Notes: generated by a model from the sequence alone, not told the origin. A DNA stretch of 64,000 nt from Longimicrobiales bacterium (GCA_965238005.1 OZ250165.1:2272001-2336000), one strand, 5' to 3'. Positions 1-64,000 are shown, counted from the first letter of the stretch. Numbers and translations are program-made.

Positions 1-704
1 CCCGAGCGCTGCGCGAGGTGTTGGAATCCCGGGGCTTCATCGTGGGCGACGGTTCCACAGCCGTTCACCGAGCCGCCCGATCCCGGATCACCGGCCGGGA
101 GGCTTGGGCCCCGAGGCTCATGGGAGACGCAGAGCCGCGCATTCTGGCCCGCCATTCCTCACCGGAGATGATCGAGTATCTGAACGTGGTCAACCACGAC
201 AGCCACAACCTCTTCGCCGAGACCATCTTCAAGACCATGGGCAAGGTCGTGATGGGTCAGGGATCCTTCGAGGGAGGCGCACGAGCGGTCCGGGCCTTCA
301 CGGCTGGTGAAGTCGGGCTGGACGATCGCGACATCGTCGCGGTGGACGGCTCGGGGCTCTCGGACAGCAACCGGGCGACGGCAGGCGGATTGGTAGGGGT
401 CCTGCGGTACGTAGCCGCGACGCCTCACTGGGATGCGTTCGTTTCCACGCTTCCCGAAGCGGGCCGTTCGCTGCGCCGGATGTACCGGACCCGGGCGGCC
501 CGAAATCTCCGGGCCAAGACGGGGACGATTGACGGAGTCTCGGCCCTTACGGGAGTAGTCTCGGCACGGAACGGTGAAAGGCTGCTCTTCAGCATCCTCT
601 CCAACGACGTCCCATCGACGAGCGCCGCCAAACGGGTGGAGGATCGGATCGGGGCCAGGCTCGCCGACTTTCGGAGAGCCGCACCCGACCTGCCAGGCTC
701 CTAG
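1..704 (+). CDS. dacB: D-alanyl-D-alanine carboxypeptidase/endopeptidase (PBP4, peptidase S13), 5'-truncated by window edge
   Basis: SxN motif (SHN-LFAE), DGSGLS, KTG motif (AKTGTI) and C-terminal LLFSIL strand typical of S13; N-terminal SxxK lies before the window. Confidence 0.9.
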   Translation, partial: RALREVLESRGFIVGDGSTAVHRAARSRITGREAWAPRLMGDAEPRILARHSSPEMIEYLNVVNHDSHNLFAETIFKTMGKVVMGQGSFEGGARAVRAFTAGEVGLDDRDIVAVDGSGLSDSNRATAGGLVGVLRYVAATPHWDAFVSTLPEAGRSLRRMYRTRAARNLRAKTGTIDGVSALTGVVSARNGERLLFSILSNDVPSTSAAKRVEDRIGARLADFRRAAPDLPGS

Positions 705-718
705 AAGCCTAGCCTAGT

Positions 719-1003
719 CTAGGAGCCTGCCCGAGTAATGGGGCGAGCCGCGAGAGGAGGACTGGAGGCGCGTCCCATCGCCGAGCGCAGTCGCCTGCGC
801 AGCTCGACCTCCGATATGGTGGCCAGCGCTCGTTCAGCCGTGCCGAGGCTGTTCCAGCGCACGTCCAGGAGGTTCACGCCTTCATCGTCAGTCCCACCCC
901 TGGGGTGGAGGTGGAGGTAGTAGCGACCCTTGTAGTCCGTACCCGACTCCGATCGTACGGTGGCCACCCAGGTGCGTCGGTCTTCGTCCAGGAAATCCGT
1001 CAT
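719..1003 (-). CDS. Small hypothetical protein (94 aa)
   Basis: Clean ORF with ATG directly downstream of the AraC gene on the same strand; globular composition; no recognised motif. Confidence 0.65.
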   Translation of the reverse strand: MTDFLDEDRRTWVATVRSESGTDYKGRYYLHLHPRGGTDDEGVNLLDVRWNSLGTAERALATISEVELRRRLRSAMGRASSPPLAARPITRAGS

Positions 1004-1053
1004 GAGATTCGCTTGGCGTTGATCATTTGGGCACCCACAAGCGCCGGCCGAAA

Positions 1054-1902
1054 TCAGGCCACTGATGCTCGCGACGCAGCCGAGATCTCAAACCCGCAAT
1101 CGCGGAAAAAGTGCCTGAGCACGAATGACAACCCCCCCCTCGCGGCCACCATCGTGGGCGTGGCGCCGGTATAGCTCTTCAGGGCCCTGCGGAACGCCGC
1201 CCCGGATGAATACTCCAGCTGCCGGCTGACGCTCTGCCCCGTCCGCCCGGGATCCCCCAGCCAGTGACCCGCATGGAGGAGCCGCGACCACACCAGGAGG
1301 CGTCCGATGGCCGGCAAACCGGCCCTCTTCAGGCCTACGCTCAAGAAGGGTCGAGAGAGACCCATGAGGTCGGAGAACTCCTCGGCCGACCAGCACTTGT
1401 GGACTTGGTCCAGTACGAGCCTCAGAGCCTTCGTTTCACGCGGTGGAAGCTCGGGGCTCACCTCACGAAGCACCCGAGACGTCACGCCTCTCTCTCGCGC
1501 CTTGTCGACGCTTCGCAACAATCGCCAGGCCTGATCTTCACTGCCCAGCAGAACCAGGCTCCGGAAACCGAGGCGTCCCACCTCGAAGAGAGTTCGCGGA
1601 TCCTCCTTGGCAGTGGCCAGAAGAACGAATCCCACGCTCGGAAAGTCCCGCCGCAACCTCAAAAGCCGCTCCAGCCCGCCCGGACCCCATCCCATGGACG
1701 TCAGATCGACCAGGCATACGCTCACCGGCCGCTCCCGAAGGGACAGCGCAAGCCAGCCGAGCGTCCTGGACTCAGCGACGTCGTGTACGGCCGAGAGAGC
1801 ATCTCGGAGGCTGGACTGGACCCGTGGATCCCTGGTGAACGTACTTGCGAGCGCCATGACCTTCGGAAAAGATATACCCGTGGCCGGAAATGATTGCGGC
1901 AT
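1054..1902 (-). CDS. AraC-family transcriptional regulator with N-terminal receiver-like (degenerate) domain; start may be 1857
   Basis: C-terminal AraC double HTH (WSAEEFSDLMGLSRPFL...VSRQLEYSSGAAFRRALKSYTGATP); N-terminal VCLVD strand pattern is receiver-like. Confidence 0.8.
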   Translation of the reverse strand: MPQSFPATGISFPKVMALASTFTRDPRVQSSLRDALSAVHDVAESRTLGWLALSLRERPVSVCLVDLTSMGWGPGGLERLLRLRRDFPSVGFVLLATAKEDPRTLFEVGRLGFRSLVLLGSEDQAWRLLRSVDKARERGVTSRVLREVSPELPPRETKALRLVLDQVHKCWSAEEFSDLMGLSRPFLSVGLKRAGLPAIGRLLVWSRLLHAGHWLGDPGRTGQSVSRQLEYSSGAAFRRALKSYTGATPTMVAARGGLSFVLRHFFRDCGFEISAASRASVA

Positions 1903-1984
1903 CTAAGGATGCCGCATCCACCTTTATCAAGTTATATGGTGCAGTCGCGCCTCACCAGCCCCACTTTCGGAGGACATCGGTCTC

Positions 1985-2154
1985 ATGAGGAAGCGCTTCG
2001 CATCTTATTCGCCGTCGCCACCTTCTCGTTCGCATTGGGTGCCTGCTCGTCCCCCGCCGGCCTGGACTGCACCACCGGAGATAGCTTCTGCCAGTCGGGC
2101 AGCAATGGTCACAATCCGGGCAGCAACGGTCACAACCCGGGCAGCGGCGGCTAA
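1985..2154 (+). pseudogene. Small secreted lipopeptide precursor (MRK-ALRILFAVATFSFALGA|CSSPAGLDCTTGDSFCQSGSNGHNPGSNGHNPGSGG) with a 1-nt frameshift after codon 3, or an assembly indel
   Basis: GGAGG at 1969-1973 and ATG at 1985; the hydrophobic stretch, LGAC lipobox and repeat tail lie in the -1 frame (ORF-track 1894..2154); restoring one base near 1991-1993 gives a canonical signal peptide. Confidence 0.65.
2096..2145 (+). repeat. 21-bp tandem repeat (about 2.4 copies) encoding GSNGHNP
   Basis: cgggcagcaatggtcacaatc / cgggcagcaacggtcacaacc / cgggcagc; the differences between the two full copies are synonymous. Confidence 0.9.
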
Positions 2155-3965
2155 GTAACCAGCTCGCCCTCCGTCGACAACTGGCCCCGCATAGCGTTCA
2201 GCTCGCTGCGGACTCCGTCGATGCCCTCGAGGGTCGCGGGTTCGGTGGGTGCACTCGCACCCTCTGCTGCGAATTCTCCGGCGCTTAGGGCTTCGAGGGC
2301 AGCCTCCGCCTGGAAGGAGATCTGGTTGTTGCCGTGCTCCTCGGAGTACGTCTTCGCTTCCGTGAGTCAGCGTTCAGCCAACTCCATGTCCCCCAGGAGG
2401 CCATAGGCCTTACCGCGATAGAGAAGTAGCTCGGAGACCATGAAGGGCGACCCGCTTCGCCAGGCCGTCTCGTCGACGGCCTCGAGTCGAGCCTCGAACT
2501 GTTTTCGACGGCCCAGAAGAGCCTCGATGTAGGCCAGGGCGTCCAGCGCGTAGACCCGATAACGGAAGTCCTGCGTACAGTGTGCCACTACCGTGTAGGC
2601 GTCTTCCGCAGCCGCGAGCTCACCCACCTCGACAAAGGCCCAGGCCAGGTCAGAGAGGGCCTGCAGCTGGTCCCGCTCCGAAGGATAAAGGCGAACCGCC
2701 TCCCAACCGTGCCGGATCGCCTTCCCGGGGCGACCGGACAGCTTCTCGTCGGTCATGAGGTCGTGGTGACTCAATCCCTGCACGTAGCGGTCGCCATCCG
2801 CCTCTCCCCACTCCAGGGTCTGTCGATGCAGCTCGAGGGCTCGCGGCAGGTTCCCCTTCTCCCGGAGGGCGTTCCCCAGCCCCAGAGTCGCCATAGCCGA
2901 CAGCCGGCCGTCGTCGAGCGCCCCACCCAGGTCCTGGGCCACCCCGTACCACTGCTCGCTCTCGTCCCATGCGCCGAGCCGGCGATGGGCTCTGCCGAGG
3001 AAGCGGGCGGCGGATCCGGCGATGGCTCCCGATCCACAGGTCACCGCTACCAGGTAGGCCAGGTTGAAGACCTCCCGAGCCCCGTGCAGGTGCCCGAGCA
3101 TGTCCACGCGGTCCGTCAGCTCCAGGAGAGAGCGTCCCAGCTCTACCCCGTCGCCGGAGCCGAGGGCTTCCAAGACCGCGCTCCAGCTCGCTCGCTCGGG
3201 ATCGCCCCGGTCCACCGCGTCGAGCTCGCGCCCAACTCCCTCGACCTGCTGACACAGGGCCTCGGGATCCAAGATGAGCTCCTCGTCCAGTGCGGACCGT
3301 ACCGCACGGGCAACGAGGAAGCGCGCGGCGATCCGGCGATTCGTCTCGGCGTCGGCCTCTCGCCCCTCCAGGTCCTTGAGGATCGCCCATCCGGAAAAGG
3401 TCTCCCCCGCCTCGGGACCGGCGCCCTTCCGCGGGCGCCTCGAACCGGCCGCTTTGCGGTCCAGATCCTGATGAAGAACCACGGCCGCCGCCTCACCAGC
3501 GAGGAACATGAGCTCGTCCGTGACCTCCACCGCGAGCCGCGCTCGGGGCGTCAGAGAGTCGACTATGAGGAACCAAGCCCTGGTTCCGTCGCTGCCCATG
3601 GCGACGCAGCAGGAGCTGCGGACGCCCGAGATCGGGATCTCACCGGAGCGCTCGGTGTCCGGCAGGTCGAGGAGGCCTGGCACACCCTTGCCCCACACGA
3701 CGCGACACGCCTGCATCGCGAAGTCTCGCCGGGGGGGATTCCCCACGAGGTCCAGCAGGCAGTGAACGTGAACCAAGCCGGGCCCGTATTCATCGACCCA
3801 AACGACGGCGGCCCGATCGGCCCCGACCAGCTCCTGCGCCGAGGTGAGATACCCCAGGAGGCATGAGCGCGCCGGGTCCCCCCGGTAGAGCGCGGCGGTC
3901 TGCTCGGACCGTTTCGCCCGCCCGCTCCGGTAATCTGCGAGGCGTGGAACGTTCGAAGTAGACAT
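2151..3965 (-). pseudogene. GAF-like + tetratricopeptide-repeat protein interrupted near its 3' end by an in-frame TGA (2367-2369)
   Basis: N-terminal GAF-like segment (LVGADRAAVVW...SSCCVAMG...FLAGEAA); TPR-like helices (LGRAHRRLG.WDE, LGNALREKGNLPRALELH); the frame continues 71 sense codons past the TGA (LTEAKTYSEEHGNNQISFQAEAAL...) to TAG at 2151-2153. Confidence 0.7.
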
Positions 3966-4034
3966 CTATGCCGGACCAAATAGCTTGTCGGGGGGATCCT
4001 TTAAAACTAGGTATCGGGAGCGGGAAAAACAACG

Positions 4035-5027
4035 GTGACCTCTATCCCCAATCACACCTCGTCTATGGCCGCAACCGCCGAAAACGGAGGGTCAGGCGCC
4101 CCGCCAGCCCCGGGTTCGCAGGCCGAAAGGCCCGTACTGCGGGTCGACATCCTCCTTGTTGTATTATGTGTCATCTGGGGAGTGAACTTCTCCGTCATTA
4201 AGGTGGCGCTGGTCGAGATCGAGCCCCTCGCGTTCAATGCCCTCAGGTTCCCCCTCGCCGCCGTAACGCTCTTCGTGCTGTTGAGATGGCGGGGTCCTAT
4301 CCCCCTTCCCCAACGGGGCCACCGGGCTCGCGTTGTCCTTCTAGGTCTTCTGGGCAACCTCGTGTATCAGTTTCTGTTCATCTTCGGGATCGACGGGACT
4401 CTGGTCGGAAACGCGAGCCTCGTCCTCGCAACAACGCCGATCTGGACCCTGGTCCTCTCCACCGCGCTCGGCCAGGAGCAGCATGCGGTGGCCGTCTGGG
4501 TGGGCGTGCTGGCGACCCTGGGAGGCATGGTGCTCGTCGTCGCCGGAGGCAGCAACGCCGTAAGCTTCGCGGACGGTCTCCCCAGGGGCGATCTGCTCCT
4601 GGTTGCCGCTGCCGTCACATGGTCCGTCTACACCGTCGGAGCTCAGGATCTGACCCGCCGGTACGGAGCGCTCGCCGTTACATCCTGGACCCTGTGGATC
4701 GGCACCGTGGGCCTTGTAGCCGCCGGCGCCGCCTCCGTCGCTGAGATGGACCTTCGCGCGGTCTCTCCCATGGCATGGGTCGGGGTCGCCTACGCCGGTA
4801 TCCTCGCTATCGCCATCGCGTATCTGCTGTGGAACCACGGGTTGCAGCACATCGGCAGTGCGCGGACTGCGGCGTTCTCGAATCTCGTTCCGGTCGTCGC
4901 GCTCATCACCGCGGCCCTGTGGCTCGGCGAAGAGCCCTCCGTTCTCCAGATGGCAGGCGCAATAACCATCATCGGAGGGGTGTGGCTGGCCCGTGTGGCC
5001 AGGACCAGAGAGGGATCGTCCGCCTAA
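4035..5027 (+). CDS. DMT/EamA-family transporter
   Basis: About 10 hydrophobic helices in two EamA repeats (IWGVNFSVIK...LRF; LVPVVA...WLGE). Confidence 0.92.
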   Translation: MTSIPNHTSSMAATAENGGSGAPPAPGSQAERPVLRVDILLVVLCVIWGVNFSVIKVALVEIEPLAFNALRFPLAAVTLFVLLRWRGPIPLPQRGHRARVVLLGLLGNLVYQFLFIFGIDGTLVGNASLVLATTPIWTLVLSTALGQEQHAVAVWVGVLATLGGMVLVVAGGSNAVSFADGLPRGDLLLVAAAVTWSVYTVGAQDLTRRYGALAVTSWTLWIGTVGLVAAGAASVAEMDLRAVSPMAWVGVAYAGILAIAIAYLLWNHGLQHIGSARTAAFSNLVPVVALITAALWLGEEPSVLQMAGAITIIGGVWLARVARTREGSSA

Positions 5028-5821
5028 CCCTTCGAGCCCGACTCCAGCCTCGGGTGATGCCGGACCTCGGGGAACTCGTACACGATGATCCCCTGGTTGG
5101 TCACATCCGAACGGACCCTGAGCCCGTCGTCCATGGACTCCAGCACGCTCTCGGCCACGGCCAAGGAGAGGTTGAGCGAGGCGGCCACCTCGGTCACGGT
5201 GAGGGTCCCGCCTTTTTCCGTGGCCAGGAGCAGCACGCGGCGCTGCAGCCGCGTCATGAGGGCCCTTCGACGATCCTGGCGGGCCTTGAGCCCCCACCAG
5301 ATGGTAGCGGTGCCCCCCGCTCCCATGACGCTGCCCACCGCCACGGCGGCGAGATCGAACTCGACGAAGCCCACGGAGATTATGAGCGCAGCCGCGAGGA
5401 CAATAGCCACACCGAAGACTCTCCGGCCGATCCCACGTCTGGGAAGCGGCTCGTCGGCCTCGAAATGCGGACCGACTGCGACCGAGCCCGCCAACGCCGG
5501 CGCACGGGCCGCTCCGGGACCCAGCACTGCCGCGTTCTCCCAGCCCAGGCCGCACTGGGGACAGATCCTGTGTTTACGGCGGGCCAGCCAGTATGCCAGC
5601 CCCCCCAGACCGTACGTGAACAGCGAAACACCGATGAGGAGACCCATGTGTCCGGGCCGCTTGAAATACTCGATTCCGTTCCCCACGTATGCGCACCGCG
5701 GGCAGCTCCGCACTCCCAACCCCACCGGACGCGCGACGGAGCGCAATGAAACCGCCACCCCACAAGTGGGACAAGCGGTTTCGTGCTCTCTCAGATGCTC
5801 ACCACAGGTAGAACAGCGCAT
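5024..5821 (-). CDS. Membrane protein with N-terminal zinc ribbons and a C-terminal winged-helix-like domain
   Basis: CxxC motifs (CSTC/CPTC; CPRC/CPQC), hydrophobic segments, C-terminal GGTLTVTEVAASLNLS...IVYEF. Confidence 0.75.
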   Translation of the reverse strand: MRCSTCGEHLREHETACPTCGVAVSLRSVARPVGLGVRSCPRCAYVGNGIEYFKRPGHMGLLIGVSLFTYGLGGLAYWLARRKHRICPQCGLGWENAAVLGPGAARAPALAGSVAVGPHFEADEPLPRRGIGRRVFGVAIVLAAALIISVGFVEFDLAAVAVGSVMGAGGTATIWWGLKARQDRRRALMTRLQRRVLLLATEKGGTLTVTEVAASLNLSLAVAESVLESMDDGLRVRSDVTNQGIIVYEFPEVRHHPRLESGSKG

Positions 5822-5914
5822 TTATCCTCGACGAAGGAGTCTCCTCAACGTAGACACTCGACACTACGTGTTCGTTCCGGAGAAGATTCAGCCTTTCCGC
5901 GGGCCACCGAGCAG

Positions 5915-8086
5915 CTAGAACAGCCTCACGAGTTTGAGTCGCAAACCGGCCTGCAGGGGAGCCGGCCCCCCCTCTGGGCCCGCCAGGTTCAAGGCCAATC
6001 CTCCTTCCCCACTTCCCAGCAAGAAGTATGCACCTGAGGACGACCAGAGCCGTCCCTCGGCAAAGAAATCCCCGACCGTGATGACCGTGGGCCTCAACGA
6101 GAAGGACCCGACGCCTTCCGAGAGGGTCTCCACCAGATCGATACCCGGGAACTGCAGGGCCGCCCTCACCGGGATCTGGCTGTTCCCAGAGAGCTGCCCC
6201 TCCACCGCGATCGCCGCGCTCCAGTCCGAGAACAGAGCCTCCCAGTCCCGGCCCGTCACCGCCTCCACGTTATCGATTCCGGTCCGCGTGGTCTGGGTCA
6301 GCGACGCCAGGACGGCATCGCTGCCCGCCTGGTCCCTCAGGTAGCGAACGAACAGCCAGCCCGCGCCACGCTCTTCGAGCGTCCCCTGGCCGATGACGAC
6401 GATCAGGCTCACGTCGGCCGGATCCGCAAGGAATCGATTCGCTCGTCGCCAATTGCCCTTCTGAAAGTCTTCGGCATCGAGGCTCCCTCGCCTACGCAAC
6501 TCCTCTCCGACGAGGTCCTCGCTCATCTGGGCAAGCCCCTCGGAGAGCCAGAGCACGTCGGCACGCTGCCCGCCTCGCTGAATGATCCGCTCGTTGTGGT
6601 GGATCATGTGCTGGAGCTCGTGGGCGAGAATGGCCGGCACGGTGGCTCGGATGAGGTTCAGGCTTTGGACGTTGCCGTACCGCCCCGTGGGGTCGGGAAT
6701 CATCACGTAGAAGATCTCGGCCGCATTGCTGTCTTCGGCCTCGGTGAAGAGATCCAGGCCGAAGAAGAATCCGCCCACGAAGTCGCTGGAGCCCGGTGGG
6801 GTCAGTCGATTGACGGTGGGGGTGAAGAGGATGATGACCTTCTCGTTTCCGTCCACGTCGGAGAGTTGTCCGAAGGCTCTCACGTCCACGGTGTAGATCG
6901 GATCGTCGAAGACGCTGCCGAAGCGCTCCAGGTCGGCTGGTGCCAGGCTGCCGAGGGCTGCGACGTCCACATACAGGAGGGCTCGCTCCGACACCCCGCG
7001 AACCTCCGCCGTGACCTGATCGAACTCGCCGTCGGCCCCCACCACCTTGAAGTCCCTACGGTCCCCCACCTCGGGCGCTCGCGCTGCCGGTGAGAGAGCG
7101 GGCCGCGCCAAGGATGCTCGCTGCTTGCCGAGGAGCTCCTCCTCCAGGGCCCGCAGGAACACCTTCCACTCCTCCCGAATCGCCCGGTCATGAGGCTCGG
7201 AAGCGGTCAGCCCTCCACTCGAAGGAGACACCAGGCGGGCTGCCGGTGTTTGCGACGACCGCCGCAGGCCTGTGAGCGCGTAGTCGAATCGGGCCGCACC
7301 GATGGAGCTCGCAGACTGGGCAACGGCCAGCCAGTTCCCCACCGCCAGGCGGAGGCACGAAGGGCCGTCTCCGATGACGACGGTCGTATCGGCCCCGAAG
7401 TCCGGATCGAGCGCCGCACCGGAAGCCCGAATACCCAGGGAAAGCGCTCTGCTCGCTTCGTCTCCCAAACGCACCGACACGTCCACCGTCGTGCTGGGCA
7501 GACATGGCGGCACCTCTACGGAGAGCCGGGTCGGCCCTGCGGCCATGACGGATCCGCGAATCCCCGAGAAGAGTACCACGTTATGAGATGCGATCGCGCT
7601 GAAGTTGTCTCCGTCCAGCGTGATGAGGTCTCCGGCATCCGCGGTGACTGTAGACAGCCCCGTGAGCTGTGGGGGAAGCACGGCCCATGCCTCGAACTCC
7701 ACGAACCGCTCGGGTTGGTCTCGAAGCCGAGCCTGTATCAGGTAGCGGCCCAGGCCGTTGCCCAAGCGGAGGCGTGCCGTCGCCAGCCCGGTGGAGTCGC
7801 TCTGGCTGGTCCCGGGGTCCAACTGCGCGCCGGAGCCTTCTACGACCGACCACTCCACCACGACGCCCTCCACGGGCCGTCCATCGCCGATCCGCAGAGC
7901 CGACACGGTCAGGGGATCTATGAGGAACTGACCGGAGGGTCCGAATTGGCCGCTCCCCGACACGGCCACCAGGTCGACTTCCGGTGTGGGCGGCTCGGTA
8001 GGACCGTCCTCGGAGCAGGTCGTGATGCCCAGTGAAGCGAGGAGGGTGACTCCGACGAGGAGCCTGCGCGAAAACGGGTCCATCAC
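5915..8086 (-). CDS. Lipoprotein with Ig-like/IPT-TIG domains and a HEXXH zinc metallopeptidase domain
   Basis: Signal peptide ending TTC; Ig-like region; AGDLITLDGDNF (IPT); AHELQH plus downstream WLSEGLA (gluzincin-type third ligand). Confidence 0.8.
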   Translation of the reverse strand: MMDPFSRRLLVGVTLLASLGITTCSEDGPTEPPTPEVDLVAVSGSGQFGPSGQFLIDPLTVSALRIGDGRPVEGVVVEWSVVEGSGAQLDPGTSQSDSTGLATARLRLGNGLGRYLIQARLRDQPERFVEFEAWAVLPPQLTGLSTVTADAGDLITLDGDNFSAIASHNVVLFSGIRGSVMAAGPTRLSVEVPPCLPSTTVDVSVRLGDEASRALSLGIRASGAALDPDFGADTTVVIGDGPSCLRLAVGNWLAVAQSASSIGAARFDYALTGLRRSSQTPAARLVSPSSGGLTASEPHDRAIREEWKVFLRALEEELLGKQRASLARPALSPAARAPEVGDRRDFKVVGADGEFDQVTAEVRGVSERALLYVDVAALGSLAPADLERFGSVFDDPIYTVDVRAFGQLSDVDGNEKVIILFTPTVNRLTPPGSSDFVGGFFFGLDLFTEAEDSNAAEIFYVMIPDPTGRYGNVQSLNLIRATVPAILAHELQHMIHHNERIIQRGGQRADVLWLSEGLAQMSEDLVGEELRRRGSLDAEDFQKGNWRRANRFLADPADVSLIVVIGQGTLEERGAGWLFVRYLRDQAGSDAVLASLTQTTRTGIDNVEAVTGRDWEALFSDWSAAIAVEGQLSGNSQIPVRAALQFPGIDLVETLSEGVGSFSLRPTVITVGDFFAEGRLWSSSGAYFLLGSGEGGLALNLAGPEGGPAPLQAGLRLKLVRLF

Positions 8087-9084
8087 CGCGGGATGGTCGA
8101 CAAAGCCAGCAACTCGAGGATCGGGCTCCCGGTCAGGGTCGCGGATCCGGTTCTGACTCGTCCGATGACGCGAATACGCTCCAGAGGGCTTAGGCCCTCG
8201 GCCTCCTGGAGCCGCTCCGGCGGAATCGCCACATAAACGAATACGCCTTCTCCACGCCCAATCCTGGTGAGGAGGAACGGCTCTCCCTCGTAGAAGTCCG
8301 TTCGGATCTTCTCAGCCCGTTCTAGAGAGATGAATTGGAGATCCCACTGGAGCACCCGGCCGCGGTACTCGAGGGGTGCGGCAGCGACGTCTTCGGTGCT
8401 CACGTCCGTGAGGACAGCGGTCTCGCCCTCCACGGCCGCGCCCTCCGGAAGCCACGTCCACCCGTCTAACCTGACCCTCGCCCAGTTTCCCTCTCTCGCG
8501 AGGATCCTCAAGTTCGCCCCGGGCACGGCCGTGGCCAACGTGTCTCCGTCGGGAGTGCTGAGGATGGTCGCCTCGGTCTCCCCACTGCTGGTCCACTGCT
8601 CGGCGAGAATGACCTCCGCCCCCCGAGGGGCATCGCCCGGCGCCGGGCCTTCGAGTTCCACGGACTGGCTCCAGATCCACGCACTTCGGCGCACCCTGAC
8701 CCATCCGGGCACCCTCTCCACCTCTTGCAGGAGGGTCCCTTCCTCCAATCGACCGATGACATCCCCCGACGGAGTAACCCTGATGTTCTCACCGCCCGAG
8801 GCCGACACCACAAGGTCGGAGTCGACGCGGCTGACCACCTGAAGCGATCGGGTCCAGACCCACCCCATCAGCTCGAACTGGAGCCAATCGTCGGCGAGGT
8901 CCAGAACCGCAAGGGCCGCACCGGGGCGGAGTTGGCCCAACAGCGTCCCGTTCGGCTGGGCGCGAAAATTCTCGTCTGCCGTCACGGTTCCGCTCTGTCC
9001 GACGAGACCCTGATTGAAAAGCACCGCAAGACAGGCGCCGAGGAAGACCGTAGTGGCCCGCAATCGCTGAAAATCCTCGCTCAT
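8083..9084 (-). CDS. Secreted protein with three SH3-like repeats and a C-terminal OB-fold-like domain (start approximate)
   Basis: Repeats ENFRAQPNG..GWVW, ENIRVTPSG..AWIW, ILSTPDG..NWARVRLDGWTW; stop overlaps the ATG of the next gene. Confidence 0.7.
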   Translation of the reverse strand: MSEDFQRLRATTVFLGACLAVLFNQGLVGQSGTVTADENFRAQPNGTLLGQLRPGAALAVLDLADDWLQFELMGWVWTRSLQVVSRVDSDLVVSASGGENIRVTPSGDVIGRLEEGTLLQEVERVPGWVRVRRSAWIWSQSVELEGPAPGDAPRGAEVILAEQWTSSGETEATILSTPDGDTLATAVPGANLRILAREGNWARVRLDGWTWLPEGAAVEGETAVLTDVSTEDVAAAPLEYRGRVLQWDLQFISLERAEKIRTDFYEGEPFLLTRIGRGEGVFVYVAIPPERLQEAEGLSPLERIRVIGRVRTGSATLTGSPILELLALSTIPR

Positions 9085-9226
9085 CTTCCTGAAACGATCC
9101 TCGACAGACGGTGTTGAAAGGGTGATCTTCCGGCCCTCTGGACGACGGCAGACGTCACTTGGACGAATGTGTTCCAACCAGTGACGGTCGTCAAATACCC
9201 CTAAACCAAACGTCGAACCAGCTTTC

Positions 9227-9925
9227 ATGCCACACCCGAGAACAATCTACTTCCTACTCCTAGGAGCGTTTCTGCTCGATTCCGGCCCGGCCACCGCCCA
9301 GGACATTCCGTCGTCCTACCGCTTCGTCGAGAACTCCCAGGAGGGAGGCCTCTTCATCGGAACTGCGAGCCTCAATGCAGGTCAGCTCGGCCTGGGGCCG
9401 AAGTCGGCGAACGTCTTCGGAGGCCGCTACTCCGTCATGTTCGGCGGTGCTTTCGCCTTCGAGGGCGACGCTACCGTCTTCAAGGGCGAGCGGGACGTGA
9501 TCGACATCCGCCGGAGCGAGGATGATCGGGTTCTCGGGCAATCCACCATCGACCTCGTCGCCATCGACGCCCGCTTCAGGCTCAACCTGACGGGCCACCG
9601 AATCTGGCGGGGCTTGCAGCCCTTCATCGCCTTCGGGGGTGGGATGGCCTGGGGTAGCGATCTGGAGCGCACCCTGGAGGATGAAGTCGACATGCCGCTC
9701 CTGGACCGGTACGATTTCGGAAGAAAGTTCTTTGCGACTCTTTCGGGAGGCACGAACCTCCACCTCTCATCTCGCTTCATGCTGCGGCTGGATGGCGTAA
9801 TGAATCTCTTGAAGATCAGCACGCCGACGGGATGGCTCACCACCGATGCCGATCTGGGAGCGATTCCAGAGGACGAATGGGTATCGGCGCGAAACCTCTC
9901 CATCGGAGCCAGTTGGCGCTTCTGA
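9227..9925 (+). CDS. Outer-membrane beta-barrel protein
   Basis: Signal peptide (ATA|Q), amphipathic strands, C-terminal SIGASWRF. Confidence 0.75.
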   Translation: MPHPRTIYFLLLGAFLLDSGPATAQDIPSSYRFVENSQEGGLFIGTASLNAGQLGLGPKSANVFGGRYSVMFGGAFAFEGDATVFKGERDVIDIRRSEDDRVLGQSTIDLVAIDARFRLNLTGHRIWRGLQPFIAFGGGMAWGSDLERTLEDEVDMPLLDRYDFGRKFFATLSGGTNLHLSSRFMLRLDGVMNLLKISTPTGWLTTDADLGAIPEDEWVSARNLSIGASWRF

Positions 9926-9926
9926 G

Positions 9927-11240
9927 GTGACAGACTTCGAGTTCAGGGCTGCCGATTGGCTCTCAGTCGGGGAGGCTTTGCAGCGAATCCTGGCTGCGGT
10001 CTCACCCCTCGACGTGGAAAGGGTGCCACTGCGAGGCGCTCTTGGGCGCGCTCTGGCGTCGGACATCACCGCCCCTACCCAGCAACCGCCGTGGGAGAGC
10101 AGCGCCATGGACGGCTACGCCGTCCGCGGTGAGGACGTGGCCGGTGCCAACCCTGACGGACCCGTCGAGCTCACCGTAGTAGGTGCGGTGCTTCCGGCCA
10201 CGCGCTTCGACGGGAAGGTGGCTCCGGGCCAGGCCGTGCGGATCATGACAGGCGGATCCGTACCCGCCGGTGCGGATACCATCATTCGCGTGGAGGACAC
10301 CGATCGCGAGCAAGGGGAGCCGGGTCGGATCGTCATCCACTCGGACCGTGATCGGGGACGACATGTGCGGCCAGCCGCGGAGGATTGGGGTCGGGGTGAC
10401 GTTGCACTGAGGGCGGGCACGGGCATTGGTCCGGGTCAGATCGGTGTTCTCGCCAGTGCCCACGTCGCGAACGTACCCGTGCACCGAAAGCCGGTCGTGG
10501 CCATCCTCGCCAGCGGCGACGAGCTTCAGGACGTTGAGATCGCGCCTCCCGGCCCCGACCGAATCCCTGAGAGCAACAGTCATGTCGTCGCCTCTGCCGT
10601 CCACCTGGCCGGCGGTACACCATTGCGACTGGGGATCGCCAAGGACGACCCTGACGACATTCGCGCGCACCTCGAAAAGGCCGGAGAGGCGGATGTTCTG
10701 GTGACGCTCGGCGGAGCGTCGATGGGAGAGGGGGACCTCTTCAAGAGGGTTCTCGACGACGCAGGCTTTCGGTTGGACTTCTGGCGGGTGAAGATCCGGC
10801 CGGGGACCCCGACGAGCTTCGGCCACCTGCCCCGGGAGGGCGGTCCGGACCAGGCCATCTTCGGCCTACCCGGGAACCCGGCTTCGACCTTCGTGACCTT
10901 CGAGATCCTGGTGCGTCCGTTCCTTCTGGCGTTGGCCGGATACACACGCGTTCATAGGACCGTGATAACGGCTCGCGCCGGTGATGACCTTCGCGCTCCC
11001 AAAGCAATCACCGCCTTCCTGCGAGTGACACTGAGTCACACGGCGAACGTCACGGAAGCGTCCCTCACGGGCCCTCAGGGCTCCGGCCTGGTCAGTAGTC
11101 TGGCGACTGCGGACGGGCTGGCGGTGGTCCCGGAAGGGGTCCAAACCGTCGCCGAGGGCTCGCCCGTCGACGTCATCCTCCTCGATGACACACCCGGGCT
11201 CTCCACCGGAACCCCCTGGCTCGGGCCGGCCCGGCCGTGA
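9927..11240 (+). CDS. moeA: Molybdopterin molybdotransferase MoeA (gephyrin-like)
   Basis: SAMDGYAV, RIMTG, SGDEL, GGASMG, FGLPGNPAS motifs; GTG start chosen just after the upstream stop. Confidence 0.95.
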   Translation: MTDFEFRAADWLSVGEALQRILAAVSPLDVERVPLRGALGRALASDITAPTQQPPWESSAMDGYAVRGEDVAGANPDGPVELTVVGAVLPATRFDGKVAPGQAVRIMTGGSVPAGADTIIRVEDTDREQGEPGRIVIHSDRDRGRHVRPAAEDWGRGDVALRAGTGIGPGQIGVLASAHVANVPVHRKPVVAILASGDELQDVEIAPPGPDRIPESNSHVVASAVHLAGGTPLRLGIAKDDPDDIRAHLEKAGEADVLVTLGGASMGEGDLFKRVLDDAGFRLDFWRVKIRPGTPTSFGHLPREGGPDQAIFGLPGNPASTFVTFEILVRPFLLALAGYTRVHRTVITARAGDDLRAPKAITAFLRVTLSHTANVTEASLTGPQGSGLVSSLATADGLAVVPEGVQTVAEGSPVDVILLDDTPGLSTGTPWLGPARP

Positions 11241-11692
11241 GATCGCGGGTCGCCGCCCGAGCGTCCGCACTCCTCTGCCTGGTCGGTGCGGCCGCCTGCA
11301 GCGTCTCGCGTTGGCCGGTTGAGGGACCCCTCGGGGCACCCTTCGGCGTACGCTGGGACGGCGCTCTCCCCGATCTCCATCGAGGCGTGGACATCCTGGT
11401 GCCGACCGGGACGCCGGTGGCTGCGATGTCCGACGGAAGGGTCCGCTTCGCCGGAACCATGGAGGCCTTCGGTGTCGTGGTCTGGCTCGACCACGGCGAC
11501 GACGTCCTGACCGTCTACGCCCACCTCTCCGAGCTTCGGGTCGAGACCGGGGGGCAGTTGGCCAAAGGCGAGATCATCGGGCTGAGCGGAAGCTCAGGAA
11601 ACGCCACCGGACCACATCTCCACTTCGAGATTTGGCGACGCGGGCTGCAGATCGACCCCGTGAGCATGCTGGGCGGCCCTCCAGGGCCGTGA
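11237..11692 (+). CDS. M23-family metallopeptidase lipoprotein
   Basis: HRGVD, YAHL, TGPHLHFE motifs; AAC lipobox. Confidence 0.92.
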   Translation: MRSRVAARASALLCLVGAAACSVSRWPVEGPLGAPFGVRWDGALPDLHRGVDILVPTGTPVAAMSDGRVRFAGTMEAFGVVVWLDHGDDVLTVYAHLSELRVETGGQLAKGEIIGLSGSSGNATGPHLHFEIWRRGLQIDPVSMLGGPPGP

Positions 11693-11711
11693 CACGACGC
11701 CTCTCGGTGAC

Positions 11712-12698
11712 CTATCCTTCTGCCAGCAGGGCCTCGATCTCCTGAGTGAGTCGCGGCAACACCTCGAAGGCGTCGCCCACGATGCCGTAATCGGCAACCC
11801 CGAAGATCGGGGCATCGGCGTCCTTGTTCACCGCCACGATGGTCTGAGACGTCCTCATCCCGGCGAGGTGCTGAATGGCCCCCGATATGCCGACGGCGAA
11901 GTAGAGCATGGGAGCCACGGTCTTTCCTGTCTGGCCCAACTGCTCCGAGTGGGGCCTCCAACCCGCATCCACAACCGCTCGGGACGCGCCCAAGGCGGTC
12001 CCGGGACCGAGAGCGTCGCGAAGGTCCTCCAAGAGCGACCAATGCTCCGGATCCTTCATGCCGCGACCCCCGGAGACGATGATGCTCGCCTCGGACACGT
12101 CCACCGATCCAGCCTCGGCGGTCTCGAACCCCACCCTGCGCATGCCAACATCCGCCGGGATGGTCGGGCTCAAGGCTTCTACCGCGCCGGCCGCCCTGAT
12201 CTCCTCGGCACCGAACGAGTTGGGTCGAAGCGACATGACGGCCGGAGAGGCCTGGAATCTGACCCGGGCCAGGGCCTTTCCTGCGTAAATGGGCCGAGCT
12301 GCAACGAGCTCGCCCCCGTCCACTTCCAGGCGTGTGATGTCCGACGCCAGGGGAGTGTCTAGCAATGCCGCCACACGGGGCGCCAGATCCTTGCCCTGAG
12401 CCGTGGCTGGAAAGAGGATCGCGTCGTAATCGCCAGATCGGGCGACCTCGGCTACGACCGGCGCGTAGGTCGCAGGGGAGTACTCGGCCAACGCATCGTC
12501 TTCGGCTACTCGAATGCTCGCGGCCCCGTAGACTCCAAGTCCATCCGCCGCATCTCCCACACCCGGGCCCCCAAGGACCAGGGCATGTGCCGAGCCACCC
12601 AGCTCGGCCGCCGTGCCCGCGGCCGCGGACAGCACTTCATGGGCCGCCGCCCTCACCTGGCCGGCCCTCTGTTCTGCAAAGGCGAGAATGTCGCCCAT
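11712..12698 (-). CDS. etfA: Electron transfer flavoprotein alpha subunit
   Basis: IIVSGGRG, GASRAVVDAGW, GQTGKTV, GISGAIQHLAGM. Confidence 0.97.
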   Translation of the reverse strand: MGDILAFAEQRAGQVRAAAHEVLSAAAGTAAELGGSAHALVLGGPGVGDAADGLGVYGAASIRVAEDDALAEYSPATYAPVVAEVARSGDYDAILFPATAQGKDLAPRVAALLDTPLASDITRLEVDGGELVAARPIYAGKALARVRFQASPAVMSLRPNSFGAEEIRAAGAVEALSPTIPADVGMRRVGFETAEAGSVDVSEASIIVSGGRGMKDPEHWSLLEDLRDALGPGTALGASRAVVDAGWRPHSEQLGQTGKTVAPMLYFAVGISGAIQHLAGMRTSQTIVAVNKDADAPIFGVADYGIVGDAFEVLPRLTQEIEALLAEG

Positions 12699-12747
12699 TC
12701 TAATCTCCGATGTTTGTCAGTCTGAGAGTCCGGTTGGTCTCGCCTAG

Positions 12748-12776
12748 AAGCTGTTGAAGAAGTACGGCGCAGCCTT
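12748..12776. repeat. Collapsed remnant of a MITE-like element with (a)gctgttgaagaagt end
   Basis: Lies between CTAG (12744-12747) and TTAG (12777-12780); same end motif at 25803 and 62081. Confidence 0.55.
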
Positions 12777-12780
12777 TTAG

Positions 12781-12899
12781 TGTGGTGTCCCAGAAGTGTC
12801 TCGGCCATTGATCTCGCTGCGCTCGATCCTCTCGCGGTCAACTCGGCGCTCACGACGTGCATGAAGGTCGCTCGGCTCGCGAACTTCTGGGACACCACA
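12781..12899. mobile_element. MITE-like element copy A (119 bp) with perfect 17-bp TIR
   Basis: tgtggtgtcccagaagt ... acttctgggacaccaca, flanked by TTAG/CTAG; near-identical to the ends of 41356-41627. Confidence 0.88.
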
Positions 12900-13649
12900 C
12901 TAGAGCACGTTGGCCTCTTCCCGAAGGAGCCGAACCAGTTCGGGCACAGCGTCGGCGCCTTCACCCACGATGCGACCCTCGGCCCGGGCCGGGGGATACT
13001 CCAAGCGCTCCACGGTGAGGCGGCTTTCCGCCACCAGGGCTTCTTTCTGCTCCAGAGGCTTCTTCTTCGCCGCCATGATCCCCTTCAGAGAGGCATAGCG
13101 CAGCTCGAACCCACTCTTCGTGATGGATATCACCGCCGGAAGCTCTAGCTCGACCACCTCGATTCCGCCCTCCACCTCCCGGTGACACCGCACCGCCCCG
13201 TCGGCCAGCGCGAAGCTCGTCACGTTGGAGGCACAGGGACGGCCGAGGAGAATCGCGACCATGGGACCCACCTGCTGCTGGTCGTCGTCGACCGCCTTCA
13301 CCCCGAAGAGAATGCGCGGGGCATCCCGCCCCTCGAGCTCGGCAGTCAGGGCCTTCGCCGTGGCCAGCCCGTCCATGGTGACGGTCCCCGTGAGGAGGAC
13401 CGCGGCATCGGCGCCCACGGCCAGACCGGCCCGCAGCGTCTCCTGAGCACTGTCGTCGCCGAGGGTCAGCAGGGTGACTTCGCCTTCATCCCGCTCCTCC
13501 TTCGTGCGAAGAGCCGCCTCGAGAGCGAACTCGTCGTACGGGCTCATGACGTACTTCACGCCGCCGGGATCGATGTCCTTCTCGCCATCGGCGAGGCGGA
13601 CTCGTGTCTCGGTGTCCGGGACGCGCTTTATGCACACGATGATATTCAA
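12900..13649 (-). CDS. etfB: Electron transfer flavoprotein beta subunit
   Basis: IIVCIKRVPDT, PYDEFALEAAL, RYASLKGIMAAKKKP; TTG start. Confidence 0.97.
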   Translation of the reverse strand: MNIIVCIKRVPDTETRVRLADGEKDIDPGGVKYVMSPYDEFALEAALRTKEERDEGEVTLLTLGDDSAQETLRAGLAVGADAAVLLTGTVTMDGLATAKALTAELEGRDAPRILFGVKAVDDDQQQVGPMVAILLGRPCASNVTSFALADGAVRCHREVEGGIEVVELELPAVISITKSGFELRYASLKGIMAAKKKPLEQKEALVAESRLTVERLEYPPARAEGRIVGEGADAVPELVRLLREEANVL

Positions 13650-13675
13650 GCTAGTCTACTCCGATTCGTTGCCGT

Positions 13676-14362
13676 TCAACGATTTGGCTCGCTAAACTTA
13701 CTTTCCCGAAATAGGCGTCCTCCGCGCCGGCTTCGAGACACCGACGCATTGCCCAGGACGTAGAAGCGGAGCGGCCATTCTTTTGCTCGGCTGATCCCGA
13801 TTCGTGGCGATACGCCAATGGAGGAGGGCGCCACCGGCCATCCCGCCAGGAGCCTCAGAGGCGGAGCTGAGAGGTCGTGTCCGTCTAGTGCTCCTGTCAC
13901 GCCGAGCGCCTGACTGACCCGCCCCGGACCGGACCCCAGATCCCGCGATCGGCCTCGCCGGTCGGACATGACATCCAACCCATCCACGGGGTCCACGGCC
14001 CGGATGAGGACTGCGCACGGGTCGTCCTCACCTCCGGCGACCACGTTCAGACACCAGTGGATCCCGTAGCTGAGATACACGTAGGCCAGGCCGGGCGGGC
14101 CGAACATGGTGGCGTTGCGGCGGGTCCGGCCGATCCTGGCTGCCGCGTGAGAGGCCGGATCGGATCGGCCGAGGTACGCCTCGACCTCGACGATGACTCC
14201 CTCCGCCCTCCGCCCATCCACGGCAGAGACCAACCGGGTACCGAGGAGATCGGGGGCCACCTCCTGGGCGGGGCGGGCGAAAAAGCCCTCGTCCAGGGCC
14301 TCCGGAGACGGTGGGCCCGCCCACCACCCCGGGGGCGTCACGCTCACCGACCCACTCCTCAT
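13676..14362 (-). CDS. mpg: DNA-3-methyladenine glycosylase (MPG/AAG type)
   Basis: IVEVEAY, DPASH, MFGPPG.AYVY..YG.H.CLN, GPGR, PRIGI motifs. Confidence 0.93.
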   Translation of the reverse strand: MRSGSVSVTPPGWWAGPPSPEALDEGFFARPAQEVAPDLLGTRLVSAVDGRRAEGVIVEVEAYLGRSDPASHAAARIGRTRRNATMFGPPGLAYVYLSYGIHWCLNVVAGGEDDPCAVLIRAVDPVDGLDVMSDRRGRSRDLGSGPGRVSQALGVTGALDGHDLSAPPLRLLAGWPVAPSSIGVSPRIGISRAKEWPLRFYVLGNASVSRSRRGGRLFRESKFSEPNR

Positions 14363-14374
14363 CCAATCTTTCCG

Positions 14375-16351
14375 TCAGCTCTTCTCTTGGTCGGACCCGG
14401 GAGACTGTCGCCTGGAGCCTCGGCGAGTCCTCCTCGCCCCCCCGCGACCGCGCGGCACGGCCCTGGAGGAGGACGGCTCTTCGCCCAGCCGGCCTCTTTC
14501 GCTCCTGGGGTCGCTCTGCCTCTCTGCGGGGCGGTGCTCTCCCGAGGGCTGACGCCCTTCCTTGGGCTCGCGTTCCTCCCGCTGCTGGCGCTCCGACCTG
14601 GGCTGGAGCCCTGTCTTGGGCCAGCGCCCCCCTTTCGGACCACGCTCGTCAGGCTGGTCGGCCTCGGGATTGGGCGTCGAGGCGGATGCCTCCTCTCGCC
14701 GCCGAGTCCCCTCGGTCCGGCGCGAGTAGTCCGTCCGCCACTCCGCCAAGACCTGCTCGGCGCGCCGTGGTACGACCTCGCTTACACGATACGGCGCATT
14801 CTGGAAGACCTCGAAGAGAGCTTTACCGAACGCCTCCACGAGAGCCTCCGCCGTCTTCTTGCCCACGCCCTTGTAGGAGTTCGTGAGGTAGCTGATCATG
14901 GCCTCGCTTCCGGCGGGCAGACCCAAGCCGCCCACCTGGACCGCATCCTCCTCAGAGGCTCTTGAACGTCCCTTCGTGCTCTGGCCGACCACCTGCCCCT
15001 CGAAGAGGACAGGATCGCCCGAATCGCGCCGCCGCCCCGACCCCCCTCTGGGCCCCAGGCGACCCGAAGATCCCTGGTCGGTTGTGCCGTGAGGTTCAGC
15101 CGAACTCCGAGCCTCCGCGGTGCCCGGAGAGTCGATAGCCTCCTCGGACCCCTCCTCTTGCCCCGGGTCGGAGCCGGCGTCGTCCTCCGTGAGGGAGACT
15201 TGGTAGTTGCCGGTGTGGGTCCTGTCGAGATAGACCACCCCATGCTCCTCGGCCTGCTGGAGAAACCGGCTGAACTTCCCGAAGCCGAGCTCGGCCTCGT
15301 CGAAGCTCGAGTCACGCTCGAGCATCTTTCGCTTGACGTCGGAATCCCGGACCGATTCCCTGCCCCTTTCCTTGAGGGCGCGGAGGCACACCAGCATCAG
15401 CTCGTAGGCGCTACGGAGCGGATCGGCGCCGTCCTCGTCCAAAGACCCCGACCGCTCTTCGATCTCCTCCGACCGCTCGGGCCTCCCCGAGCGTGGCTTC
15501 TCGGATCTCACCCTCCGGGAAGAGGTGGAACCCCTGCCCTTGCGGTCGCGATCGCCGTTATCCGACGCCGCGCTCCCCCCCTTGCGGGCGACCTTCACCT
15601 CGTATTGACCGTTCTCCAGCTTGTGGAGCTTGACGATGCCGCGGGATGACGCCTCGGCCAAGAACTTGGAGAACTTACTGAACCCGTAGCTCCCCTCGTC
15701 AAAGTTGCCGTCGATCTCGATCATCACCTGCTTGAGGCGATCCGACCGCATGATGTCATTCCGCTTGGTCATGCGGGTCAGGGCATCTGCCACCAGCTCC
15801 CACGGATCCGTGGGCTTGCCGACGCTGTCCGTGGTCTGCCGCAGGCCGGTGAGGCTCGTGTACGAGTAGTACTCGTCACAGTTCTGCACGAGGATGTCGG
15901 AGCTGGACTCCTGGATCCCTACGCCGATGACGTACTTCCCGTACTCCTTGAGCTTGAGAACCAGGCTCGAGAAGTCGGAGTCGCCGGTCAGGAGGATGAA
16001 GGTCCCGATCTCGGGGCGAATGAAGACCAGCTCCACTCCGTCGATGGCCATCCGGATGTCGGTGGCGTTCTTCTTCGAGCTCCCGTAGGCGGGGGCGAAG
16101 ATGAGGTCGACGGAAGCTTCGGAGAGTGGGACGATGTACTGTGGGTAGCGACGCCAGTCGGCATAGGCCCGCTGAACGGTGACCTTACCCCGAATGATGT
16201 CCGACTGGAGGAGGCTCTTCAGCTCCTTGGAAAGGTCACTTCGCATCCCCATCGTGACGTTGTCGAAGTCGATGAGGAGGGCCGCGTTGGGGGCATCGGC
16301 CAATGCCTTGCTGGGCCCCTCCACACGAGGGGCCTGGGAATACGGTTTCAT
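14375..16351 (-). CDS. NYN (LabA/DUF88) nuclease-domain protein with two OST-HTH/LOTUS domains and a C-terminal HhH-like segment
   Basis: LIDFDN, AYADW, KNATD, GDSDF (NYN); FDEGSYGFSKFSKFL and FDEAELGFGKFSRFL (LOTUS signature); KGVGKKTAEALVEAFG; AAGGA SD before ATG 16351. Confidence 0.88.
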   Translation of the reverse strand: MKPYSQAPRVEGPSKALADAPNAALLIDFDNVTMGMRSDLSKELKSLLQSDIIRGKVTVQRAYADWRRYPQYIVPLSEASVDLIFAPAYGSSKKNATDIRMAIDGVELVFIRPEIGTFILLTGDSDFSSLVLKLKEYGKYVIGVGIQESSSDILVQNCDEYYSYTSLTGLRQTTDSVGKPTDPWELVADALTRMTKRNDIMRSDRLKQVMIEIDGNFDEGSYGFSKFSKFLAEASSRGIVKLHKLENGQYEVKVARKGGSAASDNGDRDRKGRGSTSSRRVRSEKPRSGRPERSEEIEERSGSLDEDGADPLRSAYELMLVCLRALKERGRESVRDSDVKRKMLERDSSFDEAELGFGKFSRFLQQAEEHGVVYLDRTHTGNYQVSLTEDDAGSDPGQEEGSEEAIDSPGTAEARSSAEPHGTTDQGSSGRLGPRGGSGRRRDSGDPVLFEGQVVGQSTKGRSRASEEDAVQVGGLGLPAGSEAMISYLTNSYKGVGKKTAEALVEAFGKALFEVFQNAPYRVSEVVPRRAEQVLAEWRTDYSRRTEGTRRREEASASTPNPEADQPDERGPKGGRWPKTGLQPRSERQQREEREPKEGRQPSGEHRPAERQSDPRSERGRLGEEPSSSRAVPRGRGGARRTRRGSRRQSPGSDQEKS

Positions 16352-16487
16352 TGATTCCTTCTCGCGATTTGAGTATGCCGGCTGCACTCGCGAGACCTCC
16401 CCACCCGTGCCAGGTCATCGTGCCTCGATGGGCAGTCGAATCTGGTAGGGGAAGGGGGGGCCAGGTATCAGAGTGCCCGGCAGTCCT

Positions 16488-18086
16488 TCATGTCCTGTAG
16501 CGCTCGTGCGTCGCCCGAACCCTGCGTGAGAGCTCCACTCGTCGGACCTGTCCAGTGCCCGTCAACGGAAACTCGTCCACAAAGTGGACGAGGTCGGGAA
16601 CCTTGTAGTCCGCGAGCGTGACCGCACACCAGTCGATGATCTCCTGACCGGTGACGATGGCACCCTCGTCGGGAACGACGCACGCGCAGATGGCCTCTCC
16701 CAGAACATCATCTGAGACCCCGGCCACCACGGCCTCACGTACCGCCGGGTGTGAGTGAAGTCGATCCTCAACTTCCCGGGGGTAAACGTTGTAACCACCG
16801 CGGATTATAACCTCTTTCTGCCGCCCGACCAAATGGACGAACCCGTCCTCGTCGATAATACCGAGGTCGCCGGTCAGGAAGAACCCGTCGGGGTCGAGAG
16901 AGTTGGATGTCTCCCTGGGCTGCCTGTAGTAGCCGTGCATGACGCCGGGTCCGCGCACTCCGATCTCGCCGACGCTCTCCACGGGAAGCTCTCCGCCGTC
17001 CGGATCGAGGATCTTCACCTTGGTGCCCTCGATGGGGCGTCCGACCGTGAAGAGACGCTTCGACGGCGGGTCTTCCTGCCGGGTGATGCAGACCGTCGAG
17101 GAGGCCTCGGTGAGGGAGTAGGCGATGAGCAGATCCGGACAGAGATGCTCCGTCACAGCCCGAACGAGGTCGTCCGAGACGGGTGCTCCCGCCACCAGAC
17201 CCACCCTGAGCGAGGAGAGGTCGCGGGGTTGCGACTTCTGCTCGTGGAGCTCGGTCACGAAGAGTGTGGGCACACCATGATGGACGGTGGCCCTGTGACG
17301 CTCGATATGGTCCAGGGTGCCCGCGCCCTCGAAGTCATCCTGGAGGACCAGCGCCGACCCGGAGACGAGGGACCCCAAGATCCCCGGGCCAAGGCCGAAT
17401 ACGTGGAAGACCGCCGTGACCCCTACCACTCGGTCGCTCGAGCTCAAGCCCAGCACCTTGGCCGTGCTTTCAGCCACGCCCAGGACGTTGGCGTGCGTCA
17501 GCTCGACGCCCTTGGGCTTGCCGGTGGTCCCCGACGTATACACGATGGCGAACAGGTCCTCGCTCGGGTCCACGGACTGGGCCGAGTAGTCCCGACCGCG
17601 CCCCGCCGACAGAAGATCCTCGAACTGGAAGATCCGATCGTCGTACCAGAGATCCTCCTCGCCCACCGTGATCATGTACTGAAGATCCGGGAGCTGTACC
17701 AAGAGGTCTTCGAAGAGCTCAAGGAAGTCGACACCCTCCAGCGTCTCGGCCGTAATGGCCGCCACCGTCTCGGAGTGTCTCAGGGTGTACTGGAGGTCTG
17801 GGCCGGTGAGCCGTGGATTCAGCGGCACCAGAACGGCTCCGAGCTTGGCCACGGCGAACATGGAGACGACGAACTCCGGCCAGGGGGGCATGACGACTGC
17901 GACGCGGTCCCCGGCCTCGATTCCGAGTCCGGCGAGAGAAGCGGCCAGGGCCTCAGCCCTGCTCTCCATCTGGCCGAACGTGACCTCGTCGTCCTCCAGG
18001 ACCAAGAACACCTCCTCGGGATCCGACGTCGCCCTTGCCGAAAGGACGGCAGCCACGCCCTGGCCCGTGACGCGCCCCAGCTCCAT
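16488..18086 (-). CDS. Class I adenylate-forming enzyme (long-chain acyl-CoA ligase-like)
   Basis: YTSGTTGKPKGV, YSLTEAS, TGDLG, RGGYNVYPREVE; GGGAG before ATG 18086. Confidence 0.92.
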   Translation of the reverse strand: MELGRVTGQGVAAVLSARATSDPEEVFLVLEDDEVTFGQMESRAEALAASLAGLGIEAGDRVAVVMPPWPEFVVSMFAVAKLGAVLVPLNPRLTGPDLQYTLRHSETVAAITAETLEGVDFLELFEDLLVQLPDLQYMITVGEEDLWYDDRIFQFEDLLSAGRGRDYSAQSVDPSEDLFAIVYTSGTTGKPKGVELTHANVLGVAESTAKVLGLSSSDRVVGVTAVFHVFGLGPGILGSLVSGSALVLQDDFEGAGTLDHIERHRATVHHGVPTLFVTELHEQKSQPRDLSSLRVGLVAGAPVSDDLVRAVTEHLCPDLLIAYSLTEASSTVCITRQEDPPSKRLFTVGRPIEGTKVKILDPDGGELPVESVGEIGVRGPGVMHGYYRQPRETSNSLDPDGFFLTGDLGIIDEDGFVHLVGRQKEVIIRGGYNVYPREVEDRLHSHPAVREAVVAGVSDDVLGEAICACVVPDEGAIVTGQEIIDWCAVTLADYKVPDLVHFVDEFPLTGTGQVRRVELSRRVRATHERYRT

Positions 18087-18117
18087 TTCAGCTCCCTCTG
18101 AGAGTTCCACGACTTAG

Positions 18118-18425
18118 AGGCCTGTGGAAGGAGTACAGCGGGTCGCGTTAGGAGCGCCGAGGGTCCAGCGCGTAGGCGGCGCGACGACGCGATGCTGAAG
18201 TATCGGGGAGGAGCGCCAACACCCGGGGCACCGCGCGGAGCGTGGTCGGGCCCTCGCCGCCCTAACCCGAAGGGCACAGGGGGGCTGCGGTCTCATAGGT
18301 CGTCTCTCCTCCTCGCCGTAGCCCTGCTACGACTCGTCGTCGTTCCTACTCTGAGCCTCGCAAGACCGGGGCACCCGCGCCGAAGGCGTGGGTCGCGCGA
18401 CCCACTGCACTCCTGCCACAGGCCT
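18118..18425. mobile_element. MITE-like element (about 308 bp) with aggcctgtgg(a/c)aggagt TIR
   Basis: aggcctgtggaaggagt ... actcctgccacaggcct (16/17 inverted match); TTAG left flank; internal ggcaccgcgcg.agcgtggtcg and gacgacgcg shared with the other elements. Confidence 0.8.
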
Positions 18426-18438
18426 CTCATCCTTCGCA

Positions 18439-19566
18439 TCACCCTTTCGTAGCCATCGAATTCAACAGATCTAGCACCAGGTTCTCGTCTACCGGCTGAC
18501 TCCAGGAGTCGTCGGTGCGGTGTACCATACCGATTCGAGAGAGGAGCACAAACCTCGGTCGGCCGAGCCGAGCTTTCTTGTCGAGCCCAAGATATGTCAT
18601 GATCTCCCTCGGCGCGGCCCCGCCCGGCAATACGAGATCTATCTCGAGGATCCCCGCGATCCGGCCGAGACGCTCCGCGACGCCGCGCTCGGTCACTCCC
18701 AGCCGCTCCCCCAGGCGGGCCTCCAGAGACATACCCACGGCCACTGCCGTCCCGTGAGGGACGCCGTATGCAGAGGCGCCTTCGATGGCGTGACCCAGGG
18801 TGTGGCCGAAGTTGAGGACCTCACGCCGGCCTGACTCCCGCTCGTCCGCCGAGACCACCTCGGCCTTGAGCTCCACCGAGCGGGCGACGGCCCACTCCAC
18901 AGGCCCGACCTCGCCGTCCAGCAGCGCAGGCATGTCCCGCTCCAGTTCGTCCAGATAAAGGCCGTCCATGATGGCGCCGTGCTTCACGGCCTCGACCAGT
19001 CCCTGAGCGCGCTCCTCGCGCGGCAGCGTCTGGATCACCTCCGGATCCGCCACCACGAGGTTCGGCGCGTGGAAGGCCCCTACCAGATTCTTGCCTTCCT
19101 CGACGTCCACCCCCGTCTTGCCGCCGACGGAGGCGTCGATCATGGCTACCAAACTGGTTGGCACCTGAACCACAGGAACTCCGCGCATGTAGGTTGCAGC
19201 CACGAAACCGGCCAGGTCCCCCACCACACCTCCACCGAGCGCGACCACGCACGAATCCCGGGCGAAGCCTCCTTTGAGCAGGCCGTCGGTGAGGTCCGCC
19301 CACTGTGTTCTGGTCTTGTGCCGCTCTCCGGCCGGGAACGAGAACAGCTCGACCCCGAGGCCCGCTCCCCGCATGGTTTCGAGCACGGCGTGCCCGTAGA
19401 GCTCAGCAACGGTCGAGTCGGAGATCACGGCGTAGCGATGTGCCGGCGCGTGCTCCCGGAGCAGATCCGGCAGCGAGGCAAGCAAGCCACTCCCCACCAG
19501 CACCCGGTATTCGAAAGCGTGTCCTCCACGGCGTACCGAGGTCGAGACCACGTTGGAAGGGGTCAC
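18439..19566 (-). CDS. aroB: 3-dehydroquinate synthase
   Basis: GE.HK, ALGGGVVGDLAGF, QVPTSL.AM.DASVGGKTG, LNFGHTLGHAIE; GTG start after the upstream stop. Confidence 0.96.
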   Translation of the reverse strand: MTPSNVVSTSVRRGGHAFEYRVLVGSGLLASLPDLLREHAPAHRYAVISDSTVAELYGHAVLETMRGAGLGVELFSFPAGERHKTRTQWADLTDGLLKGGFARDSCVVALGGGVVGDLAGFVAATYMRGVPVVQVPTSLVAMIDASVGGKTGVDVEEGKNLVGAFHAPNLVVADPEVIQTLPREERAQGLVEAVKHGAIMDGLYLDELERDMPALLDGEVGPVEWAVARSVELKAEVVSADERESGRREVLNFGHTLGHAIEGASAYGVPHGTAVAVGMSLEARLGERLGVTERGVAERLGRIAGILEIDLVLPGGAAPREIMTYLGLDKKARLGRPRFVLLSRIGMVHRTDDSWSQPVDENLVLDLLNSMATKG

Positions 19567-19571
19567 GGAGA

Positions 19572-20804
19572 TCAGGACCCCGCCGGGCTCTCCAGAGACG
19601 CCTCCACTCCCGGGGCACCCCCGATCACAAGACGGGCTCCCGGCCGGCCGGCCACATCCATGGCGCCCAAGGAGGCCTCCACAGGGAACCCGCTCAGGTG
19701 CGGCCACAGGGCATCGATGAACCCGTCGCGCTGGCTCTCGCTGTCCCAGACGCTGACCCACACCAGCGCTCGGGTCCCATCCCCATTCTCCAGTAGGAGA
19801 TAACGATCCCCGTCCCAGCCTTCCGCCGAGGCCCGAGAGCCCGTGTGCATCTCCAGCAGGATTCCGGTCTCGAGCTCACCCAAGCTGTCGTCGTAAAGCC
19901 GGCTCCACCCGGCCGGCGTCGTCACGTCCACAGTCACGGGCGAGTCCCGCCCGTCACCGAGGAACTTCTCGGGATGGAGGATCTGCTCGGTGGACACGGG
20001 AAGTTGTGGGCCGAAGGGTGGGGGGCGTCCCGGCCCGTGCTTCCACAGAGCTTCCACGAAGGCGGCTCCGCCAAGATACGGGAAGAGCAGGGACTCCTGG
20101 AGCACCAGAGGTGCCTCGGCCAAAGCCGGTGACTGAGTCCGCGCCGCCTCGAGAGCGGGACGCACCAGCTCGGTGAAGTTCGTGATCTTCGTCAGGTCCA
20201 ACGAGCCTCCCTGCGGCGCCATGAGGAACTCGAACATGACCAGGGTGGCGTGTCCTTCGATGGCCGCCTGTGCCGCCACCTGGCGGTCGTTGCCCAGATC
20301 CGGATCGGTGATGGCATCCAAATCGATGCTCTGATCCTGGATCGCATGGACGAGCTCGTGGACGAGAAGCGACTCCAGAGCCTCCTCGGGCTGATCGTCG
20401 AGGACGAAGAGCGTGGTGGAGTCCGGATCGTAGAAGCCGGCGACTTGTTCCAGATAGAGCCCCTTCAAGACCGCCCGTAGGTTCATATCCCGGGGCACCA
20501 GACCGAAGAGTCCATAGGACTCGGTGAGAAGCTCGGCCTCGGAGTCCGGGAGCTCCTCGTCGAGCTTGAACTCCAGGTAACGCTCCAGCTCGCCACGCGT
20601 GCGGCGCTCCAACCGCACGGGCCCCCGCAGCTCCAGGCCGGAGCGGTTCGCCAGATCGGGTAGGAGCGCGGCGGCAGCCCGGGCCAACAACGGGTCTGAC
20701 GACGTCACGAGGGCGGCCGCTTGGTCCGTCTGGGCCGGGGAGCACGCCACGCACGTGGCGAGTGGGATCGCCAGAAAAGAGATCACCCTTGCCCCTATCT
20801 GCAC
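19572..20804 (-). CDS. Putative zinc metallopeptidase lipoprotein (start approximate)
   Basis: VAGFYDP, HELVHAIQDQ, A.IEGHA, FPYLGG, STEQILHPEK; lipobox-like VAC. Confidence 0.75.
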   Translation of the reverse strand: MQIGARVISFLAIPLATCVACSPAQTDQAAALVTSSDPLLARAAAALLPDLANRSGLELRGPVRLERRTRGELERYLEFKLDEELPDSEAELLTESYGLFGLVPRDMNLRAVLKGLYLEQVAGFYDPDSTTLFVLDDQPEEALESLLVHELVHAIQDQSIDLDAITDPDLGNDRQVAAQAAIEGHATLVMFEFLMAPQGGSLDLTKITNFTELVRPALEAARTQSPALAEAPLVLQESLLFPYLGGAAFVEALWKHGPGRPPPFGPQLPVSTEQILHPEKFLGDGRDSPVTVDVTTPAGWSRLYDDSLGELETGILLEMHTGSRASAEGWDGDRYLLLENGDGTRALVWVSVWDSESQRDGFIDALWPHLSGFPVEASLGAMDVAGRPGARLVIGGAPGVEASLESPAGS

Positions 20805-20820
20805 CTGTCGCAAACGGAGG

Positions 20821-21186
20821 TCACCCCCCCGCGGGAGCCCGGCCATACCGGTCCTCCAAGCGGACGACGTCGCTGAGATGGGGGGTGGAGGCCTCGAGCA
20901 CATCACAGTCCGTGACGGCGATCATGCGATGGATGGTGCCTGCCCGTACGTGATAGCTCTCGCCGGCCTTCAGATCTATGTCCTCGAGCTCATCGGGTGA
21001 CGCGCCCGCTTCGAATCTCATCTCGCCAGAAAGCAGGTGTATGGTCTCGTCCTTTTGCTCATGGTACTGCAGAGAAAGAGCCTCACCAGCCCGGATATGG
21101 AGGATCTTGCCCACGTACTCTTCTGTCTCGGCCCAGATGAGCTCATGGCCCCAGGGCTTTTCCACGCGTGTTGGGGTTCGTTTCAA
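20821..21186 (-). CDS. Cupin-domain protein (mannose-6-phosphate isomerase type II C-terminal-like)
   Basis: VEKPWG, LSLQYH..KDE, GTIHR, EASTP..DVVRLEDRYGR. Confidence 0.88.
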   Translation of the reverse strand: MKRTPTRVEKPWGHELIWAETEEYVGKILHIRAGEALSLQYHEQKDETIHLLSGEMRFEAGASPDELEDIDLKAGESYHVRAGTIHRMIAVTDCDVLEASTPHLSDVVRLEDRYGRAPAGG

Positions 21187-21194
21187 GGTCGGGA

Positions 21195-21731
21195 TCAGTC
21201 GGCTTCGGCCTGAAGAAGATGCAGCGTTTGGAGCTCGGCTTCCAGGTCGGCGAGCATGCGCTCCACCACCGCCGCCAGATCGGCGTCCAGCGGCTCCGTC
21301 GGTTGCCACGCCCCATCTGTGGTGGTGCGCGCCTGATACTCCGACCGGAGGCTGAAGCGGAAGGGGGTGGACGTCCCTCCTCTACCGGCCGCCCCCCTGC
21401 GACCCTGGATGGTGATCCGGTAGCGGGTGTCAGTGTACCCGGCCGAGCGCCCTTCCGGCGTGGGATCCCGTGACTCCCACTCGAACTCGTAGGTCACCGT
21501 CCGGAGCTGCTCCTCCTGGCGACTCAGCGTATGGCCGTAGCGGCCGACGACCACGGCATCCATGGCTGCCCTGAAGCGGTCTGCGTCAACACGCCCCAGA
21601 TCTCGCGTACCAAGCACGCCCTGCGGCTGTGGCGCGGCGCTCTCCCTGGGCCCGCCCGCTCCACCACCTCCACCACACGCCAGAGCAGGGCCGGAAATCA
21701 GGATAGCGAATGCGAGAGTGGTCCGCTTCAT
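21195..21731 (-). CDS. Hypothetical lipoprotein
   Basis: MKR + hydrophobic stretch + LAC lipobox; GGAG upstream. Confidence 0.7.
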   Translation of the reverse strand: MKRTTLAFAILISGPALACGGGGGAGGPRESAAPQPQGVLGTRDLGRVDADRFRAAMDAVVVGRYGHTLSRQEEQLRTVTYEFEWESRDPTPEGRSAGYTDTRYRITIQGRRGAAGRGGTSTPFRFSLRSEYQARTTTDGAWQPTEPLDADLAAVVERMLADLEAELQTLHLLQAEAD

Positions 21732-21805
21732 GTGCGTCTCTGGTGTGAAGGACGAGCCGTCGGTGTCTACACCGGCCGGTGACGAATGTCACTACACCCG
21801 GTTCA

Positions 21806-21821
21806 TGGCATGAAAGCTGCA
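21806..21821 (+). promoter_or_regulatory. Possible sigma54 -24/-12 element upstream of PBP1A
   Basis: TGGCATGAAAGCTGCA (GG-N10-GC) in a divergent intergenic region. Confidence 0.35.
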
Positions 21822-21993
21822 ATCACGTGGGAGCTCCCGCGATGGTAGGGACCCTGGTGGTCGCTGACCGGTACTTCGAGATTGTCCGAGAGCGTCCCCG
21901 TGTCGGCGCTCCGGCTGGGGCCCGAGCCACAGCACGAGGCCCGAACCGCAGCGCGGGGTCCGAGCCGCACATGAACCGACGGAGAACGAATCT

Positions 21994-24129
21994 GTGATCA
22001 AGAAGCCATGGCATCCTCGGCTGTTGCTTCTCACCGTCTTTCTCTTGGTCGGGGTGGGGTCCGGGTTGGCGTGGGGATCTTGGCAGAACCTCTGCTCCGA
22101 CTGTCCTTCGGTCGCCCAGATCCGCACCTTCGAGCCCGAACAGACCAGCAAGCTTTACAGCCACGACGGCAGGCTCCTCGCGGAGATCGGCATCGAGCGT
22201 CGCACGCCCGTGTCCATCAACGCACTCCCGGACTACGTGCGGCACGCGTTCGTAGCGGTGGAGGACAAGCGCTTCTACGACCACCACGGCGTGGACATCC
22301 GCGGAGTTGCCAGGGCGGTGGTGGGTGTGCTGACCGGGCGTAATCTGGGAGGGGGCAGCACCATCACACAGCAGCTCGCCCGGAACATGTTCGAGAGCCA
22401 GATCGGGTTCGAGCGACGCATCGTACGGAAGCTGAAGGAGCTCCAGGTGGCGTTCGCCCTCGAGCGATCGTACACGAAAGACCAGATCCTCGAAGCCTAC
22501 GTCAACGAGATCAACTACGGTCACGGCTGGTGGGGCATCCAGACCGCTGCCCGGAACTATTTCGCCAAGAACGCGTCGGATCTGAATCCTGCGGAGACGG
22601 CACTCCTGGCGGCCATCCCCAACCTGCCCGCCTACTACAGCCCCCTTCTCCGCCCCGAGAACGCGCGGCGGCGCCGTGACCTGGTGCTACGGCGCATGGT
22701 GGAGCAGGGCTTCCTCCCGCCCGAGGATCTGGAGCGGTACACGGCCGCCGCCATCCCGACCGAACGGGCCGTGGCGGGTGGAAGCATCGCCCCGTACTTC
22801 GAGGAGTGGGTCCGCCAGATTCTGGACGACCGCTTCGGGAGCAAGCTCTACACGGCGGGCTTGAGGATCTACACCACCCTGGACGTCCGCATGCAGCGGG
22901 CCGCCGAGGTCTCCATGAGAGAGGGATGGGCGCGCATCGAGGCCCGACCCGGCTTCGAGCACTTGACGTACGAGGCCTACCAGGACTCCGTCGCCGCAGG
23001 AGTCGACGTCTCCGAGCTTCTCTACGTGCAGGGGGTCTTCGTGGCGCTCGATCCGTGGACTGGCTCCGTCCGGGCCATGATCGGTGGACGGGACTTCCAG
23101 GTGTCGAAGTTCAACCGGGCGACCCAGGCGCTCCGGCAGGCCGGCTCCGGGTTCAAGCCGTTCGTCTACACCGCCGCCGTGGCCGCTCGCATTCCCCCGA
23201 CGTTCGTGGTGCTGGACGCGCCGGTGGTGACCATGCAGGTCGACGGCACCGAGTGGAGGCCGGCCAACTTCTCCAACCGGTTCGAAGGGCCCATGACCAT
23301 CCACACGGGCCTCATGAAGTCGCAGAACATCATTGCCATCAAGCTGGCCCAGGAGGTGGGGCTCGAGAGCGTTGCGCAGACGGCCCGGCGGATGGGGATC
23401 AGGAGTGAGATCGAGCGCTACCCGTCCACCGCCATCGGGGCGGCCGAGGTGATCCCCCTGGAGATGGCCGAGGCGTACTCCACCTTCGCGAACCACGGCA
23501 CCAAGGTGCGTCCCTTCCCCATCCTGAGGGTAGAGGACGCCCAGGGCCGCATCATCTGGGACCCAGAGCCCGAGCGGACACAGGTCCTGGATCCTCTGGT
23601 GGCCCGGATCATGATCTCCATGCTGCAAAGCGTGGTGGACGGGGGTACCGCGAACATCGCCATCCGTATCGTGGCTGGGCTCAATCGGGAAGTGGTGGCC
23701 GCGGGAAAGACCGGCACGACCAACGACGGCACCGACGTGTGGTTCAACGGGGTCACGCCGAACCTCATGGCCACCGTGTGGTTCGGGTTGGACCTGCCCC
23801 GGGAGATCCGACCTTCCGCCACCGGTGGAGGCGACGCCGCCCCCGTGTGGGGGAGCTTCATGCGTCGCGTCTACTACGGGGATCCGGAGACCCTCGACGA
23901 GGAGATGCGCGAGCCGGTCCTGCCCATCCCCGAGCCGTGGCCGATCCCGGAGGGCCTCGTCACCCGGCTAATCGACAAGACCACCGGAAAGCTGGCGTCT
24001 CAGTGGTGCCCCCAGGAGGACCAGATCCTGGAGCTCTTCCTGCCGGGAACGGAGCCTACCGAGTACTGCGATCGTGACGACTCCCGCCTCTTCCGGATCC
24101 CCGCCGACATCGGCGAGAGGGGGAACTGA
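21994..24129 (+). CDS. mrcA: Class A penicillin-binding protein 1A
   Basis: EDKRFYDH.G, GGSTITQQL, RKLKE (glycosyltransferase); SGFK, SQN, KTG (transpeptidase). Confidence 0.95.
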   Translation: MIKKPWHPRLLLLTVFLLVGVGSGLAWGSWQNLCSDCPSVAQIRTFEPEQTSKLYSHDGRLLAEIGIERRTPVSINALPDYVRHAFVAVEDKRFYDHHGVDIRGVARAVVGVLTGRNLGGGSTITQQLARNMFESQIGFERRIVRKLKELQVAFALERSYTKDQILEAYVNEINYGHGWWGIQTAARNYFAKNASDLNPAETALLAAIPNLPAYYSPLLRPENARRRRDLVLRRMVEQGFLPPEDLERYTAAAIPTERAVAGGSIAPYFEEWVRQILDDRFGSKLYTAGLRIYTTLDVRMQRAAEVSMREGWARIEARPGFEHLTYEAYQDSVAAGVDVSELLYVQGVFVALDPWTGSVRAMIGGRDFQVSKFNRATQALRQAGSGFKPFVYTAAVAARIPPTFVVLDAPVVTMQVDGTEWRPANFSNRFEGPMTIHTGLMKSQNIIAIKLAQEVGLESVAQTARRMGIRSEIERYPSTAIGAAEVIPLEMAEAYSTFANHGTKVRPFPILRVEDAQGRIIWDPEPERTQVLDPLVARIMISMLQSVVDGGTANIAIRIVAGLNREVVAAGKTGTTNDGTDVWFNGVTPNLMATVWFGLDLPREIRPSATGGGDAAPVWGSFMRRVYYGDPETLDEEMREPVLPIPEPWPIPEGLVTRLIDKTTGKLASQWCPQEDQILELFLPGTEPTEYCDRDDSRLFRIPADIGERGN

Positions 24130-24188
24130 GCTCCGGTTCTGGCGCCGTGGGGGACGGCCGCTTCTGACCCCCGACGTCGAGCGGCTCC

Positions 24189-25523
24189 CTAGGAGCCGAG
24201 CACCTCTACGCCGTCCCGGGTGACGCGGTGCGAGATCAGGGGTAGAGCCGGCAGATCTGCCTCCAAGCCGACCCGAACCGCCTCCCTCAACGCACGGACC
24301 GCCACCTCCGCCGAGGCCTCGTCCGTGGCGTGCACCTCGCCCAACAAATCACCGGAAGCCAGGTGATCGCCCGGGTGAGCCGACACCACGAACCCGACGC
24401 CGGGATCGATGGTGTCTCCTATCTCCCGGCGACCCCCACCCATCTCCACCACCGCATGGCCGAGGGGCCGGGGAGACACTTCCTGGACGACCCCGTCCGT
24501 CTCAGCGCGGACCTCCACCTGCACCAGTGCACGCGGCAGGCGGTCGGGGGCCTCGATGATCGACGCGTCTCCCCCCTGGGCATCGACGAGTCGACCGAAC
24601 CGCTCCAAGGCCACTCCCGATGCCAGGGTCTCGCGGCAGCGGTCCTCGGCTTCTGCCGCGTCGGACGCCGCCCCACCCAGCACGAGCATCTCACCGGTCA
24701 ATGCCACCACGACGTCCCTGAGATCGGAAGGCCCTTCGCCTCCGAGGCACTCGACCGCCTCGCCTACCTCCAAGGCGTTTCCGATGGCCCGTCCCAGGGG
24801 ACGGTCCATGGCCGTAACGAGGGCCACGGTGGGGGTGCCCCACCTACTCCCGATGTCCACCATGGTCCGCGCCAGTGCCAGTGTGTCCTCCAGATCCGGG
24901 AGAAAGGCCCCGGAGCCCGCCTTAACGTCGAGAACGAGCCCGTCCAACCCCTCCGCGAGCTTCTTGCTCATGATGCTGGCGGAGATCAAGGGGATGGCCG
25001 GAACGGACCCGGTGACGTTGCGCAGCTCGTAGAGGCGCTTGTCCAGAGGCGCGATCTCGGCGGTCTGGCCGATCATGGCGCACCCAACGCTTTCGAGGAT
25101 ATCCCCGAACTCGGAGAGGCTCACATCGGTGCGAAAGCCGGGGATGGCCTCGAGCTTGTCGAGGGTGCCGCCGGAATGCCCCAGGCCGCGGCCCGACATC
25201 ATTGGGACGAAAAGGCCGAGCTCCGCGGCCAGAGGGGCGAGGACCAGAGAGACTTTGTCACCCACGCCACCCGTGGAGTGCTTGTCCACCTTCGAACCGG
25301 GGAGGTGGTTCAGCTCCAGCACGTCGCCAGAATGGAGCATGACCTCGACGAGGCACTCGAGCTCCCCGGGAGAGAGCCCCTGGAAGAGAACCGCCATGAG
25401 GAAGGCGGACATCTGATAGTGGGGTAGCTCGTCCTCGAGGTATGCCCTCAGAAAGGCCTCGAGATCCTCAGGATCGAGCCCGTGGCCGTCCCGTTTCTCC
25501 TCGATTAGGCGGGAGGGAATCAA
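24189..25523 (-). CDS. deoA: Thymidine/pyrimidine-nucleoside phosphorylase
   Basis: DKHSTGGVGDK, MSGRGLGHSGGTLDKLE, SIMSKK. Confidence 0.93.
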   Translation of the reverse strand: MIPSRLIEEKRDGHGLDPEDLEAFLRAYLEDELPHYQMSAFLMAVLFQGLSPGELECLVEVMLHSGDVLELNHLPGSKVDKHSTGGVGDKVSLVLAPLAAELGLFVPMMSGRGLGHSGGTLDKLEAIPGFRTDVSLSEFGDILESVGCAMIGQTAEIAPLDKRLYELRNVTGSVPAIPLISASIMSKKLAEGLDGLVLDVKAGSGAFLPDLEDTLALARTMVDIGSRWGTPTVALVTAMDRPLGRAIGNALEVGEAVECLGGEGPSDLRDVVVALTGEMLVLGGAASDAAEAEDRCRETLASGVALERFGRLVDAQGGDASIIEAPDRLPRALVQVEVRAETDGVVQEVSPRPLGHAVVEMGGGRREIGDTIDPGVGFVVSAHPGDHLASGDLLGEVHATDEASAEVAVRALREAVRVGLEADLPALPLISHRVTRDGVEVLGS

Positions 25524-25539
25524 CGAGGTTCCGTCCTCA

Positions 25540-25788
25540 TCACTTCGTTATCAAGCGCTTGCGGGCCCCACGGACCGCATCGTCTACCCTCGCCTTCACA
25601 TCCTCCGCGAAATCGTCCAGCTGATCCGTAGCGGAGTCCTTCAGCCCTCCTGCCACCCGACGGATCTTTCGACGGGTCCGGTTTCCGGCATCCGGGGCCG
25701 TGAGCAGGGCGATGCCCGCTCCGACGATAGCCCCTAGAAGGAAGCCGGATACGAAGTTCATGGCATTCACATCCTGGTCGTATTCCAT
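25540..25788 (-). CDS. YtxH-domain protein
   Basis: FVSGFLLGAIVGAGIALLTAP..G..TR; GGGAG SD. Confidence 0.85.
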   Translation of the reverse strand: MEYDQDVNAMNFVSGFLLGAIVGAGIALLTAPDAGNRTRRKIRRVAGGLKDSATDQLDDFAEDVKARVDDAVRGARKRLITK

Positions 25789-25802
25789 CGTCGACTCCCG
25801 GA

Positions 25803-25830
25803 AGCCTGTTGAAGAAGTGGGGCGAGCCAC
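25803..25830. repeat. Remnant MITE end
   Basis: agcctgttgaagaagt..gcgagccac resembles 62081-62108. Confidence 0.5.
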
Positions 25831-25989
25831 GCCACGTGCAACACATGCCCGGCCGTCGTCTCCGACGCCGGCGCACCCCGCTTCGAGTTGTCGTCTTCGT
25901 CACCCGGACCGGCCGGAAAGGGCCACTCCGGGTGTATATTGAGCACCGGTCGTATGTACTAATGTATCCGAACCTTTTGTAAGGGGGAT

Positions 25990-26415
25990 ATGCGCGCCCT
26001 GGGAATCGATTTCGGCGAGCGGCGGGTCGGTGTCGCGGTTAGCGACCCGACCGGCGTAATCGCCCAACCACTCCCCACCCTCCGACGGAGGGCGGGCAAG
26101 CGCATGCCCCTTCGAGCCCTCGAAGAGCTCGCTGAGGAGTATGGGGTCCAGGTCATCGTGGTGGGACTTCCCTTGGCCCTTTCGGGAGACGACACGGACT
26201 GGACGCGCACGGTGCGGGACGTCGCCGGCAAGCTGGAAGAGCGGTCGGGGCTGCCAGTCCAGCTCGTGGATGAGCGCTTCACCTCCGCCCGGGCCGAGCG
26301 GGCGGTCCGGAGCCTCGGTCTCCCCAAGAGCAAGAGAGAGGAGAAAGACCGGGTGGATGCGGCTGCCGCCGTGCTGATCCTTCAGAGCTGGCTGGACACA
26401 CAGAGAGGCTCATGA
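25990..26415 (+). CDS. ruvX: YqgF/RuvX nuclease
   Basis: LGIDFGERRVGVAVSD, VVGLP, DERFTS, D..AAVLILQ. Confidence 0.95.
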   Translation: MRALGIDFGERRVGVAVSDPTGVIAQPLPTLRRRAGKRMPLRALEELAEEYGVQVIVVGLPLALSGDDTDWTRTVRDVAGKLEERSGLPVQLVDERFTSARAERAVRSLGLPKSKREEKDRVDAAAAVLILQSWLDTQRGS

Positions 26416-27422
26416 GACCCGCCCGGCTCCGGAGGCCCACGCTGCTCCTCGCTCAAGCCCTCGTGGCGTGCCTCGCCTACGTCGCCTGCAGTTCGGGTGA
26501 GCCGGGCGAACCGGTGAGGGTCACTGTTCCGCCGGGCGTGACCTTCGAGACCGTCCTGGACACGCTGGTGGAGCGTGGAGTCGTGATCGGGCCCCGTCGA
26601 TTCCGACTCTACGCTCGACTGAAAGGCGCCGATCGCCAGATCCGAGCAGGGGACTACGACCTGGTCCCGGGCGGGGCTTGGAGCGAGATCCTCGAGTTCC
26701 TCACGACGGGTCGGGTCAGCACTGAGGAAATCACGATCCCCGAAGGCTTTACGCTCGCCGCCATGGTCGATCGGATCGCCGAAGTCACGGAAGAGCATCC
26801 GGACAGCGTCCGGGCGGGTCTGTCGGATCCCTTGGCCCACGAGCGCTGGAACGTCCCGGGTCCCGGCCTCGAAGGGTACCTTTTCCCCGATACCTACCGC
26901 TTCGCCAGGGGCGTCGGCCTCGACGTGGTCGTGGAGGCCATGATCGACCAATACCGCTCGATGTGGACACCCCAGCGGGTGGCGCGACTCGACGAGCTCG
27001 AGATGAGCGAAGCGGAGGTCGTTACCCTGGCCTCCATCATCCAGGCCGAAGTGCGGCAGGTTTGGGAGATGCCCACCATCTCGGCCGTGTACCACAATCG
27101 GCTCCGCCTGGGGTACCTCCTCCAGGCGGATCCGACCGTCCTGTATGCTCTGGGTGGCCGTCGCGAACGACTGTTGTTCGCGGCCATCGACTCCGTAGCC
27201 GACAGTCCCTACAACACCTACACTCGAAGGGGTCTTCCCCCGGGACCCATCGGGGCGCCGGGCGACGCCGCGCTGCAAGCCGCTCTCTATCCCTCGGACG
27301 AGCCCTACCTCTACTTCGTAGCGCGCCCGGATGGTAGCCACCTCTTCACCAACAGCCTCGAGGAGCACAATCGGGCACGTGGGGTCGCCCGCAGGGAGTG
27401 GGACGAGTCGAACCGCCCCTAA
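26412..27422 (+). CDS. mltG: Endolytic transglycosylase MltG
   Basis: ITIPEG, LEGYLFPDTY, LASIIQAE, LQADPTV, SPYNTY..GLPPGPI. Confidence 0.95.
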   Translation: MRPARLRRPTLLLAQALVACLAYVACSSGEPGEPVRVTVPPGVTFETVLDTLVERGVVIGPRRFRLYARLKGADRQIRAGDYDLVPGGAWSEILEFLTTGRVSTEEITIPEGFTLAAMVDRIAEVTEEHPDSVRAGLSDPLAHERWNVPGPGLEGYLFPDTYRFARGVGLDVVVEAMIDQYRSMWTPQRVARLDELEMSEAEVVTLASIIQAEVRQVWEMPTISAVYHNRLRLGYLLQADPTVLYALGGRRERLLFAAIDSVADSPYNTYTRRGLPPGPIGAPGDAALQAALYPSDEPYLYFVARPDGSHLFTNSLEEHNRARGVARREWDESNRP

Positions 27423-27424
27423 GG

Positions 27425-27442
27425 GGCCTGTGGAAGGAGTAC
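27425..27442. repeat. Remnant MITE end identical to 18119-18136
   Basis: ggcctgtggaaggagtac, an 18/18 match, two bases after the mltG TAA. Confidence 0.65.
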
Positions 27443-27450
27443 GGTCACCG

Positions 27451-28095
27451 GTGGATCACTCCCAGCTCGGCAGACGGCTTCGCCTCGTGGTGATCACGGA
27501 TGAGAGCCTGGCCGAGCCCCTCGGACTCGAGCACGTGCTCAGCCAGGCCCTGGAGGCGGGGGCGCCAGCTATCCAGCTGAGGGCCAAGGACGCCACCCCC
27601 CGAGAGGTCACGGCCATGGCTCGGAGACTCCTTCCCATGATGCGCTCCGCAGGCGCCCTCTTCTTCGTGAACGACCGGCTGGACGTCGCCCTCACTACCG
27701 GCGCCGACGGAGTCCATCTCGGGCCCGACGACCCGCCGGTCAAAGAAGTCCGGTCCGCCGTCCCCAGGGACTTCATCGTGGGATACTCCACCGACGATCC
27801 CGAAGAAGCCGCAAGAGCCGAGGCGGACGGCGCCGACTACCTCGGCTCCGGCACGGTCTATCCGACGACCAACAAGTCCGACCCCGGAGAGGTGATCGGC
27901 CTGTCGGGGCTCCAGCGTGTCGTTGAGGCCGTGTCGATCCCGGTGGTGGGAATCGGAGGCATCACCCCGGAGCGAGCGGCCGACGTGGCCGGAGTCGGGG
28001 CCCGAGGTGTCGCGGTCATCGGGGCGGTCATGAGCGCCCCGGATCCGGGGGAGGCCGTGCGGGGGCTCCTGAGGCCGTTCGGATCCGACGCGTAG
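27451..28095 (+). CDS. thiE: Thiamine phosphate synthase
   Basis: IQLRAK, VNDRLDVA, DGVHLG, GYST, PTTNK, GIGGI. Confidence 0.95.
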   Translation: MDHSQLGRRLRLVVITDESLAEPLGLEHVLSQALEAGAPAIQLRAKDATPREVTAMARRLLPMMRSAGALFFVNDRLDVALTTGADGVHLGPDDPPVKEVRSAVPRDFIVGYSTDDPEEAARAEADGADYLGSGTVYPTTNKSDPGEVIGLSGLQRVVEAVSIPVVGIGGITPERAADVAGVGARGVAVIGAVMSAPDPGEAVRGLLRPFGSDA

Positions 28096-28103
28096 CCTCC
28101 CGT

Positions 28104-28922
28104 CTACATCCCTCCCGCCTCCAGTAGATTCGCCACCTCTTCCTGGGTGACGAAGAAGTCTCCCAGTGCGGCTCCACCGTCGGGAGTGTGCCAGTCGGAG
28201 CCACCCGTCATCAGCAGGGCCGAAGCCTGGGCGGCTCGCTCGAGCTCGAGGATGTGATTGGGTCGCGATCGGGGCCGGTAGACCTCCAGGCCGCGGAGCC
28301 CCTCCTGTACAAACTCGGGAAGGCGTCGGGGCAGGAGGTCGGCGTGGGGATGGGCCCAGACGGGGATGCCCCCAGCGTCCAGGATGATCTGGATGGCTTC
28401 GCCCGGAGTCGACAGCCGGGTCGGGACGTGAGCCGGATGGCCATCACCGATCAGGCGGGTGAACGCATCCGGCGTCGAGGACGCGTATCCCCCAGCCACC
28501 AGTGCCCGGGCCAGGTGAGGCCGACCGATGGCCGAGCGCTCGGGACCCGCCTCCTCGAGGACGTCCTGGTACCCGATCAGGAGCCCCTGGCGCCGGAGCC
28601 GATCCACCATCTGGAGCATCCTGCGCTCGCGCCCCTCCACCGCCCTACGCTGGTGGGCCTTGAGAGACGGCGCATCCGGATCCACGAAGTAGCCCAAGAT
28701 GTGGTATTCCTCGTCCTCGAAGGTGCTGCTGACCTCCACCCCCGGGACGACATGGACGCCCTGTCCGGCAGCCGCCTCCAGGGCCCGCGGAAGCCCCGCC
28801 ACGGTGTCGTGATCCGTGATGGATATGACATCGAGACCGGCTTCGCCGGCGAGGGTCACCACCTCACCGGGATTACACGCCCCGTCGGAGGCCGACGTGT
28901 GTACGTGGAGGTCCAGCCTCAT
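28104..28922 (-). CDS. PHP-domain phosphoesterase (TrpH/YciV-like)
   Basis: DLHVHTSASDG, ITDHDT, GVEVS, HILGY, WAHP, GGSDWH. Confidence 0.92.
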   Translation of the reverse strand: MRLDLHVHTSASDGACNPGEVVTLAGEAGLDVISITDHDTVAGLPRALEAAAGQGVHVVPGVEVSSTFEDEEYHILGYFVDPDAPSLKAHQRRAVEGRERRMLQMVDRLRRQGLLIGYQDVLEEAGPERSAIGRPHLARALVAGGYASSTPDAFTRLIGDGHPAHVPTRLSTPGEAIQIILDAGGIPVWAHPHADLLPRRLPEFVQEGLRGLEVYRPRSRPNHILELERAAQASALLMTGGSDWHTPDGGAALGDFFVTQEEVANLLEAGGM

Positions 28923-28950
28923 CCGTCCGTGTCTCTCATCGGCACCGTCG

Positions 28951-29282
28951 TCAGGCTCCGCCCCCCATCGCCTCGAGAATGGCACCCACATCGACCCTGG
29001 CACCGGAGGGCAGCTCTTCCGGGGCCTCCGATCCCGCGTACTCCGTCAGTATCGTGAGCTCTGAGCCCTCCACCTTCAGAACGCCCCCAGCCACGAAGAA
29101 GCTCTCGCTCCCGCCCTCGGGCAGATCGATGGACAGCTCCCCCGACCCGAGAAGGGCGATCATCGGAGCATGCCCGGGGAGTATCCCCACCTTGCCGTCC
29201 CAGGCCGGTGCGACCACCGAGGCAGCCAGGCCCTCGAACAGGAGCGCCTCCGGGGAGACCACTCGAACGTTCAAGCCGGCCA

Positions 29283-29283
<1 letters not shown>
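28951..29283 (-). CDS. atpC: ATP synthase epsilon subunit (short form)
   Basis: VVSPE, G.VGILPGHAP; operon position. Confidence 0.92.
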
Positions 29284-30746
<1,463 letters not shown>

Positions 30747-31610
30747 CTACTCGAGGGCGGCCGCACCGCCGACGATCTCGGCGATCTCCTGAGTGATCTG
30801 GGCCTGGCGGGCCCGGTTGTATGTGCGTGTCAGGTACTCGAGCACGTCACCCGCATTGTCGGTCGCGCTCTTCATGGCGCTTCGCCGGGCACCCTGCTCC
30901 GCGGCGGCGTTCTCCACCAACGCCCGGTAGGTGGCATTGCGGAGGTACGCTGGCAGCAGCCGCTCGAGGAGGATCTCGGCCTTCGGACTGAGGAGGTAGT
31001 TGTCCAGCGAGGCCGCCCCCCCGTCGGCAGGTCGAATCGGCAGCAGCTCCACCACCCTGGGCGGCGTCGACAGGGCGGACCGGAACTCGGAGCCCACCAC
31101 GTGGACCGCATCGACGCGACCCGCCGCGAAGTCCTCCCGAAGTCCAGCGATGACCGATTCGGCATCGTCCATGGACGGGCTGTCTCCGATATCGACGTTG
31201 CTCGACGCGATCGCACGACCTCGGAAGCGGAAGTAGGCGATGCCCTTCTTGCCTACGATGTGGAAGTCGGTCTCGACGCCTTCGCTCTCGAGCCGCTCCA
31301 GGAGGAGTCGTGCCTCTTTGACCAGGTTGGCGTTGAAGCCACCCGCCAGCCCCCGGTTCGCGGTGAGCAGGAGTACCGCCGCCCGCCGGACGCGCTCGGG
31401 GCTGCGGAGAAGCGGGAAGCGGTCGGAGAGCTCCGGTGCGTACAGACTGCGGACGATTTGCGCCAGTGAGTCGGCGTAGGGCCGGGCCGCCCGGACCCGG
31501 TCCGTGGCCTTCTTGAGCTTAGAGGTGGCCACCAGCTCCATGGTTCGGGTGATCTGCCGGGTGTTCTCGACCGACTTGATCCGTCGCTTGACATCACGCG
31601 CGCCCGCCAT
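30747..31610 (-). CDS. atpG: ATP synthase gamma subunit
   Basis: IT.TMELVA, RGLAGGFN, YNRARQAQITQEIAEI. Confidence 0.98.
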   Translation of the reverse strand: MAGARDVKRRIKSVENTRQITRTMELVATSKLKKATDRVRAARPYADSLAQIVRSLYAPELSDRFPLLRSPERVRRAAVLLLTANRGLAGGFNANLVKEARLLLERLESEGVETDFHIVGKKGIAYFRFRGRAIASSNVDIGDSPSMDDAESVIAGLREDFAAGRVDAVHVVGSEFRSALSTPPRVVELLPIRPADGGAASLDNYLLSPKAEILLERLLPAYLRNATYRALVENAAAEQGARRSAMKSATDNAGDVLEYLTRTYNRARQAQITQEIAEIVGGAAALE

Positions 31611-31642
31611 CGGCTAGTTCCCGTCGCCTCTGGTGTGCCGGC

Positions 31643-33235
31643 TCAGGCCGACGCCCCTGCTGTGGCCGTGTCGGCGGTCGGCTCTTCTGCCTCCATCTCG
31701 GCCGCGAACACCTCGTTGTACTCCGCGATGGCGGCCACCAGCTTCTCGGTGATCTCGTCTGTGAGCTGGCCCCCCTGTCTGATTCTGGACAGGATGTCGC
31801 CCTCGTGCGTGCTGAGGAATTCGTGGAAGCCCCGCTCCCACCGCCTCAGGTGGCGGACCTGGATGTCGTCCACGTGCCCTTGGGTGACGGCGAAGATGGC
31901 GCACACCTGGTTCTCCACCGGCATCGGCTGGTACTGCCCCTGCTTCAGGATCTCCACGGTGCGCTCACCGCGGGCCAGCTGGCGCTGCGTAGCGGCGTCG
32001 AGGTCGGAGCCGAACTGCGCGAAGGCCTCGAGCTCCTTGTACTGGGCCAGGTCGAGACGGAGACGTCCAGCCACCTTCTTCATCGCCTTGATCTGGGCGG
32101 CGCCCCCGACTCGTGATACGGAGATCCCCACGTTCACCGCGGGCCGAACTCCCGAGAAGAACAGATCCGGCTCGAGATAGATCTGGCCGTCGGTGATGGA
32201 GATCACATTCGTGGGGATGTAGGCCGACACGTCGCCGGCCTGCGTCTCGATGATGGGGAGAGCCGTGAGCGACCCGCCACCATGCTCGTCGGAGAGCTTG
32301 GCTGCCCTCTCCAGGAGCCGGGAGTGCAGGTAGAAGACGTCTCCAGGAAACGCCTCGCGCCCCGGGGGCCGGCGGAGGACCAGCGACAGCTGCCGGTAGG
32401 CCGTGGCCTGCTTGGAGAGGTCGTCGAAGACGACCAGGGTGTGCTTTCCCTGCCACATGAAGTGCTCGGCGATGGCGCAAGCCGAGTAGGGGGCGATGTA
32501 CTGCAAGGGAGCCGGATCGGACGCGTTGGCCAACACGACCACCGTGTAGTCCATGGCCTCGTGCTCCCGGAGCGTCTCCACGACGCCGGCCACCTTTCCC
32601 GCCCGCAGCCCGATGGCGCAGTACACGCAGATGACGTCGGTGTCCTTCTGGTTGATGATCGTGTCGAGGGCGATGGCCGTCTTCCCGGTACTCCGGTCGC
32701 CGATGATGAGCTCGCGCTGGCCCCGCCCGATGGGAATCATGGAATCGATGGCCTTGAGACCCGTCTGAAGGGGCTCGTTCACCGGCCGGCGCATGACGAT
32801 GCCCGGGGCCACGACGTCGATATGGCGGCGGTCCTCGATGGGGTCGACGGGTCCCTTGCCGTCCACGGGGCTGCCGAGGGGGTCCACGACCCGCCCGACG
32901 TATCCTTCACCGACGGGGATGTCCAACACCCGGCCAGTCCGGCGGACCTGATCGCCCTCGTGTAGCCGCGTCCAGTCTCCCATGATGACGGCGCCGATGT
33001 TGTCCTCTTCGAGGTTGAGCGCCAAGGCCGTCACGGCCTCGCCGGTGTCGGCGACGGTGATCTCCAGCATCTCGCTGGCCATCGCCTTCGTCAGGCCGTA
33101 GATGCGCGCGATGCCGTCCTTCACCTCGAGGACTTCGCCCACCTCTTCGGCCCGGAGCCGCTCACCGTAGTTCTCGATCTCAGAAAGGAGGACGCCCTTG
33201 ATCTCGCTGGCGCGGAGTCCCGAATCGTTAGCCAT
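31643..33235 (-). CDS. atpA: ATP synthase alpha subunit
   Basis: [32 protein letters not shown]. Confidence 0.99.
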
Positions 33236-33292
33236 TGCCTAGTCCTGTGATTCCATCACGAAAGCCGGCTCGAGCCGACCCGATCTCTAGCG

Positions 33293-33856
33293 TCATGCCT
33301 CCCCTACCTTGGGGAGGTCGGTCGTAAGCAACTTCCGGCGCAATCCGTCCAGCCTGCGCCGCAGGGATCCATCGTAAATCGTGTCGCCCGCTCGAACGAC
33401 GACGCCGCCCAGGATGCTCGGCTTCACCCGCACCTGGGGGATCGCCCGGCGGCCGATGAGGGCCGTCAGCCCCTCCTGGAGCTCGGCCATGGACGCTTCG
33501 TCCATGCTGCGAGCCAACGTGACCTCTACCCGAACGCGGCCCAGACGCTGATCCACGAGGGTGTGATACTCCTTCGCGATCTCCCTCACAAGACGCTGTC
33601 GCCTCTTGTCGAGCGTGACGAACAGGAAGTTGATCAGAGTCGCCGGCAGGGTATCCGTGAAGACGCTCCGGATGACCTCTTTCTTCTGACTCGCCGCGAT
33701 CCGCGGTGTCTCCAGGAAGATCCGGAAGCTCGGGTTCTCGTCGATGAGGCGCGCGACGACTTCGATGCCGTCCCCGAATGCCTCCAGCCCCTCGTGCCGC
33801 TCCGCTACCTCGAGGAGGGTCTCGGCGTAGTTTCGGGCGACCGTTTCCTCTCTCAC
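33293..33856 (-). CDS. atpH: ATP synthase delta subunit
   Basis: VARNYAETL, ILGGVVVRAGDTIYDGS. Confidence 0.95.
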   Translation of the reverse strand: MREETVARNYAETLLEVAERHEGLEAFGDGIEVVARLIDENPSFRIFLETPRIAASQKKEVIRSVFTDTLPATLINFLFVTLDKRRQRLVREIAKEYHTLVDQRLGRVRVEVTLARSMDEASMAELQEGLTALIGRRAIPQVRVKPSILGGVVVRAGDTIYDGSLRRRLDGLRRKLLTTDLPKVGEA

Positions 33857-34440
33857 GCCTGGGCCCCCTCGCCCTGTTCGCTGAGGTCATCGATGTAGCC
33901 CATCACCAGCTCACGGTCCTTGGCCTCATCGAGGCTCTCGCCCATGAGCTTGGCGGCCGCGGCCAGCGCCAGGTCGACCGACTCCTTCCGGATCGCCTCG
34001 AGGGCCGCGTCCTTCTCACGCTCGATGGACTCGTGGGCGCGCTCGATGAGGGCCTGGCCCTCCACCCTGGCCTTCTCTTCGATGTCCTGCCGGACCTTGT
34101 CACCAGCTTCCCTGCTCTCGGCGATCAGCTGCTGCGCCTGGCGACGTGCGTCGGCCATCTGCTGCCTGTGCTCCGCCAGGAGCTTGGCAGCCTCTTCCCT
34201 CTCGTTGGCAGCCCGGTCCAACGTGTCCTGAATGCCGCTCTCACGCGCCTCGACGGCGGCGAGGACCGGCCCCCACGCGAACTTCCAAAGAATGCCGAGC
34301 AGTATGAGAAAGACGAGCGTTGTCCAGACCGACAGGCCCAGGTTTAGGTCGAACATCCCGCCCCCACCCTCTTGCGCCATCGCGGGCACGGGAAGAATCA
34401 GCGCGTACGACCCGAGGACCGCGAGCATGCATCTAGTCAT
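33853..34440 (-). CDS. atpF: ATP synthase subunit b
   Basis: Transmembrane helix ..LWKFAWGP, then coiled coil; operon position. Confidence 0.93.
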   Translation of the reverse strand: MTRCMLAVLGSYALILPVPAMAQEGGGGMFDLNLGLSVWTTLVFLILLGILWKFAWGPVLAAVEARESGIQDTLDRAANEREEAAKLLAEHRQQMADARRQAQQLIAESREAGDKVRQDIEEKARVEGQALIERAHESIEREKDAALEAIRKESVDLALAAAAKLMGESLDEAKDRELVMGYIDDLSEQGEGAQA

Positions 34441-34697
34441 CGATTTATCATCATAAACGCGAGGCCGATACCGAAGAGCGCCACACCCTCGATGAGCGCC
34501 GCGAAGATGATCGCCGCCGTCTGGATCTGAGCCGTCACTTCCGGCTGACGGGCGATCCCCGACGCCGCGGCGGCACCGATGGGGCCGATTCCGAGTCCCG
34601 CACCGAGCACGGCACCGCCGATGGCCAATCCGGCACCGATGAGGCCGATGCCGCCATTCCCAGCGGCTTCCTGAACAGTGGTAAGCAAGAAGTGCAT
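34437..34697 (-). CDS. atpE: ATP synthase subunit c
   Basis: GxGxG helix, ARQPE loop, ALIEG carboxylate. Confidence 0.96.
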   Translation of the reverse strand: MHFLLTTVQEAAGNGGIGLIGAGLAIGGAVLGAGLGIGPIGAAAASGIARQPEVTAQIQTAAIIFAALIEGVALFGIGLAFMMINR

Positions 34698-34719
34698 CTT
34701 TCGTCCTTTGTCCTGGTGA

Positions 34720-35637
34720 CTAATGAGCGTGACGTATGAGCCCGATGAAGACGGAGGTGAGCATCACGAAGATGTAGGCCTGCAAGAAGGCGATGAACAA
34801 CTCGAGAATCATGAGAATGCTGGCCATGGTGACCGAAGTGACGCCCATGAGGTAGCTCTGGAACACGAAGATCATGCCCATGATGGCAAGGATCAGCGTG
34901 TGACCCGCCGTCATGTTGGCGAGGAGACGCACCGCCAGCGCGAACGGCTTGGCCAGCTTACCCAGGAACTCAACCACCGTCAGGATGACCAGCAATCCCG
35001 GCTTCATGAGCGTTGGAACGCCCGCGGGCAGAAAGAAGATCGTCTTGGCGTACCCGACGGGCCCGAGAACCCTGAATCCCGAAACCTCGATTACGATGAA
35101 GCTGACGACGGCCAGCGCGGCGGTCACGGACAGGTTCGCCGTGGGAGTGATCCCCAGCGGCGTGAGCCCGATCAGGTTCATCCCGAGAATGAAGAAGAAC
35201 AGCGTGAGGATGTACGAGGTGTAGGCATCGGCACCATGCCCGATGTTCGCCCGCACCACCTCGTCCCGGAAGTAGATGATCATGGCCTCCATGGCGTTGG
35301 CGAATCCGCTGGGCGCCTTTTCTACGCCCTTCGACCGGATGGCCCTGGCCACGGGGATGAAGATCATAGGAAGCAGAAGCGCAACGAGCAGCATCACCAC
35401 GAGCTGACGGGTCGGCGACATGTCGATGGCGACGGATCCCAGCTGGATGGGCTCCACGCTCAGCAACTCGAGGCTCCAGTGCCCACCGGCGAACTCGATG
35501 TCCTTGGCGTCGCCGATGTGGTGCGAGATGAAGTCGGGCAGCCCCTCCATGGAAAGACCATTGGCGGCCTCTGGGCCATGGCCTGCCTCTTGAGCTGCCT
35601 CCCCGGCGTGCTCATGCAGAGCTCCGAATAGACTCAT
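34720..35637 (-). CDS. atpB: ATP synthase subunit a
   Basis: TANLSVT, KPFALAVRLLANM.AGH, LQAYIF. Confidence 0.97.
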   Translation of the reverse strand: MSLFGALHEHAGEAAQEAGHGPEAANGLSMEGLPDFISHHIGDAKDIEFAGGHWSLELLSVEPIQLGSVAIDMSPTRQLVVMLLVALLLPMIFIPVARAIRSKGVEKAPSGFANAMEAMIIYFRDEVVRANIGHGADAYTSYILTLFFFILGMNLIGLTPLGITPTANLSVTAALAVVSFIVIEVSGFRVLGPVGYAKTIFFLPAGVPTLMKPGLLVILTVVEFLGKLAKPFALAVRLLANMTAGHTLILAIMGMIFVFQSYLMGVTSVTMASILMILELFIAFLQAYIFVMLTSVFIGLIRHAH

Positions 35638-36011
35638 GTCGTCGTCCGTGCGTCCTCACTGTCGGCCCTGAGAAAGGCCGGTTCCATCAACAACAAGACG
35701 AAGAAGAACCCCACCAACGACAGCAGAAGCGCTGCCGGCTCCACCGACTCGAGCCTCGAGGACGCCAACCCCACCGCCACGACCACCGCCACCCGGAGCG
35801 CAATCCCTGCCCCCCACCACGCCATGAAGCGGGTCGGCTCCCCTCGCGCGCGAAGGAGTAACGCGAATGCCATGACTTGGACAGGGTAAGCAATCAGCGC
35901 CGCCAGGAGAATCCCTGTTCTCCCCGCGTCATCCAGAAACACCGAGAGGGCCGCGGCTCCCAAGCCCACCACCAGAAGCGCGGTCAAGGCGTAGCGGTTA
36001 AGGGCATTCAA
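35634..36011 (-). CDS. AtpI-like four-helix membrane protein
   Basis: Four hydrophobic segments; TTG start overlapping the upstream stop; lies directly before atpB. Confidence 0.7.
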   Translation of the reverse strand: MNALNRYALTALLVVGLGAAALSVFLDDAGRTGILLAALIAYPVQVMAFALLLRARGEPTRFMAWWGAGIALRVAVVVAVGLASSRLESVEPAALLLSLVGFFFVLLLMEPAFLRADSEDARTTT

Positions 36012-36277
36012 TCCGTCTCGCGCTCCTCGCGGTCCTGCTCCTGTCGTGGCCGTATCACCAGCTGGACATAGAGACTGTAGAAACCGGCTGCACCCCCCAA
36101 GAGCATCCCGAAGAGCGTGAACAACGACTGGGACCCGACTCGCTCCCCGATCTCGGATCCGACCCATCCGAAGAGCGCTACCGACGCGGCTATGGCCATC
36201 CCGTGCCCAAAAAAACGGGAGGAGGCGCGGACCACATCTGTCCCTCGATTTCCGCTCGGATTTCCTGACCCTGGCAT
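36008..36277 (-). CDS. AtpZ/AtpI-family small membrane protein
   Basis: G..IA.SV.LFGWVG...FTLFGMLLGGAAGFYSLY pattern; first gene of the atp operon. Confidence 0.78.
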   Translation of the reverse strand: MPGSGNPSGNRGTDVVRASSRFFGHGMAIAASVALFGWVGSEIGERVGSQSLFTLFGMLLGGAAGFYSLYVQLVIRPRQEQDREERETD

Positions 36278-36313
36278 TGGCTGGAACTCCGGTCGGTAGC
36301 CCAAAGCCAGCCA

Positions 36314-36342
36314 AATTTAGAAGCTTGTGAAAAATTTCGCAA
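36314..36342 (-). promoter_or_regulatory. sigma70-type promoter of the atp operon overlapped by a Rex-type operator (36325-36342)
   Basis: Minus strand TTGCGA-N17-TAAATT; plus strand TTGTGAA-AAAT-TTCGCAA versus Rex consensus TTGTGAA-N4-TTCACAA (1 mismatch). Confidence 0.75.
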
Positions 36343-36589
36343 GCGCCACTTTCCCCCTGTTCAAAGGGGATTCCGGCGGATCCACGACGCTTGACGGGGG
36401 ACGGCACCGAAGTCAACTTCGCGGCGTGACAAGCAGGCTCGAATCGGCCCGACGTTGACGTCGAACGCCCCCCCAAGAGATCCAAACCGGACCTCTGGCG
36501 GCAGGTGGCGGGTACGCTGCGTAGCCGGCCACACCAGGCCACGCCCGCCGCGCGGCCAGAACCTTTCAGCAGGGCGCGGAAGCGATCTG

Positions 36590-37609
36590 ATGACGTCAAC
36601 GACGAAAACGGTTGTCCGAGATCGGGACCTGGAGCTCCTTGAGCGCGTCGCTCGGGTCGCCGAAGAGATCAGACGCGAGATCGAAAAGCAGATCGTCGGC
36701 CAACATGAGGTGGTGGAGGGCTTGCTCACCGCCCTTCTGGCCAACGGGCACGTGCTCCTGGTGGGTGTTCCGGGCCTGGCGAAGACTCTGCTGATCTCGA
36801 CTCTGGCCGAGGCTCTGGACCTGGACTTCAGCCGCATTCAGTTCACCCCGGACCTGATGCCCACCGACATCACCGGAACCGAGGTCATCGAGGAAGATCG
36901 CTCTACGGGACGCAGGGTGTTTCGCTTCGTTCGAGGGCCCATCTTCGCCAACGTGGTTCTAGCAGACGAGATCAACAGGACCCCGCCGAAGACCCAGGCC
37001 GCTTTGCTCCAGGCCATGCAGGAGCGGGAGGTGACCGCCGCCGGGCAGACGTATGATCTGGAGGCACCGTTCTTCGTGCTGGCTACCCAGAACCCCATCG
37101 AGCAGGAGGGCACCTACCCCCTGCCCGAGGCGCAGCTCGACCGCTTCATGCTCGAACTTCCCATCGGGTATCCGTCCAGGGACGAAGAGGAGGAGATCGC
37201 CATGCGGACGACGGGTGAGGAGGATCCTCAGATCCGGCCCGTAGTGTCCTCGAAGGAGCTCATCAAACTCCAACAGCTGGTGCGCAGGGTCCCGGCGTCT
37301 CCCTCACTCGTCTCGTTTGCGGTGCACCTCGCACGTTCTACCCGACCCGGCCTGAAAGAAACGTCGGCGGTATCGGAGCGATATGTGAGCTGGGGCGCCG
37401 GCCCTCGGGCTTCCCAGTACCTTGTCCTCGGCGCGAAGGCCCGCGCGGCCTTCCGGGGCGATCCCATTCCGTCGTACGAGGATGTTATCGCAGTCGCGCC
37501 CGCCGTCCTGGCACACCGCATCGTGCTCAACTTCGAAGCCGAAGCGGATGGACGGGTGACCCGTGACGTGATTGCAGAGCTTCTGCAGGAAACGGTTGCA
37601 TGGACGTAG
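36590..37609 (+). CDS. MoxR-family AAA+ ATPase
   Basis: GVPGLAKT, RIQFTPDLMPTD, LADEINRTPPKTQAALL, ATQNPIEQEGTYPLPEAQLDRF. Confidence 0.95.
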   Translation: MTSTTKTVVRDRDLELLERVARVAEEIRREIEKQIVGQHEVVEGLLTALLANGHVLLVGVPGLAKTLLISTLAEALDLDFSRIQFTPDLMPTDITGTEVIEEDRSTGRRVFRFVRGPIFANVVLADEINRTPPKTQAALLQAMQEREVTAAGQTYDLEAPFFVLATQNPIEQEGTYPLPEAQLDRFMLELPIGYPSRDEEEEIAMRTTGEEDPQIRPVVSSKELIKLQQLVRRVPASPSLVSFAVHLARSTRPGLKETSAVSERYVSWGAGPRASQYLVLGAKARAAFRGDPIPSYEDVIAVAPAVLAHRIVLNFEAEADGRVTRDVIAELLQETVAWT

Positions 37610-37658
37610 GTCCGAGTAACAAGGCGGGCGATCGGCCGCCGACTACCCGGGGTATCAC

Positions 37659-38915
37659 ATGATTTGGCTGCTGTTGGCCGCAGCGGTCGTCTCGATCCTG
37701 CTCTCTGCGGCACTTGTCGCAGCGGAGGCAGCCGCTTTCGCCATCGGCTCCTCGCGGCTACGGACGTTGGAGGAAGAAGGATTCCAGGGGGCTGAAGCCC
37801 TGGCTGATCTGAGAGCCCGGCCTGAAGCGGTGCGGGCCTCCCTGCTCATCCCGACCACCATGCTCAACGCCGCCGCCGTCGGCGTCTCCGTCATTCTGGG
37901 CACGCTGCTCGGGGGGACCACCGGTGGTGTGCTCGGACTTGTCATCGGCGGCGGAGCCGTCTTGGTCATGGGGCAGAGCATCCCTCGGCTCCTGGCTACC
38001 ATCCGGCCCCTCCGCATGGCCCTCGGCGCCGCTCCCCTCCTCATGTTCGTCGAGAGGACCGTGGGAGCGGCCACGGCCCCCTTCGGGCGCCTCACCGGCT
38101 TCCTGGTGCCACGGAACGGAGACGAGGGGTCGACCCAGGAGGAGCGGGCCGTCCGTGAGATCACGGAGCTGGGACAGGAGGAAGGGTTGGTGGGGGTGGA
38201 AGAGCACCTTCTCGTGGAGAGAGCCTTCCGCCTGGACGAGTTGACGGCGTGGGACGTCATGACTCCCAGGGTCGACATCTTCGCCTGGAGGGACTCCCTT
38301 ACCCTCGAGGAGATCATGAGCGAGCTCGAGACGGTCCCGTATTCCCGGGTGCCGGTCTACCAGGAGACGACCGATGACATCTCGGGCATCCTGTACGTTC
38401 GTGAGGCCTACGAGAACTACGTGGCCGGCCGCACCTCCATGATCCTTGCCCATCTGTCCCGGGAGCCACTCTTCGTGCCGGGCTCCCTGCCGCTGACGCA
38501 GCTGCTCCGGCAGTTCCAGGCGCGTCGGATCCACATGGGGATCGTCGCCGACGAGTTCGGTGGAACCGATGGGCTGGCGACCCTGGAAGACATCATTGAG
38601 GAGCTGGTGGGCGAGATCGTCGACGAGACCGACGTGGACGAGGTGGCGCTGATCCGCTTGTCCCGCACCGAGGTGGAAGCGCCGGGCGGCATGGACGTCC
38701 GGGAGATCAACCACGCGTTCACCGTGGCCCTCCCCCAGCTCGAGCATCGCTCCCTCAACGGATTCATCCTCGAAGAGCTGGGCTACGTACCCGAGGCCGA
38801 AGAGACGCTCGACTGTGCCGGGGTACGGATCGAGATCCTGGAAGCCTCGGACACGCAGGTGATCCGTGCCCGCCTGACCAAGCTCTCGGCGACGGGCAGA
38901 GACGAGAACACTTAG
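37659..38915 (+). CDS. Hemolysin-family/CNNM (DUF21-CBS-CorC) protein
   Basis: N-terminal transmembrane domain, VMTPRVD, YSRVPVY, DEFGGTDGL.TLEDIIEELVGEI.DE. Confidence 0.93.
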   Translation: MIWLLLAAAVVSILLSAALVAAEAAAFAIGSSRLRTLEEEGFQGAEALADLRARPEAVRASLLIPTTMLNAAAVGVSVILGTLLGGTTGGVLGLVIGGGAVLVMGQSIPRLLATIRPLRMALGAAPLLMFVERTVGAATAPFGRLTGFLVPRNGDEGSTQEERAVREITELGQEEGLVGVEEHLLVERAFRLDELTAWDVMTPRVDIFAWRDSLTLEEIMSELETVPYSRVPVYQETTDDISGILYVREAYENYVAGRTSMILAHLSREPLFVPGSLPLTQLLRQFQARRIHMGIVADEFGGTDGLATLEDIIEELVGEIVDETDVDEVALIRLSRTEVEAPGGMDVREINHAFTVALPQLEHRSLNGFILEELGYVPEAEETLDCAGVRIEILEASDTQVIRARLTKLSATGRDENT

Positions 38916-39093
38916 TGTCCCGTTTCCAAAGTGTCTCGGCCAGTCGAGGGCACGGTGCATCCGTGGGCTCGGCGTTGGGACTCCTTGCGACCACGCTTCG
39001 CGCGGTGCCCGCGTGCACTACGCCGCGTCGTCCCGCCTTGATCCCACGGCGCCCCGGCCCTCTTGGTGGCTCGCGAACTTCGGAAACGGAACA
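38916..39093. mobile_element. MITE-like element copy B (178 bp)
   Basis: tgtcccgtttccaaagt ... acttcggaaacggaaca (15/17 TIR); TTAG/CTAG flanks; reverse complement of the core of copies D and E. Confidence 0.88.
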
Positions 39094-39105
39094 CTAGCCG
39101 TCTCG

Positions 39106-39735
39106 ATGGCCATCATCCTGCCCTTCAACGGGAAGCGGCCTCGCATCGCCGATACCGCTTTCATCGCCCCCAACGCCGTCCTCGTGGGAGACGTGACCGT
39201 CGGCGAAAAGGCCAGCATCTGGTTCGGCGCGGTGCTTCGTGCAGACGACCCCGAGAACGGGATCATCGTCGGGGCGGGCACCAGCGTGCAGGACAACTGC
39301 GTGGTCCACGTCGGCGGCTGGGCGCCCACCCGCATCGGCGAACAGGTGACCGTGGGGCACGGAGCCAAGTTCGAGAGTTGCGAGATCGGCGATCGGACCG
39401 TGGTGGGCATGAATGCCGTCGTCCTCCAGAAGGCTCGCATCGGCATCGAGTGCGTGATCGGCGCCAACGCCGTCGTCCTAGAGGGAACCGAGATCCCCGA
39501 CCGCACCCTGGTGGCGGGAGTCCCGGGAGTCGTCAAACGGACTCTCGACGACTCCGCCGGCTGGATCGCACGAGGGGGGCGCCATTACATCGAGCTGTCC
39601 AGAGCCTACCTGGACCAGAGGATGGGAGAGGCCGCCGCCCCCTGTTGCGAGCGGTGTGGAGGCCCCGTGCTCGAGCGTCACTGCAAGATCGTCTGCCTGG
39701 CTTGCGGCCATCAGCGGGACTGCTCGGACCCGTAG
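39106..39735 (+). CDS. Gamma-carbonic-anhydrase-family (YrdA/PaaY-like) protein with a C-terminal Cys-rich tail
   Basis: Hexapeptide repeats, GDV..G..ASIWFGAVLR.D, QDNCVVH, VTVGH; tail CERC...HCKIVCLACG...DCSDP. Confidence 0.9.
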   Translation: MAIILPFNGKRPRIADTAFIAPNAVLVGDVTVGEKASIWFGAVLRADDPENGIIVGAGTSVQDNCVVHVGGWAPTRIGEQVTVGHGAKFESCEIGDRTVVGMNAVVLQKARIGIECVIGANAVVLEGTEIPDRTLVAGVPGVVKRTLDDSAGWIARGGRHYIELSRAYLDQRMGEAAAPCCERCGGPVLERHCKIVCLACGHQRDCSDP

Positions 39736-39748
39736 CCCGCGCGAGCCC

Positions 39749-40528
39749 TTACGGCGCAGGCATATGGAGGATGGATGTGACGTACCACCCGATGATGGCC
39801 TCTCCCCATCCGTAGGTCACCGCAGCACCCGCCGCCAGGAAGATCCCGAACGGCACGAGCTTGCCGGTCTTGAATGAGATGGGTCCGAAGATCACGGAGC
39901 CCAGGAGCGCCCCCAGAAAGATGGTCAGGAGCACCCCGGGCATCCCCAGAAAGGCCCCGACCATCGACATCATCTTTACGTCCCCACCCCCCATGGCGTC
40001 CTTCTTGAACATCCACTTCCCGACTACCGCGACGCCCCTCAGCAGGGCGAAACCCAGCACGGCTCCGAGCAGAGCCTGAAGCGGGGTCAGCCCGCTCGGG
40101 AGGAACGAGAGAACACCCCCCAGAACCAGGCCGCCCAGTGAGAACTGATCCGGGATGATGTAGAAGCGGGCGTCACTCAGGGAGATCCCGAAGAGAATGG
40201 TCAGGAAGACCGCCCCGCGGAACGCTTCCCCCGAGAGTCCTCCATAAGTGAAAACGCCGGCCCACACCAGGCCAGTCGCGAGCTCCACCAGCGGATACTG
40301 GAGTGAGATCCGCTCCTTACAGGCCCGACAGCGTCCCCTGAGGAAGAAGTAACTCAGGACCGGCAGGTTGTCGTACCAGCGGATGTCGGCGCCGCACGAG
40401 GGGCAGTGCGAGCCAGGGAAGACCACCGACTCGTCCTGCGGCCAGCGGAGGGTGCACACGTTCAAGAACGATCCGATCGTGAGCCCGAAGGCCCCGGCTG
40501 CCACAGAAACCATCCAGGCCTCGATCAA
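39749..40528 (-). CDS. pilD: Prepilin peptidase (A24)
   Basis: IGSFLNV, S.CPSC, GRCRAC, YPLVEL, MGGGDVK, VPFGIFL. Confidence 0.95.
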   Translation of the reverse strand: MIEAWMVSVAAGAFGLTIGSFLNVCTLRWPQDESVVFPGSHCPSCGADIRWYDNLPVLSYFFLRGRCRACKERISLQYPLVELATGLVWAGVFTYGGLSGEAFRGAVFLTILFGISLSDARFYIIPDQFSLGGLVLGGVLSFLPSGLTPLQALLGAVLGFALLRGVAVVGKWMFKKDAMGGGDVKMMSMVGAFLGMPGVLLTIFLGALLGSVIFGPISFKTGKLVPFGIFLAAGAAVTYGWGEAIIGWYVTSILHMPAP

Positions 40529-41310
40529 GGGGTGTCACTCCCGTGCGTTGTGAGGACGTAAAGAAGGATCGAGCCCGCCACTCCAGCGTTCAAGGAGTCC
40601 ACGCCCGCCGCCATGGAGATCGCGACTTTGTGAGCCGCGGAGGCCACGATCTCCGGTCGGAGCCCAGCCCCCTCGTTTCCCACCGCCAGCGCCCAGGGCA
40701 GACTCGGCTCTACCTCGCTAACATCGCGTCCGCTGGGATCCGCGGCCAGAACATCCACGCTCTGACTCACCAGCCAGGGACCGACCTCGGCCCACGGGGC
40801 CCGCACGATGTCCACGTGAAAGCTGGCCCCGGCGGAGGCTCTTACGGCCTTGGCGTTCCAGGGATCCACCGATCCGTCCAGGGCCATAACCGACGAAGCT
40901 CCGAATGCCCTGGCCGCTCGGATGAGCGTTCCGAGGTTCCCGGGATCCTGGATTCCGTCGAGGAGCAGAATTCGTCCACCGGCCAGCGGAGCAAGGTGCA
41001 AGAGTCGCCGTTTCGGCTCCTCACAGACGAGAAGGACTCCTTGCGGATGCTCGGTGTCCGCCATGCGATCCAAGTCGCCATCGTCCATCTCGTCCACGGG
41101 CACTCCCCGATTCGAGATGTCGGCCGCGAGGGCCCTACCGGCCTCAGTGCCGAGTAGCCGCGGAGACCGCACCGCGAATCGGGCCTGCACGTCCGCGGCG
41201 AACGCCTCCCGCACGCAGCGCACCCCCTCCACCAACACGAGCCCCTCCGGGGGCCGGCCCTTGCGGGTCTTCAGGCGCTCGATGAGCAATATCTTGTTCT
41301 TGCTCGGCAT
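40525..41310 (-). CDS. TrmH/SpoU-family RNA methyltransferase
   Basis: DPGNLGTLIR, RASAG, GNEGAG, SLNAGVAG. Confidence 0.93.
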   Translation of the reverse strand: MPSKNKILLIERLKTRKGRPPEGLVLVEGVRCVREAFAADVQARFAVRSPRLLGTEAGRALAADISNRGVPVDEMDDGDLDRMADTEHPQGVLLVCEEPKRRLLHLAPLAGGRILLLDGIQDPGNLGTLIRAARAFGASSVMALDGSVDPWNAKAVRASAGASFHVDIVRAPWAEVGPWLVSQSVDVLAADPSGRDVSEVEPSLPWALAVGNEGAGLRPEIVASAAHKVAISMAAGVDSLNAGVAGSILLYVLTTHGSDTP

Positions 41311-41317
41311 GGGCTCC

Positions 41318-41351
41318 CTCTCGGTGGCTCGCAAACTTCGGAAACGGAACA
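41318..41351. repeat. Right-end fragment of a B-type MITE
   Basis: ctctcggtggctcgcaaacttcggaaacggaaca + CTAG matches about 39060-39097. Confidence 0.8.
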
Positions 41352-41355
41352 CTAG

Positions 41356-41627
41356 TGTGGTGTCCCAGAAGTGTCTCGGCCATTGATCTCGCTGCGCTCG
41401 ATCGTCTCGCGGTCGACTCGGCGCCCACGGCGAGCATGAAGGTCGCTCGGCTCGAGCACCGATGCATCCGGCCCTGCGGTGTTCCTCCTCCTCGGACCAC
41501 GGCCTTCGGCCGCGGTGCCCGCGTTGCTATTCCTCGTCGTCGCGCCTGACCCACGCCTAACGGCGCGGGTACCCCGGATCCGGCGCCTCGGCACTCTCGG
41601 TGGCTCGCGAACTTCTGGGACACCACA
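41356..41627. mobile_element. MITE-like element copy C (272 bp) with perfect 17-bp TIR and CTAG on both sides
   Basis: CTAG 41352-41355, tgtggtgtcccagaagt ... acttctgggacaccaca, CTAG 41628-41631. Confidence 0.9.
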
Positions 41628-41687
41628 CTAGATTGGCCTCGGACCGGTATCAGACACCGAAGGCCGACCCTCGCATCCTTCGACTCA

Positions 41688-42494
41688 ATGGATAACCCAC
41701 CTCCAGTGGCCCTCACAATCGCCGGAAGCGACAGCGGAGGCGGTGCGGGAATACAAGCAGATCTCAAGACCTTTCATGCGTTCGGCGTCTTCGGGTGCAG
41801 CGCCGTCACCGCGGTGACGGCTCAGAACACTCTCGGCGTGGACGCCGTGCACGCCATCCCCGAGGGGGTGGTCCGGGCCCAGATCGACGCCGTGGTCAGC
41901 GACCTCGCACCGGTAGCCGTGAAGACCGGCATGCTCGCCACCGCCGGACTGGTCCACGCGGTGTCCGAGGCAATCCGAGACCATCGCCTCGACAACTACG
42001 TCCTCGATCCGGTGATGGTCTCCACCACCGGCCACCGGCTCCTCGACGAGGACGCGGTTGATGCCATCCGAGGGGAGTTGATCCCGCTGGCCGCCGTGGT
42101 CACACCCAACGTCCACGAGGCCCGGATCCTGACCGAGCGACCCCTGGAGGGGCCTGATGACCTGGAGACCGCAGGTCGGGAGCTCCTCCGGATGGGTGCT
42201 CGGGCGGCCCTCATAAAGGGCGGGCACCTGCGGGGGGATAACGCCGTGGACCTGCTGCTGACGAGCGAAGGTCACCGCGTTTGGTCTCGCCCCCGTCTCG
42301 ACGTGGGAGCCGGTCACGGCACCGGTTGCACTCTGTCGGCGGCCCTCGCCGCGGGCCTGGCACTGGGGCGATCATTGGTCGACGCCACCGACGCTGCGGT
42401 GGACTTCGTAGCCCGTGCCCTCGCGTCGGCACCGGGCCTGGGAGCCGGGCAGGGTCCCATCAACCACTTCGTACCAGCGTTCCCGGAAGACTGA
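41688..42494 (+). CDS. thiD: Hydroxymethylpyrimidine/phosphomethylpyrimidine kinase
   Basis: TIAGSDSGGGAGIQADLKT, KTGML, DPVM, KGGH, HGTGCTLS. Confidence 0.97.
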   Translation: MDNPPPVALTIAGSDSGGGAGIQADLKTFHAFGVFGCSAVTAVTAQNTLGVDAVHAIPEGVVRAQIDAVVSDLAPVAVKTGMLATAGLVHAVSEAIRDHRLDNYVLDPVMVSTTGHRLLDEDAVDAIRGELIPLAAVVTPNVHEARILTERPLEGPDDLETAGRELLRMGARAALIKGGHLRGDNAVDLLLTSEGHRVWSRPRLDVGAGHGTGCTLSAALAAGLALGRSLVDATDAAVDFVARALASAPGLGAGQGPINHFVPAFPED

Positions 42495-42500
42495 GTCGGA

Positions 42501-43340
42501 TCAGTCCAGCGCCCGCAGGACGCCCCTCACGATGGCAGCGAGACGATCGGTCGTCCTCCCGCCCATCTCCAACACCTCGGCGTGGGTGAGGGCTTCGTCC
42601 CCCCCGGACACTCCGGCTGCGGGATTCGTGATGACCGAGAAGCCCAGGACCCGTAGACCCAGCGCCCGTGCGGTGATCACCTCGGGGACGGTGGACATCC
42701 CGACCATGTCAGCGCCCAGAGAGGCAAGCATGCGTACTTCAGCCGGCGTCTCGTAGCTGGGTCCCAGCATCCCGGCATACGTCCCGCGAGCAAGAGGGAT
42801 GCCGAGCTCGAGTGCTGCCTCGAGGGCCAGCTCCTGCAGTGTGGCGTCGTAGGGCCGGCTCATGTCCGGAAAGCGTCCCTCGCCATCACGGACCGGACCC
42901 GCCAAGGGACTCCTGTGCATGAAGTTGATGTGGTCGTCCAGGAGAACCAGGCTTCCCGACGTCAGGCTGGGGTGGACTCCTCCGGCGGCGTTGGTGACGA
43001 CCATCATGCCGATGCCCAGCGAGGCGGCGATACGTATGGGAGCCACCACCACGTCCATCGCGTGACCCTCGTAGGAGTGGAAGCGCCCGACCTGCGCCAG
43101 TATACGCTTCCCCTCGAGGCGGCCGCAGACGTACCGGCCCGCGTGCCCGGCTACACCGGTGGCGGGATAACCCGGTACCTCGCTGAACTCCATGGTCACC
43201 GGGTCCTCGATGACATCCCCGAGGCCGGCGAGCCCGGAGCCAAGTACCACGAGGACCTCTGGCTCCCCGTCGATGCGTGCCCGGAGCGCCTCAGCCGCCT
43301 GGGGGACGCTCAAGGGTCTGGGTTCGGTGGCCGTGCTCAA
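42501..43340 (-). CDS. punA: Purine-nucleoside phosphorylase (trimeric type)
   Basis: LGSGL, GHAG, GRFHSYEG, TNAAGG, GPSYET.AE, VGMSTVPE; TTG start overlaps the upstream stop. Confidence 0.93.
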   Translation of the reverse strand: MSTATEPRPLSVPQAAEALRARIDGEPEVLVVLGSGLAGLGDVIEDPVTMEFSEVPGYPATGVAGHAGRYVCGRLEGKRILAQVGRFHSYEGHAMDVVVAPIRIAASLGIGMMVVTNAAGGVHPSLTSGSLVLLDDHINFMHRSPLAGPVRDGEGRFPDMSRPYDATLQELALEAALELGIPLARGTYAGMLGPSYETPAEVRMLASLGADMVGMSTVPEVITARALGLRVLGFSVITNPAAGVSGGDEALTHAEVLEMGGRTTDRLAAIVRGVLRALD

Positions 43341-44860
43341 ATCAGCATCCCCGCCACCGTAGCCGTCATGAACGCGGCTATGGTGCCGCCGATCATGGCG
43401 CGGAGCCCGATTCGGGCGAGATCGTCCTTGCGGGACGGGGCGATCCCTCCGATCCCCCCGATCTGGATGGCGATGGACGAGAAGTTGGCGAACCCGGACA
43501 GCGCGTACGTGGCGATGATGATCGATCTCGGCTGGAGGTTGGGTCCCTGTGCCAGCGTGGACGCCAGCTGAAGGTAGGCAAAGAACTCGTTCAGAGCTGT
43601 CTTCATGCCGAGGAGAGCCCCCACCTCGGCCGCGTCCACCCAGGCTACGCCCATGAGCCAAGCGATGGGTGAAAGCAACCACCCGAGGATGGCCTGGAGG
43701 GACAGACTCTCCACCCCCACCAGGCCACCGAGCAACCCGAGAATGCCGTCGATCATGAACACGAGGGCGACGAAGGCCAGCAGCATGGCCCCTACGTTGA
43801 GGGCCAGGTGGAGCCCTTCGGATGCACCGCGGGCGGCGGCGCCGATGACGTTCGGGTCCGGACGTTTCACCTTTAGCTTGAGAGTCCCCGACGTCTCGGG
43901 CTCTTCCGTCTCCGGATACATGAGCTTCGCCACCACGAGGGCCGCCGGCGCAGACATGACGGATGCCGCCATGAGATGCCCCGCGATGTCAGGGAAGAAG
44001 GCGACCAGCATCCCCACATAGGCGGCCAGAACTCCCCCCGCCACCGTCGCGAACCCACCGGTCATCACCGCCATGATCTCCGAGCGGGTCATCCGGTCGA
44101 TGAAGGGCTTGATGAGAAGGGGCGCCTCGGTCTGGCCCACGAAGATGTTCCCCGCCGCAGACAGCGTCTCGGCTCCCGACGTGCGCATGGTCCGCTGCAT
44201 GACCCACGCGAAGCCCTTCACCACCACCTGCATGATCCCGAGGTGGTAGAGCACGGTCATGAGAGATGAAAAGAAGATGATGGTGGGAAGAACGTTGAAG
44301 GCGAAGAGCGCCCCGGTGTTGGCCACCTGTCCCTGGGCCGGCTGGAACACCCCCTGCCCCGCCGGGCCGGCTGGACCCTGACCGACGGGCACGTTGTCCC
44401 AGACCAGATTCCCGAAGATGAAGCTGGCGCCGTCCACGGTGAAGCCGAGGAGGGCCATCACCACCCGATTGAGGCCATCGAAGACGAGCCCCCCCGCAGG
44501 AGTCTTGAGGATGAAGACCGCGAAGAGCAGCTGGAGCGCCAAGCCCCAGATCACCACCCTCCAGTGAACGGTCTTACGGTCGGTGCTGAGCAGCCAGGCG
44601 ATGAGCCCGAGAACGAGCAATCCCAGCAGAGACCTGGCCCGGTCCACCAGTGGAGTGTCCAGGTCACGGCCGATGGGCGAGATCTGAAGCGGGGCGGTGA
44701 CCGCGGTTTCAGGGGCGGAGACGGGTACGACGGCGGCACGTGCGGCACCCGCCGCCTCATTGGGATCGATGTCCGAATTGCCGGCCATCGTGGCCCCGGT
44801 CAAGAGGAGCATGGCCGCAGCAGTCCATAAGAAGAGGATGCCCCCGGAGGGCCGCTTCAT
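43337..44860 (-). CDS. nupC: Concentrative nucleoside transporter (NupC/CNT family)
   Basis: FAFNVLPTIIFFS, NIFVGQTEAPL, MTGGFATVAG, NEF.AY, GFANFSSI. Confidence 0.93.
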   Translation of the reverse strand: MKRPSGGILFLWTAAAMLLLTGATMAGNSDIDPNEAAGAARAAVVPVSAPETAVTAPLQISPIGRDLDTPLVDRARSLLGLLVLGLIAWLLSTDRKTVHWRVVIWGLALQLLFAVFILKTPAGGLVFDGLNRVVMALLGFTVDGASFIFGNLVWDNVPVGQGPAGPAGQGVFQPAQGQVANTGALFAFNVLPTIIFFSSLMTVLYHLGIMQVVVKGFAWVMQRTMRTSGAETLSAAGNIFVGQTEAPLLIKPFIDRMTRSEIMAVMTGGFATVAGGVLAAYVGMLVAFFPDIAGHLMAASVMSAPAALVVAKLMYPETEEPETSGTLKLKVKRPDPNVIGAAARGASEGLHLALNVGAMLLAFVALVFMIDGILGLLGGLVGVESLSLQAILGWLLSPIAWLMGVAWVDAAEVGALLGMKTALNEFFAYLQLASTLAQGPNLQPRSIIIATYALSGFANFSSIAIQIGGIGGIAPSRKDDLARIGLRAMIGGTIAAFMTATVAGMLI

Positions 44861-44934
44861 CGCCTCGGCTCCTGTTCGTCTTGTGAGTTGCGCCACCACA
44901 TGGCCGTCAAGCGGCCCCAACGGTAACGATCTAG

Positions 44935-45094
44935 TGTTCCGTTGCCAAAGTTCGCGAGCCACAAAGAGGGCCGGGGCGCCGTGGGGTCAAGGCGGGACGA
45001 CGCGGCGTAGCGCAAGCTACGGTAAGGAGTCCCAACGCCGAGCCCACGGATGCACCGTGCCCTCGACTGGCCGAGACACTTTGGTAACAGGACA
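44935..45094. mobile_element. MITE-like element copy D1 (160 bp), flanked by CTAG
   Basis: CTAG 44931-44934, tgttccgttgccaaagt ... actttggtaacaggaca, CTAG 45095-45098. Confidence 0.88.
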
Positions 45095-45098
45095 CTAG

Positions 45099-45175
45099 TG
45101 TTCCGTTGCCAAAGTTCGCGAGCCACAAAGAGGGCCGGGGCGCCGTGGGGTCAAGGCGGGACGACGCGGCGTAGC
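45099..45175. repeat. Truncated tandem copy D2 of the same element
   Basis: Identical to 44935-45011. Confidence 0.88.
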
Positions 45176-45187
45176 CAGCCGGGTGGG

Positions 45188-45958
45188 TCAGAACCAACCT
45201 CGGTAAGGGATCTCGTGGACGTCCAGCTTGACGCGCTTCCGCTTCGCCTCCACGAGCCGCCGGCTGCGGAACAGCGGGATGAGGATGACCCCCGCTACGA
45301 ACCCGGCGATATGGGCCCAGAAGGCGACGCCCCCACTCGCCCCGGGTGGCTGCAGCAGGGTGGAGAGGACCTGAAACCCGAACCACAGGCCCAGCATGAT
45401 GAATGCCGGCAGCTCGATCACCCGCACGAAGATTATGAACCAGAACGCCGTGGCGACCCGGGCTCTGGGATAGAGGACCATGTAGGCGCCCATGATGCCG
45501 CTCACGGCCCCCGAGCCGCCCACCGTGGGAATGGGTGAGCTCGGGTCGGAGGCGACATGACCCAGGCCGGCCACGGCTCCGATGAGGAGGTAGAAGATCA
45601 GGAACCGGAGGTGGCCCATGGAGTCCTCCACGTTGTTCCCGAAGATCCACAGGAACCACATGTTGCCGAGGATGTGCATCCAACCGCCGTGCAGGAACAC
45701 GGACGTCAGCAGCGCGTGCCAGGTGAGACCGCCCAGGCGGCAGACCACGTCGGGGCCCAGACGCACCCCGGCGCCCGGTGCAGCCTGTCCGGTGATCTCC
45801 GCCGGGATCATCCCCAACGCGCAGATCGAGGCGTCGAGGGATCCCGGAGACAACCCCGCTCCCTGCACGTAGACCCAGACGAAGACCGTGGCAGCGATGA
45901 GACCCAGGGTGAAGATCGGGAAGATCTCCGTGGGGTTGTCGTCGTAGATGGGAAACAC
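45188..45958 (-). CDS. Rhomboid-family intramembrane serine protease
   Basis: [36 protein letters not shown] before GTG. Confidence 0.94.
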
Positions 45959-45974
45959 GGGCTCCTCCGCAATA

Positions 45975-46017
45975 TGCCATTTTGGCAGGATACTACCGGA
46001 AAGGCGCCAGTTTGGCG
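45975..46017. promoter_or_regulatory. Two palindromic GCCA-N3-TGGC boxes, 30 bp apart, upstream of dnaK
   Basis: tgccattttggca (45975-45987) and cgccagtttggcg (46005-46017). Confidence 0.55.
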
Positions 46018-46036
46018 GCTTTTTGAGCCCCGCACT

Positions 46037-46052
46037 GGGCATGATCATTGCA
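46037..46052 (+). promoter_or_regulatory. sigma54 -24/-12 promoter of dnaK
   Basis: gGGCATGATCATTGCA versus consensus TGGCACG-N4-TTGCW; GG-N10-GC spacing exact. Confidence 0.65.
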
Positions 46053-46130
46053 CATGCCGTGCCAGGAGAATACACAACGGACCCCAATTGGGGCCCATCA
46101 CATACTCGTCAGGCGCGTAAAGGAGCAGAC

Positions 46131-48056
46131 ATGGGAAAGGTAATCGGCATCGACCTGGGGACCACCAACTCGGTAGTCGCCGTCATGGAGGGGGGCGAGC
46201 CCGTCGTCATCCCCAACTCGGAGGGTGGACGCACCACGCCGTCCGTGGTGGCCTTCACGAAGGATGGTGAGCGTCTCGTAGGTCAGGTGGCGCGCCGACA
46301 GGCCATCACCAATCCGGAGAACACCATCTTCTCCATCAAGCGGTTCATGGGCCGCAAGGGCTCCGAGGTGACCGAAGAGCAGAAGCTGGTCCCCTATGCC
46401 GTCGAGACCGACTCCAAGGGCCGCGTTCAGGTGAAGGTCCCCAACGCAGACAAGACGTTCACACCCCCCGAGATCTCGGCCATGATCCTGCAGAAGATGA
46501 GGCAGACCGCCGAGGATTACCTGGGGACGAAGGTCGAGCAGGCCGTGATCACGGTGCCGGCCTACTTCAATGACGCCCAGCGGCAGGCCACGAAGGACGC
46601 CGGGAAGATCGCCGGCCTAGATGTACTTCGCATCATCAACGAGCCCACCGCCGCCGCTCTGGCGTACGGGCTGGACAAGAAGGCCGACGAAAAGATCGCC
46701 GTGTTCGATCTCGGAGGTGGGACGTACGACATCTCCGTCCTCGAGTTGGGGGACGGCGTCTTCGAGGTGAAGTCCACCAACGGTGACACCCACCTGGGTG
46801 GTGACGACTTCGACCAGAAGATCATCAACTGGCTCGTTGCCGAGTTCAAAAAGGACCACGGGATCGACCTCTCCCAGGACGCCATGGCTCTCCAGCGCCT
46901 CAAGGAGGCGTCCGAGAAGGCCAAGATGGAGCTGTCCTCGACGCAACAGACCGACATCAACCTCCCGTTCATCACAGCCACACAGGAGGGCCCCAAGCAC
47001 CTGAACTACGCGCTGACCCGGGCCAAGCTCGAGCAGCTCGTGGACGATCTCGTCGAGCGCACCATCCCGCCCATGAAGACGGCTCTCGAGGATGCAGGGC
47101 TCGACCCGTCGGAGATCGACGAGGTCATCCTGGTGGGTGGCTCCACCCGGATCCCTAAGATCCAGGAAATCGTCACCGAGTTCTTCGGGAAGGACCCCCA
47201 CAAGGGCGTAAACCCCGACGAGGTCGTGGGCGTGGGAGCCTCCATCCAGGGAGGCGTTCTGGCCGGCGACGTGACGGACGTGCTGCTACTGGACGTGACG
47301 CCGCTGTCACTGGGGATCGAGACGCTCGGCGACGTCATGACCGCGCTGATCAGCCGGAACACGACCATCCCTACTGAGAAGGCCGAGATCTTCTCCACGG
47401 CGGAGGACAATCAGACCACCGTGGAGATCCACGTGCTCCAGGGCGAGCGCAAGATGGCCGTCGACAACAAGACCATCGGGAAGTTCCAGCTCACCGGCAT
47501 TCCGCCGGCTCCTCGGGGCATGCCGCAGGTGGAGGTCACCTTCGACATCGACGCGAACGGAATCCTCCACGTCTCGGCCAAGGACAACGCCACGGGCAAG
47601 GAGCAGAAGATCCGCATCGAAGCGTCCAGCGGACTCAGCGACACTGAAATCGACAAGATGGTGAAGGACGCTGAGACGCACGCGGACGAAGACGAGGAGC
47701 GGCGAGAGAAGGTCGAGGCCCGCAACCAGCTCGACTCCCTGGTCTACCAGGTGGAGAAGGACTCCGAGGAGTGGGGTGATCAGGTCTCCGAGGGCACGAA
47801 GGAGCGCCTCGATCAGGCCGTGGAGGCCGGCAAGGAAGCCCTCAAGGGCGACGACGCAGCGAAGTTCAACTCGGCGCGGGACGAGCTGATGCAGGCCTTC
47901 AGCGCCGCCGGGCAGGAGATGTACCAGTCCCAGGCCGCCGAAGCCGAGCCTGCCGATGAAGGCGAGGGCGACGCGACCGAGGCCGATGCCGCCGAGAGCA
48001 CCGAGGAGGAGGAAGAGGTCGTCGAGGCCGACTACGAGATCGTCGACGAAGGATAG
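46131..48056 (+). CDS. dnaK: Chaperone DnaK
   Basis: [42 protein letters not shown] before ATG 46131. Confidence 0.99.
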
Positions 48057-48203
48057 CGGTCGCCGACCGGCTTCGCGTCCGAGACAAGTGTAGAAGGGCG
48101 CCGGGTGCACTAGGCGGATCGTCGTGTCCGTCTCCAGGGTAGTACGAGCCGGCGTGTCGGTAGGCGTCACGCAATCGATATCGGAAGTGAGGAATTACCT
48201 GAC

Positions 48204-49751
48204 ATGTATGATCCTCTTCGTGCAAAGATGAAGATCGTTTTCTACGCGGCGGTGGCCTCCCTGTTCGGGCTGGGCATCGCCTCTGCACTCGGGTGGACGG
48301 GCGTGACGCACTCGATGCCGGTCATCGATACCCAGTCACAGATCCCGGTGGAAGCCGTCCAGCCCGCCATGGATCTCAGCGACGCATTCGTCAGCGTCGC
48401 CGAGACGGTGACTCCTGCGGTGGTGCGGATCGAGGCGCGGAGACAGGTCCAGCTCTCCCAACAGCCGCCCAGCCGACTGTTCCGGAACTTCCCTGAGCAG
48501 GATCAGCGGGATCGGCCCGACCAAGTGTCGGGTGGAAGCGGGTTCATCGTCTCGAACGACGGATACATCCTCACCAACAACCACGTCGTCGCCGACGCGA
48601 GCACCCTGACCGTGTTCCTCCAGGACAGACGGTCCTTCCCGGCCACGCTGGTGGGGCGGGATCCGTTCACGGACGTGGCGGTCATCAAGATCAACGCGGA
48701 CGGCCTCACCAAGTTGAGCCTCGGAAGCTCCGACGAGCTCCGTGTGGGCGAGTGGATCGTGGCCATCGGCAATCCGGGGTTCGGCGGCACGAGCCGTCCC
48801 CTGGACTACACGGTGACGGTAGGCATCGTCAGCGCTCTCGGCCGGCCTCTGCAGCTGCTTCAGCGCGAGCTTGCACAGGATGAGGAGACGGCCGGCAATC
48901 AGGGATTCGCCATCGAGGACTTCATCCAGACGGACGCCGTGATCAACCCGGGTAATTCGGGCGGCCCGATGGTAAACCTCCGGGGTCAGGTGGTAGGCAT
49001 CAACTCGGCCATCGCTAGCAGGACGGGGTATTATCAAGGTTACGGCTTCGCCATCCCCATCGACCTGGCCTATCGGGTCATGGAGGATCTGGTCGAGTAC
49101 GGGCAAGTGCGCAGGGCCTTGCTGGGCATAGGCATGAGGGGCGTCGACGCCATCTCGGCCGAGAGCTACGGCCTGCTCACCGTCTCCGGGGTGGAGGTGA
49201 CCACGATCACCGGAGGTGGTCCGGCTGAGGAGTACGGGCTCAAGCTCTACGACGTCATCGTGGCCATCGACGATCAACCTATCGGCCGGGTCGGCCAGCT
49301 GCAGCAGAGCATCGCACGCAAGCATCCGGGCGATTGGATCGGCGTGACGGTCTATCGCGACCGTCGTCGTTTGACGATCAACGTGCGCCTCGGTGAGGCT
49401 CCTTTGAGCAGCGAGCCTGCCACCATTGCCGCCGCACCGGTGCGTGACGAAGGGCAGATGGACGACAAGCTCGGCCTGCGCATCGAGAATATGACGCGCG
49501 AGCACGCTTCGGACTATGGCTTCCGCGAGGTCGACGGTGCGGTCATTACCGACGCCCAGGTGAACGGCCCCGCCTTTCGGAGGGGGTTGAGGGAAGGCTA
49601 CAAAGTGCTGGAGATCAACCGGCGGCCGCTCGGCAGTGCCGCAGACGTAAGGCGTATCATGGACGACGTGGACCGCGGGGACATCGTCACTGTCCGTGTG
49701 GTGACTGCCAACGGTCAGCAGCAGGTGATCCACGTGCGCATTCCCGACTAG
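48204..49751 (+). CDS. degP: HtrA/DegP-family serine protease with two PDZ domains
   Basis: GSGF, TNNHVV, TDVAV, QTDAVINPGNSGG. Confidence 0.92.
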   Translation: MYDPLRAKMKIVFYAAVASLFGLGIASALGWTGVTHSMPVIDTQSQIPVEAVQPAMDLSDAFVSVAETVTPAVVRIEARRQVQLSQQPPSRLFRNFPEQDQRDRPDQVSGGSGFIVSNDGYILTNNHVVADASTLTVFLQDRRSFPATLVGRDPFTDVAVIKINADGLTKLSLGSSDELRVGEWIVAIGNPGFGGTSRPLDYTVTVGIVSALGRPLQLLQRELAQDEETAGNQGFAIEDFIQTDAVINPGNSGGPMVNLRGQVVGINSAIASRTGYYQGYGFAIPIDLAYRVMEDLVEYGQVRRALLGIGMRGVDAISAESYGLLTVSGVEVTTITGGGPAEEYGLKLYDVIVAIDDQPIGRVGQLQQSIARKHPGDWIGVTVYRDRRRLTINVRLGEAPLSSEPATIAAAPVRDEGQMDDKLGLRIENMTREHASDYGFREVDGAVITDAQVNGPAFRRGLREGYKVLEINRRPLGSAADVRRIMDDVDRGDIVTVRVVTANGQQQVIHVRIPD

Positions 49752-49780
49752 CGCCGACTGTAACGGACTCGGATGAGAGA

Positions 49781-49815
49781 GGCGCGTCGCCCCCGGGTGG
49801 CGCGCCCTTCCTTTG
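49781..49815 (+). terminator. Possible terminator hairpin after degP
   Basis: ggcgcgtcgccc / gggtggcgcgcc stem followed by cttccttt (weak U tract). Confidence 0.4.
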
Positions 49816-49832
49816 CCCAAGAGGCTTATCTG

Positions 49833-49861
49833 TTGATGGCGTTTTCGGGCTCGGTTATCTT
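49833..49861 (+). promoter_or_regulatory. sigma70-type promoter upstream of tRNA-Leu/tig operon
   Basis: TTGATG-N17-TATCTT in an AT-rich patch. Confidence 0.5.
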
Positions 49862-49903
49862 TTTCTAATCCAGCATAATGCCCGATGTTCGGCGAGATTA
49901 CTG

Positions 49904-49987
49904 GCGAAAGTGGCGGAACTGGTAGACGCGCAGGATTTAGGATCCTGTGGCTTTAATGCCGTGGGGGTTCGAGTCCCCCCTTTCGCA
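49904..49987 (+). tRNA. tRNA-Leu (anticodon TAG); CCA not encoded
   Basis: GCGAAAG/CTTTCGC acceptor stem, TGGCGGAACTGGTAGACGC D-arm, CAGGA-TTTAGGA-TCCTG anticodon arm, long variable arm, GGTTCGAGTCC. Confidence 0.97.
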
Positions 49988-50036
49988 TTGAGCTTTCGGA
50001 ATCGATGCCGATTCTTTCGTGAGGGATTGAGCATAG

Positions 50037-51299
50037 ATGGCTATTGACGGAACACAGCTTCGGATCTCAGTGGAGGAGGGCGAACGCTGGCGCCGTACGA
50101 TGAGCGTTACCGTGCCGGCGGGCGTGGTTCAGTCCGAGCGGCGCCGTATCACGGGACAGCTCGCGTCACGTCTCAAGCTTCCGGGCTTCCGCAAGGGACG
50201 GGTCCCGGCTGACGTGGTGGAAAAGCGTTACGGAGCCGCCTTGAATCGGGAGGCGCTCGACAAGCTCATCGGGGCGGCATACCGGGAGGCGCTCAGCCAG
50301 AACGAGCTGAGCCCCATCTCCGAAGGGGAGGTCGGCAACGTCAAGTACGAACCGGAGCAGGACCTGACCTTCTCCATCTCGTTCGACGTCAGACCCGAGA
50401 TCGAGATCCCCCGGCCGGGTGGCTTCAAGATCGAGCGCCCCGGCGTCGACGATCTGGACGAGAAGCTGCAGCAGGTCCTGGAGCGCCTCCGGGAACAGAA
50501 CGGGACGTGGAGGGCCTTGGACGGCGGCAGGTCTGAGGACGGCAACCTGGTCAGCGTGGAGATCGAACGACTCGAGGACGGAGCCGAGGGAGTGACGCAA
50601 CCCTACGAGTTCGTGCTCGGCCGAGGGGACGCCATCCCCGACATCGAGGAAGCCATCAAATCGCTGGAGACCGGAACCGGCGGTGAGTTCGTGGTCCGCT
50701 TTCCCGACGATTTCCCGAACGAAGAGCGGCGAGGCGGAGAAGAGCATCTCCGCATCCACTTGAGCTCGATTCAGACTCTGGAGCTTCCGGAGCTGAATGA
50801 GGAGTTCGCTCGCAGCCTGGGTGACTTCGAGGGGCTGGAGGATCTCTCGGGGAAGGTCCGATCGGATCTGCAGAGGGAAGCGGAGGATCAGGCGGAGGGC
50901 GTCGTCCGGGGCAAGCTTCTGGACTCCATCCTCCAGGCGAATCCCTTCACTGTGCCGGTGTCCATGGTGGACCGTTATGTGGAGTCGCTTCTCGGGAGCC
51001 CGGAGGGAGTGCCTCCGGAGAAGTGGCAGGAGGCGAAAGAGCAGACAACGCCCCAAGCCGAGCGGGCGGTCAAGCGGATCCTGGTGATCGACAAGGTGTC
51101 GGAGAGCCAGGGACTCCAGGCGACCGAGGAGGAGATCGACTCCCGCGTCGAGGAGATCGCCGACAAGAGTGGCGAGAGCCCGGCCAAGGTCTACGCCAAT
51201 CTGCAGAAAAGCGAGAGATTAGAGGCACTGGAGAGAGAGATCACCGAACGAAAGGTCTTCGAATTTCTCAAAGAGCAGTCGGAGATCGTAGAGAACTGA
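50037..51299 (+). CDS. tig: Trigger factor
   Basis: PGFRKGRVP ribosome-binding motif; FKBP-like middle domain; position before clpP. Confidence 0.95.
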
Positions 51300-51327
51300 C
51301 CCGACGAGAACGGAGCAACTTGAGCCA

Positions 51328-51981
51328 ATGCCGATCTATCCACCGTACGTCATCGAGCGAACGAGTCGCGGCGAGCGGAGCTATGACATCTTCAGCCGCC
51401 TCCTCATGGACCGCATCATCTTTCTGGGCACGCCCATCGACGACAACGTGGCCAACATCATCGTCGCCCAGCTCTTGTTCCTCGACGCCGAGGATCCGGA
51501 GCGCGACGTCTATCTCTACGTGAACTCGCCCGGGGGCGGGGTCTACGCAGGATTGGCCATCTACGACACGATCCAGCACATGCGCGCGCCGGTTTCCACG
51601 TTCGCCGTGGGCATCGCCGCCTCGATGGGCGCAGTGCTCGTGGCCGCCGGCGAAAAGGGTAAGCGGGGCGCTCTGCCCAATGCCCGGATCATGATCCACC
51701 AGCCTTCCGGCGGATCCCAGGGTACGGCAGCCGACATCGAGATCGCTGCCAAGGAGATCGTCTACACGAGACAGCGGCTCAACGAGATCCTGTCCAAACA
51801 CACTGGGCAGCCCCTCGAGCGCATCCAGGACGATGTCGATCGAGATCGCTTCATGAGCCCGGAAGAGGCAGTGGAGTACGGCCTGATCGACCGGATTCTC
51901 GAGGGCCCCTTGTCGAACGGCTCGAAGCCGAAAGACTCGCACGAAAAGGTTGACGGGTCCGACGAGGACGACGAAGAGTAG
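51328..51981 (+). CDS. clpP: ATP-dependent Clp protease proteolytic subunit
   Basis: [31 protein letters not shown]. Confidence 0.98.
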
Positions 51982-52011
51982 AACAGCGGAAGACTATCGA
52001 GGACGCACGAA

Positions 52012-53244
52012 ATGTCCAGTGACAAACACCTGCGCTGCAGCTTCTGCGGAAAGTCCAAGGAGAGCGCCAAGAAGTTCATCTCCGGACCGTCCGTCTACAT
52101 CTGCAACGAGTGCATCTCGCTCTGCAACGAGATCCTCGCGGAGGAAGATGAGCGAGAAGCTGCAGAATCCGTAGTACCCAGTCCGACGCCGCAGGAGATC
52201 AAGGAAGTCCTTGACCAGTACGTGATCGGCCAGGAGCTCGCCAAGCGTACCCTTGCCGTCGCCGTCTACAACCACTACAAGCGGGTCAACAACCAGGGTG
52301 TCCTCGACGAAGTCGAGATCGACAAGGCGAACATCCTCCTCCTCGGGCCGACGGGAGTCGGAAAGACCCTCCTCGCCCAGACCCTCGCCCGGATCCTCGC
52401 CGTCCCCTTCACCATCGCCGATGCCACGACCCTCACCGAAGCCGGATACGTGGGCGAGGACGTGGAGAACATCCTCGTGCGGCTGCTGCAGGCCGCCGAT
52501 TTCAACGTGGCCGAGTGCGAGCGGGGGATCGTCTACATCGACGAGATGGACAAGATCGCCCGCAAGTCGGAGAATCCGTCCATTACCCGGGACGTCTCGG
52601 GTGAGGGTGTGCAGCAAGCGCTCCTCAAGATCCTGGAGGGCACGATCGCCTCCGTGCCGCCTCAGGGGGGTCGGAAGCATCCGCAGCAGGAGTACATCCA
52701 GCTCGACACGCGGAATATCCTCTTCATCTGCGGGGGTGCCTTCGACGGCCTGGAGCAGATCGTGGAGGGCCGGCTCGGGAAGAGACGCATCGGGTTCGGA
52801 GAGAAGACCTCCGAGGAGCAGCGGGACGAGCTTCTCCGCTTTGTGGAGCCCGAGGACCTCCAGCGGTTCGGGCTCATCCCCGAGCTCGTGGGGCGTCTTC
52901 CGGTGACGGTGCACCTCAACGACCTGGACCTGGACGCCCTCGTGAGAATCCTCTCGGAGCCCAAGAACGCCCTGGTCAAGCAGTACAGCAAGATGTTCGA
53001 GCTGGAGGGCATCGGGCTGACGTTCGACAAGGATGCGCTGCACAGGATCGCCGAGAAGACCCTGGATCGGGGAACCGGTGCGCGCGGCCTGCGCTCGGTC
53101 ATCGAGGACTTCATGCGCGACCTCATGTTCGAGGTCCCGTCCCGTACGGACATCCGCGAGGTGGTGGTCACCTCGGACTGCGTCGATCAGGAGGTTCCAC
53201 CCCTTCTCGTGCTCCACCCCGAGGAGCGGAAGAAGGAAGCCTGA
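52012..53244 (+). CDS. clpX: Clp protease ATP-binding subunit ClpX
   Basis: CSFCGK..CNEC zinc finger, [23 protein letters not shown]. Confidence 0.98.
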
Positions 53245-53370
53245 CCGGTACGACGCGCCTTCCGAGCAGCCCTTCCCCACATCTGTTTCCCGGAGTAGGA
53301 TAGCGCGCGTCCGCGGCGACGCCGAAACGGCGGTCTGTCCGACCGAACTGACGCAGCTCCCAGGAGCCGA

Positions 53371-55815
53371 ATGGCCACGCTGATCCGGGTCGATCAGACA
53401 TACGAGATCCCAGACCAACTTCCCGTGGTGGCCCTCCGGGATCTGGTCTTCTTCCCGTACATGGTCCTGCCTATCCTCATCGGCCGTCCGCATTCGCTGG
53501 CCGCCCTCGAGGCTGCCGAAGAGGGCGACGGCTACATTTTGCTATTGGCCCAGAAGGATGTTCAGGTGGAGGACCCGAGGCGGAACGACATCCGTCGCGT
53601 CGGCACCGTCGCCCGGATCCTCCAGGTGTCGAGGATTCCCGACGGGAATGCGCGCGTGGTCCTAGAGGGTCTCGGTCGGGGTCGGGTTCGCCGCTTTCTG
53701 CCATCCGACTCGGGCTTCAGGGCGTCCGTCGAGCCCTTCGTCCCCGAGGAGGCGGCCACCTCTCCGGAGTCCAACGAGGATGAAGCCCTTGCTCGGGGCG
53801 TAGTACGGCTCTTCAACGAGTACGTGCGGCTCAGCGACCGGATGCCGGACGAGCTTTTGGCGTCGATTTCGCTGGACGGGGACCGGCTGCGCCTGGCGCA
53901 TCTGATCTCAGGACACCTCCTCGTCCTCCCCAACGAGAAGCAGGAGCTCCTGGAGGCGCCCGCCGTCCCGGCCTACTTCGGGCTCCTCAGGGAGATCCTG
54001 GTCCGCGAGCTGGAGATCCTCCGCATCGAGGAGAAGCTGGATGCCCAGATCCGCATGCAGATGGATTCGGATCGCCGGCAGCTGTACCTGCAGGAGCAGC
54101 TGAAGGCCATCCACCAGGAGCTGGGCTCCGATCCCAGCGAGGAGTGGTCCGACCTCGCCGCCAAGTTTGTGTCGATGACGCTACCCCAGCACGCGCGCGA
54201 GCGCGCCGAGCGGGAGCTTGGCCGACTGGAGAAGCTGAATCCGGTGACTCCCGAAGCGGCCGTGATCCGGACGTATCTCGACTGGATCCTAGGGCTTCCG
54301 TGGACGGAGCGACGGGAAGACAATCTTGACGTCGAGCACGCGGCAGAGGTTCTGGATGAGGCCCACTACGGCCTCGATGAGGTCAAGGAGCGCATCCTCG
54401 ATCACATCGCCGTGCTCTCCTTGGTCAGTGAGCTGAAGGGGCCCATCCTGTGCCTGGTGGGCCCTCCCGGCGTCGGCAAGACCTCGCTGGGGCTCAGCGT
54501 CGCCGATGCCTTGGGGCGGGAGTTCGTGAGGGTGAGCCTGGGTGGTGTCCGCGACGAGGCCGAGATTCGGGGACACCGGCGTACCTACGTGGGGGCCCTG
54601 CCCGGAAGGGTGCTCCAGGGGATGCGACGCAGTGGAACGGTCAATCCGGTCTTTCTCCTGGACGAGGTGGACAAGCTCGCCCGCGACTTCCACGGCGATC
54701 CCGGAGCCGCCCTTCTGGAGGTCCTGGACCCGGAGCAGAACAAGTCGTTCACGGATCACTACCTCGAGTTGGAATACGACCTCTCCGACGTGTTCTTCGT
54801 GACGACGGCCAACACCCTGGCCGGAATCCCGGACCCGCTCCGCGACCGCATGGAGATCATCCGCCTGCCAGGCTATCTGGACACGGAGAAGCTGGCCATC
54901 AGTCTCCGCTTCCTCTGGCCCCAGCAGGCCCGACGTCACGGCCTGGACCCCGGAGAAGTGGCCCTCACCGAGGCGGCCGCCAAAGGGATCATTCGCCAGT
55001 ACACTCGCGAGGCGGGCGTGCGGGAGCTGGATCGTCTCATCTCCCGTATCGCCCGGAAGGTCGCCCGCAAGCAGGCGGAGCGGGACAAGGCTGCACAGGG
55101 GTCCCTGGCGGGCCCCCTGGCCGTGGGCACCGATGATCTGAAGGGGCTCCTGGGACCGCCCCGGTATCTGGGTCGCAGCAAGGAGGAGGAGGAGGAGGAG
55201 GAGGGCCAGCGCTGCGGCATGGCCAACGGCCTGGCCTGGACCGAAGCCGGGGGTGAGGTGCTGGACGTGGAGGTGGCCGTCGTCCCCGGAACCGGCCAGG
55301 TCCAGCTCACCGGAACCCTGGGCGACGTCATGAAGGAGTCCGCCTTCGCTGCCGTCACCTACGCCCGCTCGAGGGCGAGCCGGCTCGGGCTCGACCCCCA
55401 GTTCCACAAGGACGTGGACATCCACATCCACATTCCCGAAGGGGCGACGCCGAAAGACGGGCCGTCGGCAGGCATCACCATCGCTACCGCGCTGATCTCC
55501 GCCCTCACGGGCACTCCCTCTCGTGGCGACATCGCCATGACCGGAGAGATCACGCTGCGAGGACGGATCCTCGCCGTGGGAGGCATCAAGGAGAAGGTCG
55601 TTGCCGCCCTGCGTGAGGGCCTGCACAAGGTCATCCTGCCGACCGCCAACGTAGCCGAGCTCGAGCTCCTCGCGGAGGAGATCGTGCAAGGCCTCGAGTT
55701 CGTCGCCGTGAGCACGATGGACGAGGTCCTCACGGAGGCCCTGTCCGCGCTGCCCCAGACGCGCAGGAGCGTTCTGGAGGGCGGCGCGAACCTGGGCACC
55801 CAGCTTTCCCAGTAG
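53371..55815 (+). CDS. lon: Lon protease
   Basis: GPPGVGKTS, RGHRRTYVG, PKDGPSAG, GGIKEK. Confidence 0.98.
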   Translation: MATLIRVDQTYEIPDQLPVVALRDLVFFPYMVLPILIGRPHSLAALEAAEEGDGYILLLAQKDVQVEDPRRNDIRRVGTVARILQVSRIPDGNARVVLEGLGRGRVRRFLPSDSGFRASVEPFVPEEAATSPESNEDEALARGVVRLFNEYVRLSDRMPDELLASISLDGDRLRLAHLISGHLLVLPNEKQELLEAPAVPAYFGLLREILVRELEILRIEEKLDAQIRMQMDSDRRQLYLQEQLKAIHQELGSDPSEEWSDLAAKFVSMTLPQHARERAERELGRLEKLNPVTPEAAVIRTYLDWILGLPWTERREDNLDVEHAAEVLDEAHYGLDEVKERILDHIAVLSLVSELKGPILCLVGPPGVGKTSLGLSVADALGREFVRVSLGGVRDEAEIRGHRRTYVGALPGRVLQGMRRSGTVNPVFLLDEVDKLARDFHGDPGAALLEVLDPEQNKSFTDHYLELEYDLSDVFFVTTANTLAGIPDPLRDRMEIIRLPGYLDTEKLAISLRFLWPQQARRHGLDPGEVALTEAAAKGIIRQYTREAGVRELDRLISRIARKVARKQAERDKAAQGSLAGPLAVGTDDLKGLLGPPRYLGRSKEEEEEEEGQRCGMANGLAWTEAGGEVLDVEVAVVPGTGQVQLTGTLGDVMKESAFAAVTYARSRASRLGLDPQFHKDVDIHIHIPEGATPKDGPSAGITIATALISALTGTPSRGDIAMTGEITLRGRILAVGGIKEKVVAALREGLHKVILPTANVAELELLAEEIVQGLEFVAVSTMDEVLTEALSALPQTRRSVLEGGANLGTQLSQ

Positions 55816-55816
55816 C

Positions 55817-56422
55817 ATGAAGGTCAGGACGGTGGAGTTCGCCGGGAGCGTGTACGTGCCCGGTGAGCCCGCCCCCGGGGATCTCCCACAGGTCGCCTTC
55901 TCGGGGCGGTCGAACGTCGGGAAGTCGTCACTGATCAACGTCCTCCTGCGGCGAACGCGAAAGAAGCTGGCCCGGGTCTCGGCCGCACCGGGGAAGACCC
56001 AATCCCTGAACTTCTACCGGGTCAACGATCACTTCTTCCTCGTCGATCTCCCGGGATTCGGATACGCGAAGGTCTCGGCGAAAGCCCGGGATTCGTGGAA
56101 GGCCCTGATCGAGCAATACCTCGAAGGGGAACGGATGCTCCGAGGCATCGTACACCTAGTAGACGCGCGTCACGACCCCACAGTCACGGATGGGCAGATG
56201 GTCGCTTTTCTAGCCGCACAGCAGCTGCCGACGTTGGTGGTTCTGACCAAGATGGACAAGCTGAAGAAGACACAGCGCGAGCGTGCCGTCGCGACGGCCA
56301 GGGATCATCTGGGCCTGGATGAAGAGCAGCTGCTCGCGTTCTCTTCCAAGACGGGTGAGGGACGCGAGGAGCTCCTTGCGGCCCTGGAGAGCCTGGTGGG
56401 CCCGGAGGAGTTGGACGCATGA
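55817..56422 (+). CDS. engB: Ribosome biogenesis GTPase YihA/YsxC
   Basis: GRSNVGKSS, PGKT, DLPGFG, TKMD. Confidence 0.95.
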   Translation: MKVRTVEFAGSVYVPGEPAPGDLPQVAFSGRSNVGKSSLINVLLRRTRKKLARVSAAPGKTQSLNFYRVNDHFFLVDLPGFGYAKVSAKARDSWKALIEQYLEGERMLRGIVHLVDARHDPTVTDGQMVAFLAAQQLPTLVVLTKMDKLKKTQRERAVATARDHLGLDEEQLLAFSSKTGEGREELLAALESLVGPEELDA

Positions 56423-57048
56423 GGACCCGACTCCCCACTTACGCTCTGATGCTGACCCTGGCGGCTGTCACAGCCTGTGGTGGAGTGGGCACTGCGGCGA
56501 GCCCTGGGCAGCCTGCCGGCCCCGCGAGCGAGCGGGTCCTGGTGCCCGCGGGCTACGGGACGATGATTCAGGACGAGTTCACCCTCACGCTCGAGAGCGG
56601 GGCGTTGCGCGTGAAGGTGACTCCCCTGGCGGAGTCCGTGATCCGTCTTGCCGCTCCCGACACCTACGAGAGACTGGCGGGGCTAGCCCGGTCGAGCCGC
56701 CCGGCCCTCCCGTCCCAGGCCGGCGCCGAACCCTCCCTCTTCCTCGTCTCGTTCTTCACCCGCGACCCGACGGTGCGCTACGAGCCGGAGAGCCTGCACA
56801 TTGTGAACGGCGGGCTCCGCTACCGGCCCGAGACCATCCGCGCCATCACTCCCGGATGGGGCGAGCAGCGCCTCCGGCAAGAAGAAATCCAGATGGCGGT
56901 CTATGCCTTCGACCCGGCCATCAATCTGGAGATCACGTTGACGGTGGAGTACGAGGGTGCCAGGGACAGTTCCTGGGAGGGCATCTTGACCCGGCTCGAG
57001 CTGGAGCGGGCGCGCGTCCGCGGCCGCACCGGAGGTCCCCTCTTCTAG
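56419..57048 (+). CDS. Hypothetical lipoprotein
   Basis: Signal peptide with VTAC lipobox; ATGA overlap with engB. Confidence 0.72.
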   Translation: MRTRLPTYALMLTLAAVTACGGVGTAASPGQPAGPASERVLVPAGYGTMIQDEFTLTLESGALRVKVTPLAESVIRLAAPDTYERLAGLARSSRPALPSQAGAEPSLFLVSFFTRDPTVRYEPESLHIVNGGLRYRPETIRAITPGWGEQRLRQEEIQMAVYAFDPAINLEITLTVEYEGARDSSWEGILTRLELERARVRGRTGGPLF

Positions 57049-57072
57049 GACACACTGCTATAAGAAGGACTC

Positions 57073-58713
57073 CTAGTCCTCGTCGAGCCCGAATTTCTTG
57101 ATCTTGCGGTATAGCGTGCGCTCGCCGATGGCGAGTAGCTGTGCCGCCTTACGCCGGTTTCCTCGCACCTCGTCCAGTGCCGCGGTGATGGCTTCGCGCT
57201 CCAGGTCCTCCATGGTCATCCCCGAGCGGTAGACGACCGCACCGGCCTGCTCCACTTCCACGGGCAAGACCCCGTACGACACCTCGGTGGGCCGGGACGG
57301 CTCTACGTCCTCCTCCACTACCCACGTGTCGCCAACGGCCGCCTCCCGGGGCCTCACCCCGATCTCCACCTTCTCGGTGCCCACCGGGTAAGCATCGATA
57401 GCCGACGGAATGGCTGCACTTCTGTCCCGATAGACGTCGAACTCCTGCCTCAGGTCGTCCACGTCCATACGAAGATCCACGAGGGTCCGGAAAATGAACT
57501 CCAGCTCGGGTCGGAGCCCCGGACCGGTGACGGCCTCGCCGGGCTGGCCGCTTTCCGACCTGACCGGGACCAGCGCGCCCACGCCCTTCTCCAGGCCCTG
57601 AACTTCCTTCGGGATGTCTTGGGGCAGCACCTCACGACCCGGAGCCAGAACCACCATGCTCTCGACGAGGTTGTGTAGCTCCCGAATGTTGCCGGGCCAA
57701 TGGTGCTCCTGGAGGATCTTCATGGCCTCCGGCGAGATCCCCTCGAACGTCCGGTCGTGGCGGGCGCTCGCGTCTTCGATGAAAGCCTCCACCAGTAGGG
57801 GGATATCCTCCCGGCGGTGGCGGAGCGGCGGGAGCTCGATGTGGAGCACGTTCAACCGGTAGAAGAGGTCCTTCCTGAACTGGCCCACGGCCACCAACTG
57901 CTTCAGATCCTGGTTCGTGGCGGCGACGATGCGGACGTCGACTCGGATCACGGCTTCCCCACCGACACGATGGAACTCCCGCTGTTCGAGCACGCGAAGG
58001 AGCTTGGTCTGGGTGGCCCGGGACATCTCGCCGATCTCGTCCAGGAAGATCGTGCCCCGGTCTGCGAGCTCGAAAAGACCCCGCCTGGAGTCGATGGCGC
58101 CGGTGAACGCGCCCTTCTCGTGCCCGAAGAGCTCGCTCTCCAACAGCGTCTCGGACAGGGCAGCCACGTTCACGGCGATGAAGGGCCGGTGCCTTCTGGG
58201 GGAGAGGTGATGAATGCCTCGGGCGACGAGCTCCTTCCCCGTACCCGACTCGCCCGTGACGAGGACGGTGGAGGTCACGGGAGCGAACTGGACCACTCGC
58301 TCCAACGCCTCCTTGATGGCGTCCGTCTCGCCCACGATGCCCGCCATGGCCTGCAGACGGCGGCGCTCGATCAGCGAGCGGGCAACGAACACCACCTCGT
58401 CGGGACGGGTGCCCGGGGTGAAGACCTCGGAGTACTCGACCGAAAGGCGGGGCACCGCCTCAGAATCGTCTGCGATGGCGAAGGCGGGTGCTTGGGAGGC
58501 GACACGGGCCTGGTTACGCAGGTCATGGGCCGACGGCGAGTCCGCCTGGGCAGTGATCACCAAGAGCTGGATGGGCATGTCGCCGCTCACGTCTTCACCG
58601 GCGGTGACGAGCTCCACCGTATATCCGGCGCCCCGGAGGGCCGTCCGAAGTGCCCCGGCCCGTTCCAGGTCGTGGGTGGAGACGAGTACCCTGCCTTCGG
58701 TATCGACGCTCAT
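57073..58713 (-). CDS. sigma54-dependent enhancer-binding protein with a degenerate receiver-like N-terminus and Fis-type HTH
   Basis: [58 protein letters not shown]. Confidence 0.95.
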
Positions 58714-59210
58714 GCTTGGCTCGCCGATCGAGGATGTTGCGCCGTCTCGCCCCGGAGGAGGTCCAACACGTGCGGCAGGAGCTCCTCCAGGACTTCGAGC
58801 CCGTCCCGGACACCCCCCGGACTCCCAGGGAGGTTGGCTACGAAGGTCGTGCCCCGCGAGCCCGCGAGCCCCCGGGAAAGCACCGCGCTAGGAGTTTCGG
58901 GGAGACCCTTACGCCGCATGGCCTCCGCCAGGCCCGGCGCCTCTTTGTCGAGGACGCTCCGGGTCGCCTCCGGAGTCACGTCCCGGGGCGAGAATCCGGT
59001 GCCGCCGGTTGTCAGCACCACATCCACCTCTCCCGAGTCCGCCCATCCCACCAGCCGGGGGACGATCTCTTGGGTCTCGTCGGGGACGACGACCCGCTCC
59101 GCCAGCTCGTAGCCGAGGCGGGCGCACCACTCGGCGATGACGTCGCCGCTCCGGTCTTCCCGCTCGCCCCGGAAGCAGCCGTCGCTCACCGTCAGGATCG
59201 CCACCCGCAT
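58710..59210 (-). CDS. mog: MogA/MoaB-family molybdenum cofactor biosynthesis protein
   Basis: [29 protein letters not shown]. Confidence 0.92.
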
Positions 59211-59229
59211 GCCGATTCTCCCGCTCAGC

Positions 59230-60339
59230 TCAGCTACGGACCGAGCCCTCCGTATAGAAAGGGGGACGCTGCACGACACCGGGGATCACTTTGTCTCTCA
59301 CCCGGACTCCGAGAGGCGTGTCCGGCGCGGACAGCTCGCCGGTGACGTAGCCCATGGCGATGCCGTAACCCAATGTGGGGCCCACGGTGCCACTGGTGAC
59401 CGTTCCCACGTCGTTCTCCTCGTGCACGATGGGATATCCCGGGCGCGGAAAGCCCCGTTCCGTGAGCCGGATCCCCACTAGATGGCGGGGCACGCCGTCC
59501 TTCTTCTGCCGAACCAGCACGTCGCGGCCCACGAAATCTTCTTTGTCGAGCTTCACGAGCCAGCCCAGGCAAGCCTCCAGTGGCGTGTGCTCCGTATCGA
59601 GGTCGTTACCGTACAGGGCGAATCCCACCTCGAGGCGGAGGGAGTCGCGAGCGCCGAGTCCGGCCGGTTGCGGCCCCGCACCTTGCCCGTCTTCCAGGAG
59701 CCTTCGCCACAGTACAGCGGCATCGTCGGATGCGACGTAGAGCTCGAAGCCGTCTTCACCCGTGTAGCCGGTGCGGCTGATGATGACCGGGAAGCCCGCC
59801 ACCGAGCCCTCGGTGAACCGGTAGTACCCGACTTCATCCAGGTCCGCGTCCGTCAGGGGGGCGAGGACCTCCTGGGCCCGAGGGCCCTGGAGCGCGAGAA
59901 GGGCGGTTTCCTCGGATCGGTCCTCGAGCTCCACCTCCAGGTCGGCCGCGTGGTGGGTGAGCCAATCCCAGTCCTCGTCTCGGCGCGACGCGTTCACCAC
60001 CAGCATGTACCGATCTGCCATGCGGTAGACGAGGAAGTCGTCGAGAATGCCGCCACTCTCGAGACACAGGGCCGCGTACTGGCACTGGCCCACCGCCAGG
60101 CGTGACGCGTCGTTGACGCTGACTTTTTGGATCAGATCCAGGGCCTGGGGACCCCACACCACGAACTCCCCCATATGCGAGGCGTCGAAGAGCCCGGCCG
60201 TCGTGCGCACGGCCTCGTGCTCGGCCGTAATGCCGGCCGGATACTGGACGGGCATCTCGTACCCGGCGAAGGGGACCATTTTGCCGCCCAGCGCGATGTG
60301 CTCGGCGTGGAGGGGAGTCCGCTTCAAGATGTCGTCCAT
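59230..60339 (-). CDS. gcvT: Glycine cleavage system T protein
   Basis: [43 protein letters not shown]. Confidence 0.97.
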
Positions 60340-60541
60340 GTTCTCTCGGTATCGAAGTTCGAGGATCGATCGTCGGGGGGCCCGGAGGGCCCCCCGGAGT
60401 GCCTCATGAGTCGGAAAACCAAGGTATCACAGGGGATGTCCCGGGGGTAGGGCGTTCGGCCATTCTGGCAGGGTGAGCGCAAAAAAGCCGTGAAAAACGT
60501 GGGCAATCCGGTGGTGGCGGAACCGAAGTCGAGCGGTACTC

Positions 60542-62065
60542 CTAGAGGATGTACCGCCTCAGGTCCGCGTCGTCGACGATGGCACTCAGGTTCTCCGTCA
60601 CGAATTGGCGGTCCACAACCAGCTCCCGGTCGCCTCCCTCTTCGGGAAGGTCGAAGAGGACCGTCTCCAGAAGCGTCGTAAGAACGGTCTGCAGCCGCCG
60701 GGCCCCGATGTTCTCCATCTGATCGTTCAGCACGGCGGCGATCCTGGCTATCTCCTCCACACCGTCCGTCGTGAACTCCAACGTAGCGCCTTCGGTCTCG
60801 ACCAGCGCCCGGTACTGGTGAACGAGGGCGTTCTTTGGCTCTTGGAGGATGCGGACGAACTCGGCCTCGCCGAGGCTCTTGAGCTCGACACGGATGGGAA
60901 AGCGGCCCTGGAGCTCCGGAATGAGATCGCTGGGCTTCGCGACGTGAAAGGCGCCGGCCGCGATAAAGAGGACATGATCGGTGCGCACCAGCCCGTACTT
61001 CGTATGGACGGTGGAGCCCTCGACGATGGGGAGGATGTCCCGCTGCACGCCTTCCCTGCTCACGTCGGGCCCGGCACCGCCGCGCTCTCCCGCGATCTTG
61101 TCGATCTCGTCGAGGAAGACGATCCCCATGTCCTCGGCCCGGATCAGCGCCTCATTGATGACCTCGTCCATGTCGATCAGGCGATCGAGCTCGTCCTGGA
61201 CGAGAATCCTACGTGCCTCGGCGACGGAGACCGTCCGATTCTTCTTCCGCTTGGGCAGCATGTCCTGGAGGATCTCGGTGAAGCCGTGGTCCATCCCCTC
61301 CATGCCACCGCCCATGGGGACGACCATCCCTTCCAGCGAGGGCGTCTGCGACACCTCGATCTCCACCTCACGCTCCTCGAGCTTTCCGTCCTGGAGCAGC
61401 CCGCGGAGCTTGTCCCTGGTGCGCTCACGCCGTGACTCCCCGGAAACCTGCTCGTCGGCGCTGTCCCGGGCCTCGACACCCTCGGGGCCCACGACGAAGA
61501 CGTGAGGCCGTCCTTCCTCTCCGTCGCCCGTTGGCGTGCTCTCCACCCGAGGCTTCGCCACCCGCGGAGGCGGGAGGAGGAGGTCCAGGAGCTTCTCCTC
61601 GGCACGAGCGTCCGCCATCTCCTGCACCTCGTCCTCACGCTCCGCCCGGACCATGTTCACCGCCACGTCCACAAGGTCCCGGATCATGGACTCCACGTCC
61701 CTTCCCACGTAGCCGACTTCGGTGTACTTCGATGCCTCGACCTTCACGAAGGGTGCTCCGGCCAGACGGGCCAGGCGCCGGGCGATCTCGGTCTTCCCGA
61801 CGCCCGTCGGGCCGATGAGGATCAGGTTGTTGGGAACGATCTCCTCTCTGAGCTCGTCCTCCACGCGCTGGCGACGCCACCGATTCCGTAGCGCGATGGC
61901 CACTGCCTTCTTGGCGTCGTCCTGCCCTATGATGTACTTGTCGAGCTCACCCGCGATCTGACGTGGCGTCAGCTCGTCCAGCCAGGCGTCTTCCGGCACC
62001 TCGGGCGCGACGTCGTGAGTCTCGTCCACAGCCACCGGGAGGTTCGCTTCGGTCGTGTTTTCCAC
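60542..62065 (-). CDS. hslU: HslUV protease ATPase subunit
   Basis: [57 protein letters not shown] start chosen because the longer ORF begins inside a MITE. Confidence 0.97.
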
Positions 62066-62080
62066 TTTGGAGGCCTCAGA

Positions 62081-62257
62081 AGGCTGTTGAAGAAGTTCGC
62101 GAGCCGCCAAGAGGGTCGGGGCGCCGTGGGATCAAGGCGGGACGACGCGGCGTAGCGCAAGCGGGCACCGCGCGAAGCGTGGTCGCAAGGAGTCCCAACG
62201 CCGAGCCCGCGGATGCACCGTGCCCTCGACTGGCCGAGACACTTTGGTAACGGGACA
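62081..62257. mobile_element. MITE-like element copy E with non-matching ends
   Basis: Core is about 6 mismatches from the reverse complement of copy B; left end aggctgttgaagaagt, right end actttggtaacgggaca + CTAG. Confidence 0.85.
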
Positions 62258-62261
62258 CTAG

Positions 62262-63862
62262 GAGTCTGCGCCGCAGAAGCACAGCTGACTGAGCCGAATG
62301 GTCATCGAGCCGTCCGCGGCGAGGCGGATCCGGGTGATTGGGAGGTTGAGGACTTGTGTCTGCGACGGATCGGGAGAGCGGAATGGATGCGTTGGGGGGG
62401 CAAGAGAGCTACGAGAGCCCTCGCGCCGGCAGATGCGGGTGAACCCTCGTGCAGTCATGCCGCCTGAAGGGTGTGCAGCCGCTTCACATTGAGTGCCAGG
62501 CACACGAGGGTCCACTCGGCCCGGACCTTCTCGAGGCCCCGGAAGCTGAATCGTCGAAAGCCCATCACTTCCTTGATCCAGCCGATGGGCGCCTCGGCCT
62601 GCGACTTTCGCCGTGCGTAGCGTCTGCGGCCATCTTCGCTCGCCAGCTTCTCCGCCATGCGGACTTTCGCCGGATATTCCTCCTTGTCAACCGTGGGGGC
62701 GGCCTTGCCCTCCCGGGCCAGCGCCACATACCCGTCGATGTCTCGCTCTTCCAGTTCCTCGAGATCCCGCTCGTTGCAATAGCCCGTGTCCGCCAGCACC
62801 TGCGCCGGCGTCTCGCCGTACGCTTGCGCCACCGCGTCGACCATGGGCACCAGCTGGCCCTGGTCGCTCGCGTTGTCCGTCACCTCGGCCCCGACCACCA
62901 GCTGGTTCTCCCCCTCCACGACCGTCTGTGCGTTGTAGCACTGCTGGAACCCCTCCGAACTCGTCTTCATGATCCGGCTCTCAGGGTCCGTGAAGTTGCT
63001 CTGCGCCGCCTCGTCCGGCTCTCCGTACTCCCGCTTGTAGGGCCTGCCGCCCTTCGGGTTGCGCGTCTGCCCCGGCTTGCGGCCCCGTGCGTCGTCCGCC
63101 GCTCTCTGCTCGGCTTCCAGGCGCGCCTTCGCCTCCCGGATCGCCGCCAGCCGGTCCTCGCGCCGCTTGAGCTCCTCCGGCACCTCGTCTCCGCATGCTT
63201 CCTCGCCGTAGCGCTCGTCTTCCGCTTCGTCCACCGCCTCGGCCCTCTCCAACAGCCCCCGGATCTCCGCCTCCAGCCGAGGCTCCCCGGTCACCATCCG
63301 GCCGTAGCTCATCGCCTTGCGCTTGTTCGCGTTCGCCCGAACCTTCGTCCCGTCCACCGACACCCTGCCAAGCCCCGCCAGCCCCAAGGCCCGCGCGAGC
63401 ATCACCACCTCCACAAACACCGCCCGGAAATCCCCGAGATGGCGCTTGCGGAACTCGCACAGCGTCCGGTGCTTCGGGAAGTTCTCCGCCGCCAGCATCC
63501 GAAACGCGACATCCTCCTCCAGCTTCCTCGCCATCTTCCGCGACGAGAAGGTGCCCGTCGCATACGCGTAGATCAGCACCTTGACCATCATCCGAGGGTC
63601 GTACGGCGAGTTGCGCCGCCCGTCCCCCCGGTACCGCCCGTAGAACGCGCTCAGCTCCACCGCGTCCACCAGGTCGCTCACATGGTGCGCCAAATGACCC
63701 TCCGACACCCACTCCCGAAGATCCGGAGGCAGCAACAACATCTGCTCCGGATCGTACGGTCGAAATGTCGTTCCCATTCACCCCCCTCGGTGATCCGCAA
63801 GCCTTCCCAATGCCTTCGCTACCACCAAAGATAGCCGCCGCAGGGTTCTGCGGCGCAGACTC
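62262..63862 (-). mobile_element. IS1182-family insertion sequence (about 1.6 kb) with 17-bp TIR and CTAG target duplication
   Basis: CTAG-gagtctgcgccgcagaa ... ttctgcggcgcagactc-CTAG. Confidence 0.93.
62455..63777 (-). CDS. IS1182-family DDE transposase
   Basis: PYDPRMMVKVLIYAY...SSRK, VDGTKVRANA, NFTDPESRIM, YNAQ, LADTGY, R....E..IG..K...GFRRF..RG. Confidence 0.95.
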   Translation of the reverse strand: MGTTFRPYDPEQMLLLPPDLREWVSEGHLAHHVSDLVDAVELSAFYGRYRGDGRRNSPYDPRMMVKVLIYAYATGTFSSRKMARKLEEDVAFRMLAAENFPKHRTLCEFRKRHLGDFRAVFVEVVMLARALGLAGLGRVSVDGTKVRANANKRKAMSYGRMVTGEPRLEAEIRGLLERAEAVDEAEDERYGEEACGDEVPEELKRREDRLAAIREAKARLEAEQRAADDARGRKPGQTRNPKGGRPYKREYGEPDEAAQSNFTDPESRIMKTSSEGFQQCYNAQTVVEGENQLVVGAEVTDNASDQGQLVPMVDAVAQAYGETPAQVLADTGYCNERDLEELEERDIDGYVALAREGKAAPTVDKEEYPAKVRMAEKLASEDGRRRYARRKSQAEAPIGWIKEVMGFRRFSFRGLEKVRAEWTLVCLALNVKRLHTLQAA

Positions 63863-63896
63863 CTAGCTGACGCTCGATGGCGTAGCGGCCCTCTAG

Positions 63897-64000
63897 GAGT
63901 CTGCGCCGCAGAAGCACAGCTGACTGAGCCGAATGGTCATCGAGCCGTCCGCGGCGAGGCGGATCCGGGTGATTGGGAGGTTGAGGACTTGTGTCTGCGA
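63897..64000 (-). mobile_element. Second copy of the same IS1182 end, running off the window
   Basis: Identical to 62262-62365 and preceded by CTAG (63893-63896). Confidence 0.9.

Follow-up and report, generated by a model that had tools for sequence, protein, structure and literature searches.

The literature describes RRNPP systems from Bacillota and from mobile elements of that phylum (PMC10075063, PMC12700828), and the criteria for them include a propeptide of 10–100 aa that is encoded by an adjacent gene and is exported (PMC10075063). The locus considered here lies in the window, a 64,000-nucleotide stretch of DNA from a Longimicrobiales bacterium, and is one copy of a three-gene cassette widespread in Gemmatimonadota. 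When compared to RRNPP systems, the cassette has a small adjoining propeptide gene in the 10–100 aa range at 67 of 67 loci (frameshifted in the window), with export predicted, and a TPR-type superhelix that agrees by fold with the five or nine repeats of known receptors (18 helices, or nine pairs, in the AF2 model). In contrast, the TPR protein lacks a fused effector domain, either an HTH or the Rap N-terminal helical bundle, and the DNA-binding protein is the product of a separate gene.

Phage Rap-Phr systems can carry tandemly duplicated pheromones within one propeptide, as described in one report (PMC11343458). Rap-Phr and the Gemmatimonadota cassette share a TPR protein of about nine repeats that has no HTH of its own and is, or is predicted to be, cytoplasmic, and an adjoining small gene for an exported precursor with a short, lineage-specific C-terminal piece that is likely the active part. 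Each is also an accessory cassette subject to gain, loss, and duplication, and each probably acts on a protein of the response-regulator type. However, the Rap-Phr precursor has a plain Sec signal, whereas the Gemmatimonadota precursor has a lipobox, and the Phr gene lies downstream on the same strand, whereas the Gemmatimonadota peptide gene is convergent and overlaps the receptor 3′ end. Rap begins with a three-helix bundle, while the N-terminal domain here is GAF-like or absent. Moreover, the Gemmatimonadota cassette includes the gene for its partner regulator, a receiver+AraC protein, and the host is a diderm phylum.

In PrgX/PrgQ of the Enterococcus plasmid pCF10, pheromones come from lipoprotein signal peptides and PrgX carries its own HTH. 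The receptor and peptide genes of this system resemble those of the cassette in being transcribed towards or across each other, an arrangement that gives antisense control, and in that lipoprotein-type precursors take part in producing the peptide. The Enterococcus pheromone is a signal-peptide fragment of an ordinary lipoprotein, whereas the part conserved and selected here lies in the mature C-terminal region. Yeast alpha-factor and neuropeptide polyproteins are multi-copy precursors with spacers and dibasic processing sites and without a lipid anchor. Like the Gemmatimonadota precursor, they hold several identical short units per exported precursor, kept identical by selection on the peptide; they are unrelated to it in sequence, and processing sites are not known for the Gemmatimonadota precursor.

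Organization of the locus

The AraC-type regulator and TPR genes are co-directional on the minus strand, and the small peptide gene lies antisense between the two. The regulator gene (1054..1857, −) is intact and encodes 267 aa, with a receiver (CheY-like) fold in the N-terminal part and an AraC-type two-HTH domain in the C-terminal part. The small lipoprotein-type precursor gene (1985..2154, +) is frameshifted by comparison with intact orthologues, and its 3′ part consists of tandem 21-bp repeats coding for ~2.4 heptapeptide units (2096..2151, +). The TPR gene is made up, on the minus strand, of the first 532 codons for a GAF-like and TPR protein (2370..3965), an in-frame TGA at codon 533 (2367..2369), and a remainder of 71 open codons closed by the TAG (2151..2366). 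As the original prediction had described, the AraC-type gene (−; ORF 1054..1902) is divergent from a plus-strand small frame ending at 2154, the stops of the convergent genes overlap (small-frame TAA 2152–2154 and TPR-frame TAG 2151–2153), and the TPR and EamA genes (the latter at 4035..5027, +; Pfam E 3.6e-45) diverge. EamA does not belong to the module; EamA and the other neighbors are backbone genes that are kept where the triad is missing.

Distribution and inheritance of the cassette

The TPR, peptide, and receiver+AraC genes are gained or lost together, and at a fixed site, which bears out the expected conservation of the three-gene arrangement. In the family of the window, 14 of 25 genomes have both TPR and regulator orthologues and 11 have neither. 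Four cassette-free genomes keep the synteny S13 peptidase-orf94-EamA-ZnR, so that exactly three genes are missing. A profile pattern scan yielded 81 relatives, and the best 80 of the 81 are in records whose titles name MAGs of Gemmatimonadota lineages, except for one that is called simply ‘uncultured bacterium’. In a sample of 301 Gemmatimonadota genomes, 125 have a match to the TPR model, and among the 28 top loci examined from this sample the regulator is adjacent at 26 and a convergent small lipoprotein gene is present at 26. Paralogous triads are found within one genome. A small gene was not detectable at two of eight paralogous TPR-regulator pairs and at two of four loci of one family. 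Adjacency of the TPR and peptide genes is invariant, even with the regulator on the opposite side. Gene content across these genomes shows that the triad behaves as a single unit when it is passed on, lost, or duplicated.

The small peptide gene

Small lipobox ORFs were sought with the pattern M..[KR]..hydrophobic..[AGST..][AGST]C, which matches at 64 of the 70 orthologous loci that include the TPR 3′ end. At three loci with complete flanks that the pattern missed, inspection reveals the small ORF, and the other three loci were left out as their sequence ends 119–201 bp past the TPR gene, which gives 67 of 67 evaluable loci; related genomes are non-independent, and such counts overstate the number of independent observations. 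In control windows, the pattern matches 36 times in 1176, and none of these matches has a tandem peptide repeat. The supposition that TPR homologues adjoin a small exported ORF is thus upheld at all 67 orthologous loci and at 26 of the 28 top loci of the phylum sample, with a predicted lipoprotein signal. The signal features (a positive n-region, a hydrophobic h-region, and the lipobox Cys) are present at the same 64 loci and, by inspection, at three more, and from the lipobox pattern the product is predicted to be lipidated and exported.

The gene lies on the strand opposite to the TPR gene, abuts its 3′ end, and encodes a precursor of 40–90 aa. The lipoprotein signal is followed by a short linker, often with two Cys, and by 1–8 lineage-specific C-terminal units, which are mostly heptapeptides and are commonly amplified to 2–8 identical tandem copies (HNPGSNG in the window lineage). 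Many family members have a C-terminal Cys-x7-10-Cys loop. More than 25 different units are seen, each identical inside its own gene and sharply different between lineages. In the window, Tandem Repeats Finder reports a period of 21 with 2.4 copies and 93% matches at 2096–2145, and the repeats encode GSNG-HNPGSNG-HNPGSGG. Among 49 orthologous genes with at least two units, adjacent units within a gene have 387 synonymous and 10 non-synonymous codon differences in the coding frame, and the respective counts in the other five frames are 5/352, 5/349, 13/384, 286/68, and 3/354. This ratio of 387 to 10 shows, at the level of codon comparison, that the small frame is a real gene with strong purifying selection on the peptide sequence. 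Identical tandem units under such selection fit a multi-copy peptide product.

The copy in the window had been read as a ~56-aa lipopeptide gene; its lipobox and tandem repeats are present, but an intact ORF is not. The frame 1894..2154, which ends in ...CQSGSNGHNPGSNGHNPGSGG, contains the signal peptide, the lipobox (FALGAC, with the Cys codon at 2044–2046), the two-Cys linker, the repeats, and the TAA. The ATG at 1985 is preceded by an SD-like GGAGGA and opens a different frame, MRKRFASYSPSPP..., which a 2-nt insertion within 1993–1996 puts out of register with the lipobox and repeats (GCGC versus GC in a 95%-identical sister species). The sister species has an intact peptide gene of 58 aa, and the intact orthologue (L021/L002) reads MRKLRLLFAVAALSFALGACSSPAGLDCAAGDSLCQQ(HNPGSNG)x3. 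Contigs from public runs of two studies (runs X1 and X2) are identical to the window across the frameshift and TGA sites. Both the peptide and TPR genes of this genome carry lesions, and the neighboring genes are intact. With the peptide gene frameshifted after codon 3 and a premature TGA in the TPR gene, the cassette copy of the window is probably non-functional or decaying.

The TPR protein

Of the ~600-aa GAF and TPR protein described in the original prediction, the TPR part is confirmed (Pfam TPR_12, E 3.3e-11), but the frame is broken by the in-frame TGA into 532 codons and 71 open codons. The residue at codon 533 is W in eight of ten orthologues, and A and Y in one each, and by this alignment TGA 2367–2369 is a nonsense change from Trp. 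The neighboring regulator gene uses TGA as its stop (1054–1056). Orthologous TPR proteins are uninterrupted at 576–615 aa. The lost C-terminal part of 72 residues comprises the last TPR helices and a conserved C-terminal helix (VRxxLxAMR). By eye, the TPR protein shows neither a signal peptide nor a membrane segment, which suggests a cytoplasmic location.

The AF2 model of the TPR protein, made from a 95%-identical intact orthologue, has a pLDDT of 88.5 and consists of an alpha/beta domain (9–165), 18 helices (206–561), and a C-terminal helix (580–603). On fold only, the TPR part is predicted to form a nine-repeat superhelix, a type of structure that can bind peptides in extended form. The GAF label of the N-terminal domain has look-alike support but no Pfam match. 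A protein-atlas feature search with residues 1–175 gives 0.97 to GAF clusters, with 28 of 30 matches in GAF sets, and the domain is alpha/beta by the order of secondary structure in the model. It could be the real sensor, with a small molecule as its ligand. Most of the family is without it, and GAF-less triads occur in other Gemmatimonadota families, at 26 of the 28 top TPR loci examined from the 301-genome sample.

Generic TPR proteins score above Rap in comparison with the Gemmatimonadota TPR protein. The PDB profile search gives E 0.003–0.03 for Rap versus ~1e-10 to 1e-11 for LGN and OGT. In Foldseek, RapI ranks 34th with E 2e-5, and NprR has E 1e-4. In the VIA structure comparison, Z scores are 17.4 for RapH, 15.4 for NprR, and 14.1 for PlcR versus 19.6 for LGN. 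The matches of the model include peptide-bound Rap, NprR, and PlcR as well as the RapH-Spo0F complex, at Z 14–17.4; the value for RapH-Spo0F is 17.4 and that for phi105 Rap with its peptide 16.7. LGN/Pins scores best at Z 19.6, and these comparisons do not distinguish RRNPP homology from generic TPR similarity.

The regulator and its control region

The start of the regulator is most likely ATG 1857, since a start codon stands at the aligned position in 61 of 61 orthologues. Pfam HTH_18 on the single regulator sequence gives 27.4 bits, which is below the 33.6 cut-off, and the family profile search finds AdpA (E 1.5e-7), VirS (1.9e-5), SoxS (2e-4), and GadX. The C-terminal domain is of the AraC/XylS two-HTH type. 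The AF2 model (pLDDT 92.2) has a (beta-alpha)5 domain at 1–120 followed by helices at 125–254, and Foldseek matches StyR, RcsB, FixJ, and the HupR receiver with a target TM of 0.73, and also NarL. The protein resembles receiver-bearing AraC/XylS regulators in having an AraC-type domain behind a CheY-like fold, but the Gemmatimonadota cassette has no histidine kinase. D51 is nearly invariant and aligns by eye with the phospho-acceptor Asp. The conserved Thr/Ser and Lys of CheY-like receivers were judged by eye from the consensus, in which no conserved Lys stands out after strand 5. On these residues, the receiver may be phosphorylation-independent.

The conserved non-coding motif GGTATATCTTTTYCGAAGRTC (1858..1879, −) lies directly 5′ of the regulator ATG and includes an inverted repeat, ATCTT..AAGAT. 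Most of the orthologous loci listed or aligned, from several genera, share the motif, and 13 columns of a 41-sequence alignment are invariant. It probably represents the core promoter for an mRNA with almost no leader, or else an operator. Between the divergent small and regulator genes there is also a GC-rich inverted repeat followed by ATCATTT (1890..1921), with a window fold of −37 kcal/mol (z −2.5). Of 41 loci, 25 have a hairpin of −10 kcal/mol or stronger at this position, and its sequence varies among them. The hairpin was not picked up by the consensus terminator scan; it may terminate the TPR transcript or serve as an operator. In most arrangements, the control region between the divergent small and regulator genes is conserved at 108–166 bp.

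Proposed mechanism and alternative explanations

The leading reading, by analogy, is that the cassette is a peptide-signaling system of the RRNPP/Rap-Phr kind, with a probability of roughly 0.4. The adjoining small ORF, the nine-repeat fold, and the conserved triad favor this idea of the original prediction, but homology to RRNPP receptors is not separable from generic TPR similarity. The precursor would be exported and lipid-anchored, and its C-terminal unit or units would be freed by proteolysis. The freed peptide would be re-imported via Opp-type binding proteins and bound inside the TPR superhelix; the genome carries two intact SBP_bac_5 genes. The TPR protein would then control the receiver-AraC regulator, as the HTH-less Rap acts on response regulators under Phr peptides, and this control would set the transcription of the cassette and of other targets. 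Overlapping convergent transcription of the TPR and peptide genes may add antisense control. With a lipobox, the product would start membrane-anchored in the diderm envelope, and its release, passage, and re-import are assumed. The Cys-x7-10-Cys loop C-termini suggest an oxidized extracytoplasmic structure, which is a poor fit with a cytoplasmic receptor.

Alternatively, the TPR protein and the receiver-AraC regulator would form a pair that senses something else, the former by way of a protein partner or its GAF-like domain, and that switches on the small gene. The lipid-anchored repeat peptide would then be the output, such as an envelope or surface lipopeptide, rather than a signal. This is considered somewhat less likely than the signaling reading, even though the lipobox predicts a membrane-anchored product and the Cys-loop C-termini suggest a folded extracytoplasmic epitope. 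The units within a gene are identical despite the DNA divergence (387 versus 10) and yet differ sharply between lineages, which counts against it, since variation between units would be acceptable for a generic structural or biophysical function. The small gene is mostly divergent from the regulator across the conserved 108–166-bp region, which is the usual layout of an AraC activator and its target; however, the TPR gene and not the regulator is the invariant neighbor, and in the order regulator-TPR-small the small and regulator genes do not diverge. The window lineage does have the GAF-like sensor domain, but its absence from most of the family means that GAF cannot be the common sensor. The lack of any other output gene in the cassette also speaks against this explanation.

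TPR proteins serve as peptide-recognition scaffolds in some RiPP clusters, and the TPR protein here might bind the C-terminal units of the precursor before export, whether to chaperone it, to gate its export, or to serve as a recognition scaffold, so that re-import is unneeded. Such handling of the precursor would have the TPR protein and the nascent precursor in one compartment, and the TPR region has a weak NCBIfam match to HaaT, a cyclophane-RiPP TPR protein (E 1.1e-7). The score of 30 bits is far under the 1125-bit cut-off and the match covers generic TPR repeats only. Position 1 of the units is commonly aromatic or His, which would suit this role, but units without an aromatic residue exist, such as GTLGSGN and IQPGTGN. 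No modifying enzyme is encoded in the cassette, and its flanks consist of backbone genes of other families. We regard this explanation as improbable.

That the small frame is non-genic, its 21-bp repeats being DNA elements (AraC-type half-sites or slippage-prone repeats) or only a template for RNA antisense to the 3′ end of the TPR gene, is strongly disfavored and has a negligible probability: the period equals two helical turns and the AraC half-site spacing, the frame is broken in the window, and the convergent overlap with the TPR gene is conserved, but the start, signal peptide, lipobox, and stop are conserved across all 67 loci (with an upstream SD-like motif in 58 of 65), the repeat DNA diverges synonymously while the peptide stays identical, and single-unit and Cys-loop members carry no DNA repeat.

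On the peptide-signaling reading, Gemmatimonadota might have a large and diversifying family of peptide-pheromone cassettes. In this tentative picture, a lipid-anchored polyprotein with up to eight identical heptapeptides would be cut into signals, a cytoplasmic TPR protein would read them, and control would pass through the receiver-AraC regulator, with several paralogous ‘pherotype’ cassettes in some genomes and with convergent antisense transcription as part of the switch. If true, it would be the first RRNPP-like cell-cell signaling outside Bacillota, in a diderm phylum.

Organisation of the locus

The TPR gene (3965 down to 2370, minus strand) comes first in transcription order and is followed, in the same direction, by the AraC-type gene, whose open reading frame extends from 1902 down to 1054 (minus strand). 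The regulator start was set at the ATG at 1857, because the aligned codon is the start in 61 of 61 orthologues. Between the two genes, the antisense small frame ends at 2154 (plus strand) with ...FALGACSSPAGLDCTTGDSFCQSGSNGHNPGSNGHNPGSGG and contains a 21-bp tandem repeat at 2096-2145 on the same strand (2.4 copies, Tandem Repeats Finder). The small and TPR frames converge with overlapping stops, TAA at 2152-2154 on the plus strand and TAG at 2151-2153 on the minus strand, and the TPR gene diverges from an EamA gene (4035..5027, plus strand; Pfam E 3.6e-45). The AraC gene, the repeat-bearing small frame, the overlapping stops and the divergent EamA gene all lie where the original prediction had placed them.

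The small lipopeptide gene

Orthologous loci were drawn from relatives and from a bacterial and archaeal set in which each species is represented by one genome. The scan of bacteria and archaea gave 81 relatives, and the best 80 of the 81 belong to records titled as Gemmatimonadota-lineage MAGs, except one titled only 'uncultured bacterium'. Of the 70 loci that extend over the 3' end of the TPR gene, 64 have, by pattern search, a lipoprotein-signal ORF on the opposite strand no more than 600 bp away. Three pattern misses with full flank have the small gene on inspection, one of them broken by a run of N, and the other three loci end 119-201 bp past the TPR gene. With the three inspected loci added and the three lacking flank set aside, a small secreted ORF adjoins the TPR homologue, as had been expected, in 67 of 67 evaluable orthologous loci. 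The same pattern matched 36 of 1176 control windows, and a tandem peptide repeat was present in none of them. An SD-like motif precedes 58 of 65 small genes, which were met here as unannotated ORFs only.

The precursor consists of an M-K/R-rich signal, a lipobox cysteine, a linker of 6-25 amino acids that often contains ..GPD and often two cysteines, and 1-8 C-terminal units, almost all of 7 residues. One unit is present in 16 genes, two in 10, three in 12, four in 5, five in 4, six in 13, seven in 3 and eight in 2. The units vary among lineages (HNPGSNG, HTLGSGN, YDLGSDN, YNPDPGQ, IQPGTGN, YQPGPNG, HTPDSGS and GTLGSGN) and are identical inside any one gene. Comparison of adjacent units gave 397 codons with DNA differences, 387 of them synonymous in the ORF frame, and the other five frames give synonymous/non-synonymous counts of 5/352, 5/349, 13/384, 286/68 and 3/354; as the small genes are kin, these differences are not all independent. 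That 387 of 397 are synonymous in the ORF frame only is the decisive mark of selection on the peptide, as opposed to a DNA repeat. At the level of sequence comparison, these patterns show a real gene of predicted exported type, in which the identity of the units is kept by selection. Metal binding through histidine, N-glycosylation sequons and cyclophane (aromatic-x-x) motifs were each considered as a common meaning of the units and rejected, since each fits some units only. In locus L030 (4831-5135), two tandem small lipoprotein genes lie downstream of one TPR gene and end in ..IIPGPNT and ..DCYIIPGPNTYTCE; they are a duplicated peptide gene, with a linear and a Cys-loop form.

The cassette and its backbone neighbours

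Among 80 loci, expected-strand matches were obtained for the regulator in 67, the Zn-ribbon membrane protein in 76, orf94 in 60 and EamA in 48, EamA being absent from 32; 62 loci have the M30-like lipoprotein peptidase. In the window's family, TPR and regulator orthologues are both present in 14 of 25 genomes and both missing from 11, and the Zn-ribbon gene is present in 24 of 24. In four genomes that have neither TPR nor regulator orthologue, the order S13 peptidase-orf94-EamA-Zn-ribbon-(M30 peptidase)-orf381 is retained. Because presence and absence separate the genes in this way, the inserted or deleted unit comprises exactly the TPR gene, the small gene and the regulator gene, between orf94 and EamA. 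The comparison of gene content thereby shows the co-inheritance of these three genes, and the proposed three-gene arrangement is conserved as one unit, present or missing. EamA, the Zn-ribbon membrane protein, orf94 and the M30-like peptidase were rejected as members, since they stay put in cassette-free genomes, and EamA consequently loses the place in the signalling module that it had been given.

The M30-like protein (723 aa, lipoprotein-type; 5915-8086, minus strand) has an HELQH motif, weak Peptidase_M30 similarity (E 0.08) and TIG/Big_1 domains, and its C-terminus is conserved in 62 of 80 loci, where it lies upstream of the Zn-ribbon gene. This protein, the product of a backbone gene outside the cassette, is nevertheless a candidate extracytoplasmic protease encoded close by. 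The Zn-ribbon protein (265 aa; 5024-5821, minus strand) carries an N-terminal double zinc ribbon, CPRC/CPQC pairs flanking hydrophobic segments and a conserved C-terminal domain (..VYEFPE..); its gene occurs in 8 of 8 genomes of a second family and in 0 of 8 of a third. The conserved orf94 (94 aa; 719-1003, minus strand) lies directly downstream of the regulator, is present also where the cassette is missing, and had no match in Pfam or NCBIfam. The backbone-conserved orf381 (381 aa; 8083-9228, minus strand) shares 4 nt with the start of the M30-like gene and has weak SH3_4 and TorC-like (pentahaem cytochrome) similarity.

Damage to the window's copy

The peptide gene of the original prediction holds in part: the frame with lipobox and repeats is present, but the ATG at 1985, the only one preceded by an SD-like GGAGGA, is out of frame with both and reads MRKRFASYSPSPP... 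Relative to a sister species that is 95% identical and has an intact 58-aa small gene, the window carries a 2-nt excess at 1993-1996 (GCGC versus GC), as a result of which the start no longer shares a frame with the signal peptide, lipobox and repeats. Likewise, the frame for a TPR protein of about 600 aa exists but is interrupted by an in-frame TGA at 2367-2369 (codon 533), after which 71 more codons are open. The orthologues are uninterrupted (576-615 aa), and 8 of 10 have Trp at the TGA position. Reading TGA as Trp under an alternative code was ruled out: the AraC-type gene itself ends in TGA, so TGA is an ordinary stop here, and the orthologues have TGG-type Trp.

Assembly error as the source of both lesions is disfavoured. 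Contigs assembled from public sequencing runs (X1 of one study, X2 and X3 of another) are identical to the window over both lesions, and a variant without the two extra bases was found in a third study (X4). The lesions look real because the contigs of two studies agree with the window, the library types being unrecorded and one run being perhaps the source sample. The regulator and all neighbours are intact in the window, and since the peptide and TPR genes are both damaged, the cassette in this genome is probably inactive or decaying. As a single case, the paired damage is consistent with the TPR and peptide genes working together. In another genome of the same genus (L003/L025), the TPR gene is spread over three reading frames next to an intact small gene with two HNPGSIG units, either through further decay within the genus or through indel errors in the assembly; yet another genome of the genus has a single degenerate unit.

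Regulator and TPR proteins

The AF2 model of the regulator (pLDDT 92.2) has a (beta-alpha)5 domain at residues 1-120 followed by an all-helical domain. Its Foldseek matches are response regulators (StyR, RcsB, FixJ, NarL and the HupR receiver), and the family profile matches AraC-type DNA-binding domains (AdpA, E 1.5e-7). A second receiver-AraC paralogue occurs elsewhere in the window's own genome (G000:C1:62151-62915; 32% identity, 442-aa open frame); no member of the TPR family was found near it, and the TPR search of this genome gave the window copy only.

The intact, 95%-identical TPR orthologue was modelled with a pLDDT of 88.5 and has an alpha/beta domain (9-165), a disordered linker, 18 helices in nine pairs (206-561) and a conserved C-terminal helix. 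For the GAF label given to the N-terminal domain, the Pfam search was without a match, and the sequence features of the domain fall among GAF clusters (score 0.97); the domain is tentatively called GAF-like. For the TPR part, the best match is LGN/Pins (Foldseek E 5e-9; VIA Z 19.6), and Rap, NprR and PlcR structures, several of them peptide- or Spo0F-bound, rank lower (Z 14-17.4). The PDB sequence-profile search with this part gave generic TPR matches only. The modelled fold is of the right kind for binding an extended peptide, and these comparisons give no evidence of RRNPP ancestry. Complex prediction with the intact orthologue and the 39-aa mature peptide had a score of 0.02 (mark 0.32), which weighs neither way on binding.

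Occurrence across Gemmatimonadota

In an even sample of 301 Gemmatimonadota genomes, 203 genomes have a match to the regulator model and 125 to the TPR model, both counts taking in one genome that is unpublished (G192). Of the 30 highest-ranking TPR loci, all were examined except the window's own and the unpublished one. An adjacent regulator is present in 26 of these 28, and a convergent small lipoprotein gene also in 26 of 28. The small gene is missing from L146, which stops at a contig end, and from L139, where inspection of the full flank found none; L146 and L161, both at contig ends, have no adjacent regulator. The TPR versions of the top loci have no GAF-like domain, and their peptides end in ..FEGQGANN, ..GYMGSGT, six SGYNGSGT units or a Cys-x7-10-Cys loop. 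Another family has the order regulator-TPR-small gene, with the small gene again 3'-to-3' with the TPR gene. One genus has several paralogous pairs per genome, with the small gene in 6 of 8 examined, and in one family 10 of 10 regulator-only paralogues are without TPR or peptide gene. The invariant pairing is that of the TPR gene with the peptide gene.

Control region

In most loci examined, the motif GGTATATCTTTTYCGAAGRTC, which contains a small palindrome (ATCTT..AAGAT), lies directly 5' of the regulator ATG (GGTATATC...ATG is conserved). ATCATTT is located upstream of GGTATATCTTTTYCGAAGRTC, and 25 of 41 loci also have a GC-rich hairpin there, with a sequence that varies from locus to locus, for which per-sequence folding gave -10 kcal/mol or stronger (mean z -1.5); the hairpin is frequent, not universal. 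In the window, the motif, ATCATTT and the hairpin together occupy 1858-1921. RNAalifold on the regulator upstream region did not capture this variable hairpin, and an Rfam scan of 1700-2500 gave no match. At 1700-4200, the promoter scan found no promoter-like site and the terminator scan one terminator-like site, inside the TPR gene, with no excess over shuffles. We infer that the TPR transcript may have its terminator in the hairpin region and that the promoter of a near-leaderless regulator mRNA may come next; the 3' UTR of the TPR transcript would in that case be antisense to the small gene throughout.

Possible mechanism

Peptide signalling with putative binding by the TPR protein is given a probability of about 0.4. 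The precursor would be exported and lipid-anchored, its C-terminal unit or units would be cut off, and the released peptide would re-enter the cell. Two intact Opp-type binding-protein genes are present in the genome; a further SBP_bac_5 (Opp/Dpp-type) match at G000:C1:544438-544959 has two internal stops (TGA and TAA) and is probably a pseudogene. After re-entry, the peptide would be bound by the TPR protein, which would then act on the receiver-AraC factor, much as HTH-less Rap acts on response regulators under Phr control.

That the units are identical within a gene, and different from one lineage to the next, speaks for recognition specific to each unit; inside the cassette, only the TPR protein and the regulator are lineage-specific partners. 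Several points weigh against signalling: with a lipid anchor and a diderm envelope, the peptide has to be both released and re-imported; the Cys-loop variants point to an oxidised structure outside the cytoplasm; the GAF-like domain offers another candidate sensor; and the small gene is missing from some pairs. The main rival, that the lipopeptide is merely a regulated output, is considered only somewhat less probable than signalling.

Relation to known systems and significance

Genetically encoded peptide signalling through cytoplasmic receptors counts as a hallmark of Bacillota, and enzyme-made small molecules are the signals ascribed to the other well-studied phyla (PMC10075063). Published descriptions of RRNPP(A) systems place these receptor-propeptide pairs in Bacillota and in the mobile elements of that phylum (PMC10075063, PMC12700828), and the large survey was confined to Firmicutes and viruses. 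Phage Rap-Phr systems are reported to have tandemly duplicated pheromones within one propeptide (PMC11343458). Features in common with RRNPP(A) are the cytoplasmic TPR protein, the small exported propeptide encoded next to it and the cassette behaviour, and the likely target, a separate protein of response-regulator type, is Rap-like. In contrast, the cassette has no fused effector domain, its precursor has a lipobox, its gene order is convergent, it has its own receiver-AraC factor and its host is diderm; homology between the cassette and RRNPP is putative. Consistent with the original view that such a system is undescribed in Gemmatimonadota, literature searches, with subscription journals outside their coverage, turned up no such cassette.

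If the signalling reading is true, the paradigm would be extended to an environmentally abundant, poorly cultured diderm phylum, with a new precursor design that joins a lipobox to identical tandem units. The cassette would also supply dozens of natural peptide/protein pairs for tests of specificity. Even without signalling, a family of very small lipoprotein genes is established, strongly selected and tied to a specific regulator pair.
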